Source of the DNA: Botryllus schlosseri
Lineage: Eukaryota
Assembly (NCBI GenBank): GCA_051294905.1
Contig: CM119371.1
Span: forward strand, 8,806,001 to 8,870,000
Direction: 5' to 3'
DNA length: 64,000 nt
Within the stretch, counting starts at the first letter, position 1. The number at the start of each line of letters is the position of its first letter. The notes below the pieces were generated by a model. The model was not told where the DNA came from and searched no databases. It saw only the letters and a list, made by a program, of their open reading frames with translations. The position numbers and the translations under genes were made by a program. Below, one piece after another: positions 1 to 64,000 of the stretch.

Positions 1-392
1 AATGTCCAATCAGACAGGAAAAAATATTTTACTGAGCAAAGAAACGTTTATGACGGGGATTATTCTAGCAGAATCATGTCGGTGCATATTGCATATAGCC
101 GTTGAAGCTGAATCCACCGATTACGGCTCATCCTGCTCATACCGTGTAGTCTCAAGGTCAGGGATCCACATATAATAAAATTGACCAATCCGGATTTATG
201 TCAGCAGAAAGAGTTTCTATATAATCTCAAAATTTCTTATTAATATATGCCGCTATTTGTCTATGTGTTGTCTTCCGTGTAATAATGTATATTATTTTAT
301 CAGCTGTATTGCAAATTTAGAGGTTTCGCAGATCCCTTGAAAATGCTAAGCGGACCTCTAGGTGTCTGCGGATCGCCGGTTGAGAACCACTT
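1..392. mobile_element. End of a hAT-type element, same family as 16263-17988 and 26793-28213; left boundary not resolved
   Basis: 317-391 (...cggacctctaggtgtctgcggatcgccggttgagaaccact) is the reverse complement of the 26793 terminus (cagcggttctcaaccgggggtccgcggacccctagggg). Confidence 0.55.
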
Positions 393-699
393 CTTAAATA
401 GGTCAACACGACCTTCGACCACGACGGCGAACGCTCTACAAAAAAAGGCACCCGCGTATAGTAAGCCGATATCAATAAATAGATTAGTCCGGAGTTCACC
501 GGAAATGAACATGAACAGTTTCACATGGATATTTGACGTCAAGTTTATTCATTACGCATATGCCCTGGAATGATGGCTACATAAGTAATCAATATGCAGC
601 CGGAAATAGCGAAGAGGTTGTGCATCCCTGTTTTAGAGTGATGACGACGGCCAAAAGTGGCATCTAAAAACTTTACGTACAATGTCTTACTAAAACGAA

Positions 700-3650
700 T
701 CCATCGATATTATATCGTTATATGTTCATGCAAATGCATAAAAAGAGCATACTCGTGGGTGTTTTGGGGGAATGTTCACATGTGTCTTGAAGTGTTCATG
801 CATTAGGTTTTCCATGTCGTCTTATTATATACATACGCTCATTACGTAGATGATGTCACATCCGCTTAGTGGAAATATTTCAATAATATGACGAGTGACG
901 ACCCTTCGAGTCATATTACATCATTGGATATCCTCGCTTGCATTTAAGTTTTGTGCATAGGATACTTCCAATATGAGTTGACTGCTATAGTAAGAAATTA
1001 TGCGTATTATATTTTATATAGGTAATGCTTCGTATCGCTGTACATAAGGATGTTCAGCTACACCTATTAGAAGATATAGATTAGAATATATACGAAGGTA
1101 CGACTTGATCATTAGTAAAAATGCGACGAAATTTAGATTCTTTATTATAGAGTATATGGCTACGACACCAAACGGACACACTGATCATCACCTGGAACTG
1201 CAAGAAACAGGACATCTCAGCGGACAAGGTAAAATCGATAACGCATGCTCAGCACGCAGTGTTTTCAATAGTTGATTTACTCACTCTGCGACACATCTGC
1301 GACACGAAACAGTAGATGACGCAATTCGCAATGCAGTAAATTCGGTTGCCACGGAACGTTCCTGGAGCTCAACAATTATATTCCTCAGAGTTGTTTAGTT
1401 TCGTGGCAGAAGTAAATAAAAAGAGGTCTCGATTTTTTTCATATAATTGTTCTGGTCTTTACATATCTGAAATAAATATATTTTAGATATGCTGAATTAG
1501 CTATATCCTGAGTCAAAATCCTTTCTTAGGCCAAACTACTTCACAAGGACAGACAGTTCCAGCCAGAAATGAAAATAAGTAGTAAAATTTTAACTAATGT
1601 GCGAAAACACCTAATTTGCATACGTGAGATCAAGATTTGGTCAAAATTAGGCTTTTTTTAACTCAAAATCTTCCGTTTTTAGGTTAAAAAATCGCCTTGT
1701 TATTATAAATTCTAAAATATTTACGATGAATTGCGCTATCACCGGTAAGACATGACCGGACCGTGCCTCACTTGTGCCATACCCCTCCTTTCACGTTTGA
1801 TTTTCGAACAATAAATAGGCATCAAATTGCCTGATTTTAGTAGAAAAATGTTTAAAATATACTGGATAGGTGAGGCACTGTCTCACCCACCTCTCGTGCT
1901 ACACCAAAACGCATTAAGTAAAAAAAAACGTGTAAAAAGTTGATTCCTACTTTACTGTTGTATATGTCTACGTCTGTTAATTGTCTTAAGCTTCGAAATA
2001 TGTCATATGCCTCTCAGTACAATACAGGAAAAAATATATAACTTGCGAACGATCTATAAAACTCAACATTCTCATAACTCAATTAAGGCAACCTGCATGA
2101 TTAGTACGAATTTTACGGATAAAATGCGGTGCAAACGATGAATCCCGTGTAGTGAGTTTGACTTTGCGCTACCATGACGTCACCATTTTTCAATTGTGAC
2201 GTATCAATTCATTGACAGGTATGGCTCTTTTGTAGGTAAAAGGGTAAATAAAGGGTCAATATGGCTCTTCGGACGAAAAAGGTTCCCGACCCCTGATACA
2301 TAGCCTACCTCACGCATTCCGGTTCCCAATTTAGCTAGATTGAAATTAGACTTGAATTTTGGCAAGATACGAATTCGAATTATAATTTGACGTTGACATG
2401 TGGAACAGGATTGTAATATGAAAGTACTTAATCCATCCACCTATAGTACAAACACATATTTATTCGCTGAATGGAGGGTTCCGGCCTTACTGGGAGCTGC
2501 AATTGCTTTATTGTCTAACAAATGAAAATTACCTCATAGTGCAGGTAGATCTATGAACCGTGTAGATATGCTTGCGACGAAATTGACACAAAGCCGTAAA
2601 CTATATCGTAACTCATCAAGGCTTCAATCATTGTAATCTTTCAAGTGGCATTGCGATACTAAATTATATTTATAATAATGATTAATGCAATACATTAGAA
2701 GAACGTACATCCTATTGCGCCTATTCGTGGCCATGTTGTCTTTTTATCTAAAATCTTAACTTGTTGAACCCGGTTCGTCTATCAATCTGGTAATGACAGT
2801 ATGTATAAAATAATGTGGCTATTTAACGGAGGACCTTCAAAAATTCCAGCGAAGTAGATCTTTATAGCTGAGTTGTCAATTTAAGTTGTTTTATTCAGAT
2901 GCGGCAAGATCGACAAGAAATTCACGTGCCATGATGTTCAGCATTTTGATCCTACACGTTCTCGACATGATACCTACGATTCACAAGATTTTAGTTCGTA
3001 CTGAAGAGACTAATTCGGACGTCACGATACGTCAGCTAGAATTATTAGTTATAACAAAAGCTTGTTTCATCGTAATATTTCTCTATATTTTGCGGATGTG
3101 TCTCATTTACTGACTAATATTATAGCGGCAATCGCAACGAATTGAATGTGGCAATGATTAAGAATCACCTTCAATTCCATCGGTTAGTGTTAGCATTTTC
3201 CTCGTGCACAAGAAGTTACAATATGAATGATAGACCTACAATCTCGTTTATACTTAGTTAAGTGATTCAACGTTTTCTTGCACGTGATTCTACTGCCTCT
3301 CACCACTTGGCTTTACCATTGACAAGGAAATCAATGCGGCTATCGCTAACGACAAGCTAAAGATGTCATACAGTCAGGTACTTTCCATCTTCGAATCGCC
3401 ACCACAAATGGGGTCGTAAATAATTTTTGGGGTGCGGCACACTATCTAAAGCTGAGTCATGATTACAATCAATGGTCAATCGGTCATAATAGGTTTCTAG
3501 ATCTAGAGTAGTCAAGTCATCACTAATTTGTTGTGCATTTGCTTCTAATAGCATAGTTATTCCTCTCGACACTGGCATTTTAACATGGTAAGAGTAGCCT
3601 AGGCATCGTATCACCAAAATATTCCCTACCTTTACATGTTCTCACGTCCA
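700..3650 (-). pseudogene. Heavily decayed LRR/TIR (Toll-like receptor-like) gene remnant
   Basis: Minus-strand fragments in the expected order: LRRNT/LRR-like RCLGYSYHVKMPVSRGITML..QISDDLTTLDL (3500-3610), LRRCT-like YNPVP..VKL (~2400), TIR-like VTRHIIEIFPLSGCDIIYVMS (~837-900). Many stops and frameshifts. Confidence 0.3.
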
Positions 3651-4564
3651 TTATCATAACAATATTTATAGTTGGCTTTGATGATACATGCTAATTATCG
3701 GCTATTTGGTTCCAATGAAGCTTTTGCTTGTGTTTTGATTATATGTAGAGGGTTGCATTTGAAACAGGTGACGTTTTAGAACGCTTTGTTACAAATTTCT
3801 TGTACAATGTTTTAGGCAAATTTCAATTGTGTTCAATCAAATGTGATATAATCATGTCTAAACTGACTAGATAGTTTGAAAAGACATGTAATATGAAGCT
3901 TCTGACGACTTGCACTATAGAGATAGTCGCATAATACGGTATGTAATGTTTAAACCCATCGACATCGTGGTTGGTTCAACAGTTTTAACACGCGGGGTAT
4001 GTATCAGCTAAGCCTGTGGATCGTCTGATCGTCTGATCGTCTATTGTGTAACTATCACTTATTTAAATATATTTGGAATTCGATGCTCTTTTCGAGTTCA
4101 TAACCTGTGACAGTGAAAGACACGTATAATGTAGTTGCCTGAAAACGTTCTCGCTCTATTCAACGTAACTAGCTACTGAGTTTATTTTGCAGCATACTGC
4201 TCCGATAGCTTGTCGGTGTGATTGTGAAAGTGATAGAATTCAACGAATTAAAAAAACATAGTATGTAATGACTTGGTATGATGTAGGTGGTTTTTTCGTA
4301 TTCATGACGTGTTCGACTATTTTATGGTAAGTCATAAGGATGGTGCGAACGTGAGGTGTGCGGACCTGAGATATTTAGAGGCTGATGTTTGCAACCGAAT
4401 CTACACCAGTTGCTTTTCATCGTGTTCCGTGGAGGCTTGTGGGCCCCAGAGCGGGCCTCTGTATCAGGGGTTTCCTGGAGATCGAGACACACACTCAACT
4501 CATACATATGACCTGTGTTGACACGCCCGTCTTGGCTATCATTGGTTGCAGGTATTTAGTAGGT

Positions 4565-5397
4565 AGGGATGGTGTGAACGTGAGGTTCACGTTCGCGTTC
4601 TGTGTGTGAACCTCAGAAATTTAGAGGTTCACGTTCACAAACAAACCTTGGTAGGTTCTGCACTGTGAACCATCTTCATTTATTGCAATTTTCCGCGTCA
4701 TTGTATCATCTTTGGTTTAAACTTTTAGGTCTTTGCAATCCATTTTCGGACCGCTCTATGCAAGGCGCTGGCAGCATAATAAAAATCAACACTAAACGAG
4801 CATGCACCTTGCGAAAAAATTTAAGCTGATTTATAAGCGAAAAATACAGATCATTCTGGAAACCTCGTGTGTTCCGCATAACATTTGTTGTGTCATAAAA
4901 CAAATCTGCCAGATTGGGGTGTTGGCTATTGTTTAACTTGGTTTTGAGATATTTTCTGTAGCAAGTATAAAAACCGTATTCTCAAAAAGATCAGAATTAA
5001 TGCAGTAACAGTCTGACGTCTTGAGAATATATTGTCAAGTCTAACCTAGACCGTTGGAGCGCAAGCTTATATTTCCTTGCGAGTTCTCGTCGACATTGTC
5101 GGCAAAGCGACGGAAGATACACATTTTATGGAATTGTTACAGCATTAGATTGTTCCAGTTGATACATTTGGTGACTCAGCCTGTACTTCAACATTGCAAC
5201 ATAATGTGGTCTGATTCACATCTACGTATGGTCAGCATGGTGTAGATTTGTATATTACGTTACGGAAATGTATGGTTGGAATTAACAATGTGACGGCACG
5301 TGCCATCATTGATGCGTGCTAGCGATCGTGTTGGGAACGTTTGAAAATGATTCGTGTTCAGACGAACCGGAACCTTTTGGGGGTTAGCACCATACTA
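4565..5397 (+). mobile_element. hAT-type MITE, family A (TAGGGATGGTGTGAAC termini), degenerate 3' end
   Basis: Starts tagggatggtgtgaacgtgaggttcacgttcgcg and ends ...gggttagcaccatacta; colinear with 14138-15125. A more decayed 5'-end copy precedes it at ~4336. Confidence 0.75.
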
Positions 5398-5451
5398 CGT
5401 TAGAATTGTTGGATAACAAAACAAAATTATTCCGAGGCAACGAGCATCTAG

Positions 5452-5523
5452 TAGCAGAGGATGGTGTCGATCCATCGACATCCGGGTTACTAGCCCAGTG
5501 CGCTTCCGCTGCGCCACTCTGCT
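5452..5523 (-). tRNA. tRNA gene with initiator-Met body but AGT (Thr) anticodon; functional variant or pseudogene
   Basis: Reverse complement reads AGCAGAG TG GCGC AGCGGAA GCGC A CTGGG CTAGTAA CCCGG ATGTC GATGG ATCGACA CCATC CTCTGCT A. This is a 72-nt cloverleaf with A1-U72, three G-C pairs closing the anticodon stem, and A54/A60, all eukaryotic tRNAi hallmarks. TTTT runs lie about 25 nt downstream. Confidence 0.85.
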
Positions 5524-6489
5524 TACCGGCATGACAGTGCGACTAGAATTAAAACGAGTTCATGCTCTATGAATCAGATCAGGCTTGTCGAATCGAATCG
5601 AGAGACATAGCGGGTTGACAAAGCGGGTTCGACTATCATTTTCCAGTAACACTTATCACTAGACAAAGTTTTTGCAACTTTTGCAACTTTTTTACAGCTA
5701 CCGGGAAGGAGCTTCCTAAATACGAAGAATTTATGTAGTATGGTATTTCAAGCTGTTTGAAGAAGTTTTATTTTTCCACTTTTCGCAGCTTTTCCTATTT
5801 ATTTTCAGGCGACTTTTTATTGCAACTTCGATCAAGTATTGCGCAAAATGTAAAATCGTGATTTAAAAAACACGATGTTTAACTATTTCAACAATTGTTC
5901 TCTCTTTAGTTTTCTCTACAAATAGCAGTGTGATGGATTAGTTGCATGCCGATGTTATCTATGGCGTAATGGCTTGAATGCCAGAAGTTCAAAATCACAG
6001 CAAAGCACGACAGTGCCTGAACAATGTATAAGTGGATCGTTTGTTTGATTCAGTACGCTCACATTTGAAGTCATTTCCTCTTTGACGGACGTTCAGGCGA
6101 GACCGGTGACAATTACATTTTCCCTGGGTCACCTTATCAGGTTATTGATTTAGTTAAACTTGCCAACACCTAGTTTTTCTGCAATGGCTTGGGTCAAATT
6201 TGCAGACCTAGGGGTTTGGGGTGTGGGATTTGACCTGTTTTATGAACTATCACATCGCTGTTTTTTTTGCGATGATTTCTTCATTCCGTTATTTTCTTGC
6301 TGCTTACCGGCAAATCATGTATTATATGCCGGTCTCGCCAGGCCGTCCGTGAAATGGGAAAGTACCAAATTTGACAGCTCTACAGGAGCTGACAGCGAAA
6401 TATTGCCACGCAGGTTTCAAGCATCAAGATCATAAAAATGTAGGCTATTCATGTAACATACCCTGATATATCTAAAATTTTATAAGTGG

Positions 6490-6810
6490 AACCCTTTACT
6501 CTGACTTTTATTAAAACTAAGTGTAACTTTTCCACGATTTAAGTGCAACAAAACTGTGCCTAACTTATGACTGTTACCTGCCTTGTCAGACTTGTACAAA
6601 CTACTGGATTTTCAATAAGTGTAACCAGAATTAGAATTAAAACTACTCAATTTATAAAACTCGCAGCTATAAAAAGAACTAGAACTACTAGCTTTTTAAA
6701 ATCCGCAAATAGAGCTATAACTAGAACTACTCACTTTGTAAATCTCACCACTACAACCAGAACTACTCCCTTTTCAAAATTCGCAAATTAGGAACTCAAA
6801 CCAACAACAT
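6490..6810. repeat. Degenerate AACTAGAACTACT-type subterminal repeat array, probably a DNA transposon remnant
   Basis: Repeated aaactact/agaactact motifs, e.g. 6677-6690, 6719-6731, 6760-6767. Confidence 0.4.
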
Positions 6811-7433
6811 TTGGAAATTAATACACCGCAGGATAAATATTGTAAGCTTTTTACTGAGTCCGCCGACGTATTCCCTGCTTATCATTCTCAGAAAAATAAT
6901 TCAAATGGAAGGGGTTCCGAGTTTGAAAGGTGAGAGATTTCGACCCCAAAATCCACGCGCAGAATACGCCACGATCAGTATAGCGATGACTCTCAGAAAG
7001 TATAGTGACTAGGTGGCGAGATATCGAGGTGGTATAATCCACACCTGCAACACCAGCGGGTTACGGGTTCGAGTCCGACCGAGGTTGACTCCGGAATTCC
7101 CACCTAAGTGTTGGAGGTTTATCTATAGGCTCCTCCTCGCCATCTCATACGCGAAAGCAGTGTCTTTTAAAAACCCTAGAAGTGGGCCGTGCTACAAGTC
7201 AGCAAGGTGAATTAAAAGAATGAAGAAAATTGACCTGGTGTAAATGACCATAGTAGTCGAAAACACCATGAATAGCCTACCTCAAACGACAAGAACAACC
7301 TTATTCAACAGAACACTGCGATATCCCAATTCACGCAGATAGACGACACGTGTTCGGCAACTAGTAATATTTTGGAATGTGCAACTGCAACTAGAACTGG
7401 AACTACTCATAAAGATGTTAGTTAGTTGACAAT

Positions 7434-10195
7434 AGGCCTTTTGCAGGACTTCGATCACGTGACTAGGTCGCATAGCAACCACAAATTGGGTAGCAAGCTA
7501 CTTTCTCGCGCACCTGCTTCAGTGCTAAATATCGCATATTGTACTGTTGATTGCTGGTTGTAAACGTTTCGGAAATTTGTTGTAGAAGTCATCAGAGATT
7601 CACCTATGCTAGTTGTCAATCATGTACAAAGCATTTAGAATAATATCGTCAGAATTACGCAGAAATCCATCGGTAACGTAGTCGTATTACGGTACTCAAC
7701 TCTGATCATATGTACTTAAATTTATGCATTTGAAGTAAAGCGATTGGTTTATATTCTGGTAAGAGTATTTGTTAGTTCAAGCAGAACTATTTGTCTGTTA
7801 TGGAGCCTGATTTTGGATGGACGATATGACTGAAGCAGCCGGGACCCGCAAGGATCAGGATGTACTGTCTGCTGGTTTGGGTGCTGGCGTGCTGCTATAA
7901 AACCGCTGAACACATCGGAAGTATCTTTTGGGAGAACCTGCCATCAAGACTAAGCAAAGCAGTGCACTTTATTGTTGCCTTATACAATGCCGATCTTATT
8001 AGCACTACTTCACAACTGCGATTGAAGTGGATTTGGCAAATCACACGCGATTTTGATAAATAGTTGATGTCACATATGTGCGCTATTTAGCGAACTAAGG
8101 GAAGTAACTATCAAATAACTCTTAGAACAGCTCAAACGCAGTGACAAGATCGGTCATCCTATACCCAGAGGTGGTCAACGTGGTCATTGTTGGGAACCGA
8201 GTACAAGTAATGCCTCAATTTATACTCCAGTACAAGTAGCAATAATTACTTCCAGGACATGTCCAAAGTACTTCAAGTGGAAGTAGAAATGAATTTCTGA
8301 AAAGTAGTCAAGAAATTCGTTACATGAAGTAGATTTGGTTGGGTCCCTCAGTTTTAGAAATTAATGCCACGTGACAACTGTGAACATTTCATGTTGCATC
8401 TTCTTGATCAACGCAAAAGGGTGATGACACCACAAATATGTGCAATTTTCAAAAAGTAATTTAGTTACCGTGGTACTGGAGCTATTTTGCCCAGTTGTTA
8501 TGACAACCTCACGCTTGAAGGGGGTGCAATCATGCGCCAAAGCTACTTTCTAGTTGACAAAATCCCCAAACTGACAAAAAAGTACTACCTAAAAAGTGTC
8601 AAGTAGAAGTGGAAGTAGCCTAAACTCATAATGACGCTAGTACTCAGGTAAAATAGTACTTCGTTGCTGACCCCCTCTGTGTATTGGTTCAACCAACTCA
8701 GAAACATCCTCTAAAGACGACGAACATTGTTTCTTTTGCATTGACTCCGTAATATTCTGAACTTATGATATTCTTTGATTCATTGAATTTACAAATAAAC
8801 TTGGAAAGAAGTGATATTTATTAATTTTTGTGCATTCGATACCCAGAGCATAAGAAATAGTCGAAGAAAAATGCATGTTAACCTTATCAAGTTCAATAAC
8901 TGCCGAGACTCTTATGCCTATGTATTTTCATCTACCTCCATAGCCACTTGTCTAGACAGATTCATAGCATCTACGGAAGAGCGCTTGTCTTGCTGTACAC
9001 AAATGAAATATCATTTTCGAAGCAGACATCAACATCGGGAAAGAAGTTCAGGACAGTTAGTCAGTGGCCAGATCATCTGCTGACATTTTCTGTTGGCATG
9101 AAACCACGCTGCCTTCTACTGCATGACCAAATTTTATGTGGTGATAATAATTGGCTCCAGGCTGAATTCTTGACGAGGGCATCATCAATTTCTTAGTTTC
9201 CTATGTTCGGCTCTCTTGGGATAATCCATCAGATCATTAATTCGTATACATGTGGTATAGCCATGTCTTGAAACTCAAGATATTTGCACTGTGCCAAAGA
9301 GTGAAGTAATCCAATCCAGGCAATCAATCAAGTAATCCAGGCCTCGGGACAGTTTGCTGCGCCCTCAATTGGAGCTGATGATCATTTTTCTTCGGGTAGT
9401 GGCACTTGGCAGCATGACAGAATGATCAATAACTTGTAATATAGGTGTAGAGGTCTAAATATTTTGAATTGTTCAACTGAGAAGCCATGAAATAGCATAG
9501 GATGTTTAATATATATATAGTATGTAGCACATGGCATGAATTCCTAACACATCAACGTACTGGCACTGGCAGTCATTGTCTCTAGGCTTAAAAATAGCAG
9601 TATCCTGTATATATTGCAATCGATATCAATCATCAAAATGCTGCAATGATTATCAAATACCACTACAATACAACTATAGTATAGTATACTTACTATCCAC
9701 ACCTAACTTAATGCTGCAATAAATATCACGCAGTCAATGTCCTGCAATGTCGAATTTTGTGTCATAAAATCATAGTTGACTACCATATAGCGGCTACAAT
9801 GTCGATCATTTTGACGCAAGGAGTTTACATAGTTCATGAATCGAAGATATCAAACATATTTGAATCCTTGCGCATTTCCATGACACTTGCGTTTTATATA
9901 AAACGTTTACAGCCCGAAAACGATAATATACTGTATCCGAAATATGGCTACGTTAACGACGGATTTCTGCGTAATTTTGACGATATCATTCTATATGCTT
10001 TGTACAGGATTGGCATCTAGCATAGGTGAATCTCTGATGACTTCTACAACAAATTTCCGAAACGTTTACAACCAGAAATCAACAGTACAATATGCGATAT
10101 TTAGCACTGAAGCAGGTGCGCGAGAAAGTAGCTTGCTACCCAATTTGTGGTTGCTATGCGACCTAGTCACGTGATCGAAGTCCTGCAAAAGGCCT
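7434..10195. mobile_element. DNA transposon with ~260-bp terminal inverted repeats, ISL2EU/PIF-Harbinger-like, decayed interior
   Basis: 7434-~7690 (aggccttttgcaggacttcgatcacgtgactagg...) is a near-perfect reverse complement of ~9940-10195, with AT on both flanks. Interior has weak remnants (AGLG..C on + near 7868; FKTWLYHMY on - near 9250-9275). Confidence 0.75.
8166..8679 (-). mobile_element. hAT-type MITE, family H (CAGAGGTGGTC termini, AAGTAG/CTACTT repeats), nested in the long-TIR element
   Basis: cagaggtggtcaac ... gctgaccccctctg; reverse-orientation relative of 13529-13793. TSD not recognisable. Confidence 0.6.
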
Positions 10196-11796
10196 ATTGA
10201 CGGTTAGTCGACCACTGTAGTCGAAGCATCATGATAATCAAAACAACAACACTCTTGTATGGAAGCTTAATTAGGCTACATAAAGCGAAAAGCGAATAGT
10301 GTATTCAGACGGGAGACGATGGTGAATAATGATTGCCGATTGATTGCAATGCTGAACGATTGCTAATTCTTCACAATTAGTGACATCGAGGCGTCTAGCT
10401 ATTGAGTCTAGGCAGGTAGTGTCATAGGTTATGTATAAAGGTAGGAAGTATACTTTGTAAGGATATGTCTTCAGGTATAGATTGGCGTGACTTAAGGTAG
10501 ATACTGGCTACCTGCCGATTTCGTGGTCTCGGATTATAACTTATGTTATACTTTGTATCATGATAAGTTTAGACTTACTTGGATTACTGAGAAATAATTG
10601 TTAGTTTGTGTGAAATCTTGAATGCGACTTGCTAAATGTAATGGAATTGCATGATGAACGCGTCAGGCAACCACGAGTTGGGCGTACACCGACATCCAGT
10701 AGCAGGTATTCTACTCAACAACAGCAACAACGGACGGACTACATTCCACCTGTAGTACCCGCACGTAAGTTGAAAATTGGTGGACAATTATCTGTCATCT
10801 CCTATAGGTGAACCTCTCCATGAAATGTTGAAGACCTCGTAGGCGCAGTTGAACGTAATTTCTACTCTGAAAATGCCATTTATCCATCTATAACTGTAAT
10901 GTGTTAACGAAATAAACTTCTTGTGGGGTCAAACATATTTTCCCAACGTTATCATAATCATCCATTACGATAAAGTAGGCTTAACCTCGCGCTTGCAGCG
11001 ACTGTAAGATAAGTGGGATTTCTGAGCTCTTGGTCACGTGAGTAAGCGTAAGAGGAATGTCACTACCGCTGATATGAAACTGTGGCGACGTTGGCATGCA
11101 GAATGAGTTTGAAATTTGAATTTCGAGGGTATAATTTGTGTAGCAACGAGCAGCGGAATAATATCAAATTCATGAACCTTTACTTTGATCAGTGATTCCC
11201 AACCGTTTTACGGTCCCGACCGATTTTCCGACTCGGCATCGATCTGCGACCCGCATCGGAATTTATTAAGATGAATACTGAGAAAAAGGTTATAACCTTC
11301 ACCCAGAACTGCTCAAAGCCTATTTCACAAGCTAATTACGAAAAGAGTAGACACTTTCGTGACCGCAGGAAAATGTCAAACGACCCCCAAGTTGAGTTGG
11401 CTGGGTCTGATTAGAAATACACAACGACAAAAAGTTCGCTTTCTCGCTTTGGATGCGATGCAAAAATAGGGAGTACTTTATTCGTAAAAAGTAAACGTTT
11501 TCTCCACTACTGTTGTCTCGCTCAATGCATGAAGATTTGCATTAGCAAAGTTGGAGCAGTTTCGTCCTGTATGCTGCTTTCCAACAATTATACGTAGGCC
11601 GTTGGTCCGTATCTTCGCGGACGTGCTTTGATTGACCGTACGACGCTCTCTATTATTCGGTTACCATACAACGTTTTACTTATTCGCCAGCGCCTCCAGA
11701 ATTGTGCTTGGGACGTAATGATGCATCCAAGAAATTTGTGGCGGCATCGGGTGGAAAACTAATCTGGCGTACGGCTGTAGTACATGCTCCAAAGGG

Positions 11797-12207
11797 TAAG
11801 CTTACCATATTTCGGAAACCTAAAAAGAGGACACTTTTTCAGAAATTTGAGACTTGCAAAACCGGAGAATTTTTGTGATCGGTTGACTAAAAAAAAAGTC
11901 ATCTTTCCCACTCAGAGCTCAAAATAGCGCTTTTCTTCCCGCGTTGCTAGGTGGATGACTGATAAAAAACGGTCATCTCGCCGCCCAGAACTAAAACAAC
12001 CGTTTTTCACTCCTAAATACCCGCCGGAGCGTCAGTTCTGTGCTAATTTACGGCATATCACTCGCAATTTGCTCTAAATCTGACCGAAATTTTCAAAAAA
12101 GAGGACAAAATCTCAAAAAAGAGGACAAAAGTGCGTCCTCCGAGGACACTTTCAAAAAAGTCAAAAAAGTGGACCAATCCTCTTAAAAGAGGACTATGGT
12201 AACCCTA
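11797..12207. mobile_element. hAT-type MITE, family L (TAGGGTTACCATA termini, AAAAGAGGAC repeats)
   Basis: taagcttaccatatttcgg ... ctatggtaacccta; flanks ccaaaggg / cccaaggg (7/8 TSD). Confidence 0.7.
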
Positions 12208-13528
12208 CCCAAGGGTAAGTGACCGAAATCATCACGGCCAATACAGCCAAATGAATACACGATCATATACTCCGTACAAAACAGTTCTAGGGTGATGGAT
12301 GATCCCGACTAGCTCATTAGCACAGCTCGCGAGAAACGAATCTCTTATTACCGAAATACTCCAATATTTTTCAGATACTATATTGTACATGATGTTTCAA
12401 GCGGAAAATAGGCAAACGACCCCATAGGGCTACGTTACTCAGGTTAAAAACCGCAGTGATGTTGAGTGTACCCCCTCCCCCACAAGCCAGCGTTTCTCGC
12501 GCACTTGCAGCGTAGTCTGGTCGTGTCGACTGTATGGTAGGATATAGCTCAGCTGATAGACAAGATGACAAGTGATGGAGCGCACAAATGTCATCCGGAA
12601 AGTTTTTTTATTTTATTTATCAGAACATCTGCAAGGGACGCATCGATTTTGTCAACCTGGTACATCCGCAGAGGCACGGCCTGAAACATCGAAAGACGAC
12701 GAGGTTCTGAAAGTAGTATTTCCTGTCGTAATAAATGCACGTAAGTTGATATTGTTAGAGCCGTATTGATGTTCACACAGAGCTTGCGTGGATTGCAACA
12801 AAGTTGACTGTTCTCCTAGTGGTCAATACTCGGTGCGATCTATAGTCAGCGCTTCGGTCCTCTCCAAATGCATTCGATTGTGACGAACCACGTAATAGAG
12901 AACTATCTAGCATGGTGTATAAACCAGCCGATCCTTACAAAGCGAAATTCCGTGCGGGTAGGCTACAAATATGAACAAAGGAGTCCATAAGCGAGCTATA
13001 GCAAGACCTTGAAGTGTTAGTTTATCCTGTGAACTCTTCATGAAACGTAATTGCAGATATAATCAAACTCGTGTTTTCACTGATTTCGTGACCAAGGGAA
13101 ATGTTTGCAAGGGTGGAGCTCATTCGTAACATTATTAAGCGATGTGCATCCCAATCTTGAAGCAAATATGTGACTCGCCCACATTTGGTAGGCCATGGTC
13201 GATGACAGTTCGGGACCTCTAATGTAAAGGAACAAGGCTACACCTGCAGAGAAATCAGCCTTTCGCCCGGCAGGAATTCGAAATACAATGTTTCGACTAT
13301 ATCGCTTCGCTAATGAAACTCTGCCAATCTTACCTACGTGATTCTGCGATCATTGTAATTATTTTCAGTTTTACAATAGACACCTATAGCCTGTATAGCT
13401 CAACACAAATCTCAAAATTTCAACAGCACGATTTTGGAATTAAATTAGGTGTATTATTCTACGCTTCATTAGTCTTCTCACTGCCAGGAGCTGGCGCCTG
13501 TATGCAACTGTTGGCATCAACACGCTAT

Positions 13529-13793
13529 CAGAGGTGGTCGGTAACTAGGTACTTCTACTTTTTGGAGTACTTGAAGTAGATTTTGCCTACTCAAACTACT
13601 TTTTAAGTACGTATGATTTTTACTACTACTACTTCTACTTGACAGTTTTCAGTTTTGTAGGCAAAAATAAGCGCAGAACATCTACTTACTTGCTTACTTG
13701 TGAACCACCACTCCTACTTCTACTTGAGTAGAAATTCCGGCGTTACTTCTACTTCTACTTGAGTAGCGAGGGTGACTACTTTGACCACCTCTG
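13529..13793 (+). mobile_element. hAT-type MITE, family H
   Basis: TIRs cagaggtggtc / gaccacctctg; perfect 8-bp TSD CACGCTAT; internal CTACTT repeats. Confidence 0.9.
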
Positions 13794-14137
13794 CACGCTA
13801 TGTATATTTGTCACTTTTATATCACCAAGTGCGGGATAAACTGACATCGTGCTCAATGCGACACCTTACTCATCGTCAAAGTGTCATAACGATGACCCTC
13901 GCGATGGAAATTTTTTAGTTGAACTTGATTTGATACTGGGACATGAATTTTCATTCAATGACTCGGGCGCACACTCTATTCGCCACATGGTTTCAGACAT
14001 CACTTGATGACAAAATAAGGAGTTTGGTTGAAATCAGAGAATGTCCTCCGACTATCAATCTCGTTTTGAAACGTCTGACTATGAATTTACAACTTGACCT
14101 CCCCTTCCATTTGACTATAGCATCGCTAATGTACTTG

Positions 14138-15125
14138 TAGGGATGGTGTGAACGTGAGGTTCACGTTCGCGTTCTGTATGTGAACCTCGGGAATTTAGAG
14201 GTTCGCGTTCACAACAGAACCTTGGTAGGTTCTGCACTGTGAACCTTTCTCATATATTGCAATTTTCACTTCATAATAACAGCTTTGGTTGAAATTTATT
14301 TCATTTCAACTGCGGGCCACTCTATGCATGGCTCTGACAGCATTCAAAATCAACACTAAACGAGCACTTTGGCAATCGCAAAAGTTTTACTTGCTTTGTT
14401 ACAAAAGTTTGCTCGAAATATCCAGCTTTCCGTTTGTGAATATTTAGTGACCCTCTGCTGTGAGCTAGACCCGCAATCACACATCATCACGAGCGACATA
14501 CGTAGTCAGCAGCGAATGATGCTTATTCAACCAATCGATGAGATTGATATCGTTTTTGATGTAAAAATGTAGCAGGCGTCAATTTTGACTTCATATCTTT
14601 ACTGCATCATTAATACCAAATCCATGCGATTTGAGGTGTTGGCTACGGCTGTATAATTTGTCGATGGGGTAATATCGGTAGCAAGTATAGGATCCCATTT
14701 TACACTCTGCTCAATGTCAATGTAGCAATACTCAGACGCCGAATAGGCCTACATTGTCCGGTCTGGCCTAGACCGTTAAGGCGAAGGCTTTTATTCCCTG
14801 GTAACTCTTCGTCGAAATTGTTGGCAAAGCGACGAAAGATATTGATTTTATGGGAGTATTATATCCTTTGATTTCCTTAGTTGATACATGTAGCTACGTT
14901 TAAAACGCCAATATGTACTTCAGCATTGTGGCATTATGTGGCCCGAGTCATCGCTAGGTATCGCGTACATTAATATAGGCTATCACTTCATTGAAAGACA
15001 GGGTTGGAATTAGCAATATGACGTCTCGTGACGTCATGAAGTTCACGATCGCGTTCACACAGAACCTTTTAAAAAGGTTCGCGTTCACACGAACCTGAAC
15101 CTTTCAGAGGTTCACACCATCCCTA
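14138..15125 (+). mobile_element. hAT-type MITE, family A, full length (~990 bp)
   Basis: TIRs tagggatggtgtgaac / gttcacaccatcccta; flanks gtacttg / gtacttag (TSD with a 1-nt indel). Confidence 0.9.
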
Positions 15126-16262
15126 GTACTTAGCCTATGCACGGGCGTGCTCATTACGGCACAAGGTATTGCCGATAGGTCTTGAAGCCCACTCGTCGGC
15201 TGCACTTCCTCGCGGTGCATCTCCAACTTGAACTCATTCATTCTGCGTACGTTTTGCCTGAGCGCGGCGTTTCTGATTGTTATTATTTGTTTCAGAGAGA
15301 AGCTTGGCTCAAATCAATCAGGACAAAGCAGATTATTCGATGTTTGCGCAATGCATCGTAACTACTACATCTGTTTTGGGGTGTATCATGATACAGGTTG
15401 TTGCCTTTATGTTCGGTGATGAAATTGATGATTTCAGGTTCTATTTCTATCGACTCGTCATCATTATCGGTTTAATTTTTGCTTTTGCAGCATCTATGCC
15501 ATTGTATTTTTTTATGTAAATATTACTACTTTCGTCGCGTATTACGTACGTCGCAGTGTGAGTCGTACCAGTAAACGGATGGAAATGGTAGTAAAAGATC
15601 AGGCTGTTTCGGATTGACACTCGGTAAAGTTGTAACTGAGAAATATGCTGATTGAGTTAAGGCATCGCGTTTCTTGCCATGTCAACGCAATTACTTTCTC
15701 CTATCTGAATAAATCCAATTATTTTTGTGTTAATATTTGGATACAGAAGATATCCGCGCACCTGCGTTCATTATATTTATCTCGCTGAATAGAAGATTGA
15801 GCAGGTGCTTTGTGTCGTGTAAATTGATTTGAGAAACAGCTTCCGGATAGAAATGTGTGTAACACGAAGTTTCGAGTATCCGAATACGGCATGACTGGAA
15901 ATATTTTGGTTCTGAATCGTGATCTGATCAGGAATTGTGATCTATCAATATCTTCAGATATCCTGAATGCAGTTACCTGACAGAAAATCCGTAAATTTCA
16001 CGGTTCATAAGTATGTCGTCTACCAACGATAACGTCGGTAAGCCGGTTGGAAAAGTCATTACTTATGGTGGCTTGAAATCCACCGAATCTCTACGTGTAG
16101 CTTAAACTGCTTATAGTCTACAACCGAAAATATCTATCGTTGGACAGCGCGAAATTTACTAGGAATTCCCGTATTCGAATTCAGATCCTTACTGGCTGAA
16201 TAAGAGGATTCAAATAGATGGTGAGTAGCGGATGAATACTTTCCTATGAAATCACTTTATAC

Positions 16263-17988
16263 CAGGGGTTCTCAACCTTTTTATCTTAGCGGACTCCTTT
16301 TGTACCGTGACGAACCCCACGGACCCCCTCCAGTTTTAGTTCAAATTTAGCTCAGTGACCATGCAACCTTCATCTGTCTTGCGCAAATATCAACTCTAGG
16401 TTAGTGATAAACAGCAACAAAATGACCGTCCTTGAAAACAATATCATACTATGTAGAAATATGGATATACTTTTCTTATTTCGAAGGGACCTCTGCTGCT
16501 GTATTTCTTATTTCTTGAAATATGTGATCGTGTCTTTTCACGCCTTCGATTTGATATGAACGAGTGCCGAAAATCTATTCCCGGGAAGGTAGCTGGCGGT
16601 TAATGTAATAATAACGACTGACGCATCCAACGACACCTTTGAGCACGATAGCAAGATATATAGCACCAAAATTTAAAGACAGATTTTTCAATGAAGTTAT
16701 CACTGCCATACTAGTCATTTGTATATAGAAGCTCATGTTCAAGATAATATGGAATTGTCGTTATGTATATCACAGGAAAAAATGGATTCCGTGAAGAGGT
16801 TTTAATCCCTTTTTTGAGACCGACTAGAAAAAATTATTTTTAACAAAGGTAGGCAGAATATCTTTAAACAGCAATATGTTTGTATCGGTAGGCTATTGGC
16901 AACTTGGAAATAAAATGAGTTTACACCAGGGGTGTCAAACATACGGCCCGCCACACGATTTTATCTGGCCCGCGATGCCATTCCGAGTAGATTGGAATAT
17001 GCTTGTATTATCCAGCACATTTGTCACAAATGTTGATTAGTTTGAAAAAAAAACACTTCCGTTAAATATTCCCCCAAGATAGCAATTATCGAATATGTTC
17101 ATAGGCCACATTATAATCACAAGACTACGGCGCTTTGGTTTCACACTTGTTACCACCGTAGGAACAAATCAGTGACATTGACACCCACTTTCGAAAAGGC
17201 AAAAAAGTGCACACTGAGTTGAGTTTTATGGAATAATGTACCAAAAAGTAGTTATTCACGCAAGCGAAAACGACAATGCCGGACCGTTATATGAAGTTTA
17301 CATGGACAATATATTATTTACACAAAAAAATATAATTCTAATATCAGTGCATGGTTGCGCTGCCGTATCATTTCGTACTCAAAAGGTCCCCGTAATCTAA
17401 AGAAACCTGAATCGTGATTAAATAACAATACAACAAATCCGAAAGTTCGCGTATTCCCCACAACTCTCACACATGGCTAACGCCAGAGTACGACTTAAGC
17501 AAAGGGAACATAGAAATAAGTGAACTTGTATCGTCGTTACCGCCACTGTTTTAGCAGCGGTTAATAAGTGTATTCAACCAGCGAATCATCATCATAAATT
17601 CAATTTGTCGCAAATAAAGGTGTGCTACTTGCTAGAATAAAGCCCATATGATCCGTGATACAATTGTAATATACTATCATCTATATATGCTTGGTAAGGA
17701 ATTGATCAAGTGAAAAGCAAAGCGTGTGGCCGGCGAGCATTTGTAAGGTTTGAATCCGGCCCGCGACGTAATTTGAGTTTGACACCCCTTGTTAACACAG
17801 TAGTATATTTGCTCTCATTCGGTAATTCTGTTGATGTGCTTACTGAAGCATTAGCAGTTTACAGCGAAACTGATTCGTGATTTCCCTAATTTAAAAAAGT
17901 TACGAATTCGTTTCCAATCATTTTGCAAATTTTGAGGTCTCGCTGGCCCCCTGAAAATGCTTCCGGGACCCCCGGTCGAGAACCACTG
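16263..17988 (-). mobile_element. hAT (Buster-type) deletion derivative, family E, with transposase C-terminal remnant
   Basis: TIRs caggggttctcaacc / ggtcgagaaccactg; perfect TSD CTTTATAC; minus-strand remnant SKVSLDASVVIITLTASYLPGNRFSALVHIKSKA (~16540-16640). Confidence 0.85.
16927..17790 (+). mobile_element. hAT-type MITE, family F, nested in 16263-17988
   Basis: caggggtgtcaaac / gtttgacacccctt; TSD gtttacac / gttaacac; homologous to 42233-42731. Confidence 0.85.
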
Positions 17989-18923
17989 CTTTATACCGTT
18001 TTAGCAATGATCCAAAAGTAGATGCTTCAAATTCGACCAAATCTAGAATTCGTCTCGTATCATGTCCAGATCCAAGTCACCTCCAGTCATGACTTATGTG
18101 TTCTAAATTTAACTTAGATGTTGTGCTTTACGGAATTCGATGTTCACGACCAATGATAAAACGTAACCGTATATAAAACTTCGGTTGTAATCGACCAAAA
18201 TTCTTTAGATGCGATTCGCTCTAATCCACATCCGTGCTCATTTCTTGCATGCGTGGAATTATTACTGCCCGCTGATGGTGCAAATTTATTGTCACGGAAA
18301 ACATTCTTAAACCTGTCCCGGTGATCGGCTATATCATGTAAGGTTGGTAATAGAGCATTCTTGTTTCAGAATAGAAGCATAAATTCAGTCTACTTTCAAT
18401 CAAGATGGCGTTGGTAATGGACCACGTTCCATCATGCACAACATTGCCAATGTAGATCACCAATTCTGTCAACTATTTTGCATGGAATTGTGTGGTTTGG
18501 GGTTGCAGATTACGATGGTGGCATTTGAATATGCATATCGTTATGACTCGACTTTGAAGTAACTGACAGAGTTTGTCAGAAACAAAGAACATAATTTTTT
18601 TTCGATTACGCAAGTATCGGTTTTGACTAACTTGTACTACTCACTCAAGAGGTTTTTTATTTCGACTATACTCCCACTACTAATTTGTAGACAGAGCTAC
18701 TTCCTTCAGATACGGTGGATTTTATGATGTAGAAAGTACTTTTGGGATAGACTCCGCCATAGTTATAAGTGAAATTATGCGGTAAATTCCGTCAAAGAGT
18801 CCCCGTATCGCGGAAATTGAAGATATTCCAGATAACTCCACCTATTCGACGTGTCATTGGTCATTTCGCGTCAGTCGCGAAGATGCCCGTACACTTTCCA
18901 AGCTTGCCAACTACGATATAATG

Positions 18924-21560
18924 CAGGGGTGGGCAATTATTTTCCTCCACGGGCCAAATGAAAGAAAATAAATACGTTGGCTTGTCGAGTGAAAAAATTA
19001 GCTATATTCTCCAGCGGATTTGTTTCTAAATTACATTGTTAATAAATGCTGCTCAGTGAAAGTGTTGATATTGAGTAATTAGAAAGTGACTGTTAATTAA
19101 AAATATCGATTAGCTGTCATGATTCGAAACAATGTTAAACATGATACATTTTAGCTCTCTTTAAACCCCTATCCACGTTCTTCTATTAGGACTCAAAAAC
19201 AGTGGCTCTCAAACTTTTTTAGGCACGCCTCGCTTGATGATAGTGAACAATTTCGCGCCCACTTATCATGATATCACAAAATATTAAAAGACCAACCAGA
19301 ATGCCAGAGGTGATCAGTAACGAAGTACTTCTACTTTTTCGAAGTACTCAAGTAGTTTTTCTCTACTTCTGGTACTTACTCAAGTAGATCTGATTTTCAC
19401 TACTTCTACTTCGTACTATTTTGTGATCTACTTACTTACTTTTCGCTATTTTCAGTTTGTCAAGTAGAAGTAGTTCAATCTTCCAATCAGGAAGATACCC
19501 TGAAGAATTTCGGGGCTGTTGTCACGGAGTATCAACATTTAATTTTCATAAAAGTTTAGTGAAGCCCAAAATTTTCGTCGCGCTTCGCGCGCAGTGCTGG
19601 TTACGGAGTGACCGGTATGATTTCACGAAAGTATCGGTGAATCTAATTTAGGTAGAGGGTTGGCGTGGTTCCGTTCATACCACATTGTCGCCCTTCGTCC
19701 ATATCAAATAATTCATCACAGTATATAACGTTTGAAACTGATGTTTCGCAATCTAGCATTTACTTGTCATATCGTAATCTAGCATGACCATGGCGTGTCC
19801 AGATCTGGAAAAGTGGACTCTGACTTTTTTTTAGTTTTAGAGCTGTTTTAGCATACAACCTTCGAAAATTTCCGGACTAAAAACATGAAATGCATGTTCT
19901 GGTTTTAGAAGTAGTATTTATATTTCACTTTCAATTCCCAGTATCATATACTTTGAGTTATAATTATTATCAGGTCTTTTGTCTGTATAACATACATGTG
20001 GAAGTATAAAAGCAAGTGTAGTAATGCCTTTAATTTCTGGAAATAAAGCTACACAATATGGCATTGTTACGGTCCAATATAATTTTTATTTACGTTTACT
20101 AATCGCGCAAAGTGTTTACACCGTATCCTATACAACTTTGTCTCCGTATTGCTCTTCGACTAAACTGCGAGCCTTATATTATGGGGAACGGCGCCATACC
20201 ATACTATTTTCTAAAACGCGCTGTTCGAGAAAACGGAGGATTAGCATCGCATTTCCATATCAATACTATCATTTTCATCCCATGATGTGGACGAATACTT
20301 ATGCTAGCGAAAATTGGATACCTGCTAGTATGCATCAATATGAATCAAGATCGTCACCTATCGCATAGTTCAACTTGCACCTTTTTACAGTCCATGTGAA
20401 CGAATTAGGATCGTTTTCATAACTACTTTCTTACTTGAGTACTTTTAAAGTCAGTCAATTCTACTTCTACTTCAAGTACTTTTAGGCTGCTTATGGAATA
20501 AGTACTTCTACTCGTACATGAGTAGATTTTTTCGTCGCTATTTCTACTTCTACTTCAGTAGATTTCTTGACTACTTTGACCGCCTCTGCTAGCAATCTCA
20601 ACGGATAGTTGGATGGCATGCAAGATTATGGCTGTTGATGAGAGAATTGTGCAATATCAAAGTCGGACAATAGACAGAGCGACAACTATAAGCTGGTGGT
20701 ATATCGCACGGAGCGCGAAAGATTTTTTGAACAAACTCCGGCTTCGCACCACCCTTCTGATGTTTTCACGTCTCCCAGTTCGAGAATCACTACACTGAAA
20801 TATATGTGCATTAGTACCAACCTTATTTTCTTGGTCGCTGCCCTCCGAGTAGTGTGCAGCTTAAATAGCCTTGTTGAGCGAAGCTTGCAGTTTTTCTGAC
20901 TTCGCCCTCCCTTGACCTAGTGTTTCGTGCTTTTTTCATAAGATCGACTTTAATTAAAATCCTTGATCTCGGCGACATGATCGGCAAAAACTGAAAGGAT
21001 GGGTTCACCCCTGACTCCAGTATGCGAATATTTTATGCTCAAAATTCTAAACCTTCATTGAATTTCAGTTTTCGACTTTCTTTTTTGGCATGCCCGTTAA
21101 TCCTTTATGGGTGATAGCAGGGATATCTAGATACGATGAGTTATATATAGTAATCGCGAGCACTGACTGACTTACGAATTAGGGATTCGGAAACATATCA
21201 CGTCACAAATTGAAACACACCGTATATACTGCGTAATGTGACAATGTCAACAAGGAAGGTTTGAACTAAATTATATGGAAAGAGTGATTTCTAGTGACTT
21301 CAATTGCTACTCATATTTTGCCACATTGCCTTTATTTTGAATCTGGATTACACATGCCAGGTACGTAGAAAGCGTAGTCGTACCATATGTATGAACATGT
21401 TTCAAAGTAAACGAATTTCCTGTTCATTTGATACAGCCAATGGGTTTTAGTCATCCCAAAAGCAATTTTTAGGTTTTGAATTCCAAGCAACCTTGCGTGG
21501 GCCGCACAGAATAACTTCGCGGGCCGCATTTGGTCCGCGGGCCGCGCTTTGCCAGGTCTG
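18924..21560. mobile_element. hAT-type element with nested insertions
   Basis: caggggtgggcaa...cgggcc start and gcgggccgcatttggtccgcgggccgcgctttgccaggtctg end; flanks atataatg / atgaaatg (6/8). Confidence 0.55.
19305..20588 (+). mobile_element. hAT-type MITE, family H, long copy
   Basis: cagaggtgatcagtaacgaagtacttctact ... ctactttgaccgcctctg; CTACTT arrays at both ends. Confidence 0.75.
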
Positions 21561-21599
21561 ATGAAATGCTAAGAGTATTTGACCCCACGACCATATAAA

Positions 21600-22480
21600 C
21601 TATTTTGAAACAACTTTATTGAATACTTTTTAGATCTTCATTTTCAATTTCTGCAAGATGTAGTTTGAACCAGTATGTGAAATTGCTTCTTCTATCTGTA
21701 AATAAGTAGACGTTCAGGGCGTTATTCATACATCTAACTGAGTAAAAACGCTGACTACTTTGACAACCTGTCAATCTTTTGACTTACGTAGGATAGTATT
21801 TGCACTCAATCCTTGTCACGGTTATTCACACCTCCTTGCAGAAAAAGACGTATGTATATCCTGTGAATTTGAAAGCTGCCACGTGGTTTGTACCTAAATA
21901 ATTTCGCTGTGGAATTTTTTGATATTATTAAAAAACCGATGAAGTTGCGCATACTTGAACATGGTGGTATTTTACCATACTGTGACGAAAATTGCTTTTA
22001 CTAATATCTGAATGACATATTTCAACTTGAGGTCGTGTCCGAGAGGACTGCTGCAAAAGAGATATCTAGTTCGTCCATTTCTGCATGGTTGGATACAGCG
22101 TTGGCAACATTTGAAAAGGAGCTTTGTGACAGGACTGAATTTACTATTACAAGTAGGTGGATTATTCGATATTTTTAGAAGGGAATATTTCGGACTCTGC
22201 AATTATACTGACAAATTAGGCGTACCGGTACAACCGTTTAATTACAACGTGGTGAGAAATGAAACACACGTTCTACAAAAGTTTATCAGGAATTATTATA
22301 TCGTTAGCCTGACTATCGACTTTGAATTATATATGACTGTGCCTTCAGACAGCCTGACAGCATCGTTTTCTAACCCAAAACCAGCAGTTACCGTGTATAG
22401 TGCAATACAATTCGAAATGAAATTGGACGGTTCTCAAGCTTAACGCTATTACTACTGATACTCGGCAGACTCATGTTTTG
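21600..22480 (-). pseudogene. Decayed LRR / LRR C-terminal-cap gene remnant (TLR-like)
   Basis: Minus-strand KYSLLKISNNPPTCNSK...YLFCSSPLGHDL (ORF 21972-22202) fits LRRCT NPxxCxC...CxxP spacing, preceded by LRR-like IIIPDKLL..FLTTL. Confidence 0.3.
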
Positions 22481-22965
22481 TGTGTCGCTGTCCGCGTTAA
22501 CTGCATTGCATTCCAGTCCCCGCATTCCATTTCACAAACTCATGTTCGATCGAACGTGGAGCACATATAGCAATCGTAAAATCTCACAAGTGGGTGGAAT
22601 TCACTTTGCTGAGCTGCGTTTAAAAGGCGCGTAACCGATAGTTCACATGGACAACGCGGAGGCCGTATATCGCATGGTCAGAAATATGACATGACTATAA
22701 ACTAGCTATGTTAAACCTTTTTTCATGACATGACCCAATTCGAATCTGTTCCACGGCCGTGGTGTTGTACGGGATATTTGAAATTAAAATATAAACCACA
22801 CGCACCAGTGGAGCACTGCGTGAAACGAAATATTGTAGTGTGCTGTGGAATATCTGGGAAATATCGCTCTATGGAAGAGGAAATATTTCGTGGACAACGC
22901 GTCGAGGCAGGTCAATCGTACAAACAACGTTCGCGTCCGAATCAGTTGGTTCAATTAATGTATTG

Positions 22966-23322
22966 TATGGTTACCATACGTCCTGATTTAGGAGGATTTG
23001 TCCTCCTTTTCGTTTTTTTTAAATGTTCTCCTTCACAGCTTTTTCATATAGGATAATGGACAGGTTCAACCGAAAATCGGCATAAATGATGGTAATATGG
23101 CAGTTTGAGCGGGAATTCGATGTGCGAATGAAAGTGACCATCTTTTTTAGTTAACACCACTAAATTTAAGTAAAAAGCGGGTGAATTTGGAGTCGAATGA
23201 AAGTGATGACCTTTTTTTAATCAACTCAACAAATTTTCCAGTAAATATTGCACTTGATCGAGTAACTTTTACAATTTGGCAGAAATTCCCTCCTTTCCCG
23301 ATTCCGAAATATGGTAACCCTA
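22966..23322. mobile_element. hAT-type MITE, family L
   Basis: tatggttaccatacgtcc ... aaatatggtaacccta; tgtattg on both flanks. Confidence 0.7.
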
Positions 23323-23961
23323 TGTATTGCCATATGCGCGGAGTGAGGTTGGCTTTATCTTCCTGTTTGGTGGTCTTTCTAATAGGGATGGTGTGAACTT
23401 GAGGTTCACTTTTGCGTTCTGTGTGTGAACCTCAGATATTTAGAGTTTCACGTTCACAAACGAACCTGGGTAGGTTCTGCACTGTGAACCTTTTTCATAT
23501 ATTACAATTTTCACTTCAATATAATATCTTTGGTTGAAATTCACTGCATTTCAACTGCATGCCATCACTCTATGCATGGCACTGGCAGCATAAAAAATCA
23601 ACACCAAACGAGCATGCACCTTGACAATCTCAAAATTTTTAATTTATTTGTTACTAACGTTTGCTCGAAATATCCAGCTTTCCTATTGTGGATATGTACT
23701 GACTGCCCGCTGTGCAGGGCATGGTTTGGTATGGTATGGTATAGATCGATATTTTGGTATGTTATGGAAGATTTTAATCTATGGTATGGAACGACATTTC
23801 CATACTTCCATACTTTGGTGTTTTATATATTTTATCGTGATCTGTGCAAGCTTCAAGAAGCGTACGTTGTTCGCTGTTCACGGAATATTATCGCTTTTGT
23901 TATGTGTGAACGTGAACTGTTGAACGCTGTGTAGGATAAATTACGCACTTGTGCTACACTG

Positions 23962-24647
23962 CAGGGCTGGCCAACCTTTTCGACCAAAGGGCCACATTCG
24001 ATTGACGAATTTTTGCCCGGGCCACTATCCGCGCGAAGCGCGAAAAGTTTTTGAAGTTCATAGGTCAATAATATTGTCATTTGTCTATATTGCGGGCCTG
24101 CTGTATATTGCTGGGCTATGTTTGCGAGGACTTGGCTATTCGGCGCATGGACATATCGATATCGAAAGCTGCGACCAACATGCGTCAATCATTTCGTGCC
24201 TATAGGTTTCATAGTCGACGGTCTTACTGCGAGCGCAAATGCAAGGTCGCATATGTTGAACGACACTTTGTCTCGTAATCGCGAATATAGCTAGACTCAA
24301 TCTGATACATTAGGTGTTCTTCCATTTTCACAAAAAGGCAACAATATTAAAAACAAGAAATCGAGTGACAACATTTTGCGCTAAGCTTGTAGAAAATGTT
24401 TACCTTTGATAAATCAATCGCAAATTATTCTGCTTTATTGTAGTGTACGAAGATATACCAATATGTGAATGGCTGATGGATCTGTCAATGCGTCGGAACT
24501 GATATTTTAGTCATCACATCTCAAGTGTTGCGGCCAGACTAATCCAAATTTTGGTTGGCCTTGCAAGTTCGCAATCTGTGCAATCCATTTTTGATGATAT
24601 TAGAAATTTCGGAAATTATCCCACGGGCCACGGGTTGGCCGGCCCTG
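23962..24647. mobile_element. hAT-type MITE nested in family B
   Basis: cagggctggccaacc / ggttggccggccctg; flanks tgctacac(tg) / tgctacag. Confidence 0.75.
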
Positions 24648-25199
24648 TGCTACAGTTTAACGAGCACTTGGAATGACATGATTTTGTGATGTAATAATGA
24701 CAACACTAATGTTGATCCGACATTCTATTGAGTCTAGACACGACGTCTCCGAGCATAGTCTATCATGTGACGCAATAATTGGTAATGTTGGCTACTCCAA
24801 CTACCTCATTCCTTGAGTGACGAGAGCTTACAAGCAATCATGATGCAACGTAGTTAATGCTCAATGTGATTGATACATAATTACATTTCTTCTGAACATT
24901 ATCCGGACATTTATACTATTTACATACCGAGCTATCTTATTGGTCATATCTCAAACGCTCTCGCATCAGGATCATAGATCAGGGAGTGAAGTAGATCTAG
25001 TTTGAAATTCTCGCCACACCCCACAGTAACCCCAACCAAATACTGTACTAATAATCACGCAGATCGCCGCAGTATTGATCGCCTGCAGCTGGGATATTTT
25101 ATGGGTGCGCCTATATTATAAAGTATTTTTCGAGTATTTACTTCAAACTTGCATGTGCCTCAAGCCAATGTACCGGAAATGCGCTGATATCTTATGGAG

Positions 25200-25751
25200 C
25201 AGGGGCGTGCAACTTATCTAGTCGGCAAGCCGGATATAGGAAAATTAAGTACTTGGCGGGCCGGATTGCTGAATGGATAAAGGAATGAATCGTATTTATT
25301 GATTGTATTTTATCGGCAGATATGTCACTTCAAAGCCATTTCTCGCCAATAATGAAAATACAATGTGGATTTGAGAACAGCATTGTCATACAGGTGCCGT
25401 CATGTCTGCTTCTCTCTGATTACTAACTCACAGTGCAATCCTCAATTAAGATTTCAAAGCGTTTGATAACCCCTTTACCCAAAATGTACCAAGATATCAA
25501 TTCATTATGGTTGAGTACATCATAAATGCCGATAATGAAAGTCTTCTCGCTTCCAAGAACTTACCCCTAAGCTCCACTGTCGCGCAGTGCGCAGACCTAT
25601 ATAATAACATGCAGTCACTAAAATCTGATGTTTAGGCAACTAGTGGGGAATCTCGGCAGATTGGGGTCGCGGGCCACATGATCATGTAAGACGGGAAACT
25701 GTCCGCGGGCCGGACAAAATCTCGTTGCGGGTCGTATGTTGCCAGTCCCTT
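25200..25751. mobile_element. hAT-type MITE nested in family B
   Basis: caggggcgtgcaac / gttgccagtccctt with GCGGGCC subterminal motifs; flanks ttatggag / ttgtggac. Confidence 0.6.
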
Positions 25752-26792
25752 TTGTGGACATTCCTAGATAATAATCTCTTGTGTATCTCATTTTGCTCGC
25801 GGAAGCTGTCGAGTAGAGGTCCACGGCACATCACCACTGTGAACTAAACCTCACCAAAACAGACTCTGTAAAACTATTGCAAGGAGTTGGATTCGCATCA
25901 TGGCTAGTTTAGGCAATAACGACATCCGAAATATCAATAATATAGGTGCTATGTACTATACTTATGTTATTGAAGTATTTGAAAGTATGGAATATGTATC
26001 AAATATGGTATGGAACAATGTTGGTATGGTATGGAAAATTGCAAGTATGGTATGGAGAGAGTAAGGCAAGTATGGAATATGGAAAATTATCGTTCCATAC
26101 CATACCATAACATGCCCTGCCGCTGTGAGCTTGACCCGAAACCACACAACATCAAGAGCGAAATACACGACATGTAGTCAGCGAATGATGCTTATTCAAC
26201 CAATCATTGAGTTTGATATCGTTGTCTGATGTATAAAATCTAGCAGGCGTACGGAGTCAATCAATTGACTTCATATTTTTATTGTAAAATCAAAACTAAA
26301 TCCATGCAATTGGGGTGTTATAGCTACTGCTGTATAATTTTTAATGGGGTAGCCTAATATCGGTAGCAAGAAAGTATATAGAAACCTGTTTTACGTTCTG
26401 CTCAACATCAACGTAGCAATACTCAGACGCCGAATGCATTGTCCGGTCGGACCTACACCGTTAAGACGTAAGCTTATATTCCGTTGCAAGTCCTCGTCGA
26501 AAGTGTTGGCAAACCGAAGGAAAATATTGAATTAATGGGAATATTGTATCATATGATAGCCCTAGTTGATACATTCGGCGACGCTTAAAACGTCAAAGTG
26601 TACTTCAGCATTGTGGCATTATGTGGCCCGACTCCTCGCTATATCGTTTACATGAATATAGGCTATCACTTCACTGAAATGTAGGTTTGAAATGAGCAAT
26701 ATGACGTCACGTGACGTCATGAAGTTCACTTTCGCGTTCACACAGAACTTTTCAAAAAGGTTCGCGTTCACACGAACCTGAACCTTCTAGAG

Positions 26793-28213
26793 CAGCGGTT
26801 CTCAACCGGGGGTCCGCGGACCCCTAGGGGTCCGCGAAGCAATTTCAGGGGGTCCGCGAGACCTCTAAATTTTTAAAAACCTAATTTTTATTATATTTTT
26901 CAATTTGAGAAAGCATGAGGCAGTTTCGCACCACAGCTGCTAAAACCTCATGACTCATATCATCATAATAATCGTCTGACATGAACTATCGTAGTGTTGA
27001 AACTCATTTCCATTGCCAGTTTTCCAATAACCTGCTGATACAAACATTTTGTTGTTTATAGACGTTTTATTGGGGTTTGTGGAAAAAATTAAGATATGGG
27101 GAATGGGGATAGTAACGTCAATCAGGGTGACTTCGTAATGTCTGCGAAACCTTCTCTATTTGAAGTTGACAGTCTCATCAAATTAGTGAATAGTCGTTTG
27201 AAATAAAAATTTCCGAAGTATTTCCATAATTTGTCCCAATGCAGGGAACAGCTTCTTGGAGGTACAGAAGTTTATTATACAATTGAATAGTATATTCATA
27301 TTGAAATGAACCCGAATATTTTCGGCTGACAATCGTCATAAATCGGACAATGATATATCTGCTCTTAAAGCTCGGCTATCAGATTTTACGCATTCTTATT
27401 GCGGATGCCCTATCGACAAGGCTGATTTTTTGATGAACAAGGAGTGTTTCGTTGCTATCAAGGCATTACGCTCCAACCCTTAAATTCATATCACCGGTTA
27501 TATTGGTATAAAGCCTTGTCTTGTTAATGTTCAATTGTTCATGGTCGAAAATGTTTGCTCGTAAATATATGTAAACCAGAACAGAACAAGGCGTCTCATG
27601 ACATTCTTTCTCTGGTTGAAAAACTTGAATCCGTTCTTTGGAGCATAAAATTTGTCCATACTTTAGATTAGGGTTTCACTTGGACGGTAAAAACTCTCTG
27701 CGAAGCGATGACAATGCCGTCGCGGGCCGAATCCGGACAGCGGTCCGTATGTTGCCCGTCCCTGCGCTAGATGCTGGACGTGATATGTTCATAAAATATG
27801 TGTTTCTTCATTTTGGTGCCATAAATGTTGCGATCACACCAAAAGTATCGTCGGAAGCGTTATGTGTTAATATTGCATTAGCCTCCACCTATCTTTGCTG
27901 AAATGGGTTTCGGCACTCCTCTTTCATATCAAAACGAAGACGCGGATTTTCAAGACACGACCACGTACTTCAAGAACTACAGCAGCAAAATTAGCTTTGA
28001 AATATTAAAAGTCCACCAATTTCTACATAAATAGTATGAAGTTATCTTCAAGAAAAATCATTATTTTGCTGTTTATCACAAGTTCATATTTACACAAGAC
28101 AGATGAAAGTTGCACCACAATAGAGCTGAAATTGAACTAAAACCTGAGGGGGTCCGCGAGGGTCTGTGACGGTCAAAAGGGGTCCGCGAAGTCAAAAAGG
28201 TTGAGAACCACTG
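26793..28213 (+). mobile_element. hAT (Buster-type) derivative, family E, nested in family A
   Basis: cagcggttctcaacc / ggttgagaaccactg; perfect TSD TTCTAGAG; C-terminal transposase remnant PKVSSEALCVNIALASTYLC*NGF...IKTKTR (27839-27945). Confidence 0.9.
27340..27495 (+). mobile_element. Penelope-like retroelement fragment
   Basis: Translates ISALKARLSDFTHSYCGCPIDKADFLMNKECFVAIKALRSNP*IHIT, resembling the segment that precedes the KxDKG motif of Penelope reverse transcriptases. Confidence 0.5.
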
Positions 28214-29580
28214 TTCTAGAGGTTCACACCATCCCTACTTTCTAACTCTTCACGCTAGCATGGGATGCTCGATTCGCACGCTTTCATTTCACAGATCGGA
28301 CGTATTGGACGAATTGCGAAAACTGTTACGTCATTTGTGCTGAAACGTGGCGTTAACTGAAACATCCTTAAATCCGGCCATGCTTCATAGGTCCCATTCT
28401 CCGTGATTCTAATTTATCACCTGCCTTGATTGCTTTTCCGTCAGCGATTCCATCGCGTCGATGCTGGCTACGTTGCCAATTTGATCTTCCAGATTTAGTG
28501 ACTTGTTAACCAAGAACCCTTACGTAGGTACCGTTGAAGATTACTCATTCTCTTTCCGTCGTATCGTAACATTATAGTGCGCGTTCTTGGTTACAAGCGC
28601 GCAATGTGGCGTATATACAACACTTATTTAGGGTATGCGAGCGGCGGAATATAGAGAGAGTATTAACAAGTGCAGTATTGTGAGTAGATTAGTATATTAG
28701 AGATAACAGAACTATTCAGTTCACGTTCGTATTCACTCTGAGAAACTTGATAATTCAGATAGTCACGTACTCAAACGAACCCCAGTTGGTTTTACGATGA
28801 GAAAATTTTGGTAGCCGCATTTTTCTAGTTTTTATAACATATGCTACCGCCATTCCTTGTATTTGAATTTGTGGTTATTCGCTGCATCACAGTAGCAGCA
28901 AGAAATAAAATGCAGTATTTGACGACAGGCCTTGTGAAGTCGGGAATTGTACCATTGTGACGTTTTTTAAGAATGTTGCATGACGTATAAAGCTGGTTGT
29001 GAATAGAGGGCAGGCTAGCTTCCGTCACAGCTAAGTAAATTGCCTATATTTCCGTACCGTAGTAGAGTTATCTGTATCTGATCATGTTTCGAATATTTTC
29101 TGTTCCGTCCTACACTAGCGGTTCCTATAGTACGGGACTCGCGCGGTCCCAAATTTTCGAATCTTACTAAGTTGTTACAAAATCCTTTCGGAGGATATTC
29201 CGTAACGTCACATCCTTATATGAATGACACCCAACCAATTGCACCAACACAACTCTCAATGATGGCTAAAACTAGAGCGATATCTTGAAGATTTAGATAT
29301 TTAATTTTAGATTAAATTTCTGTATCATCAACGTGTTTTCCAATGTCACTGATGTTGCCATTTTAGATGACTCTATACTCAGTACCTTAATAATTGTATA
29401 TGCATTTGGTGCATTTGGAAATAGTAAGGTGACGTCGCGTGACCTAAAAAGTTCGTGTTCATATGTAGAACCTTTAGTAGTTCGTGTCCGAATCAGAACT
29501 TATTGCTTACTTGATTCACGATAGTTCCCGGTATCAACTTACTGGACGGCAATTGATAATAATCCGTGGTTGGTCTTGAT

Positions 29581-31331
29581 TAGTGATGGTGTGTACCTCG
29601 GGAAGGTTCAGGTTCGTGTTAACGCGAGCCTTTTCGAAAGGTTCTGTGTGAACGCGAACGTGAATCTATGACGTAACGTGACACCATATTGCTAATTCAA
29701 ACCCTATACATTTCAGTTAAGTGATATATTAAATGCGTACACCATACCTAGCTACGATTCGGGCAACATTTTGCCACAATGCTGACGTACATGCTGACTT
29801 TTAAACGTCAGAAAATATATCAACTGGAGCTATCAAATGATATAATAATCCCATAAAATCAATATCTTCCGTCGCTTTGCCAACAATTTCGACGAAGACT
29901 TGGGAAGATAAGCTGACGCCCTAATGGCCTAGGTCAGACCGGACAATGCATTCGGCGTCTACCTATTGCTACATTGATATTGAGCAGATTGTAAAACGGG
30001 TTTCTATACTTGCTACCGATATTTCTCCATTAACAAGTTATACGGCAGCCAACACCCCAATCTTATGGAGTTGTTTTTATGACGCAATAAACATATCAAA
30101 TCAAGATGAATTACGTAGGCCTGCTAGATTTTTTACATTAGACAACAATGTTCTCCTTGTACCAATTTCTTGATTGGTTGAATAAGCATTCCCTGACTAC
30201 CAACACGTAGCGTATAATATCGGTCTTTATGTTGTGTGTTTACGGATCAAGCTCACAGCAGGGAGTCTCTGAATCAGAGGTCTCATGCACGCAACGGCAT
30301 TTTGGAAGTCGAAGTATTCGACAATATTTAACCACCAATTTTTTTATTTGACAACTTAAAATTCGCTCTAAAAACACCCCAGAAACTGGAAACCACTGAT
30401 CAAACTTTCACTATTACATCAATTTTAAAAGTTACCATTCAGTGGAAGATCAACGATTACGTGACATCACTTGTTTATGATGCTAAAACATCACCCGTTC
30501 ATGATTCGTGAAAATTCGTGAAAATCGTGATTTGGACTTGGGTGTGACCTCCTGCAGAATTACTCGTAGGCTACATGCACTCGTCACGTCAAGTGTTACA
30601 ATCAGGGAAGGACTATTGCGCATTTCTACTGCTATAGCACAGTATTCATTGTCTTCAAGTTGTTATTGATCTGTTCCAATATTCGAAGGCAAATCTAAGG
30701 CCGATTCTATTTGACTTTGGTAATGAGATGATCAATATAGCCTAGTTATCAGGAGTAGACCTATGTTAGAAAGTCAGATTAGGCTGTACTGCTCCAATGC
30801 TCTGATATCAGATCAATCTTTGTAAAATTCATGAATTATACCTATAACTGTTCACGTCAAATGTCCGCGAGCTGCAAAATGATTTCGCGACAGCTTTTGC
30901 GATGTCCTGATGCATTTGTACTCACGCATGGTGTCTACAATTAATCATTTTGACAAACTATGCCAAATACAGCACCAATTTTATTAAAATACTTGAAAAT
31001 GTGATTTTTTTCGTGCCAGGCCTGAATTCGCAATAGTAAATCACATTTTCACGATGTGTGTGGAATGCCAGTCTGCAAGGTCCCGTCAAATAAGACCTAC
31101 TGGAAAATATATTGAATTTCCCCAATTATTGGTGCTGCGGCACACGGCTCCATCAAAAAGTAGGAAATTGGCCCGCGAGCACATTTGAGTTTGAGACCAC
31201 TGTTCTAAACACTCACAAACGGAAAGCTGAATATTTTGAGCAAACTTAGTTGGTTTGTGAACGTGAACCTATAAATCTATGAGGTTCACACACAGAAAGT
31301 GAACGTGAACCTCACGTTCACACCATCCATA
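29581..31331 (-). mobile_element. Family A MITE, reverse orientation, with a nested element
   Basis: tagtgatggtgtgtacc ... cacgttcacaccatccata; flanks gtcttgat / gtcatggt. Confidence 0.8.
30275..31202 (+). mobile_element. hAT-type MITE related to family I, nested in family A
   Basis: cagaggtctcatgcacgc ... gagtttgagaccactg; 3' part colinear with the ends of 44560-46050 and 53133-54339. Confidence 0.75.
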
Positions 31332-31386
31332 GTCATGGTAACGGATTTAGTGTCGTATGTTGTGAAAACACTAAAAATATTAATAA

Positions 31387-32370
31387 CACTGATCAACCCA
31401 TATTTTTAGGCAGACAAAGTAAGATTGGTCGTGGCGGTTCTGAAGGGCACTGATTCCGAATATGACCTTAGTTTTTTTCAAATTGACTATATTTTTGGAG
31501 ATAATCCATGGGGCTATTTTGACTAAAATCTCATATTTTCGCTGTATGGGCTGGATCAAAAATCGGATCGGTCGTACTATAAAGTTCATAAATTCAATCT
31601 ATTTGTTATTTTGACACGCGGAATACTATTTTAAATAAAAATACATCAACATATTTATATTTCAGGGTATTAGATTTATCATAATTGGAGACTTTCACGG
31701 ATATCATGTACAGAAATAAACTTCAATCATGTATATAAGTTTTTACCTAAATACTCGAATAACGTTGCATCAAGTGAATCAGTTTTATGTCAACCACCTC
31801 TTTCAAATTCAGATTAATCAGTTGGAACATAATAAAAAAAAGAACTTATCGTGAAGAAAATTTGGTTCTTGTACTATTTTCGGTTGTAAGCAATTTAGTT
31901 TACGAAAGGTTCCAGCAATAGTCTGCCATAATATGTTCGTCGCATCCGCCCTGATATATTTCTTTTGTTGTTTTGATATATTGGTGGAACCTTTCCCCTC
32001 TCTATTCCCTCTAATCAACAATATTATCAGAAAATATATCAAGATGACTGAACAAGAAGTGACATTTAATGCTAATGTTTGCTCCAAGGTTTCCATATGC
32101 AGATACCAATTCTCGGACCAACCGTTTGTAGTTTGGTTCTTTGTTATCTTCCAGAACGTTTTAATTACTACATCCTAGAAGGGATTCCATGCAGTGAACA
32201 CATGCACCTCTCTTAATATGAAATTGTAATCCTTAGTCCGTATTCGAATCTGTGATCAATCAAAGTTTCCAGATTTAAGATTCTCGCTCGATGTGGATAC
32301 TATACTCACTTTGTTGGCTTTACGGAAAATTATTCATTTACAAGTGTAAAGAGATGAGAAGCATATGAAG
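31387..32370 (-). mobile_element. Chapaev3-type (CMC superfamily) transposon 3' remnant
   Basis: Minus-strand, across stops and frameshifts: LKSGNFD*SQIR...AWNPF*DVV..EDNKEPNYKRLVRELVSAYGNLGANISIKCHFLFSHLDIFSDN...GERFHQYIK..YQG...MADYCWNL. Terminus CACTG at 31387 is preceded by TAA. Confidence 0.7.
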
Positions 32371-33388
32371 ATTTTAATGAAGCTTTCCCGGGAAAAACTC
32401 GATAGCTTTATACTTCTCTTTCGTCTTGGTAGAATGACCAATTGGTACAGGAGAAAATATATTTCACTCGAGCAAAAGTGGAATTTTTAGGCTTGACAAA
32501 CTGCTTTTTTAACAAAGTTCTCGCATCAGGTCATGTTAATATTGATGGAATAACTAAGAGCGACATGAGTGTTCATCATAGTCAAACATCTATTTATGCG
32601 CATTATAACAGTAGAAAAATCTATAAGACTTACTTCCTACCAAGTGAAATATTCAAGGGTAAATACAGCGATTTTAGGCTTTTTAGGGGTATAAATATAT
32701 CCTTTTCTAGAGTCAATCTGGCAAAACTAATGTGATATTCGTAATTAGCAACCTTGTAAACTCCCGAAACGGCTCTTAGATGTTCTGTCAATTTCAATAA
32801 TTGAGCTTGACTGATCCCAAGAATATGGAGTTCATTGCCACCGGCTAATTCCAGCGACTGTATTGAGGTTATGCAATTATTATAGAAAGGCAGCATGAGC
32901 CTAGATTTTTATTACGGTCGTTGCCTCGAAGCCATCAGATTCATCATGGTTTCGGACATTGAAATAAGATTTGCATTTGTACTGTCTAGTTTTTATTTGT
33001 TGTTTTTAATATGATCCTTTCAAAATTATGTCCCTCTAAAACGTCGGATCAAACGGACGATACGACGGAGTCTAAATTTACGGAAAGCAAAAGTCAATCA
33101 ACTGCTGTCCTCTCGACGGAAAACAATGCGGACAAGACTCAAGGTTCCCCACATATGCTCTGCAAAATATGGATATATTCTTACTAGAACTATTTCGAAT
33201 CATGTCTTAGGACTTGCTGGCAAGAACTCGTCGTCGACTACATGTCTAACGCCCTCCAGGGAAGACCTGCAATCTGTTACGCCTGGTGCGGAATGTGAAA
33301 AGGCGACTCCGGAGCATCCACAACAGGCTACCAGCGAATATGTAGAAGACGAGCCAGAAATAGTCGGTAAGCCACACAGTATAAATTT

Positions 33389-33929
33389 CACAGTTGTAAT
33401 GACTCGAGTCCGAGTCCGACTCAAGTCACGATCTTCTGATGACTCGACTCGAGTCAACCTGTGTATCGATTCGACTTGGACTCGAGTCATTGCACTCGAA
33501 CCAAATCATATGACTCGAGAGTCAGACGTCGAAGACCCGGCATGTCATTGTAATTTCGAAGAATAGTAATAAGTAGGCCTAATCACACTATTAGGATTTT
33601 GTCTGTCTATCGTTCCTGGTACTTGAAAATGCGACCAGATACTGCTAAAAGTAGGAAAATTAGTTTATTACAAATTCAAACCATTCGATAGCACAAAACG
33701 GTATAAAAAGTAGATTTAGCAAGACTTCAACTGGGAACTGAGCTGCCAACACAATTACTTAAACCTTGACTCCAGTCATAATACCAAGGCACGGACACGA
33801 CTCTCTGTTCGACTTGGACTCGGACTTGACTCGGTGTTGAATTGAAAATGCCTCGACTTGACTCGGGTCAACACCATGAAAGTGAGATTGACTTGTGACT
33901 CGGAGCCTTGTGACTTGGTTACAACCCTG
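33389..33929. mobile_element. hAT-type MITE, family K (CAGGGTTGTAA termini, GACTCGAGTC repeats)
   Basis: cacagttgtaatgactcgagtcc ... gacttggttacaaccctg; reverse homolog of 55313-55884 and 61478-62072. Confidence 0.75.
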
Positions 33930-36619
33930 AAAATTTAAAGGTTGCAAATTGCCTATCCGTCGGTCACGCCATCCTCAAACATAATCGACTGTGGGTGATT
34001 GGGTTTTACCCATTTTATATATTACCCGGTCAACGATGCTATTACGGCGTGTTTCCCATTCTCGACTCTCGTGAATCAGTACAACACGATAAACATCTGA
34101 TCATAAAAAATGTGTTGTCTAGTCAATCGGAGTGACGGTATAATAATGTGCTTCATCCCATACCATCCAAAGTTCTATGAGCCCAGACTTTTTTTATTGT
34201 TTTCTCACTAAATCAAGTCTATCGAATTCAATCAATGAAGATGTGATTATTATGATACGATAATGCATATATATTGCTATGCTATATCGCAAAAACGTCA
34301 CGTGATCAATAAAATATGAAAGGTCACTTTTGTTATATCGCCCTCTCTGAAATAATAAAATGACTGAACGTACATAGAATTGAACCTTGCTTGCATATGC
34401 AAGTGTTCTCCAGATGTATTTAGTAATTGTAAGTTATACTTCTGAGACCACTTGCGTTCTATATCGTACACGTATTGCTGCTTTTTGTGAAGAGCTGGGC
34501 AAACCAATACTCTGAAATAATCATACTCGCATGACATTGTACGATGTAATGCAGTATTACACTAGACTTCACCAAATACACTTGTGGTTCGTTAACCAAT
34601 TTGTCGGGATATATATTGGTATATATGTATATATACTGCAATGATTGTGAAACGCATTAAACATCAACTGTTTGCGAGGCGGGAGCCAACAGAGTTAATA
34701 TATTCAACTCGCGGTATATTCACCCCACGGGTTGCTCTTGTTCACAAGAAGCGATGTTGGAAAATCATACACGAACCATTGCCAAAGAGGGTCAGTGATG
34801 AAGTATTTCTCATTTCTCGTAATGCTGAAATTGGCTTTACTTACTCGATAGGTTACGTTTTTTAGTATTTCTACATCTATTTATGGTATTTGCGTTGATG
34901 CTTCTTTCAATTTGTAATGTAGACGTATTCGTTTGGTGCATAGGTTATGCGACGATCAACTTCTAATTTTGCAAACTGCTCCTATGAGTACGTGTCAGAC
35001 CTATCACTTTTTACATCTACTTGAAGTGACTTCTGCATGTCTCTTTAATATACTTCTGCTTATATTTCAGTAGTGATTTACGGTGTTGCATCCATTTCTG
35101 TTAAAGTACCAATGCTGGCTTGACCACATCTGCCTATTGCCTGAGTGAATACTTTCTTCTTCCCCAGGTGCTGAGATAGGGTCAATTGGCAGACCATCGA
35201 CACCTTCAGCTCAGCAGGCCCCGTGCTGTCACGTGGAACCGGTGGTTTTTATACGCAGGATGGATAGCGAGAGCGAAAGCTCTTCAGGTGATGATCCAAC
35301 TACTAAATATTAACTAGTATAGGAAACATAGTATCATATCCATTATTATACATGTTTAAATCTCTTGCAGACTGTATACCTATTACTCGTTATGTGGAGG
35401 GAAAGCGTGGTCAATTGGTCACAAGGAAGACTTTCATTTATACTTGGGTTTGCATTTAAAATTGACGGTGTTTTAAAACCCTTCGTTTGAAACGGTGGTT
35501 CTCAACTGCCGGTCCGCGACGTCTTTTCTGCTAGTCCGACCGGTATATATAAAATTTTATAACTTAATTTCAAGGCTTGTCCATTGATAAAATAATGAGA
35601 TATAAAATTTCAAATTGATTCAGAAATTCGTGAGCTTACATTCGGCCCGGAAACATGTTCGATTTGACTTGAAGTTCCAGTCGTCTTCGGTGACGACATG
35701 TGAGCCGACAATTACGAGCTGACTCGCTAAACCACGCAGTTTGCATGACTATTGATCATTTTTGTGGACGGCCAGTTGTAACTGTTGCCAGGTATTTTCG
35801 TGCCGCGCATTGCATTAGTATTAGCCTACGTTTGGGGGTAGTGGGAAATGGGTAACGTACAGCACAACAAGGTGCTTAGTCGAACTCTGAAACGGTTCTT
35901 CTCTCGATATCGTCGAAGAGAAGAGTATTATTCGAGTTGGCGTAGTCGGTTTCAGTTAATCCACGGCGTTCCGCGTGGAAGCCTGTGATCGACTCCCAGC
36001 GGTAACATGTTTATCTGGGCAAGGCTATTTTACCTCGACTCGACAGACATGAATACCATCATGAACATATTTGATTACCAACCAAACCCCACAAAATGTC
36101 ACTCTCTATACAGGGGTGGCAAACCTGCCGTCGCACGGCCACATTCGGCCACGGACAAGTATTCCAATTAGTATGTGGTGGCCGTCGTCGACATGCAATT
36201 TGAATTCACGATTTGACTCGCAATTACTTGATAAATTTTAATCTTGAAATTTTCTTCGCGCTTAGCGCGATTCAATGCGACTTCAGTTTTCGATTCTAAT
36301 ACAGTAGGGACCTTTGCAATCAGAGCCCCACATTACAGATTCGAAGGGCCGAGGAAAATGATGGGAGGTCGTCGGGAAATAACAGCGTGAAACAAAGGGA
36401 CCATTAACAATTGACCCACCCGAGGATGCATCAGCATGTATAACTTGCCGGTGAATGTGATCACAGGGCCGAGAAAGGATAAATGTTTGATAGTCATATG
36501 CATAACTACTAGTATTAATGACAAAATTCATTGGTAAATCTGAAAAATAATTAAGCTTCGAGCGACTATGAACAGTTCGAACATCATCAGGGTGTCCATT
36601 CTTCTATCAGAGATAACCA

Positions 36620-37080
36620 GATTTCATAAGTTTTATTGCGTGTTGGAGGCCGGCATATCGTAAAGTCGCTTCAAGACAAGCTACGTATTCTTCAATTACA
36701 ATGATGGTTATATCAAATAGATATTGCGTGATGATCATCCTACCAAAAAACATACATATAACTTGTACATTATGAGAGTCTACGATTTTAAAACTCCTTT
36801 GGTAGTTTACGGAGTGGAATAAACGATAAGCGAAATTCAAGTTGTAACGCGACAGCGGTCGAACAGCATTCGTTTTTATGATATTTAGATTGGAATAATC
36901 AATATTATTTTCCCTCATATGCGCGTTGCGCAACATTGTTGTCTTCAAATAGATTTGAACCGGGCTGGGTGAGTCATGAATCCCAATTTGAGATATGAAC
37001 CTAGACAGTGAGCGATTCTCCGAGGTATGCAATCAATTTGTCAAATCGAAAGTAGGATCATTGTCGTGATTCTGGCCTAA
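36620..37080 (-). mobile_element. Possible P-element/THAP9-like transposase C-terminal remnant
   Basis: ORF 36607-37032 contains SRFISQIGIHDSPSPVQI and LRYAG, resembling the IRQxGGxxDHPSPVxF and LxYxAGY segments of P transposases. Confidence 0.35.
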
Positions 37081-37087
37081 CTGTCAA

Positions 37088-37258
37088 AGTATGGAAAAAG
37101 TATGGAAGTATGGAAAGAACATTCCATACCATACTTGAGAAAATTTCATACCATACCATACTTGCACTCTTCCATATTCCATACCGAAATTACATTACAT
37201 TACATTCCATACCATACGATATTTCATAACACACCCTACTTTACCATACCATGCCCTG
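37088..37258. mobile_element. Family B 3' end fragment
   Basis: AGTATGG/CCATA repeats ending ccataccatgccctg, as at 26119. Confidence 0.65.
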
Positions 37259-37924
37259 TCTGGTAGCAGACTGACATCAGAAATGTTAGTTTATACCGAT
37301 ATAGCATATTTTGCCTACAAACCTGATGTCGTACGCCCCCATATCAAAATAGGACATGTTAAAATTATAACGTTCTATCAGTGACACCAATATCAAATAG
37401 ATATCCCTACAAACTTCATTTATTGGTTATAAAACTGCTACCGAGTATGAAGCTTTAGTTGTTACTGTCCTAGGTGTATATCACATATCAGAAAACACAT
37501 CTTAGCAACATTTACGACTAGAAGTGAGATTCTCTGGTCCTCATGAATCATTCTAGAAGTATACTGAAGGCCCTCTCAGTTGGAGCAGTTGCAGGCGTGC
37601 GAAATGGATAAACCACTGGTAAGCAAGGACTATACCAGAGTGGGGCAATACTTAAAATACCCTTTTCGCTTATATCCCTCTAGGCTCGATATATTTTTCG
37701 GGTATATTATGATATAATGTGATAACCTAACGCAATTCTATTTGGCACAATATGAAGACGTGCATTCGGTAGATCTTTTGAACGTAAATCGTTATCCAAT
37801 CTTCTGCAGACACGTGTACGCTTGGCAAGCGTCGAGATTGGAAGGATACTTTGGAGTCGGCATCTCAGGAATCGGATATGGGAGGTATGATCGTTGTTAC
37901 AACCGTTACAATATTCATAGGAAT

Positions 37925-38958
37925 CAGTGTTGGGATGACTCTAGTCAGACTCGAGTCACCTTTTTCGTATGACATGACTTGACTCGAGTCACTTTGCTAA
38001 GATGACTCGACTTGACTCGACTTGACTCGACTTGACTCGACTTGACTCGACTTGACTCGACTTGACTCGACTTGACTTGACTCGGTGTATCAGAAATGTG
38101 GATTGACTCGTGACTCGGAGCAAAATTCACGAGTCAATTTCAAATCATCAAGTAATCGGTGTCGCTAACAATCACTTTATCTTGCATATGTTCGCATTGT
38201 GCGCGAAACGCTGATGTAGCCCGTAAGAGCGACTAATAATTCCATGATCGTGCCTTTTACTGAGCCTCCATTGCTTCTTCACAAATATATTGACCGCAAA
38301 CGCAGTGATCAAAGCTTACAACTTACGTTGTCGTAAACTAATATAAGTAATTTATAGCAAAATATATATTTCTGTTCTATGTTCTTATCTTAACAAAACC
38401 TCTCGTTTTATTGAAATTGAATTCGAATATAGTTTATATACTCGATCACCAATCATTGGCGCAGGCTCAAATTGTATCATATCAATTTGTAAATGGGTAA
38501 TGTGTGGCATCTTATCAATTCGTTTCTCTATTCTCTATTTTGGCTGGTAACTGTAAACAGAGGCTATGGATTTATTTACGTGGTTAGCAGTTCTAAGTAT
38601 ATGTTAGCGATACCGCGCCTTCCTGCGCGTACGGTACATTTAATTCTATATTCGTTCATCGCTTCAAAATCAATGACCACTCAATGTGTATTTCAGACAG
38701 CTAGCAAATTGACATGACGTAATCATGCCTCATACTTCGCAAAGGCAACATGACTTGAATTGTGACTTGACTTGACTTGACTTGACTTGACTTGACTCGA
38801 CTTGACTCGACTTGCCTCGAGTCGCCTCCAAAAATATAGTGACTTGACTTGACTCGAGTCACCTTCGAAAATCGATTGACTTGACTTGACTCGAGTCAAA
38901 ATGTGCAATGACTCGAAATGACTCGTGACTCGAAGGTAGTGACTTGATTCCAACACTG
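37925..38958 (+). mobile_element. hAT-type MITE, family J, with expanded (GACTCGACTT)n and (GACTT)n arrays
   Basis: cagtgttgggat / attccaacactg; perfect TSD ATAGGAAT; tandem arrays at 38004-38084 and 38764-38815. Confidence 0.9.
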
Positions 38959-40577
38959 ATAGGAATAGGCCCACAGATATGACTGACACTCGGAAGATGA
39001 AAGATATTCGGGTTTATACTCATTTTGATGGAAATTTGACACAAAATATTGATATCACAATAGCATGTATTTTTACCGGTAACTCTCGCTCGTAAGTATT
39101 GTGATGATAGTATTCCTAATGACGTATCGTTTTGCTGTTCGATCCTAGGCCCATTTGTCTTTTGTCATTCGTCTTCATGTTTCGGTATAAATTTTAAATG
39201 TTTGGAACCCAACTTAGTTCACCATGCAGGTGACGTTTACAATTTGTAGATTGTAAATGCTACTCCTTGAACGGCATTGTCTTCTTTATTGCTTGTGCGT
39301 CTTCCTTGGCTATGCTACAGTTACAGTTTGACTTGTTCTCAATTTTGATGTAGAACTAATACTAACCGTCATAAAGATAAGTGATATATGCGCATAGTGG
39401 CTTTATGTTGATGATATGCTACTGAATGGAGTTTACCGAAAAGCTTCGAAGAAACAAATCGCATTGGGATGCCTATCTTATTACATGCAGTATAAAGTTG
39501 TAGAACAAATCGCTTCTTGATATATAACGTTTCTTTACCAAGTCGAAGAATGCTTTACGTGAAATGAGACTTTGATACCACAACACATACCTATGTCTGT
39601 TCTAGAGCCGAGCCGCCATCGTTCCAGGCGAGTACGTTTCGCGTCGATGCAAGATACCATGGATGGATTGGGATATTTATCCGCAGAAGACTTCGGGAAT
39701 AGCGGTAAAAACGCTCTGTTAATTTCATCAGGAAATTCGTAAATAGTAGGTCTGTGCGATGACATAGTTTTTTTTTTGTTTTTTTGTTTTGTTACCGAAA
39801 GAGGTTTCTAATTTCGGTACACTCGAAAAATAAATTCATCACTCGACTAAATTAATACTCGAATCGCCATCGGTCCCCTATACCGATACCAATACGGTAA
39901 AGAACTTGTAGATATATTGGTACAAATTACTTTCCGATACACTAAGATTCCGTTAGTGGAAGAAAGCCATGGGAGCAATTTTCCCTTTAATTTTTGACGA
40001 GTCTGCGGACACTCGCCAACTTACTGCGCAGACCCTTGGACATCAGTGCGTTACGACCATAAAAAGGTTATCATTTCGGATTTTTTGTGCGCAAGTTGGA
40101 TTTCCGGTGTGCAGAGACCGTGTCAGTACTGCGCATTTGCGCAGCTTAGAGGGAACATTGCCTGGGAGTAGCGTAATTGTGGATATCCCACTTCCAATGA
40201 ACTATTAAAAACATTTGGGAACTATATTTAACGTTGGCTTACTTCTGTTCATGGAACATCTAGTGCAGTGTTTCTCACACTTTTTCCGGCTGCGTACCAT
40301 CATTTTTTTCTGCACCAACTGGATCCCAAATGACTTGGAGTCAAATGTACCAGTATTATCAGCAATTAGCGTTGTTACCACATCATAACAATAATGACCA
40401 GTATACGAAAAGCGGATTTAATTTGCCAGATACAGATGTTTTCTGTAGGTAAGATTGTCTATGCGGGGTACAACATTACTCATACAACATTCGAGAATAT
40501 GTCCAGTGCCCAGGCTCACTTTGACGATACAGGCATTTTATTGACCGTTAGCCCTTCCTCGCACTAACAAGCCGGAG

Positions 40578-40843
40578 CAAGAGAGAGAGAGAGAGATCAG
40601 ATTTATTTTCGCCGGCACCATCGAGATGCTTTGGCGATGGTGATGCGATACGACCTTTAAGCAAGGTCATCTAGTCTGCACCACCGTATTTTTCTCCTCC
40701 ACGCTATCCATGGATGCTGAGCGCCTAGCTGGATAGCCGCGGATACCAGTTTTAGAGTCTTTGGTCTGACCCGGCCGGGGATTGAACCCACGGCCTACCA
40801 ATCGAGAAGCTGGACGTATAACCATTACACTATCTCGCTCGGC
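40578..40843 (-). mobile_element. tRNA-derived SINE, central domain resembling MetaSINE
   Basis: Reverse complement has A box gatagtgtaatgg, B box gggttcaatcccc, then gggtcagaccaaagactctaaaactggtatcc...ctaggcgctcagca, and ends AATAAA plus a (CT)n tail. Confidence 0.75.
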
Positions 40844-41095
40844 AAGGGATCTCAATTCTTCTTTTCTGTATTTCTTAAAATCAAGGTGGCGTTTTAACAG
40901 GCCGGGCTTCATGGTAGCGTTAAAAACGGTTTTCATACAAACCACGCACAGTATAGTAAACATTCCCCTATGTATTCGATTGCGATGAATCTATACTTTA
41001 TTTAAGGTATTCTGGGTTATACTCTCATTTCGACATGGTTTAAATTTATCGACCTTGCTGTACTGGTGCATTTACGTTAACCCTAGTAGCGTAGC

Positions 41096-41460
41096 TACTA
41101 GTGCGGAGCATGGACCGGAGCTGGATTGGATATCCGGACGGACTTTTTTCAATTTTGGCCGGACCGGATCGGAGTTGAATCGGTACTTTTTCTTATACGG
41201 CCGGAGCCGGATCAGTAAGTTTTTGATAAGGCCATAATCTTGATGGATAAGCATGACGTTTGTAACTAACTAACTACCAATTAACCAACCAACCACACGC
41301 TAGTAACCGTCAAGCCAGTGCGAAAATAAACGAGCCCTGTTTATAAATTCACGGAACCACCGTACCGTGTTGGCTTGGTTTTTAGCCGGACTTGTTCATT
41401 TTTGGCCGGAGCCGGATCGGAGTCGGACCTGAGTATTTATCGATCCGCTCCGCACTACTA
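41096..41460. mobile_element. MITE with TAGTGCGGAGC inverted termini and CCGGA subterminal repeats
   Basis: tactagtgcggagc / gctccgcactacta; multiple ccggagccggatc motifs at both ends. Confidence 0.65.
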
Positions 41461-42071
41461 GTAGTCAATATTGCCGGATGCTTCGCTCCCTTTAATGTGA
41501 ATCGGGTATGGCTCCATGATACCGCCGTGAAAGTGCTGCACAGCTAATAATTGTGCATCGTGTGTGCTTATATTGATTTACTGCAAATGACAGCAAATTC
41601 CAGACTGAAAAAATCTAAAAATCACCGACCCGCTAGCGTATCACCATAAGATGGTCTCGCTCACCACTATAGTGGTATACGCATACCACAGTTTTGGAAC
41701 CACTGATCCACCGGTTTCGTCTGCCTTTTCTGCGCAGTCAAGAATTACCACTTTCGTCAAGTCAATGGTGATTAGTAACGAAGCTCTACTTATTCGGACT
41801 CTACTAGGTTTTTCCAAATTGCACTATATACTGAATTGGTTATATTTTCAGACTACGTCTGGTTTCACAGTTTTCAGGCAAAATTCCATACGTTTGTGAA
41901 TGCATGTTTAACTTGATTAATCGTTTTGAGATTGTTGCATGGATCCTCATCTTACGATTCAGGAAGTATCCACCTCCGATTAACTTATAGTTCGCAGCGT
42001 TCAAATTGACAAGTGTAATTGGTCTAAAAACCAGTGCTTCCCAAACTTTTTTGTATTTTGACACACTAGAA

Positions 42072-43161
42072 CAGTGGTTCCCAACCTTTTCCCACCCACG
42101 TACCATTTCCAGGTTTTATGCAGTGCTCGCGTACCACCTACATCGGTTACACGCGCGTTTCCACTATCTATGACGTCATAATCACGTATTTGACCTATGC
42201 GATGTGTAATGTCAAATTCCATTAAACTAGGCCAGGGGTGTCAAACATACGGCCCGCCAGACGATTTTATCCGGCCCGCGAAGCAATTCTGAGTAGATTG
42301 AAAAAAGATATTATCCATCACATCCACAGTAAGAAACCAAATTACAACGTCCGTGTTGACAGGTGAAAATCTTGTATTCATCAAAACGCATACGCAGGGC
42401 TAACGCCAGATTATGACTAAAGCAAAGGGAACACAGAAATATGTCTTCTTGTATCGCCGTTAATGCCACTGTTTTAGCGGTTCATAACTGTATTCAACCG
42501 GACAATCATCGTATTTTCGCCAATTTCATTGTTCGCATATAATGGCGTTGCGACTCGCTAGAATGAAACCCCTGCGATCCGTGTATTATCTATATATGCT
42601 TGATAATAAAGTATTCCAGCGAGAAGCAATGGCACGAGGCAACATTTTGGATTCCGTTGACTGGTCCGGCCCGCGAGCGATTTCATGACTTGGTTCCGGC
42701 CCACGATACAATTTGAGTTTCGACACCCCTGAACTAGGCATTATCAACCGGGGTTGATGGGATGTATGGAATTGTCTTTTCACCATCAGTCACAAGAAGA
42801 ACAACATAATGAAATAACAACACACAACAAAAGTCAATTTATTTAATGCGATGGCTGCATTTGTTTATTTACCACAAGCCGGTCGATGCGTGGCATACGT
42901 TTGCTCACAACGCATCGAAAGTCATGGGTGCGACAAGTCGGTTTCGTTTCTTCGACTTGATAGTCACCAGGGATGAGAATCCTTGCACGAATACCCACGT
43001 ATAAGAGAAAATTAGCAGCTGGAAATAGCGTGAGACGACGGCTTCAAAAAACTCAAAATCAACCCCACCTGAACTAAAAACTCCCTTCGGTCGAAAAAAA
43101 AACAGAATCTACTCGCGTACCACCTGGAAGACCTTCGCGTACCACAGGTTGGGAACCACTG
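42072..43161. mobile_element. hAT-type MITE, family G
   Basis: cagtggttcccaacct / aggttgggaaccactg; perfect TSD CACTAGAA; CGCGTACC subterminal motifs. Confidence 0.9.
42233..42731 (+). mobile_element. hAT-type MITE, family F, nested in family G
   Basis: caggggtgtcaaac / gtttcgacacccctg; perfect TSD AACTAGGC. Confidence 0.9.
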
Positions 43162-44559
43162 CACTAGAACAAAGCGCTCGCGACAAACTAGAGCAATTAC
43201 AAAACGCTCGCGGCACACTTACAAAAAAATGGATTTTGAGGAATAATCGTGTGGTAACGCATTGGTTATTATATTTATTCGAAAATATACACGACAACTA
43301 AAACGATGTTACATTGTAATGCTGACATACATGCTCCCATTTCGTCGCCAATTCCCAGTAGTCTCTCACTTGTTCAACTTTTAATTTTATTCAGGTAACA
43401 AACGATGTTCGCATAGATGCAAATTGTGATAAGATCCTGATTGCTTTTGAACCTGTTTTGGTATCGGATTTGAAAGGAGACGGTCCCAACTCGTCCATTT
43501 TTGTGGAAACAGTGTTTGAGAAACGGACGTTTCGTAAATCAAAGAGCTGTTCCCCTGCGGAATGTTTGCTTGTTTCGTTGCCGCCAACTGGAATTACGAC
43601 CCACCTAAAGTTGTGAACAACCAATCCTGAAAAGTAATATTGCGATGCAAGTAGAAGTCCCGGCAATGCGGCTACATTTTGCGGGGTAATTTTTTTGTTC
43701 ACTGGTGGATCCACTACGAGCGACCAATTATGACGTGAGAATTACCGAACTCGTCACAATGCCACGATTTGCTGCTGATGTACCAGCCACGAAGCAGTGA
43801 ATAGAACACTTTCAAGTCGCATATGCTTTCCCTCGTGCCTTGTTTAAAAGTATTAATGAAGAAAAGATTCGTGGCCCACCTTAGAATGTGTGCCGCGGCA
43901 TATAGTACTATATAATAGTAATATATAATACTAATAGTACTACACACGGTCGACCATTTTACCTCGATTTCGTGACCAAAATGAAAACAGGAGGCGTCAG
44001 AGGACTAATGTGCCTCGGCATATAGTTTGGGAATCAATGTTATAAAATGTTCAATTACAAGTGTCAGTCGTCTAAAACCACAACCAATTTAGTAAGTAGT
44101 GCAAGCACGCATAACTAACTTCAGTAGTCCTAAAATATCGAAATAATCCAAGTTCGATTTAACATGCATCATTGACACGATATACCAGTGGTTCTCTACC
44201 TGTACCAACTCAACGCGTCCTTATCATGCTCGGCACAACCCCCCCTCATTTACGAATACAAAATGGAGGACACATGAACGCCAAATTTATGCAACTATAG
44301 CTTCATTCGCTGGTGAATTTGCTAACACTGCGTCATTTTTGCGAGAGTCGATGCTCGCAAAACAGGTTTCCACCATCACTTTCCGTTGGAATGATCATTT
44401 TTTAATTTCGACTTCGCGTCCTATACAATGTTAGCCGTCTTTACGTGCATTTTTGACCGTGTTTATTAAATATATCTCGCTGAAAGTTTTGACATTTTTG
44501 ACTCCCTATCGTCAACCTCGTATGTTGTCGCCCGATATCGTTACCTTATTTATCTAAAT

Positions 44560-46050
44560 CAGAGGTCTCAAACACGCGGCCCGCCAGAGCATTTTGTGCG
44601 GCCCGCGACGAAATTTTAAATTTTTATTAATTTGACAATATATAAGTGTCACATATATCTTTTCAGGTTGTAAAGTGAAAATTTCCTCTTAAATTGCTTC
44701 GAAAGCCGGAAACTATTCATCAAACTTGACCATCACATCAATTGCAAACGCTACCATGCAGTTGAAGATTCACTATTTCACCACATTTCCATTTCATGTT
44801 GACAAAACCTAACCCACCCAGTGGTTCTCAACCTTTTTCGACCCATCGCGCCCTTTTCAAGGTCAATACCGATCATCGCCCCCCAAATTTTGTGTACCGA
44901 AAATTGGGCATACAAACTGTAATCACCGGCGGGTTGACTAAAAAAAAGGTAAAATTTTCGGTTCGATGACCAATTTGACAGACTTTTGTAACTAAATTTA
45001 ATTTCCGTGGGTTGACTAAAAAAAAAAAAAAAGGTCAGCCGTTATTTTCGCCCCCCGTCGCCCCCTTTGTCCATTTTCGCCCACTGTCGCCCCTGCGTCA
45101 TTTTCGCCAACGTTGGGAACCACTGCCTTAGACGATTCGTGACTGAAATTTGTGAGTTAGACTTGGACGCGACCTTTCTTAGAATTACTCAGACTCGCGC
45201 TAACTCGATGGCAAAAAGAAAAGGACTCGAGTGGACTCGGAGTGACACGGAATACTGTGAATTTGTTAGAACCCCAGACGCAACAAACTAATCGCGTATC
45301 CGGGGAATAGTAATAGATCATAAGGTCGCAGCTTGATATGTCGCTAACTAAGCAAGTAGTTATGGTTACATCTTAGGTCGCTAAACCACGTTATTAAGGC
45401 CACTTAAAGGTACCGAGTACCGTAGTGGCACGCACCAACGATGTGACAACAATGGGCCGTTCGGCGTTCCGACATTTCAATCACTAGGACACATTCAATA
45501 ATATATTTATATTATATTTATATTTTTTTCTGGTCCTATATTTGAAGATATTTGGCCATGAAATTAATCGCCTAGTTATCAGAAGTATACCCGAATCCTG
45601 GATTTGAATTACAATGCTCTGCTCAACCTAAAATTGTTTTGGTATCAGATCAGTCTCTATTATCAATCTGTTAAATTCAAAATATTCATATTAGCAGCAA
45701 AATTATAACCCGATAGCTTTTATGATGGCATCATACACATTAGTCCGCCCATATGGTGTCTATATCTTATAATTAATATATATCAAGTACAACAACACGT
45801 CTATTCAATTAGTTATAAATGTGATGATTCTTTTCGTGCCTGGTCTAAATTGATACAATAGTAAATCACATTTTGACGATGTGTGTTTACTGTCAGTCTG
45901 TTGCATCGGCTCACTTTCAATAGGACGCTTCATTTCCGCCAAATAAGGCCTACTTGGAAATACATAGAATACCCCTATAAATACTGCGGCCCGCGGCGTC
46001 GTCAAAACTGGAAAACTGGCCCGCGAGCACATTTGAGTTTGAGACCTCTG
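44560..46050 (+). mobile_element. hAT-type MITE, family I
   Basis: cagaggtctcaaac / gtttgagacctctg; perfect TSD ATCTAAAT; closely colinear with 53133-54339. Confidence 0.9.
44819..45125. mobile_element. Small hAT-type MITE nested in family I
   Basis: cagtggttctcaacc / cgttgggaaccactg with CGCCCC repeats; absent from the 53133 copy. Confidence 0.75.
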
Positions 46051-46356
46051 ATCTAAATCGTCCGCTAGTGGCGATATCGCCCACGTTGAGATTCACTGCA
46101 ATATACCCTAGGAATAGGCTGTTGGTTTAGTCGACCCATCACCGATGTTCAGCACGAAGACTTTGTATTTTTAAAACGCTGAGGTCGGCCTGAAAACGTG
46201 ACCGTGAAAAGCGTGTCTCCCGAGATACTGAAACGAAAGCTGCGCCATGATCCGCTATTTGTACGCTCTGTGTACTGGTATATATATATTTCTATCTGTC
46301 GATCCAATAAGATCTGGCAGCAATAATGAACTTTTGCAATTCGTAAACCGTGAAAT

Positions 46357-46722
46357 ATGACATTCATATTTGCAGGCCGGGCTATGCTGGTACGGGAGTG
46401 CATAACAGCACTGCTTGATACCTTCGCATTCATTGGCTTAATAGCCGGTATATCTTTGATCGTGGACGATTACGCGACTCGTCAAACTCCGAATGTGAAT
46501 GTCACGGAAACTGGCACCACAGTAGAACCGGCGCGCCTTCCCGTGGGATCATTGGGCGGAATTGTGATCGGACTTTCCGTGCTGGCTGTCATTCTCGGAA
46601 TAGTCGTGTCGAAGGGGCAGCGTGATATATTGAGACGCCTGTTCCGTAGGAGACACGTGCGGTATCTCGAACCCGTGGAATGGCGACCCACGTGTTCTCG
46701 CGGGAGTCTTGCCCGCTTATAA
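46357..46722 (+). CDS. Possible small membrane protein (121 aa, two hydrophobic segments)
   Basis: FAFIGLIAGISLIV, N-glycosylation sequon NVT, TM-like LGGIVIGLSVLAVILGIVV followed by basic RRLFRRR; locally GC-richer than its flanks. No homology recognised. Confidence 0.45.
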   Translation: MTFIFAGRAMLVRECITALLDTFAFIGLIAGISLIVDDYATRQTPNVNVTETGTTVEPARLPVGSLGGIVIGLSVLAVILGIVVSKGQRDILRRLFRRRHVRYLEPVEWRPTCSRGSLARL

Positions 46723-48083
46723 GTCGATTCTTAGCTTATTTGAGATGCCATATTTATGTCGTCTGTTTATTGGTCGATTCAAGGCTGATTCGAAGTAGCA
46801 TTGGCGTCTTGTCTGCTCATTGCTCGATTTTAAACCTCTTGGTTGCGCAACGTTGAAACACTATCTTGTCGCGGTATAAAGTGCACCTGGTTGTCAAATT
46901 TGTTGGCTTTTGTAATCTGTAAGTAACATTGACGTGTATCTACATACTTTATATATTGTTTTATCGTGTAAGTTTGCTTGATACGAGTTGATATTTTGCT
47001 TGAACAAAACGAAATTCATCGTCTATGATAGAGATTGCATCAGACTGGATCTTATACACATGTTGGACCTGTCGTCGGGTTGTCGCAATAACATTGAAAT
47101 AAAACAGTTTTAGAAGTGGCGCACTATTATAAGAAGTGGCATAAGACAACACTTCAGGAATAATAAATATTCATGACAAATTTATCGAAGCCGTCTATAA
47201 TTCGCGCTTACACGCAGTTTAATCGAGATATTTTTTAATGTTTCTTGAAGTATCCGCGGCCCACGTGATGCAGTTGTCCAAATCTAATCTAGTCAGGATT
47301 CTGGTTTGTCGGTATACTCGTAAGGTGAATGGGTCAAGTACAACTCTCCTAATCCAACATATTTATAACGCTGGAATATCGCCACATGGGGAGCACGAGG
47401 CCGCTTGTCGTAGATACGCTGCGACACAACTCAGAATGGATGTAATCACTGTTAATAGACTATTAGGAACTTCTGCAGAGACTTGGTCTTGCAAAACATA
47501 ATTTAAAATAACATTTTTCGGAATATTACGGTTTGATTGCATGTTCACACGCTCATATCACGAGGAACGCTATGATCGCGCGATCGAATCAACGTAGCAG
47601 ACTCTGGCCGACCGCAAACATTGCGATATTCGATATTCAACAAAATTTCAGATCGAAATTGATTTTTGCTCTAATCATTGGGAATCAGCCCATGTCGCTC
47701 ATCTCTCGCTTCGTCGATCTATGAAACTTCTTCAGATAGGAAGCCGCGAGCTTAAAGCTATAATTGTGTCTCAACGTCCATTACGTTTCATTTAAATTGC
47801 AGAGATTGGGGGTTGCAAATTATCCAAGAAACTTTAATGCGAAGTAAATCTATCATGGTTCCTATAACATGCGCTTGCGAACATCAATCAATTTGAGGAA
47901 GTAGCTGTGCGAAGTGCTGTTGCTTTTAAGCATTGATCCCTGCTGAATCACCAAAGAATCTTCAATACCAAGACATGTTGCTGCGGGAGTGGTGCTACAT
48001 GGTCTTCATACAGCTGTATAGTTCAACAGGCAAAATTGGATCAGAAGATCAAAACTATTGAACCTAATCTGCTATAACGCAGA

Positions 48084-49088
48084 ATGAACAGCACTTTTAG
48101 CGCCGAAGGAATGAACCGAGCCGTAGCAGCGTCCAAAATCAGCGATATTGAACACACGGTCGCAGTAGTCCTGTTTGCCTTCCTGACGATTCTAGGCACA
48201 CTCGGAAGTACAACCATGATTGCCATCTTGCTGAAGATGGAACGAACCGCCTTCCACGTCATTCTGATCGGGATGTGTGTTTCGGATATACTGTCAGCTT
48301 GCAACAGCCCATTGTATGTTGTCGTACAAATTAGTTCGGCAAATTTCACATTGCCCCCTTTTCTGTGTTCCGCCACCATCACCATCGATCAATACACCAC
48401 ATTTGGAACACTAGGTCACGTGTTGTTGCTGAGTTACATGAGATTCCGAAATATAGTAGGCGGTCCCATAATTCCGAATCGAAGTAATGGAGATGATGCA
48501 AAACGCTACACAATACTCGTGGTTCTAACGTGGCTATTCTCTGCGTTCATTTCGATCCCCTTTCCACTCGCAATTAGATCTGCTGTGACTCCGCAAGGGG
48601 TCGTGTGTGAAGGTAGGAAAGACACTCATGTAGCAATCAAGTTCATGACAGCGTGTTCAGTAACGGTCGGAGTTATCGTTCCAATTGTGATGATAGTTGG
48701 ATACCGTTCCCGCCTCATCATATTCTTGACAAATAGAACATCTCCGTCAAGCAATCGCGATTCCGCCAAGGAAAAAAATGCGGTCAATCAACTCTTGGCC
48801 ATCGCCGTCACTGTTTTAATCGGATATTGCTGTGAGTACGGAACCAAATTTTACTTCATTTATCGCTGGAAAGCGGGTGTAGACAGATCGAAAATACTCG
48901 TGGCTCTGGCAGCGCATGGTGTCGTGCGTATCACAGAATGCATCAATCCCTTGATTTATTATTTGGGTTCGAAAGAGTTACAGAAGACAGTAACGTCTTG
49001 GTGCAGATCAATGAAGAGACGGAATAGAGTTAGCCCTGACTTCCCCGCTGCGGTATCAACCAAAGTCGAAATTATCACTGAGGATTGA
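48084..49088 (+). CDS. Intronless rhodopsin-family (class A) GPCR, divergent orphan, 334 aa
   Basis: Seven hydrophobic helices; N-terminal NST sequon, TM2 CVSDIL, Cys at top of TM3 and in ECL2, MRF at the DRY position, TM4 Trp, TM7 NPLIYY, helix-8-like SKELQK. Confidence 0.9.
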   Translation: MNSTFSAEGMNRAVAASKISDIEHTVAVVLFAFLTILGTLGSTTMIAILLKMERTAFHVILIGMCVSDILSACNSPLYVVVQISSANFTLPPFLCSATITIDQYTTFGTLGHVLLLSYMRFRNIVGGPIIPNRSNGDDAKRYTILVVLTWLFSAFISIPFPLAIRSAVTPQGVVCEGRKDTHVAIKFMTACSVTVGVIVPIVMIVGYRSRLIIFLTNRTSPSSNRDSAKEKNAVNQLLAIAVTVLIGYCCEYGTKFYFIYRWKAGVDRSKILVALAAHGVVRITECINPLIYYLGSKELQKTVTSWCRSMKRRNRVSPDFPAAVSTKVEIITED

Positions 49089-50290
49089 GGAACTTGCTCT
49101 ACTTCAAGTGTTAGATACAACCAATTTCAAACCAAATTTACAATCAAGAAATCCAAATCAGAATATCTGGATTCCAGATTTTGATTGGAGGAATCCACAT
49201 TTATGGAGTGGCGGATCGGTTTCGTTACTTTCATTAGTGCTGTTGCAGACAATTGTCATTGTTTTATTTTCGGTAATGATCATTATGTTCAATAATTTCT
49301 TGCTTTGTAAATATGATCCTGATGTTTATCTTTCTTCGTATAACATAAATACACCAGCCCGTATTGGGTAATCGGACCAATAAATCATTACTAAACTTGA
49401 TGTTTGTGTCATGCCGCATGGATAATGGATATTTTTATCGACGAGAATCTTTCCCTAACAAAAAAGCCAGACCAGTAACGCAACCCAGTAATCATACTAC
49501 AACAGTTGATGGACATATACATTACAATTTTCGATTACAACAGCCACCATCCCATTGCGGTTTGATACATACATTATATTTGGTGATTGCGACATATTGC
49601 CTTTTCACAATTTTCGCTTGGGAAGTTTCGTACTATCAAAGAAAGCAAGATATAGCATCATGATATCTTCAACTCGGAATTTGGAGTCGCTTGTCAATAC
49701 GCTATTTCAATTTGCCCATAACATTCCACGTATCTTTCTCGCTGTGCTGCCGATTTACAATATCACAGATCTACATTTGACGTATGATGACTTTCTCTTT
49801 ACAATAACGACATTGTGTAACAATTGCATATGTTCTAATATAGTCATCAATGGCGCATAAGAGGCGAATAACGAACGCTGACCATAATAAAGGTAAATCT
49901 GGCTTGGCAACCAGGCGCTGGGGTAGGATGTTATGGATTTTACACGGAGCCAAATTTCCTAAAAAGTAAGGCTTGAGCAGAACCTACGAGTATATAAAGC
50001 TGGAATTTGCCATCTGACCAGATATCATGCTCTAGAAACATACAGTATCTTTTGACACCCTGATTACATACAGCTGTAAATGAGTAAGGTATACATGACG
50101 CGCGAGATAGTTATAGTCTACTAGTTTAGATTGTTTATTATTTATCTATTACTTATCGGGCAACAGTACCGCAAAAGAAAATCATGATATTACCTGGATT
50201 TATTATGGTTGATGTTATAAGAAGTATGGAATTTATTATTATTGGCTGAGCAATGAATCATTAATTTGAAAACTGATTTACACCTTATCC

Positions 50291-50670
50291 TAGGGTTTCC
50301 ATACGTCCTCCTCCTTTCTGAGGTTTTTGAAAATGTCCCCCGGGGACGCCCAAATATCCTCATTTTTGGGGATTTGCCCTCCATTACAGCTTTTAGATCT
50401 AAGATTCGAGCTAAAACGGGCATCAATGACGCTAAATAAGAAATTCGTAGTCCGAGCGTAAGTGAACACATTTTCTCAACCAACGGATAAATGTAAAATA
50501 AAACTGTAATTGGGTGGGGGGTTTGAGACGGAAAGTTGACCTTATTTTCAGTCAACCGATTTCAAAGTGGGGAAAATTTACTAATTTTTTCGTATTTGCG
50601 TACGGTATTCTAAGTTTGAAAATTTTGAAAATGGGTCCTGCTTTCCCGATTCCAAAATATGGTAACCCTA
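50291..50670. mobile_element. Family L MITE, shared with the duplicate at 58583-58938
   Basis: tagggtttccatacgtcc ... aaatatggtaacccta. Confidence 0.75.
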
Positions 50671-51104
50671 ACATTTATACCTTATCCCATTAACATTTCA
50701 TTATCTACTTTCCGTTGTTGGTCACTCCTCTATTACTCAACCATGATCATCTGATAAGGATGCTATTGAGATTCAATAATTCCATCGACTTCCTTCACCG
50801 CAAACATTAATTGCGAATTGATAACACGTCCCGCATTGCGCCATAAAATTTTCTTACAGCAAGACTAGACAGATAACAATGTATTCTTGTCCGGCCATAT
50901 CAGTTAATCACCAAGTAGCAAATAGAACATGCACTTGGTGTTATCTCAATGAGCATCAAATGGAAAGCGGCCACAGAATTCGACAAAAATCAAAGTAAGC
51001 TCGATGGTCATTGCAAAGTCATAAGTTAACATGATGTAGATTGGCTCACATATACTGAGAAGTTGTCGAGGTGAATACAGCGAAACGTACTAAGAGAAGG
51101 CAAG

Positions 51105-52090
51105 ATGGAAGACATCGTGGTTCTTGCTCTGCAGACGGCTGGCATCGCTCATGGGCCTAATAGCTCTATACCCGATACAATTGAGCATGTACTTCGCGAT
51201 AAACAACGAAGACAAGACAACGCGGAATCAAATATTTCTCGAAAAAGGAAACTGCCGCTGAATTGTGGTCACGAGACAAAGTATTTTACCGATAATGAAA
51301 AGGTCAGCGGTAAAAAGAGGAAATTGAACAATACCAGCATATCCTGTCTGGAGGAACGCAAGATCCCAGAACAGGACAGCGGTAGAACGCTCGTTCGACA
51401 CGATAGTGGCAAGAGGAAAGCACTGAATTCGAATTCACAATTCAGTGAAAAGGCATGTTGCAGAGAAGATTCCGAGATCCCCGATGAGGACATCCTTGCT
51501 GCCAGGAAAATTGCCTTGTTCGCTTACGAGAATGATCAGTGGATAAACGTTTGACATAAGAAGGAAACCATCCCAAGTATATCCGAAGCCAGCTTTACGA
51601 AGTGTCAACGTTAAAATCATCCCCGTTGATGTCTGCATCTGAACGATTCAGTACCAGGGCTGTCGTTCGCACGGCGAAGAAACGATTTGTCAAAGGTGAC
51701 ACGTCAAACGCGAATGCATATGAATCCACATTGGAGCACAAGTCGGCATCAAAATATTTAGTAAGGGATAATGAGAAAATGGAGACATCTGAATTGGTTT
51801 TCAATAAGTGTAAAACAACGCCTATCATGGAATACAAAGAAACGGGGTCGGTGGAAATCAATGCCACCCACACCACATCGGCTCCTCCTGTGCCACTAAA
51901 CTGTTGTTCCAGGTTGTTAAGATTGCGATCGAGATTATCAAGAGTAACAAACATTGAAACTCTCTTCGAAATATCTCGAATCGTCATGCAATCATTCGGC
52001 AAGACTGATGTGGAAAATGACTTGACTTTTGACCTTCGCGATCTTGACAATGAGGTGATCACGCATATTGAACTTGTGTTGGATTTATGA
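51105..52090 (+). pseudogene. AF9/ENL-like (AHD/ET domain) gene, copy 1, disrupted by a nonsense codon and a frameshift
   Basis: C-terminus LLRLRSRLSRVTNIETLFEISRIVMQSFGKTDVENDLTFDLRDLDNEVITHIELVL matches the ANC1-homology/ET fold pattern (...FDLxxLD). TGA at 51552 where copy 2 has TCA; 2 extra nt near 51580. Confidence 0.7.
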
Positions 52091-52109
52091 AAATCCTAAA
52101 CTTTGAATG

Positions 52110-52745
52110 CAACGTGAGTAGCAGAGAATTCGAACGGAGATAGATCATTTTGTTAATGTGTAAAACATAGCTAGTCATGTCACTTGAAATTCAAAACTGC
52201 ATGCGACTACACATGTTCCATTACGACGATTGCTGCTATGTTGATCAGTCCACGAATAATTCTAATATGAATTGTAAGTATTTTGCAGCGTTCCAATGCA
52301 TTGCGCATCGGATATTATCTGAACTATTGTTTGAGTGTATTTTTTTTTTATATACCTTCTTTGTGATTTGTTTAATTGATATTTTGTGTGGTACCACCCC
52401 AATATGATTGCTACGTTCGTGTGTTCGATATATGAATGCATCGTGAGTAGCAAGCATTCGAACGGAGATAGATCATTTTGTTAATGTATAGAACATATAG
52501 CTAGTCACCTGAATTTCAAAACTGCACGCAACTACACATGTTTCATTACGACGATTCCTGCTATGTTGATCAGTCCACGAATAATTCGAATATGAATTCA
52601 AAGATTTTGTAGCGTTCCAATGCAGTGCGCATTGGATATTATCTGAATTATTGTTTGAGTGCAAGTGTTTTTGTATTATTTGCCTTCTTTGTGATTTGTT
52701 TATTTGATATTTTGTGTGTCACCACCCCAATATGATTGCTACGTT
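52110..52745 (+). repeat. Local tandem duplication of ~330 bp downstream of the AHD ORF
   Basis: cgtgagtagca...ttcgaacggagatagatcattttgttaatgt...caccccaatatgattgctacgttcg occurs at 52112-52419 and again at 52442-52747; single in unit 2. Confidence 0.85.
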
Positions 52746-53132
52746 CGCTTTTTTCGTTTTATTATGTTGCATTTCAATATTAATTTTTCGACCAATCTAA
52801 ATGTGCAGTTTGAAGCTGTAGAAATCCCCGGTCACGGTGGCAGAATAGAAAGATGCTTGGTAACCGCGAATGTTCAAGTTCTTCAGTAACTGGCAGTGAG
52901 AGAAGAATCAATCCCAGCATGTTCATTCTTCTACTAAATGCTTCGAAAATGCATGACCGTCGATCAGATAAAATATATATCAAATATTTCCTACATTTTA
53001 ACAATATGAATGAGGCACCGCATAAATACTTTCTGCATATCATTTACTCGGAGATACAAAGGTTTTTATCGTCAATTTCGAATACCCACTGTAATATACG
53101 GTACCTATTTTTATAATTGATACCCACTAAAT

Positions 53133-54339
53133 CAGAGGTCTCAAACACGCGGCCCGCGGGCCGCATGCAGCCCGCGACGACATTTTAGATTTTTATTAAT
53201 TTGACAAAATATAAGTGTCACATCTTTTCAGGTTATAAAGTGAAAATTCCCTCTTAAGTTGCTCCGAAAGCCTTAAACTATTCATCAAACTTCACTATCA
53301 CATCAATTGCAAACGCTACCATGCAGTGGATCCAGGGATATCTAGTTCTAGATATCCCTGAGTGGTCATTCACTATTTCGCCACATTTCCAATTCATGAT
53401 GACAAAACCGGACCCTTAGACGATTCTAGACTGAAATTTGTGAGTCGAGTCGACCTTTGTTATAATCACTCAGACTCGGGCTAACTCGATGGCAAAATGA
53501 AAATGACTCGAGTGGACTTGGAGTGACTCGGAATGTCGTAAATTTGGTAGAACCATGGACGCAACAAACTAATCGCGTATCAGGGGAATAGTAATAGATC
53601 AGAAGGTCGCAGCTTGGTATTTCGCTAACGAAGCAAGTATAGTTATGGCAAGCATTGGCAATCTGTTAGTTACATCTTTGGTCGCTAAACCATGTTATTA
53701 AGGCCACTTAAAGGTACCGAGTACCGTAGTGGTACGCTCCAACGATGTAACAGCAATGGGCCGTTCGGCGTTCCGACATTTCAATCATTAGGACACATTC
53801 ATTAATATATTTATATTATATTTATATTTTTTCTGCTCTGAAGATATTTGGCCATGAGATTAATAGCCTACTTATCAGAAGTATACCCGAATCCTGGATT
53901 GGAATTACAATGCTCAACTTGAAAATGTTTTGATATCAGATCAGTCTCTATTATCAATCTGTTGGATTCAAAATATTTATAGTAGCTGAAAATTATAACC
54001 CGATAGCTTTTATGATGGTATCATACATTTGTCCGCCCATATGGTGTCTTTATCTTATAGTTAATGTATATCAAGTATACAACAAGAATTCTATTCAAAT
54101 AGTTATAAATGTGATGATTCTTTTCGTGCCAGGCCTAAATTGATACAAACGTAAATCACATTTTAACGATGTGTGTTTACTGTCAGTCCGCTGGATCGTC
54201 TCACTTTCAATAGGAAAATTCATTCCCGCCAAATAAGGCCTACTTGGAAAGACATAGAATACCCCTATAAATGCTGCGGCCCGCGGCCTTGTAAAACTGG
54301 AAAACTGGCCCGCAAGCACATTTGAGTTTGAGACCTCTG
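53133..54339 (+). mobile_element. Family I MITE, specific to unit 1
   Basis: Perfect TSD CACTAAAT; empty site at ~61084 in unit 2. Confidence 0.92.
53333..53360. mobile_element. 28-bp perfect hairpin insertion with hAT-like CAGGG...CCCTG ends
   Basis: CAGGGATATCTAG-TT-CTAGATATCCCTG; flanks agtggatc / agtggtca; absent from the 44560 paralog. Confidence 0.6.
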
Positions 54340-54353
54340 CACTAAATAATTAA

Positions 54354-54941
54354 CCATAGTGTCCCATATGGTGTCGACGCAGGCAAATCTCACGCCTCAG
54401 TGAAATTGCATCACGTCACAAATTCCATTTGGCTACAGGCAATTTGACGGTCATTTTTGACCGGCTTGCCGAGCACTAATTTTGGTAAAACGGGTATGAA
54501 TCAAAGCTGACTCTGCACTGATTACGAAAATGTAAATTTCATTCCGCTCGTGACCCTGGAACTCCCTCAATCAGCCTCGAATTTTTCATTGTTATGGATA
54601 TTGGCATTGAGACGCAACAATGCTGTCTGGCTCTTTTTCTCTTGAGCTACTCTCTCGTTTCGACAGACAGCATTGTTGCGTCCCAATGCCAATCTCCATA
54701 ACAATGAAAAATTTGAGGCTGATTGTGGGAGTTCCAGGGCCACGAGCGGAATAAAATTTATATTTTCGTAATCAGTGCAGAGTCAGCTTTCGATTGATAC
54801 CCGTTTTACCAAATTTAATGGTCGGCAAGCCGGTCAAAAATGACCGTCAAATTTCCTGTAGCCAAATGGAAATTGTGACGTGATACAATTTCACTGAGGC
54901 GTGAGATTTGCCTGTGTCGACAACATATAGGACAATATGAT
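54354..54941. mobile_element. Fold-back MITE with ~275-bp arms and TTAA TSD (piggyBac-like), specific to unit 1
   Basis: 54354-~54629 is a near-perfect reverse complement of ~54664-54941; TTAA on both sides; single TTAA at the empty site ~61093. Confidence 0.88.
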
Positions 54942-55312
54942 TTAACCATATGCTAACATCCATTTTGCGGCGATTTACAATGACGTGATGGTTCAATGCG
55001 TTTCCCTCGATTGTCACCATTAGTAATTGATGTCTGGAATCGTCACCAAATTCAGAGATTTGAAGTGATGAGTTTCCAAGCACATAATGAACGAAAAATT
55101 GGATAGGTATTAACGGAAGATCTAACTTTTACCGGACTTAGGTACGACCAGAATACCGGACTTAGGATCGATCAGAAAAGATCTTCGAGTTCAAAACGAC
55201 TGGTGCGAGCAGCAGTGCTCGAATAAGTGCTTACTTGGTCAATAATTTAGCTTATAATCTTATGCGTCCCATATTGATATTTGGTAGCCTCCGATTACCT
55301 ATTGCCTTCCAT

Positions 55313-55884
55313 CAGGATTGTAACCAAGTCACAAGGCTCCGAGTCACAAGTCAACCTCACTTTTTTTTTAGTTTTGACTCGAGTCAAGTCGGGTCATTTT
55401 TATTTCACCACCGAGTCAAGTCCGAGTCCAAGTCATCGAGCAGAGGGTCGAGTACGAGTCCAAGTCATGATGATGACTGCTCAGTTGCCAGTTAAAGTCT
55501 TTAAAGTCACTTTTTATAACTATGTTTGGTGATATCGAATGTTGCGCATTTATAATATACTAATTTGCTTCACTTTTTGCAGTTTCTGGTCGCATTTTTA
55601 AGTACCAGTACCAATAGACGAAATCCCAAGAGGGTGGTTACTTTACAATTCTTCGAAATTACAATGAAATGTCGGTCCTGGCCGACGGAGTCTCGAGTCA
55701 TATGGCTTGGATCGATTCATGCGCAATGACCCGTGTACAAGTCGAGTCAATACACAGATAGACTGGAGTCCAGTCGAGTCATTTCCGTATTTTGAAAAAA
55801 TGACTCTAGTCAAGTCGAGTCATCAGAAAATCGGGACTCTAGTCGGACTCGAGTCGAGTCATGACTCGAGTTATTTCCACCTTG
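55313..55884. mobile_element. Family K MITE, shared by both duplication units
   Basis: TSD CCTTCCAT on both sides; GACTCGAGTC repeats. Confidence 0.85.
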
Positions 55885-55991
55885 CCTTCCATGTCATTCA
55901 AGCATACGTTTATACGAAATAAGGTTGGAGGAGCAAAGCTATTTATTATATCACCAAGGATAGCGTGCCTCACAAAGTTTGGGATCCAGTG

Positions 55992-56686
55992 TAAGGATGG
56001 TGTGTACGTGCTCTTCACGTTCGCGTTCTGTGTGTGAACCTCACAAATTTAGAGGTCCACGTTCACAAATGAACTTTGGTAGGTTCTGCACTGCGAACCC
56101 TATCCATATATTACAATTTTCATTTCATTTCATCATCTTTGGTTGAAATGTATTGCATTTCAACTGCGGGCCACTCTATGCAGGGCGCTGGCAGCATAAA
56201 ATAAATCAACACTAAACGAGCAAGCACCTTGAAAATCTCAAAAAAAAAAAGATTACTTGCTTTGTTACAGGTTTGCTCAGAATATCCAGCTTTCCGTTTG
56301 TGTATATTTAGTGACTATCTACTGTGAGCTTGACCCGGAATCGCCTTACATCAAGAGCGAAATACACTACTGGTATAAATGTATGTAGTCAGCGGATGAT
56401 GCTTATTCAACCCATCAATGAAATTGATATCGTTGTCTGATGTAAAATATCTAGCAGGCGTACGGGTTCAATCTTGACTTCATATTTTTATTGTATCATA
56501 AAAACCAAATCCTTGGGAATGGGATGTTGGCAACTGATGTATAACGCTTTATTGGGGTAATACCGGTAGCAAGTATAGAAACCCGTTTAACACTCTGCTC
56601 AGTATCAATGTAGCAATCCTCGGACGTCGAATACATTGTCCGGTCTGGCATGGACCGTTAAGGCATAAGCTTATATTCCCTTGCAA
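55992..56686 (+). mobile_element. Family A MITE, 3'-truncated at the end of unit 1
   Basis: taaggatggtgtgtacgtg... colinear with 14138 until ...ttatattcccttgcaag. Confidence 0.8.
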
Positions 56687-57183
56687 GAAGGGCTGTGGAG
56701 TCGGTAAGTGTTACAACCGACTCCGAACCAAATCTGTTACATCGAATGAACAGCACATCGTTTAGCGTCGAAGTGATGAACCAAAACGTATCAGCATCTA
56801 AAGTTAGCGATACCGAGTACACAGTCGCTTGAACTCGTAATTTGGGGTCGCTTGTCAATACGCTATTTTAATGTTCCCATAACATTCCACGTATCTTTCT
56901 CGCTGTGCTGCCGATTTACAATATTACAGATCTACATTTGACGTATGATGACTTTCTCTTTGCAATAAAGACATTGTGTAACAATTACATATGTTCTAAT
57001 ATTGCCATCAATGGCGCATAAGAGACGAATAACGGACGTTGACCATAATAAAGGTAAATCTGGCTTGGCAACCAAGCCAAAGTGTTTAGGGTAGTTCAAA
57101 TTTCTTCGAAAGTAAGCCTTGAGCATAACCTACGAGTATATAGCTGGATTTTGCCATCTGACCAGGTATCATGCACTAGAAAC

Positions 57184-58327
57184 CAGTGTTGGGATAACTC
57201 GAGTCATGACTTGACTCGAGTCAGACTCGAGTCACCTTTTTCGTATGACATGACTTGACTCGAGTCGCTTTGCAAAAATGACTTGAGCCTCCATTGTTAC
57301 ATCACTAATGAATTGATCGTTAACGCAGTGATCGGAGCTTATAGCTTACGTTTTCGTAAACTTGCACACCTCAACCAACCGTTTTGCGTGCTTTAAATCG
57401 AACGAATATAGTCCCTACGTTTATAATTGTATATCATGGATATGTATGTGGGTAGGGTATTGCTCCATATCATTTTATTGAACTTTCTGATGCGTCATAT
57501 GCTATCCTATATTGTGGCCGATAATTATAGATCAGGGGTGGGCAGAGCTGCTTCACGCGCGAGCCGCATATCAAAAATCGTTGCCTCAAAAATTTATATA
57601 TTCTAATTTATTCCGTCACACGGAAATGTTGGGTATCGAATGAAGTTTAATATTGTGTGGTATAAGACGATGCGTCTCCACTCTCCACCTAGGCTGCAAG
57701 GTGTTTGAAATCGGGCTGATATGACGTCAAACAGTGCGGAGCTCGGTAATCATAATACTTCGTAAATATGTCTTTTTGGGTAACTCTTGGCAATTAAGGT
57801 TTTCGTGTTTAGTTTCGTAATGACGTTTGAATTCTAGCTTTGTGATTATTATTGGGCGAATCTTGACGGAAAAGGCACAGTGGCTTACGGTCATTATCAC
57901 CGAATGCACATTGCACAGTGCACACTGCACACTCATAGAAGAGCCGAAATCAAAGACTCAAAGATCAGCATGCGGCTCGCGAGTCGCAATTTTCCCACCC
58001 CTGTTATAAACTGAAGCTATACCGCTATACTTGCGTAGTTTGACATTTCTACGTATGCATGAGCGATAGAGCGCATTCTTGCGTGTATAATCAACTATTT
58101 CTTCGTTCCTCGATTCAAAATAAATGGGGACCCGATCTGTATTTAAAACAGTTAGCAAAATGCAATGACCTTGAATCACGTATCGTACTTTGAAGATTCA
58201 ACTTGACTCGACTCGACTCGAGTCACCTCCAAAAATCGGGTGACTTGACTTGACTCGAGTCACCTTTGAAAATCGAGTGACTTGACTTGACTCGTGACTC
58301 GAAGGTAGTGAATTGATCCCAACACTG
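57184..58327 (+). mobile_element. Family J MITE, specific to unit 2
   Basis: cagtgttgggat / atcccaacactg; perfect TSD CTAGAAAC; empty site at 50032-50039. Confidence 0.92.
57533..58003 (-). mobile_element. hAT derivative nested in family J, with N-terminal transposase remnant
   Basis: caggggtgggca / ttcccacccctg; flanks ttatagat / ttataaac; minus-strand KPLCLF../..FKRHYETKHENL. Confidence 0.75.
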
Positions 58328-59369
58328 CTAGAAACATACAGTATATCTTTTGACACCCTGAGTAGATACAGCTGTAAATGAGTAAGGCATACATGACGCG
58401 CGAGATAGTTACAGTCTACTAGTCTAGATTGGTTATTTATCTATTACTTATCGGGCAACAGTACCGCAAAAGAAAATCATGATATTACCTGGATTAATTA
58501 TGGTCGATGTTATAAGAAGTATGGAATTTATTATTGGCTGTGCAATGAATCATTAATTGGAAAACTGATTTACACCTTATCCTAGGGTTACCATACTTCC
58601 TCCTCCTTTTTGAGGTTTTTGAAAATGTCCTCCGAGGACGTCTATATATCCTCATTTTTGGCAATTTGTCCTCCATTACAGCTTTTAGAACTAAGATAGG
58701 GGTCAGATTCGAGTTAAAACGGGCATAAATGACGGTAAATAAGAAATTCGTCGTCCGAACGTAAGTGACGACCTTTTTTCAACCAACGGATAAATGTAAA
58801 AGGAAACTGTAATTGGGTGGGGGTTTGAGCCGGAAAGTTGACCTTATTTTCAGTCAACCGATTTCAAAGTGGGAAAATTTTACTAATTTTTTCGTATTTA
58901 CTGTACTCCTTTCCCGATTCCAAAATATGGTAACCCTAGCGTATACCTTATCCTATTAACATTTCATTATCAACTTTCGGTTGTTGGTCAACCTTCTATT
59001 ACTCAATCATGTTCACATGATAAGGATGCTATTGAGATTCAATAATTACATCTACTTCCTTCGCCGCAAACATTAATTGTGAATTGATAACAGGTCGCAC
59101 ATTGCGCCATAAAATTTTCTTACAGCTAGACTAGACAGACAACAATGTATTCTTGTCCGGCCATATCAGTTAATCACCAAGTAGCAAATAGAACATGCAC
59201 TAGGCATTATCTCAATGAGCTCAAATGGAAAGCGGCCACAGAATTCAACAAAAATCAAAGTAAGCTCGATGGTCATTGCAAAGTCATAAGTTAACATGAT
59301 GTAGATTGGCTCACATATACTGAGAAGTTGTCGAGGTGAATACAGCGAAACGTACTTAGAGAAGGCGAG

Positions 59370-60349
59370 ATGAAAGACATCGTGGTTCTTGCTCTGCAAA
59401 CGGCTGGCATCGCACATGAGCCTAATAGCTCTATACCCGATACAATTAAGCATGTACTTCGCGAAAAACAACGAAGACAAAACAACGCGGAATCAAATAT
59501 TTCTCGAAAAAGGAAACTGCCGCCGAATTTTGGTCATGAGACAAAGTATTTTACCGATAATGAAAAGGTCAGCGGTAAAAAGAGGAAATTGAACAATACC
59601 AGCATATCCTGTCTGGAGGAACGCGAGATCCCAGAACAGGACAGCGGTAGAACGCTCGTTCGACACGACAGTGGCAAGAGGAAAACACTGAATTCGAATT
59701 CACAATTCAGTGAAAAGGCATGTTGCAGAGAAGATTCCGAGACCCCCGATGAGGTCATCGTTGCTGCCAGGAAAATTGCCTTGTTCGCTTACGAGAATGA
59801 TAAGTGGATAAACGTTTCACATAAGAAGGAAACCATCCCAAGTACCCGAAGCGAGCTTTACGAAGTGTCAACGTTTAAATCATCCCCGTTGATGTCTACA
59901 TCTGAACGATTCATTACCACGGCTGTCGTTCGCTGTCGAAACGATTTGTCACAAGTGACACGTCAAGTGCGAATGCATATGAATCCACATTGGAGTACAG
60001 GTCGGCATCAAAATATTTAGTAAGGGATAATGAGAAAATGGATAAATCTGAATTGGTTTTCAATAAGTGTAAAACAACGCCTATCATGGAATACAAAGAA
60101 GCGGGGTCGGTGGAAATCAATGCCACCCACGCCATATTGGTTCCTCCTGTGCCACTAAACTGGTGTTCCAGGTTGTTAAGATTGCGATCGAGATTATCAA
60201 GAATTACAAACATTGAAAGTCTCTTCGAAATATCTCGAATAGTCATGCAATCATTCGGCAAGACTGATGTGGAAAATGACTTGACTTTTGACCTCCGCGA
60301 TCTTGACAATGAGGCGATCAGGCATATTGAACTTGTGTTGGATTTATGA
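59370..60349 (+). pseudogene. AF9/ENL-like (AHD/ET domain) gene, copy 2, one frameshift
   Basis: Paralog of 51105-52090; open through the copy-1 stop but has a net 4-nt loss near 59935 (cgctgtcgaaacg vs cgcacggcgaagaaacg). Confidence 0.7.
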
Positions 60350-61477
60350 AAATCCTAAACTTTGAATGCAACGTGAGTAGCAGAGAATTCGAACGGAGAT
60401 AGATCATTTTGTTAATGTGTAAAACATAGCTAGTCATGTCACCTGAAATTCAAAACTGCATGCGACTACACATGTTCCATTACGACGATTGCTGCTATGT
60501 TGATCAGTCCACGAATAATTTTAATATGAATTGTAAGTATTTTGCAGCGTTCCAATGCATTGCGCATCGGATATTATCTGAACTATTGTTTGAGTGTAAT
60601 TTTTTTTTATATACCTTCTTTGTGATTTGTTTAATTGATATTTTGTGTGTTACCACCCCAATATGATTGCTACGTTCGTGTTTATCGTTTTATTATGTTG
60701 CATTTCAATATTATTTTTTCGCTGCAATTCAGACCTATCTAAATTTGCAGTTTGACGCTGTAGAAATCCGCAGTCAATATAGATTTTTCAGTCACGATGG
60801 CAGAATAGGGAGATGCTTGGTAACCGCGAATGTTCAAGTTCTTCAGTAACTGGCAGTGAGAGGAGAATCTATTCCAGCACATTCATCCTTATTATAAATG
60901 CTTTGAAAATGCATGACCGTCGATCAGATAAAACATTTATCAAATATTCCCTACATTTTAATCATATGAAGAGAAACCGCATAAATCGTTTCTGCATAAC
61001 ATTTACACAGAGATACAAAGTTTTTTATCGTCAATTTCGAATACTCAATGTAATATACGATACCTATTTTTATAACTGATACCCACTAAATATTAACTCA
61101 TATGCTAACATCCATTTTGCGGCGATTTACAATGACGTGTGGTTCAACGCGTTTCCCTCGATTGTCATCATTAGTAATTGGTCTCTGGAATCGTCACCAA
61201 ATTCAGAGATTTTAAAAATCAATATAGAGTGTTGAGTTTCCAAGCACATAATGAACGAAGAATTGGATGGGTATTTAACGGAAAATCTAACTTATACCGT
61301 ACTTAGGAACGACCAGAGTAGCGGACTTAGGAACGACCAGAAAAGCTATCCGAGGTCAAAACGACTGGTGCGGGAAGCAGTGCCCGAATAAGTGCTGACT
61401 TGGTCAATAATTTATCTTATATTCTTATGCGTCCCATATTGATTTTTGGTAGCCTCCGATTACCTATTGCCTTCCAT

Positions 61478-62072
61478 CATGATTGTAACCACGTCACAAG
61501 GCTCCGAGTCACAAGTCAATCTCACTTTTTTAGTTTTGACTCGAGTCAAGTCGGGTCATTTTTATTTCACCACCGAGTCAAGTCCGAGTCCAAGTCATCG
61601 AGCAGACGGTCGAGTCCGAGTCTTGGTATGATGACTCGAGTCCGAGTCCAAGTCATGATGTTGACTGCTCAGTTTCCAGTTAAAGTCTTCAAAGTCACTT
61701 CTTATTACTATGTTTGTTGATATAGAATGTTTCGTATTTATAATATACTAATTTTCCTGACTTTTTGCAGTTTCTGGTCGCATTTCTAAGTACTAGTACC
61801 AATAGACGAAATCCCAAGAGGGTGGTTTCCTTACAATTCTTCGAAATTACAATGAAATGTCGGTCTTGGCCGACGGAGTCTAGAGTCATATGGCTTGGAT
61901 CGAGTCATGCGAAATGACTCGAGTACAAGTCGAGTCAATACACATATAGACTCGAGACGAGTCGGGTCATTTCCGTATTTTGAAAAAATGACTCGAGTCA
62001 AGTCGAGTCTTCAGAAAATCGTGACTCTAGTCGGACTCGAGTCGAGTCATGACACAAGTTATTACAACCCTG
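61478..62072. mobile_element. Family K MITE, unit 2 copy
   Basis: catgattgtaacc ... ttattacaaccctg; TSD CCTTCCAT. Confidence 0.85.
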
Positions 62073-62180
62073 CCTTCCATGTCATGCAAGTATACGTTTA
62101 CACGACAATAAGGTTGGAGGAGCAAAGTTATTTACTATATCATCAAGGATAGCGTGCCTCACAAAGTTTGGGATCCAGTG

Positions 62181-62732
62181 AAGGGATGGTGTGAACGTGA
62201 TCTTCACGGTCGCGTTCTGGGTGTGAACCTCACAAATTTAGAGGTTCACGTTCACTAACTAACCTATGTAGGTTCTGCACTGTGAACCCTATTCATATAT
62301 TACAATTTTTATTTCAGTCCATCGTCTTTGGTTAAAAATTTATTGCATTTCAACTGCGGGCCATTCTATGCATGGCGCTGGCAGCATAAAATAAATCAAC
62401 ACTAAACGGGCAAGCACCTTGACAATCTCCTAAAAATTACTTGCTTTGTTACAAAGGTTTGCTCGGAATATCCATTTTTCCGTTTGTGTATATATAGTGA
62501 CTCTCTGCTGTGAACTTGACCCGCAATCGCCTTATATCGAGAGCGAAATACACTACTGGTATCGATGTAGTTAGTCAGCGGATGATGCTTATTCAAGCCA
62601 TCAATAAAATTGATATTGCTATCTGATTTAAAAAATCTGACAGGCGTACGGGTTCAATCTTCACTTCATAATTTCATTGTATCATAACAACCAAATCCAT
62701 GCGAATGGGATGTTGGCTACTGATGCATAACA
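62181..62732 (+). mobile_element. Family A MITE, 3'-truncated, unit 2 copy
   Basis: aagggatggtgtgaacgtg... colinear with 55992 onward. Confidence 0.8.
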
Positions 62733-62734
62733 AG

Positions 62735-63330
62735 AAATATGTGGAAGAGGACTTTACTTTTGATCTACGCGATCTTGGGAATGAGGCGTATTGAACATGT
62801 GTTCGATTTATGAAAATGGGTAACTTTGAATGGGAAGTCAGTAGCAGCCCGTTCGAATGGAGATACGTCATCTTGTTATTGTGTAGATTATCGCTATTCA
62901 TGTCACTGGTAACTGAAAACTGCATACGACGACACTTGTTCCTAGACGACGATGCCTTCTATGTCGTTCAGTCCACGGACAATTTTAAGAATGTTTTGTG
63001 GCGTTCAAGTACATTGCGCATTGGATTTGATCTGACTATTTATTGAGTGTAAGTGTTTTTTATTATAATATTTGCCTTGATTGTGATTTATTTAAATGGT
63101 AATTCGTATGACACCACAACAATATGATAACTTCGTGTTTTCCGTTTTATTTTATTGTATTTCAATAATCATATCTCGCCATAATTCAAACATGTCGGAA
63201 TGCCCAGTTTGATGCTGTGGATAGCCGCGCAGTCATTAGCATCCACAGACACGGTGACATAATAGACATACGTTACGAAACGGGGAGAGTTTCAGGTTGT
63301 TCAGCAACTGGCAGGGAGCGGCGAATCAAT
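62735..63330 (+). pseudogene. Third, more diverged fragment of the AHD gene 3' end and downstream region
   Basis: YVEEDFTFDLRDLGNEA followed by sequence homologous to 52090-52430 and 52800-52910. Confidence 0.7.
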
Positions 63331-63534
63331 ACGCATGGACACAACGAATATCTGGATATATTTCGGAATCTAGCATCTAAAGCTAACCTTTAACAATTCG
63401 ACTGGGGTATGGAAGATCGGTTGTGCAATGTTTACTATTCTAAACAGCAACCCGGTATTAAAATTTGAAAATATGTTCCTACACGCAGATTAAGTATCTC
63501 CGATAACAAGGTATTTTTTTCTCTGGAACACTAG

Positions 63535-63985
63535 ACCTGAAAATATTGTGAACCTTCAGAAATTTATAGGTTCAAGTCGAACCACTATAGGTTCTGCATT
63601 GTTAATAGTTTTCATATATTACACTTTTTCAAGTCATTAAAACATCTTTGGTTGAGATTCTTTCCATTTCAACTTCGAGCCACTCTATATTCATGGCGCT
63701 GGCAGCATAAACAAAATCAATACCAAACGAACATGCACCTGCTTTGTTACAAACGTTTGCTCCAAATATTCAGCTTTCATTTTGTAAATATTTTATTGAC
63801 TCTCTACTGTGAGCTGGGCCAGTAATCACACAACATCATGAGCGAAATTTGTTAGATGTAGGACGTAGGTAGTTCGCGAATGATGCTCATTCAACCAATC
63901 AATAAAATTGATTAAAAATAATACATCGTTGTCTAATGTAAAAATCCAGCAGACTTATGGGATCGATCTTGATTTTATATGTTGG
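63535..63985 (+). mobile_element. Degenerate family A MITE fragment
   Basis: gtgaaccttcagaaatttataggttc...catggcgctggcagcataaa...cattcaaccaatcaataaaattga, colinear with family A. Confidence 0.7.
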
Positions 63986-64000
63986 GGTGATAACTATTGT

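What the first reader, a model, noticed from the sequence alone, without database searches (positions are those of the whole stretch)
5452..5523. Initiator-tRNA body carrying a threonine (AGU) anticodon loop
Seen: a 72-nt cloverleaf with all four stems paired and oligo-T downstream. Established: A1-U72, the three G-C pairs at the base of the anticodon stem, A54/A60 and the short D loop are eukaryotic initiator determinants, and the vertebrate tRNAi loop is CCCAUAA. Here the loop is CUAGUAA, the usual tRNA-Thr(AGU) loop, which needs three clustered changes. The other five differences from the vertebrate tRNAi I recall (U25C, G26A, A42G, G45U, A59C) do not break any stem. Inference: this may be a maintained alloacceptor-shifted tRNA, either an initiator-like tRNA able to read ACU/ACC/ACA after A34-to-I editing or a Thr tRNA recruited from tRNAi. 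A young pseudogene remains possible.
Basis: partly seen in the sequence, partly recalled or inferred. Interest (0 to 1): 0.85.

Follow-up and report, generated by a model that had tools for sequence, protein, structure and literature searches.

The report
Initiator-type tRNA gene with threonine anticodon
An animal genome carries an intact copy of the start-codon (initiator) tRNA gene whose anticodon loop now reads threonine codons; this rare kind of tRNA identity switch has one published precedent in a fruit fly, and whether the RNA is made or used is untested.

Summary
A 72-nt tRNA gene lies on the minus strand at 5523..5452 (Rfam tRNA 56.7 bits; ARAGORN Thr-AGT). All 21 cloverleaf pairs are standard. 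Every eukaryotic initiator signature is present except the anticodon loop, which is C-U-A-G-U-A-A.

Of 129 such genes, 126 carry C33-CAU and none carries AGU.

It is not an assembly error. Contigs from a second sample and study carry AGT on a haplotype with seven flank differences. It is not a SINE, because the flanks sit at single-copy depth.

Function is untested: no relatives' genomes, no tRNA-seq, and no reads in two ordinary cDNA libraries, which is uninformative. It also differs at three positions (26, 42, 59) invariant in 31 canonical initiator sequences, and its terminator is unusually far. Both fit relaxed initiator constraint. Three adjacent loop changes and an unbroken fold hint at more than drift.

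Best reading: an initiator-gene duplicate shifted to Thr(AGU), tolerated because MetRS and ThrRS both read the anticodon. It is probably weakly used or unused. The precedent is the D. simulans tRNAi CAU-to-CGU gene.

The parts
5452..5523 (-). 72-nt tRNA gene (positions 1-73, position 17 absent, CCA not encoded): initiator-type body with a Thr(AGU) anticodon
   Evidence: ARAGORN; Rfam RF00005 56.7 bits; initiator-only model R1 84.5 bits; all 21 pairs standard
5487..5493 (-). Anticodon loop C32-U33-A34-G35-U36-A37-A38. The anticodon AGT lies at 5489-5491 (act on the + strand). Positions 33, 34 and 35 all differ from the C-C-A of canonical initiator genes.
   Evidence: 126 of 129 metagenome initiator-type genes have C33-CAU and none has AGU.
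5506..5516 (-). Internal Pol III A-box region (tRNA positions 8-19), unchanged from canonical initiator genes
   Evidence: Identical to the canonical sequences over these columns. Those columns were fixed by my search pattern. The box consensus is recalled.
5463..5473 (-). Internal Pol III B-box region (positions 52-62). The only change, A59C, falls at a position I recall as unspecified in the box consensus.
   Evidence: the box consensus is recalled
5418..5426 (-). Two T4 runs (TTTTGTTTT on the minus strand) starting 25 nt past the discriminator: a likely Pol III terminator, unusually distant
   Evidence: Canonical genes have a median of 5 nt and 93% are closer (n=116).
5480..5480 (-). tRNA position 45 (variable loop): inferred difference between the window and the allele in run X5
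   Evidence: Inferred table 8. Piece 11 is clipped after 5479, piece 12 has one mismatch, and piece 13 has a fifth mismatch that is not listed. The base itself was not seen.

Best explanation
This is a real, single-copy, Pol III-type tRNA gene. It arose as a duplicate of the cytoplasmic initiator tRNA gene. Its anticodon loop then changed at three adjacent positions (C33U, C34A, A35G) into the Thr(AGU) loop. Shown here: the initiator body, the Thr loop, an intact fold, intact internal promoter regions, a terminator, and presence in two independent samples.

Inferred: without CAU it can no longer be charged by MetRS, so it has left the initiator-Met pool. If it is charged at all, ThrRS does it, since ThrRS reads G35/U36 and accepts A73. 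A34 would then be deaminated to inosine.

A Thr-charged tRNA reading Thr codons miscodes nothing, so the gene is tolerated. However, the body keeps the features that exclude initiators from elongation (A1-U72, A50-U64, U51-A63, A54, A60). It also lacks the methionine that eIF2 prefers, so it is probably used weakly or not at all.

I therefore read it as a near-neutral, isotype-switched initiator paralogue drifting under relaxed initiator constraint. I do not read it as a proven new decoder.
For: It is a tRNA with full-length, high scores. The initiator-only model R1 gives 84.5 bits, against 101-106 for canonical genes and 73.9 for an internally deleted copy. It shows 64 of 72 identity to the class in L021 and 66 of 72 to L020. 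All initiator signatures are present; they are defined in PMC3950347 (abstract and introduction read) and PMC4425011 (passages).

AGT is confirmed in X1 by a 333-nt contig with 0 differences. In X5, from another sample and study, pieces 5300-5472 and 5461-5672 cover the gene, with 7 listed flank differences and none at 5489-5491. Flank depth is single-copy in both runs: 13.7-16 and 42-71.

Signs of relaxed initiator constraint: G26, A42 and A59 are invariant in 31 of 31 unique canonical sequences at columns my pattern left free, and all three are changed here. The first T4 run lies at the 93rd percentile of distance. One inferred polymorphism in 72 nt against 7 in 292 flank bases gives no sign of extra constraint.

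The identity logic comes from review PMC9976931 (passages). The Met anticodon is sufficient for MetRS. Thr identity rests on anticodon nucleotides plus acceptor pairs, and on A73 in yeast.

Precedent: the D. simulans initiator gene with CAU to CGU, function unknown (10.1101/2020.07.24.220558, section read). Met/Thr is one of only two identity pairs seen more than once among 30 eukaryotic alloacceptor shifts (PMC3923123, passages).
Against: Three adjacent changes giving exactly a Thr(AGU)-type loop are unlikely under independent drift. With 3-5 changes in the other 69 positions, the chance that 33, 34 and 35 all changed is about 8e-5 to 4e-4 (my arithmetic). That points to selection or to one complex mutation.

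C33U restores the U33 typical of elongators. Among the fetched initiator genes, 128 of 129 have C33.

No pair is broken. The chance of that is 0.03-0.08 for 5 random changes and 0.12-0.21 for 3. The general tRNA score is 56.7 against 57.7-58.9 for canonical genes. The cloverleaf energy is -27.2 against -26.1 and -28.3 kcal/mol.

The only two anticodon-changed copies in the metagenome sample each carry a further disabling lesion, L046 in the T loop and L037 an internal deletion. This gene carries none.

The piece boundaries in X5 suggest a second sequence sharing positions 35-73, including the derived G35, G42 and C59 (my reading). That would mean a small persisting subfamily.
Confidence: 0.55

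Rival explanations
1. It is a functional elongator tRNA-Thr recruited (remolded) from the initiator gene. ThrRS charges it, A34 becomes I34, and it adds to the ACU/ACC/ACA-decoding pool.
For: The 7-nt loop is complete and elongator-like, including U33. C33 is present in 128 of 129 fetched initiator genes. A73, G35 and U36 fit the Thr identity elements in the review PMC9976931. The fold and general tRNA score are intact. A possible sister copy exists in X5 (my reading).
Against: It keeps every feature said to keep initiators out of elongation: A1-U72, A50-U64, U51-A63, A54 and A60 (PMC4425011 passages). The acceptor pairs are initiator-type. Only one copy lies in the window, at single-copy depth. 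The terminator is distant. I could not compare it with the organism's own Thr tRNAs.
Confidence: 0.15
2. It is a natural non-methionine initiator. Thr-charged, it keeps the P-site and eIF2/eIF5B determinants and starts translation at ACU/ACC/ACA codons on some mRNAs.
For: All initiator determinants outside the loop are retained. Engineered initiator anticodon mutants start translation at non-AUG codons: PMC11744186 (search listing and start of abstract only), and work in mammalian cells that I recall but did not see.
Against: There is no evidence of expression or of ACN starts. eIF2 prefers methionine (recalled). G26, A42 and A59, invariant in 31 of 31 canonical initiators, are changed, which argues against continued initiator-type selection. 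Promiscuous starts at ACN would probably be harmful.
Confidence: 0.07
3. It is a silent pseudogene: not transcribed, or rapidly degraded, and simply too young to have decayed.
For: The terminator is distant. Three positions invariant in canonical initiator genes are changed. There is no sign of lower polymorphism than in the flanks. R1 scores it below the single-hit variants, 84.5 against 92-99.
Against: The A- and B-box regions, all stems and the T-loop core are intact. The general tRNA score equals that of canonical genes. The cluster of three loop changes is not what slow decay predicts.
Confidence: 0.2
4. It is an artefact: an assembly or sequencing error at the anticodon, or a member of a tRNA-derived SINE family.
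For: None found.
Against: AGT is present in contigs of two samples from two studies, the second on a haplotype with 7 flank differences. The flanks are at single-copy depth. No second copy lies in the window.
Confidence: 0.02

Closest known systems
Drosophila simulans non-canonical initiator tRNA gene, CAU to CGU (10.1101/2020.07.24.220558, section read; first listed as a Met-to-Thr shift in PMC3923123)
   Same: A nuclear initiator tRNA gene whose anticodon now specifies threonine. The body is otherwise intact and the function is unknown.
   Different: The fly gene differs from its paralogues by one substitution (A35G) and is otherwise identical to them. Here three adjacent loop positions are changed (33, 34, 35), giving AGU with U33. 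There are 3-5 further body changes against the nearest canonical sequences I could fetch. No synteny-based orthologue set is available here.
Alloacceptor anticodon shifts / isotype switches of nuclear tRNA genes (PMC3923123 passages; PMC13010820 passages; PMC4981973 passage)
   Same: The body belongs to one isotype and the anticodon to another. The event arose in a multigene family by substitution in the anticodon.
   Different: Most reported shifts are single-base: 71 single-base against 4 two-base in PMC3923123. That paper states that none of its shifts involves initiators. A three-base change in the loop is not among the cases in the passages I read.
Canonical eukaryotic cytoplasmic initiator tRNA-Met
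   Same: A1-U72, C3-G70, three G-C pairs at 29-31:39-41, A50-U64, U51-A63, A54, A60 and the short D loop. Identity is 64-66 of 72.
   Different: The anticodon is AGU, not CAU, and position 33 is U, not C. A26, G42 and C59 replace residues invariant in 31 of 31 canonical sequences.
Human tRNA-Leu-CAA-5-1, a Met-type body with a Leu anticodon, flagged by isotype-model disagreement (tRNAscan-SE 2.0 paper, 10.1101/614032, passages)
   Same: A high-scoring tRNA gene whose best isotype model disagrees with its anticodon.
   Different: It has an elongator Met body, not an initiator body, and a different target isotype.
Engineered initiator tRNAs with changed anticodons that start translation at non-AUG codons (PMC11744186, listing and start of abstract only)
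   Same: An initiator body with a non-CAU anticodon.
   Different: Those are laboratory constructs with demonstrated activity. This is a natural gene with no functional data.

Membership tests
tRNA (Rfam RF00005) | Score at or above the family's gathering threshold, full-length cloverleaf | tested here: met
   56.7 bits against a gathering score of 29, model positions 1-71 of 71; 21 of 21 standard pairs
Eukaryotic initiator tRNA-Met | A1-U72 pair | tested here: met
Eukaryotic initiator tRNA-Met | Three consecutive G-C pairs 29:41, 30:40, 31:39 | tested here: met
Eukaryotic initiator tRNA-Met | A54 and A60 in the T loop; A50-U64 and U51-A63; C3-G70 | tested here: met
   features as listed in PMC4425011 and PMC3950347
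Eukaryotic initiator tRNA-Met | CAU anticodon (needed for MetRS and for AUG pairing) | tested here: not met
   The anticodon is AGU. 127 of 129 fetched initiator-type genes have CAU.
Eukaryotic initiator tRNA-Met | Charged with methionine and bound by eIF2 | not testable with these tools
   Needs biochemistry
Elongator tRNA-Thr(AGU) | AGU anticodon in a 7-nt loop with U33 and A37 | tested here: met
   That C-U-A-G-U-A-A is the usual Thr(AGU) loop is recalled, not tested.
Elongator tRNA-Thr(AGU) | Thr-type body and acceptor pairs; elongator T loop | tested here: inconclusive
   The body scores as an initiator (84.5 bits on R1) and has A54 and A1-U72. No eukaryotic Thr tRNA could be fetched for a direct comparison: there was none among the 17 neighbouring tRNAs in the loci.
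Alloacceptor-shifted (isotype-switched) tRNA gene | Body of one isotype, anticodon of another | tested here: met
Alloacceptor-shifted (isotype-switched) tRNA gene | Syntenic orthologue or paralogue with the ancestral anticodon | not testable with these tools
   No genome is held for the window or its relatives
tRNA-derived SINE / repeat | Many copies sharing the flanks | tested here: not met
   Flank depth is single-copy in X1 and X5. There is one copy in the window.

The most novel reading that the evidence does not exclude
The organism keeps a small subfamily of initiator-bodied tRNAs with threonine anticodons: this AGU gene plus at least one sister copy that shares positions 35-73 but has another base at position 34. 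The sister copy is hinted at by the piece boundaries in run X5. These tRNAs would be made and Thr-charged. They would act either as natural non-Met initiators at ACN codons or as a second, independently evolved kind of tRNA-Thr.
Probability: 0.1. Interest if true: 0.9.

Novelty: new member of a known kind. Interest (0 to 1): 0.5.

Why it matters
Initiator tRNA is among the most conserved RNAs. Natural copies with a non-Met anticodon and an intact body are very rare. I found one published case, in D. simulans, and none with AGU in the collections I could scan exhaustively for that loop.

If the RNA is made and charged, it would be a natural test of two questions so far addressed only with engineered tRNAs. 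First, can an initiator body be re-aimed by its anticodon alone? Second, do cells tolerate a non-Met initiator or an initiator-shaped elongator?

If it is inert, it still shows why Met-to-Thr is a recurrent, harmless landing for shifted tRNA genes: both synthetases read the anticodon.

Tried and rejected
- **Own genome:** none is held. I therefore could not do a genome-wide tRNA census, find the species' own initiator or Thr genes, or test synteny.
- **Earlier notes of this scan:** nothing by place or by sequence. A word search gave only conceptual analogues in phages.
- **RNA holders:** no RNA holder is listed. Two cDNA libraries laid as raw reads (X9 about 6% read, X13 about 13% read) gave 0 reads over 5300-5663. 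All 13 laid reads fell on the repeat at 5664-5699. Such libraries rarely capture tRNAs, so this says nothing about expression.
- **Exhaustive scans for the AGT loop in an initiator context:** 0 hits in metagenome contigs, viral contigs and genome contigs. These collections are poor in animal DNA, so the blank does not show absence in relatives.
- **Records behind the loci:** not held, so no eukaryotic Thr tRNA could be fetched. The 17 neighbouring tRNAs in the loci included no Thr.
- **Decayed initiator copies nearby:** weak R1 hits and short repeats at 4335-4648 share only an 8-nt word with the tRNA. Rejected.
- **Local template for the changed loop:** none found in the window.
- **Literature search for the anticodon-arm string:** 0 papers.
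- **Phylum:** two atlas look-ups say animal, phylum undecided.
- **Nameki 1995 on yeast Thr identity:** not held. I relied on the review instead.

Full report
**What is there.** The window holds one tRNA gene, on the minus strand at 5523..5452. ARAGORN reads tRNA-Thr with anticodon agt. Rfam's general tRNA model gives 56.7 bits (gathering score 29, E 1.4e-9) over the full model. No second copy lies in the 64 kb, either by a 23-mer search with 3 mismatches or by an unfiltered scan with an initiator-specific covariance model.

Numbered in the standard way, with position 17 absent, all 21 cloverleaf pairs are standard: 20 Watson-Crick plus U28.G42. The gene carries A1-U72, C3-G70, G29-C41, G30-C40, G31-C39, A50-U64, U51-A63, A54, A60 and A73. 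These are the features that PMC3950347 (abstract and introduction read) and PMC4425011 (passages read) name as initiator signatures. The anticodon loop is C32-U33-A34-G35-U36-A37-A38. CCA is not encoded.

**Comparison with real initiator genes.** No genome is held for the window, so I fetched initiator-type genes from metagenome contigs. The search pattern fixed 33 body positions and left positions 16, 25, 26, 33-36 and everything from 42 onward free.

- Loop positions 33-36 are C-C-A-U in 126 of the 129.
- One gene (L092) has U-C-A-U.
- One (L046) has C-C-U-U and also a T-loop change.
- One (L037) has C-C-A-A and an internal deletion.
- None has AGU.

That this class is the vertebrate one is my recollection and comes from no call. 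The closest sequence, L020, differs at six positions and shares C25 and U45 with the window.

**Model scores.** I built an initiator-only covariance model from 31 unique canonical sequences.

| Sequence | Initiator-only model R1, bits |
|---|---|
| Window gene | 84.5 |
| Canonical genes | 101-106 |
| Other variant copies (L092, L098, L046; L051 has an altered 3' end) | 87-99 |
| Deleted copy L037 | 73.9 |

Part of the window's score is by construction, because the training set was selected with a pattern taken from this gene. On the general Rfam model the gene scores 56.7, against 57.7-58.9 for canonical initiators. The energy of the cloverleaf is -27.2 kcal/mol, against -26.1 (L021) and -28.3 (L020).

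**Not an artefact.** One search listed six DNA-type holders in three studies. I laid two of them.

In X1, possibly the assembly's own sample, a 333-nt contig covers 5361-5693 with no difference.

In X5, from another sample and study, pieces 5300-5472 and 5461-5672 cover the gene. Seven differences from the window are listed in 292 single-copy flank bases: 5332, 5348, 5373, 5537, 5550, 5552 and 5640. None is listed at 5489-5491. Differences close to a piece's end are not listed, so I checked the chain of overlapping pieces. Piece 11 is clipped after 5479. Piece 12 (5452-5490) has one mismatch. Piece 13 has five mismatches of which four are listed. One difference at 5480 (tRNA position 45) explains all three, which leaves the anticodon identical. 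I did not see the base at 5480.

Flank depth is 13.7-16 in X1 and 42-71 in X5. The gene is therefore not embedded in a repeat family.

**A lead I could not close.** In X5, depth rises from 89 to 130 exactly where the 31-mers lie wholly inside the tRNA's 3' end (5452). It falls to 70.6 exactly where they begin to include 5491, which is position 34. Nothing else is laid over 5492-5523.

Branch points at those two places imply another sequence in that sample. It would share positions 35-73, including the derived G35, G42 and C59. It would have a different 3' flank, a different base at position 34 and a less similar 5' part. This could be a sister gene with a BGU anticodon, which is also threonine, or a truncated copy.

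In X1 the contig is unbroken. That fits if the window's U45 removes all shared 31-mers.

**Evidence on constraint.**

*Signs of relaxed initiator constraint:*
- At columns my pattern left free, G26, A42 and A59 are invariant in 31 of 31 canonical sequences, and all three are changed here.
- The first T4 run starts 25 nt after the discriminator. The median is 5 nt, and 93% of 116 canonical genes are closer.
- One inferred difference in 72 nt against 7 in 292 flank bases shows no excess conservation.

*Signs of more than drift:*
- None of the 3-5 body changes breaks a pair or touches a signature nucleotide. The chance of no broken pair is 0.03-0.08 for five random changes and 0.12-0.21 for three, which is weak evidence.
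- The three loop changes are adjacent. With 3-5 changes in the other 69 positions, the chance that 33, 34 and 35 all changed independently is about 1e-4 (my arithmetic). This suggests selection or one complex mutation.
- I found no local template for such a mutation.
- C33U is notable because 128 of the 129 fetched genes have C33, while U33 is the elongator norm (recalled).

**Likely mechanism.**

*Shown:* intact internal promoter regions, intact fold and a terminator.

*Inferred:* The review PMC9976931 (passages) says the Met anticodon is sufficient for MetRS recognition. It says Thr identity rests on anticodon nucleotides and acceptor pairs, with A73 mattering in yeast. The gene therefore cannot remain a Met acceptor. 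It has part of the Thr identity set (G35, U36, A73), with initiator-type acceptor pairs.

A Thr-charged product reading Thr codons would not miscode, which explains why the gene is tolerated. The retained anti-elongation features, and the absence of methionine for eIF2 (recalled), argue for low use in either role.

I put 0.55 on a near-neutral isotype-switched paralogue, 0.20 on a silent pseudogene, 0.15 on a working elongator Thr, 0.07 on a working non-Met initiator and 0.02 on an artefact.

**Relation to what is known.**
- Alloacceptor shifts are established. PMC3923123 (passages) reports 30 in eukaryotes and states that none involves initiators.
- A later preprint (10.1101/2020.07.24.220558, section read) shows that one of those shifts, in D. 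simulans, is in fact an initiator gene changed CAU to CGU by one substitution. Its function is unknown.
- PMC13010820 (passages) shows isotype switches both segregating and fixed in Caenorhabditis, and mentions no initiator case in what I read.
- My searches found no description of an initiator body with AGU.

I file the gene as a new member of the known kind, an initiator-to-Thr anticodon shift. It is more derived than the fly case.

**Limits.** I had no relatives' genomes, no tRNA-seq and no eukaryotic Thr tRNA for a Thr-model score. The phylum is undecided beyond animal. Supplementary tables of the cited papers were not opened and might list further initiator shifts.

Noticed in passing
window 5664-5699: A roughly 34-nt T-rich element (GCAACTTTT-type) about 140 nt upstream of the tRNA. 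It has summed contig depth of about 15,000-252,000, against 14-71 for its surroundings. It is also the only part of the laid stretch hit by RNA reads, always as part of longer unrelated reads. It is probably the end of a very abundant mobile element or a low-complexity motif.
   Followed up: partly
window 6599-6811: Degenerate 42-nt tandem repeat, about 3-5 copies at 63-73% identity.
   Followed up: no
window 48078-49088 (+): Uninterrupted 336-codon frame encoding a rhodopsin-family 7TM receptor (Pfam 7tm_1, E 1.9e-17).
   Followed up: partly
window 51075-52090 and 59340-60349 (+): Two near-identical tandem copies, about 8.3 kb apart, of a two-part open frame. Its C-terminal part weakly resembles the ANC1 homology domain (20 bits, below the 27-bit cut-off). 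In the second copy the two parts overlap in different frames.
   Followed up: no
L020 (18-114) and L059 (41-113): In two metagenome contigs the initiator gene is followed within about 6 nt by a second tRNA: an intron-containing Tyr-GTA in L020, and another tRNA in L059. These are closely packed tandem tRNA pairs.
   Followed up: no
L046 (10-81) and L037 (151-216): These are the only other anticodon-changed initiator-type copies in the 129 sampled: CTT with a T-loop change, and CAA with an internal deletion. They are examples of ordinary decay.
   Followed up: partly

Follow-up and report, generated by a model that had tools for sequence, protein, structure and literature searches.

The window analysed here, a 64-kb stretch of the Botryllus schlosseri genome, contains on its minus strand (5452..5523) a 72-nt tRNA gene that joins the body of an initiator tRNA (tRNAi) to the anticodon AGT. 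The assignment rests on ARAGORN, on the Rfam family RF00005 and on an identity of 65/72 to the species' own tRNAi. The gene is probably a relic, that is, a solitary and diverged paralogue of that tRNAi which has lost its CAU anticodon and is drifting, and as such it belongs to the known kind of tRNA gene whose anticodon disagrees with its body.

Structure of the gene

ARAGORN called a tRNA-Thr(agt) at 5451-5523 of the minus strand, the sole tRNA in the window, and RF00005 matched 5452-5523 of the same strand over its full length with 56.7 bits (cut-off 29). The acceptor stem (AGCAGAG/CTCTGCT) contains A1:U72 and is followed by the discriminator A, and the D stem (GCGC/GCGC) closes a D loop of 7 nt. 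The anticodon stem (CTGGG/CCCGG) has three G:C pairs at its base (G29-31:C39-41) and holds the loop CTAGTAA. The anticodon AGT occupies 5489..5491 of the minus strand (ACT on the plus strand) and replaces the CAT of the species' own tRNAi through a tandem CA>AG change at tRNA positions 34-35. The variable loop is ATGTC, and the T stem (GATGG/CCATC), which includes A50:U64 and U51:A63, carries the T loop ATCGACA with A54 and A60. Each of the 21 stem pairs is either Watson-Crick or G:U. The cloverleaf has a calculated energy of -27.2 kcal/mol, compared with -26.1 kcal/mol for the own tRNAi, and the unconstrained MFE fold of the gene differs from the cloverleaf (z = -1.98). The initial annotation, made from the sequence alone, had described a 72-nt cloverleaf with four paired stems and oligo-T downstream, and had listed A1-U72, the three G-C pairs, A54/A60 and a short D loop as initiator determinants; all of these are present, and the strand, which it had not named, is the minus strand.

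The A box is a promoter element of Pol III genes. In the AGT gene, the A-box region (tRNA positions 8-19; 5506..5516, minus strand), TGGCGCAGCGG, is that of canonical tRNAi, and the B-box region (positions 52-62; 5463..5473, minus strand), GGATCGACACC, which would likewise act as a promoter element, departs from canonical tRNAi by one change (A59C). Two T4 runs situated 26-34 nt past the 3' end (5418..5426, minus strand) likely serve as Pol III terminator. With A box, B box and T-run undamaged, the gene is probably still open to transcription by Pol III. Two marks of a tRNA pseudogene, a broken cloverleaf and a lost promoter, are thus absent: the stems pair, and both promoter boxes and the T-run are in place. 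A scan for bacterial-type promoters and terminators found none, a result irrelevant to Pol III.

Descent from the initiator tRNA of the species

The genome searched comprises 495 Mb in 219 contigs. In a DNA search the AGT gene was found once among the best 40 of 61 candidates, and the next best 39 scored matches, all 87-90% identical, are tRNAi genes with the anticodon CAT according to ARAGORN. A search with the 72-mer for further AGT copies, as called for by the initial annotation, therefore returned a single copy within this scope; a lone copy was part of one of the three findings that this annotation had named as speaking against its proposal. As isotype comparison we used the identity of the gene to tRNA genes of the same genome: it shares 65/72 positions with the own tRNAi, 43/74 with an own tRNA-Thr(AGT) copy and 48/73 with the own elongator tRNA-Met. 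Because the identity is highest to tRNAi, the body of the gene is that of the initiator. Body and anticodon of the gene hence belong to different isotypes, as in an alloacceptor shift. Of the earlier proposal that it is a maintained alloacceptor shift derived from tRNAi, the descent is upheld (65/72 against 43/74), whereas maintenance is left unsupported by a single copy with mutant siblings.

Compared with the commonest tRNAi copy, the assembled gene shows seven differences in 72 positions (T25C, G26A, C34A, A35G, A42G, G45T and A59C), and the gene of other individuals shows six, since these have G at position 45. The seven include two tandem dinucleotide changes, TG>CA at 25-26 and CA>AG at 34-35, which suggests that they arose in five mutational events. 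The five differences outside the anticodon are exactly those that had been listed in the initial annotation, and they hold against the own tRNAi as well; G45T, however, is not fixed, G being found in the contigs of runs X4 and X5.

It had further been assumed that the anticodon loop requires three clustered changes. The main tRNAi loop of the species is CTCATAA (with U33), and CCCATAA, the loop which that annotation gave for vertebrates, occurs in only 3/58 members of the tRNAi family; starting from CTCATAA, the switch takes a pair of neighbouring substitutions (CA>AG) and not three changes. The CCCATAA copies, which have C33, lie at C4:20237212, C15:16979392 and C15:18475972, and two loop types thus coexist in one genome. 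CCCATAA is also the loop type of 120/132 initiator matches listed from the metagenome scan described below.

Body changes at positions constrained in initiators

The features A1:U72, A50:U64, U51:A63, A54 and A60 separate initiators from elongators. None of the five body changes touches these discriminators, all of which are kept. Some of the features that define initiators are stated in PMC8450103.

Metagenome contigs were scanned for the initiator anticodon arm with the anticodon left free, which gave at least 127 stretches. Among the 132 matches listed, the anticodon is CAT in 130, CTT in one and TAT in one. The initiator anticodon arm with AGT was found in 0 stretches of these contigs, a weak blank given that the collection is not aimed at animals. 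In the 130 listed eukaryote-type tRNAi with enough flank, a set forced to share the anticodon stem, the bases of the AGT gene recur as follows: C at position 25 in 12, A at position 26 in three, G at position 42 in none, T at position 45 in one and C at position 59 in none. A26, G42 and C59 accordingly occupy positions that are near-invariant in the 130 listed initiators, and U45 is polymorphic in the species. As three to four of the five body changes hit near-invariant initiator positions, the gene appears to have been released from initiator constraint. Two of the five changes (C25 and G42) lead towards the own tRNA-Thr, about as many as expected by chance.

Taken as an initiator, the gene has A1:U72, G29-31:C39-41, A54 and A60, and lacks the CAU anticodon that charging by MetRS and the reading of AUG require (AGT instead) as well as G26, A42, G45 and A59. 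Taken as a tRNA-Thr(AGU), it has the loop CTAGTAA with U33 and A37, identical to that of the own Thr(AGT) genes, so that the earlier identification of CUAGUAA as a tRNA-Thr(AGU) loop was correct; G2:C71 and C3:G70 also match the own tRNA-Thr. The remaining body is not that of tRNA-Thr, with A1:U72 and ATCGACA in place of G1:C72 and a TTCGAAT-type T loop.

The tRNAi family and other tRNA genes in the genome

A family pattern of 35 places, drawn from the 3' side of the D stem, the anticodon arm and the T stem, matched 58 times in the genome when variable places were left free and at most two mismatches allowed. Fifty-one copies, canonical and near-canonical, carry CAT, so that there are at least 51 initiator genes. 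Five copies carry CAA, all in one array on contig 8 and with breaks in the anticodon stem, one carries AAT, and one, the gene at 5452-5523, carries AGT. tRNAi-derived copies with other anticodons (5 CAA and 1 AAT of 58) had been named beforehand in the initial annotation as a finding that would speak against its proposal. The CAA copies are located at C8:16825375, 16838169, 16863133, 16864887 and 16867896 and the AAT copy at C14:19278176; for the most part, these initiator-derived copies have stem breaks or deletions.

Twelve variant family copies were inspected. Four of them are clearly diverged, which together with the AGT gene makes five diverged copies. Canonical tRNAi reaches 62.8 bits with the Rfam model, and the AGT gene (56.7 bits) is only 6 bits lower. 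The other diverged copies are a solo copy with six substitutions, three of which break pairs (33.5 bits, 29 bits lower), two copies with deletions (44.4 and 43.2 bits) and a copy with three substitutions (57.8 bits). Large arrays elsewhere in the genome hold, according to ARAGORN, further mismatches, namely GTT on a tRNA-His body and TTC on that of a tRNA-Lys(TTT); in the tally of these arrays loci overlap and copies are counted more than once. Given the CAA, AAT, His/GTT and Lys/TTC siblings, mutation of the anticodon belongs to the ordinary course of tRNA gene decay here.

Canonical tRNAi genes mostly stand head to tail with a second tRNA gene, either tRNA-His(GTG) after 4-8 nt or elongator tRNA-Met(CAT) after 5 nt. 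A T-run comes solely after the second gene, and the pairs are repeated in large arrays (for example C3:35536968-35537051, C15:16.98-17.01 Mb and C8:16.82-16.95 Mb). Judged by this arrangement, the pairs look like dicistronic Pol III units. Unlike these mostly paired genes, the AGT gene is solo. A lost downstream partner tRNA was considered and rejected, as the 71 nt downstream scored no better than shuffles against the His and Met units (112/500 and 483/500 shuffles as high, respectively).

A pattern made of the Thr(AGT) anticodon loop and T loop occurred at 31 places, compared with 10 for the reversed control. A Thr-type 3' half was present at 21 of the 31, 19 of which share the start of the 3' strand of the anticodon stem, and in the pattern loci ARAGORN confirmed Thr(agt) genes whose body is that of a normal elongator. 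With at least 19 ordinary tRNA-Thr(AGT) genes, the genome has no decoding gap for the AGT gene to fill.

The intact fold as a modest sign of function

The number of pairs broken by the five body changes is zero: T25C turns a G:U into a G:C pair, A42G turns a U:A into a U:G pair, and the other three changes fall on unpaired bases. The earlier statement that these differences break no stem is therefore accurate, all pairs being standard or G:U. We simulated random substitutions on the cloverleaf with a transition weight of 1 to 4. Five substitutions left every pair unbroken in 3.3-8.5% of cases, and in 0.8-2.6% nine conserved unpaired bases were kept as well; with four substitutions, the respective values were 6.2-13.7% and 2.0-5.3%. 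Unbroken pairing is thus a real but modest signal for function, and two circumstances weaken it: the gene was noticed for its folding, and five diverged copies, of which it is one, were looked at.

No RNA run was listed as containing the stretch. RNA run X16, of which approximately 13% was read, gave 0 reads on it and run X7 gave 0 contigs, blanks that carry no weight for or against activity. The CpG observed/expected ratio is 1.10 for the whole window and 1.49 for the flanks of the tRNA, a value reached or exceeded by 7.6% of 250-nt windows. Since the window shows no CpG depletion, this ratio is uninformative on activity.

Fate of the product and possible maintenance of the gene

The history that we favour begins with a solo tRNAi gene, which would have lost CAU by one tandem mutation; after that, selection would no longer have held and more changes would have built up. 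Mutation in transcribed tRNA genes runs 7-10 times faster than across the genome on average (PMC6130373). Once a tandem mutation has taken the anticodon, changes may hit positions that hardly ever vary in working initiators, and the cloverleaf may survive by chance for a while.

According to PMC9976931, MetRS depends on CAU. As CAU is the main methionine determinant, the product of the gene would not be methionylated. PMC9976931 also states that ThrRS reads acceptor-stem pairs and anticodon bases, which makes some threonylation conceivable. The product, which would be expected to fold, may be charged weakly by ThrRS: G35, U36, G2:C71 and C3:G70 fit, and at 1:72 it has A:U where tRNA-Thr has G:C. 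The kept A1:U72, A50:U64, U51:A63, A54 and A60 would bar it from elongation. An initiator body charged with threonine would be expected to bind poorly to eEF1A and to eIF2 alike. As the missing methionine would weaken the binding of eIF2, the product would be predicted to do little or nothing in translation.

It is unlikely, in our judgement, that the gene is instead maintained as an expressed, threonine-charged tRNA with A34 converted to inosine, which would allow ACN starts, act as a minor threonine elongator, or have a regulatory role or serve as a source of tRNA fragments. Several observations bear on this and on the relic reading with opposite sign. The structure is whole despite five body changes, with no pair broken, a loss of 6 bits and a slightly stabler cloverleaf, promoter boxes and terminator have been kept, and all three samples seen carry the AGT allele; these points favour maintenance and count against a relic, with their weight lowered by the way in which the gene was noticed. 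They are set against the single copy of the gene (best 40 of 61 candidates scored), which no relative is known to carry, the departure of positions 26, 42 and 59 from the initiator consensus, the body site that is still polymorphic (G45T), the sibling tRNAi copies with other anticodons and the many true Thr(AGT) genes, all of which count for a relic. A path CAT>CGT>AGT would pass through threonine anticodons only, as suits a maintained gene, but CA>AG can also be a single tandem mutation, and the body shows no shift to elongator or threonine features beyond chance.

Published work also points in both directions. Anticodon-mutant tRNAi can start at matching non-AUG codons in mammalian cells (Drabkin and RajBhandary 1998, as cited in PMC11744186), the human initiator tRNA can come to be charged with another amino acid when it is given a different anticodon (lysine for UUU; PMC9976931), and Met/Thr is among the recurrent alloacceptor shifts reported in PMC3923123. 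That survey of eukaryotic shifts, however, has none that involves an initiator. Overall, the young pseudogene that the initial annotation had offered as a fallback fits better than a maintained tRNA.

We see little chance that the gene specifies a natural initiator-bodied (I/A)GU tRNA which is transcribed, charged with threonine and either starts a few proteins at ACN or acts as a regulator. If this were true, the gene would be the first case in an animal of a cytoplasmic initiator whose anticodon had been switched in nature; if active, such a tRNA would be a natural counterpart of the engineered tRNAi that start at non-AUG codons, and the first initiator among the surveyed nuclear alloacceptor shifts. 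As a relic, the gene would offer a clean example of a large tRNA family shedding copies. For annotation, the conflict between isotype and anticodon should be flagged, and the gene should not be counted as a threonine tRNA.

Comparison with known tRNA genes

A human gene with a Met body and a mismatched anticodon, described in PMC8450103, has seven differences, scores high and is expressed at a very low level; according to its authors, it is either silenced, as a pseudogene, or has some special role. The AGT gene shares with it the mismatch between the isotypes of body and anticodon, the number of differences from the parent (approximately seven), the high score and the unbroken cloverleaf. It is unlike the human gene in that its parent is the initiator and not the elongator tRNA-Met and that two anticodon bases are changed and not one; moreover, it is known here from sequence alone and in one species.

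The gene also resembles the alloacceptor shifts of Rogers and Griffiths-Jones 2014 (PMC3923123), in which a nuclear tRNA gene, through a substitution in its anticodon, comes to belong to the box of a different amino acid. Those shifts are defined there by synteny between species, whereas the AGT gene was compared within its own genome. With eukaryotic cytoplasmic tRNAi it has in common A1:U72, the three G:C pairs of the anticodon stem, A54, A60, A50:U64, U51:A63 and 65/72 bases; unlike them, it is without CAU and has A26, G42 and C59, which are rare or absent among the 130 listed initiators. Engineered anticodon-mutant tRNAi likewise join an initiator body to a non-CAU anticodon (PMC11744186, citing Drabkin and RajBhandary 1998). 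These are laboratory-made and overexpressed, whereas the AGT gene is natural and known from its DNA only.

Surroundings of the gene and its state in other samples

The tRNA lies in a unique island of approximately 254 nt (5397..5650), which in the genome search matched itself alone and is bordered by transposon-like interspersed repeats of two families. The repeat on the downstream side of the tRNA (4564..5396) consists of two colinear blocks with 83-88% and 66-76% identity to many copies (best 40 of 4722 first-look candidates scored). For the repeat on the upstream side (5651..6445), the main body shows 70-79% and short fragments up to 87% identity (best 40 of 2706 first-look candidates scored). 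With these repeats only 55 nt downstream and 128 nt upstream, the tRNA could be the tRNA-like head of a SINE or a part of another mobile element, which we consider very improbable: no other copy joins the tRNA to the repeats and the repeat copies elsewhere stop short of the island at 5397-5650 (best 40 scored per repeat search in both cases), and the sequences similar to the tRNA are canonical tRNAi genes alone (best 40 of 61 candidates). Since the other repeat copies scored come without the tRNA, the AGT gene is in all likelihood not a SINE head.

All 24 sequencing runs listed carry the same organism label. Runs X4 and X5 each derive from another sample and another study than the assembly. 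The X5 contig (5446-5627) has a single difference from the window, at 5480. The X4 contigs cover 5350-5650 with listed differences at 5480, 5537, 5550 and 5552; one of them has a fifth difference, near the contig end, whose position was not placed. Neither the anticodon (5489-5491) nor any of the remaining body changes has a listed difference in the X4 and X5 contigs, and the AGT allele is thus present in 3/3 samples seen. That the true gene is CAT and AGT an error of sequencing or assembly, for which the initial annotation had suggested looking for CAT in the raw data, has no observation in its favour, is next to impossible and is refuted as far as the contigs show, as X4 and X5 keep AGT in other samples from other studies.

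The difference at 5480 corresponds on the minus strand to tRNA position 45, at which contig comparison shows T in the assembly and G, the ancestral tRNAi state, in X4 and X5. The ancestral G in the two other samples marks G45T as a variant carried by the individual that was assembled. The X4 variants at 5537, 5550 and 5552, too few to weigh, cluster as expected near a transcribed tRNA gene: all three lie in the first 30 nt on its upstream side, and the following 98 nt have none listed.

At 48084-49088 on the plus strand, the window contains an intronless ORF of 334 aa, whose 7TM receptor domain of the rhodopsin family (PF00001, E 1.9e-17) points to an animal genome. No ORF of at least 70 aa lies within 470 nt of the AGT gene.
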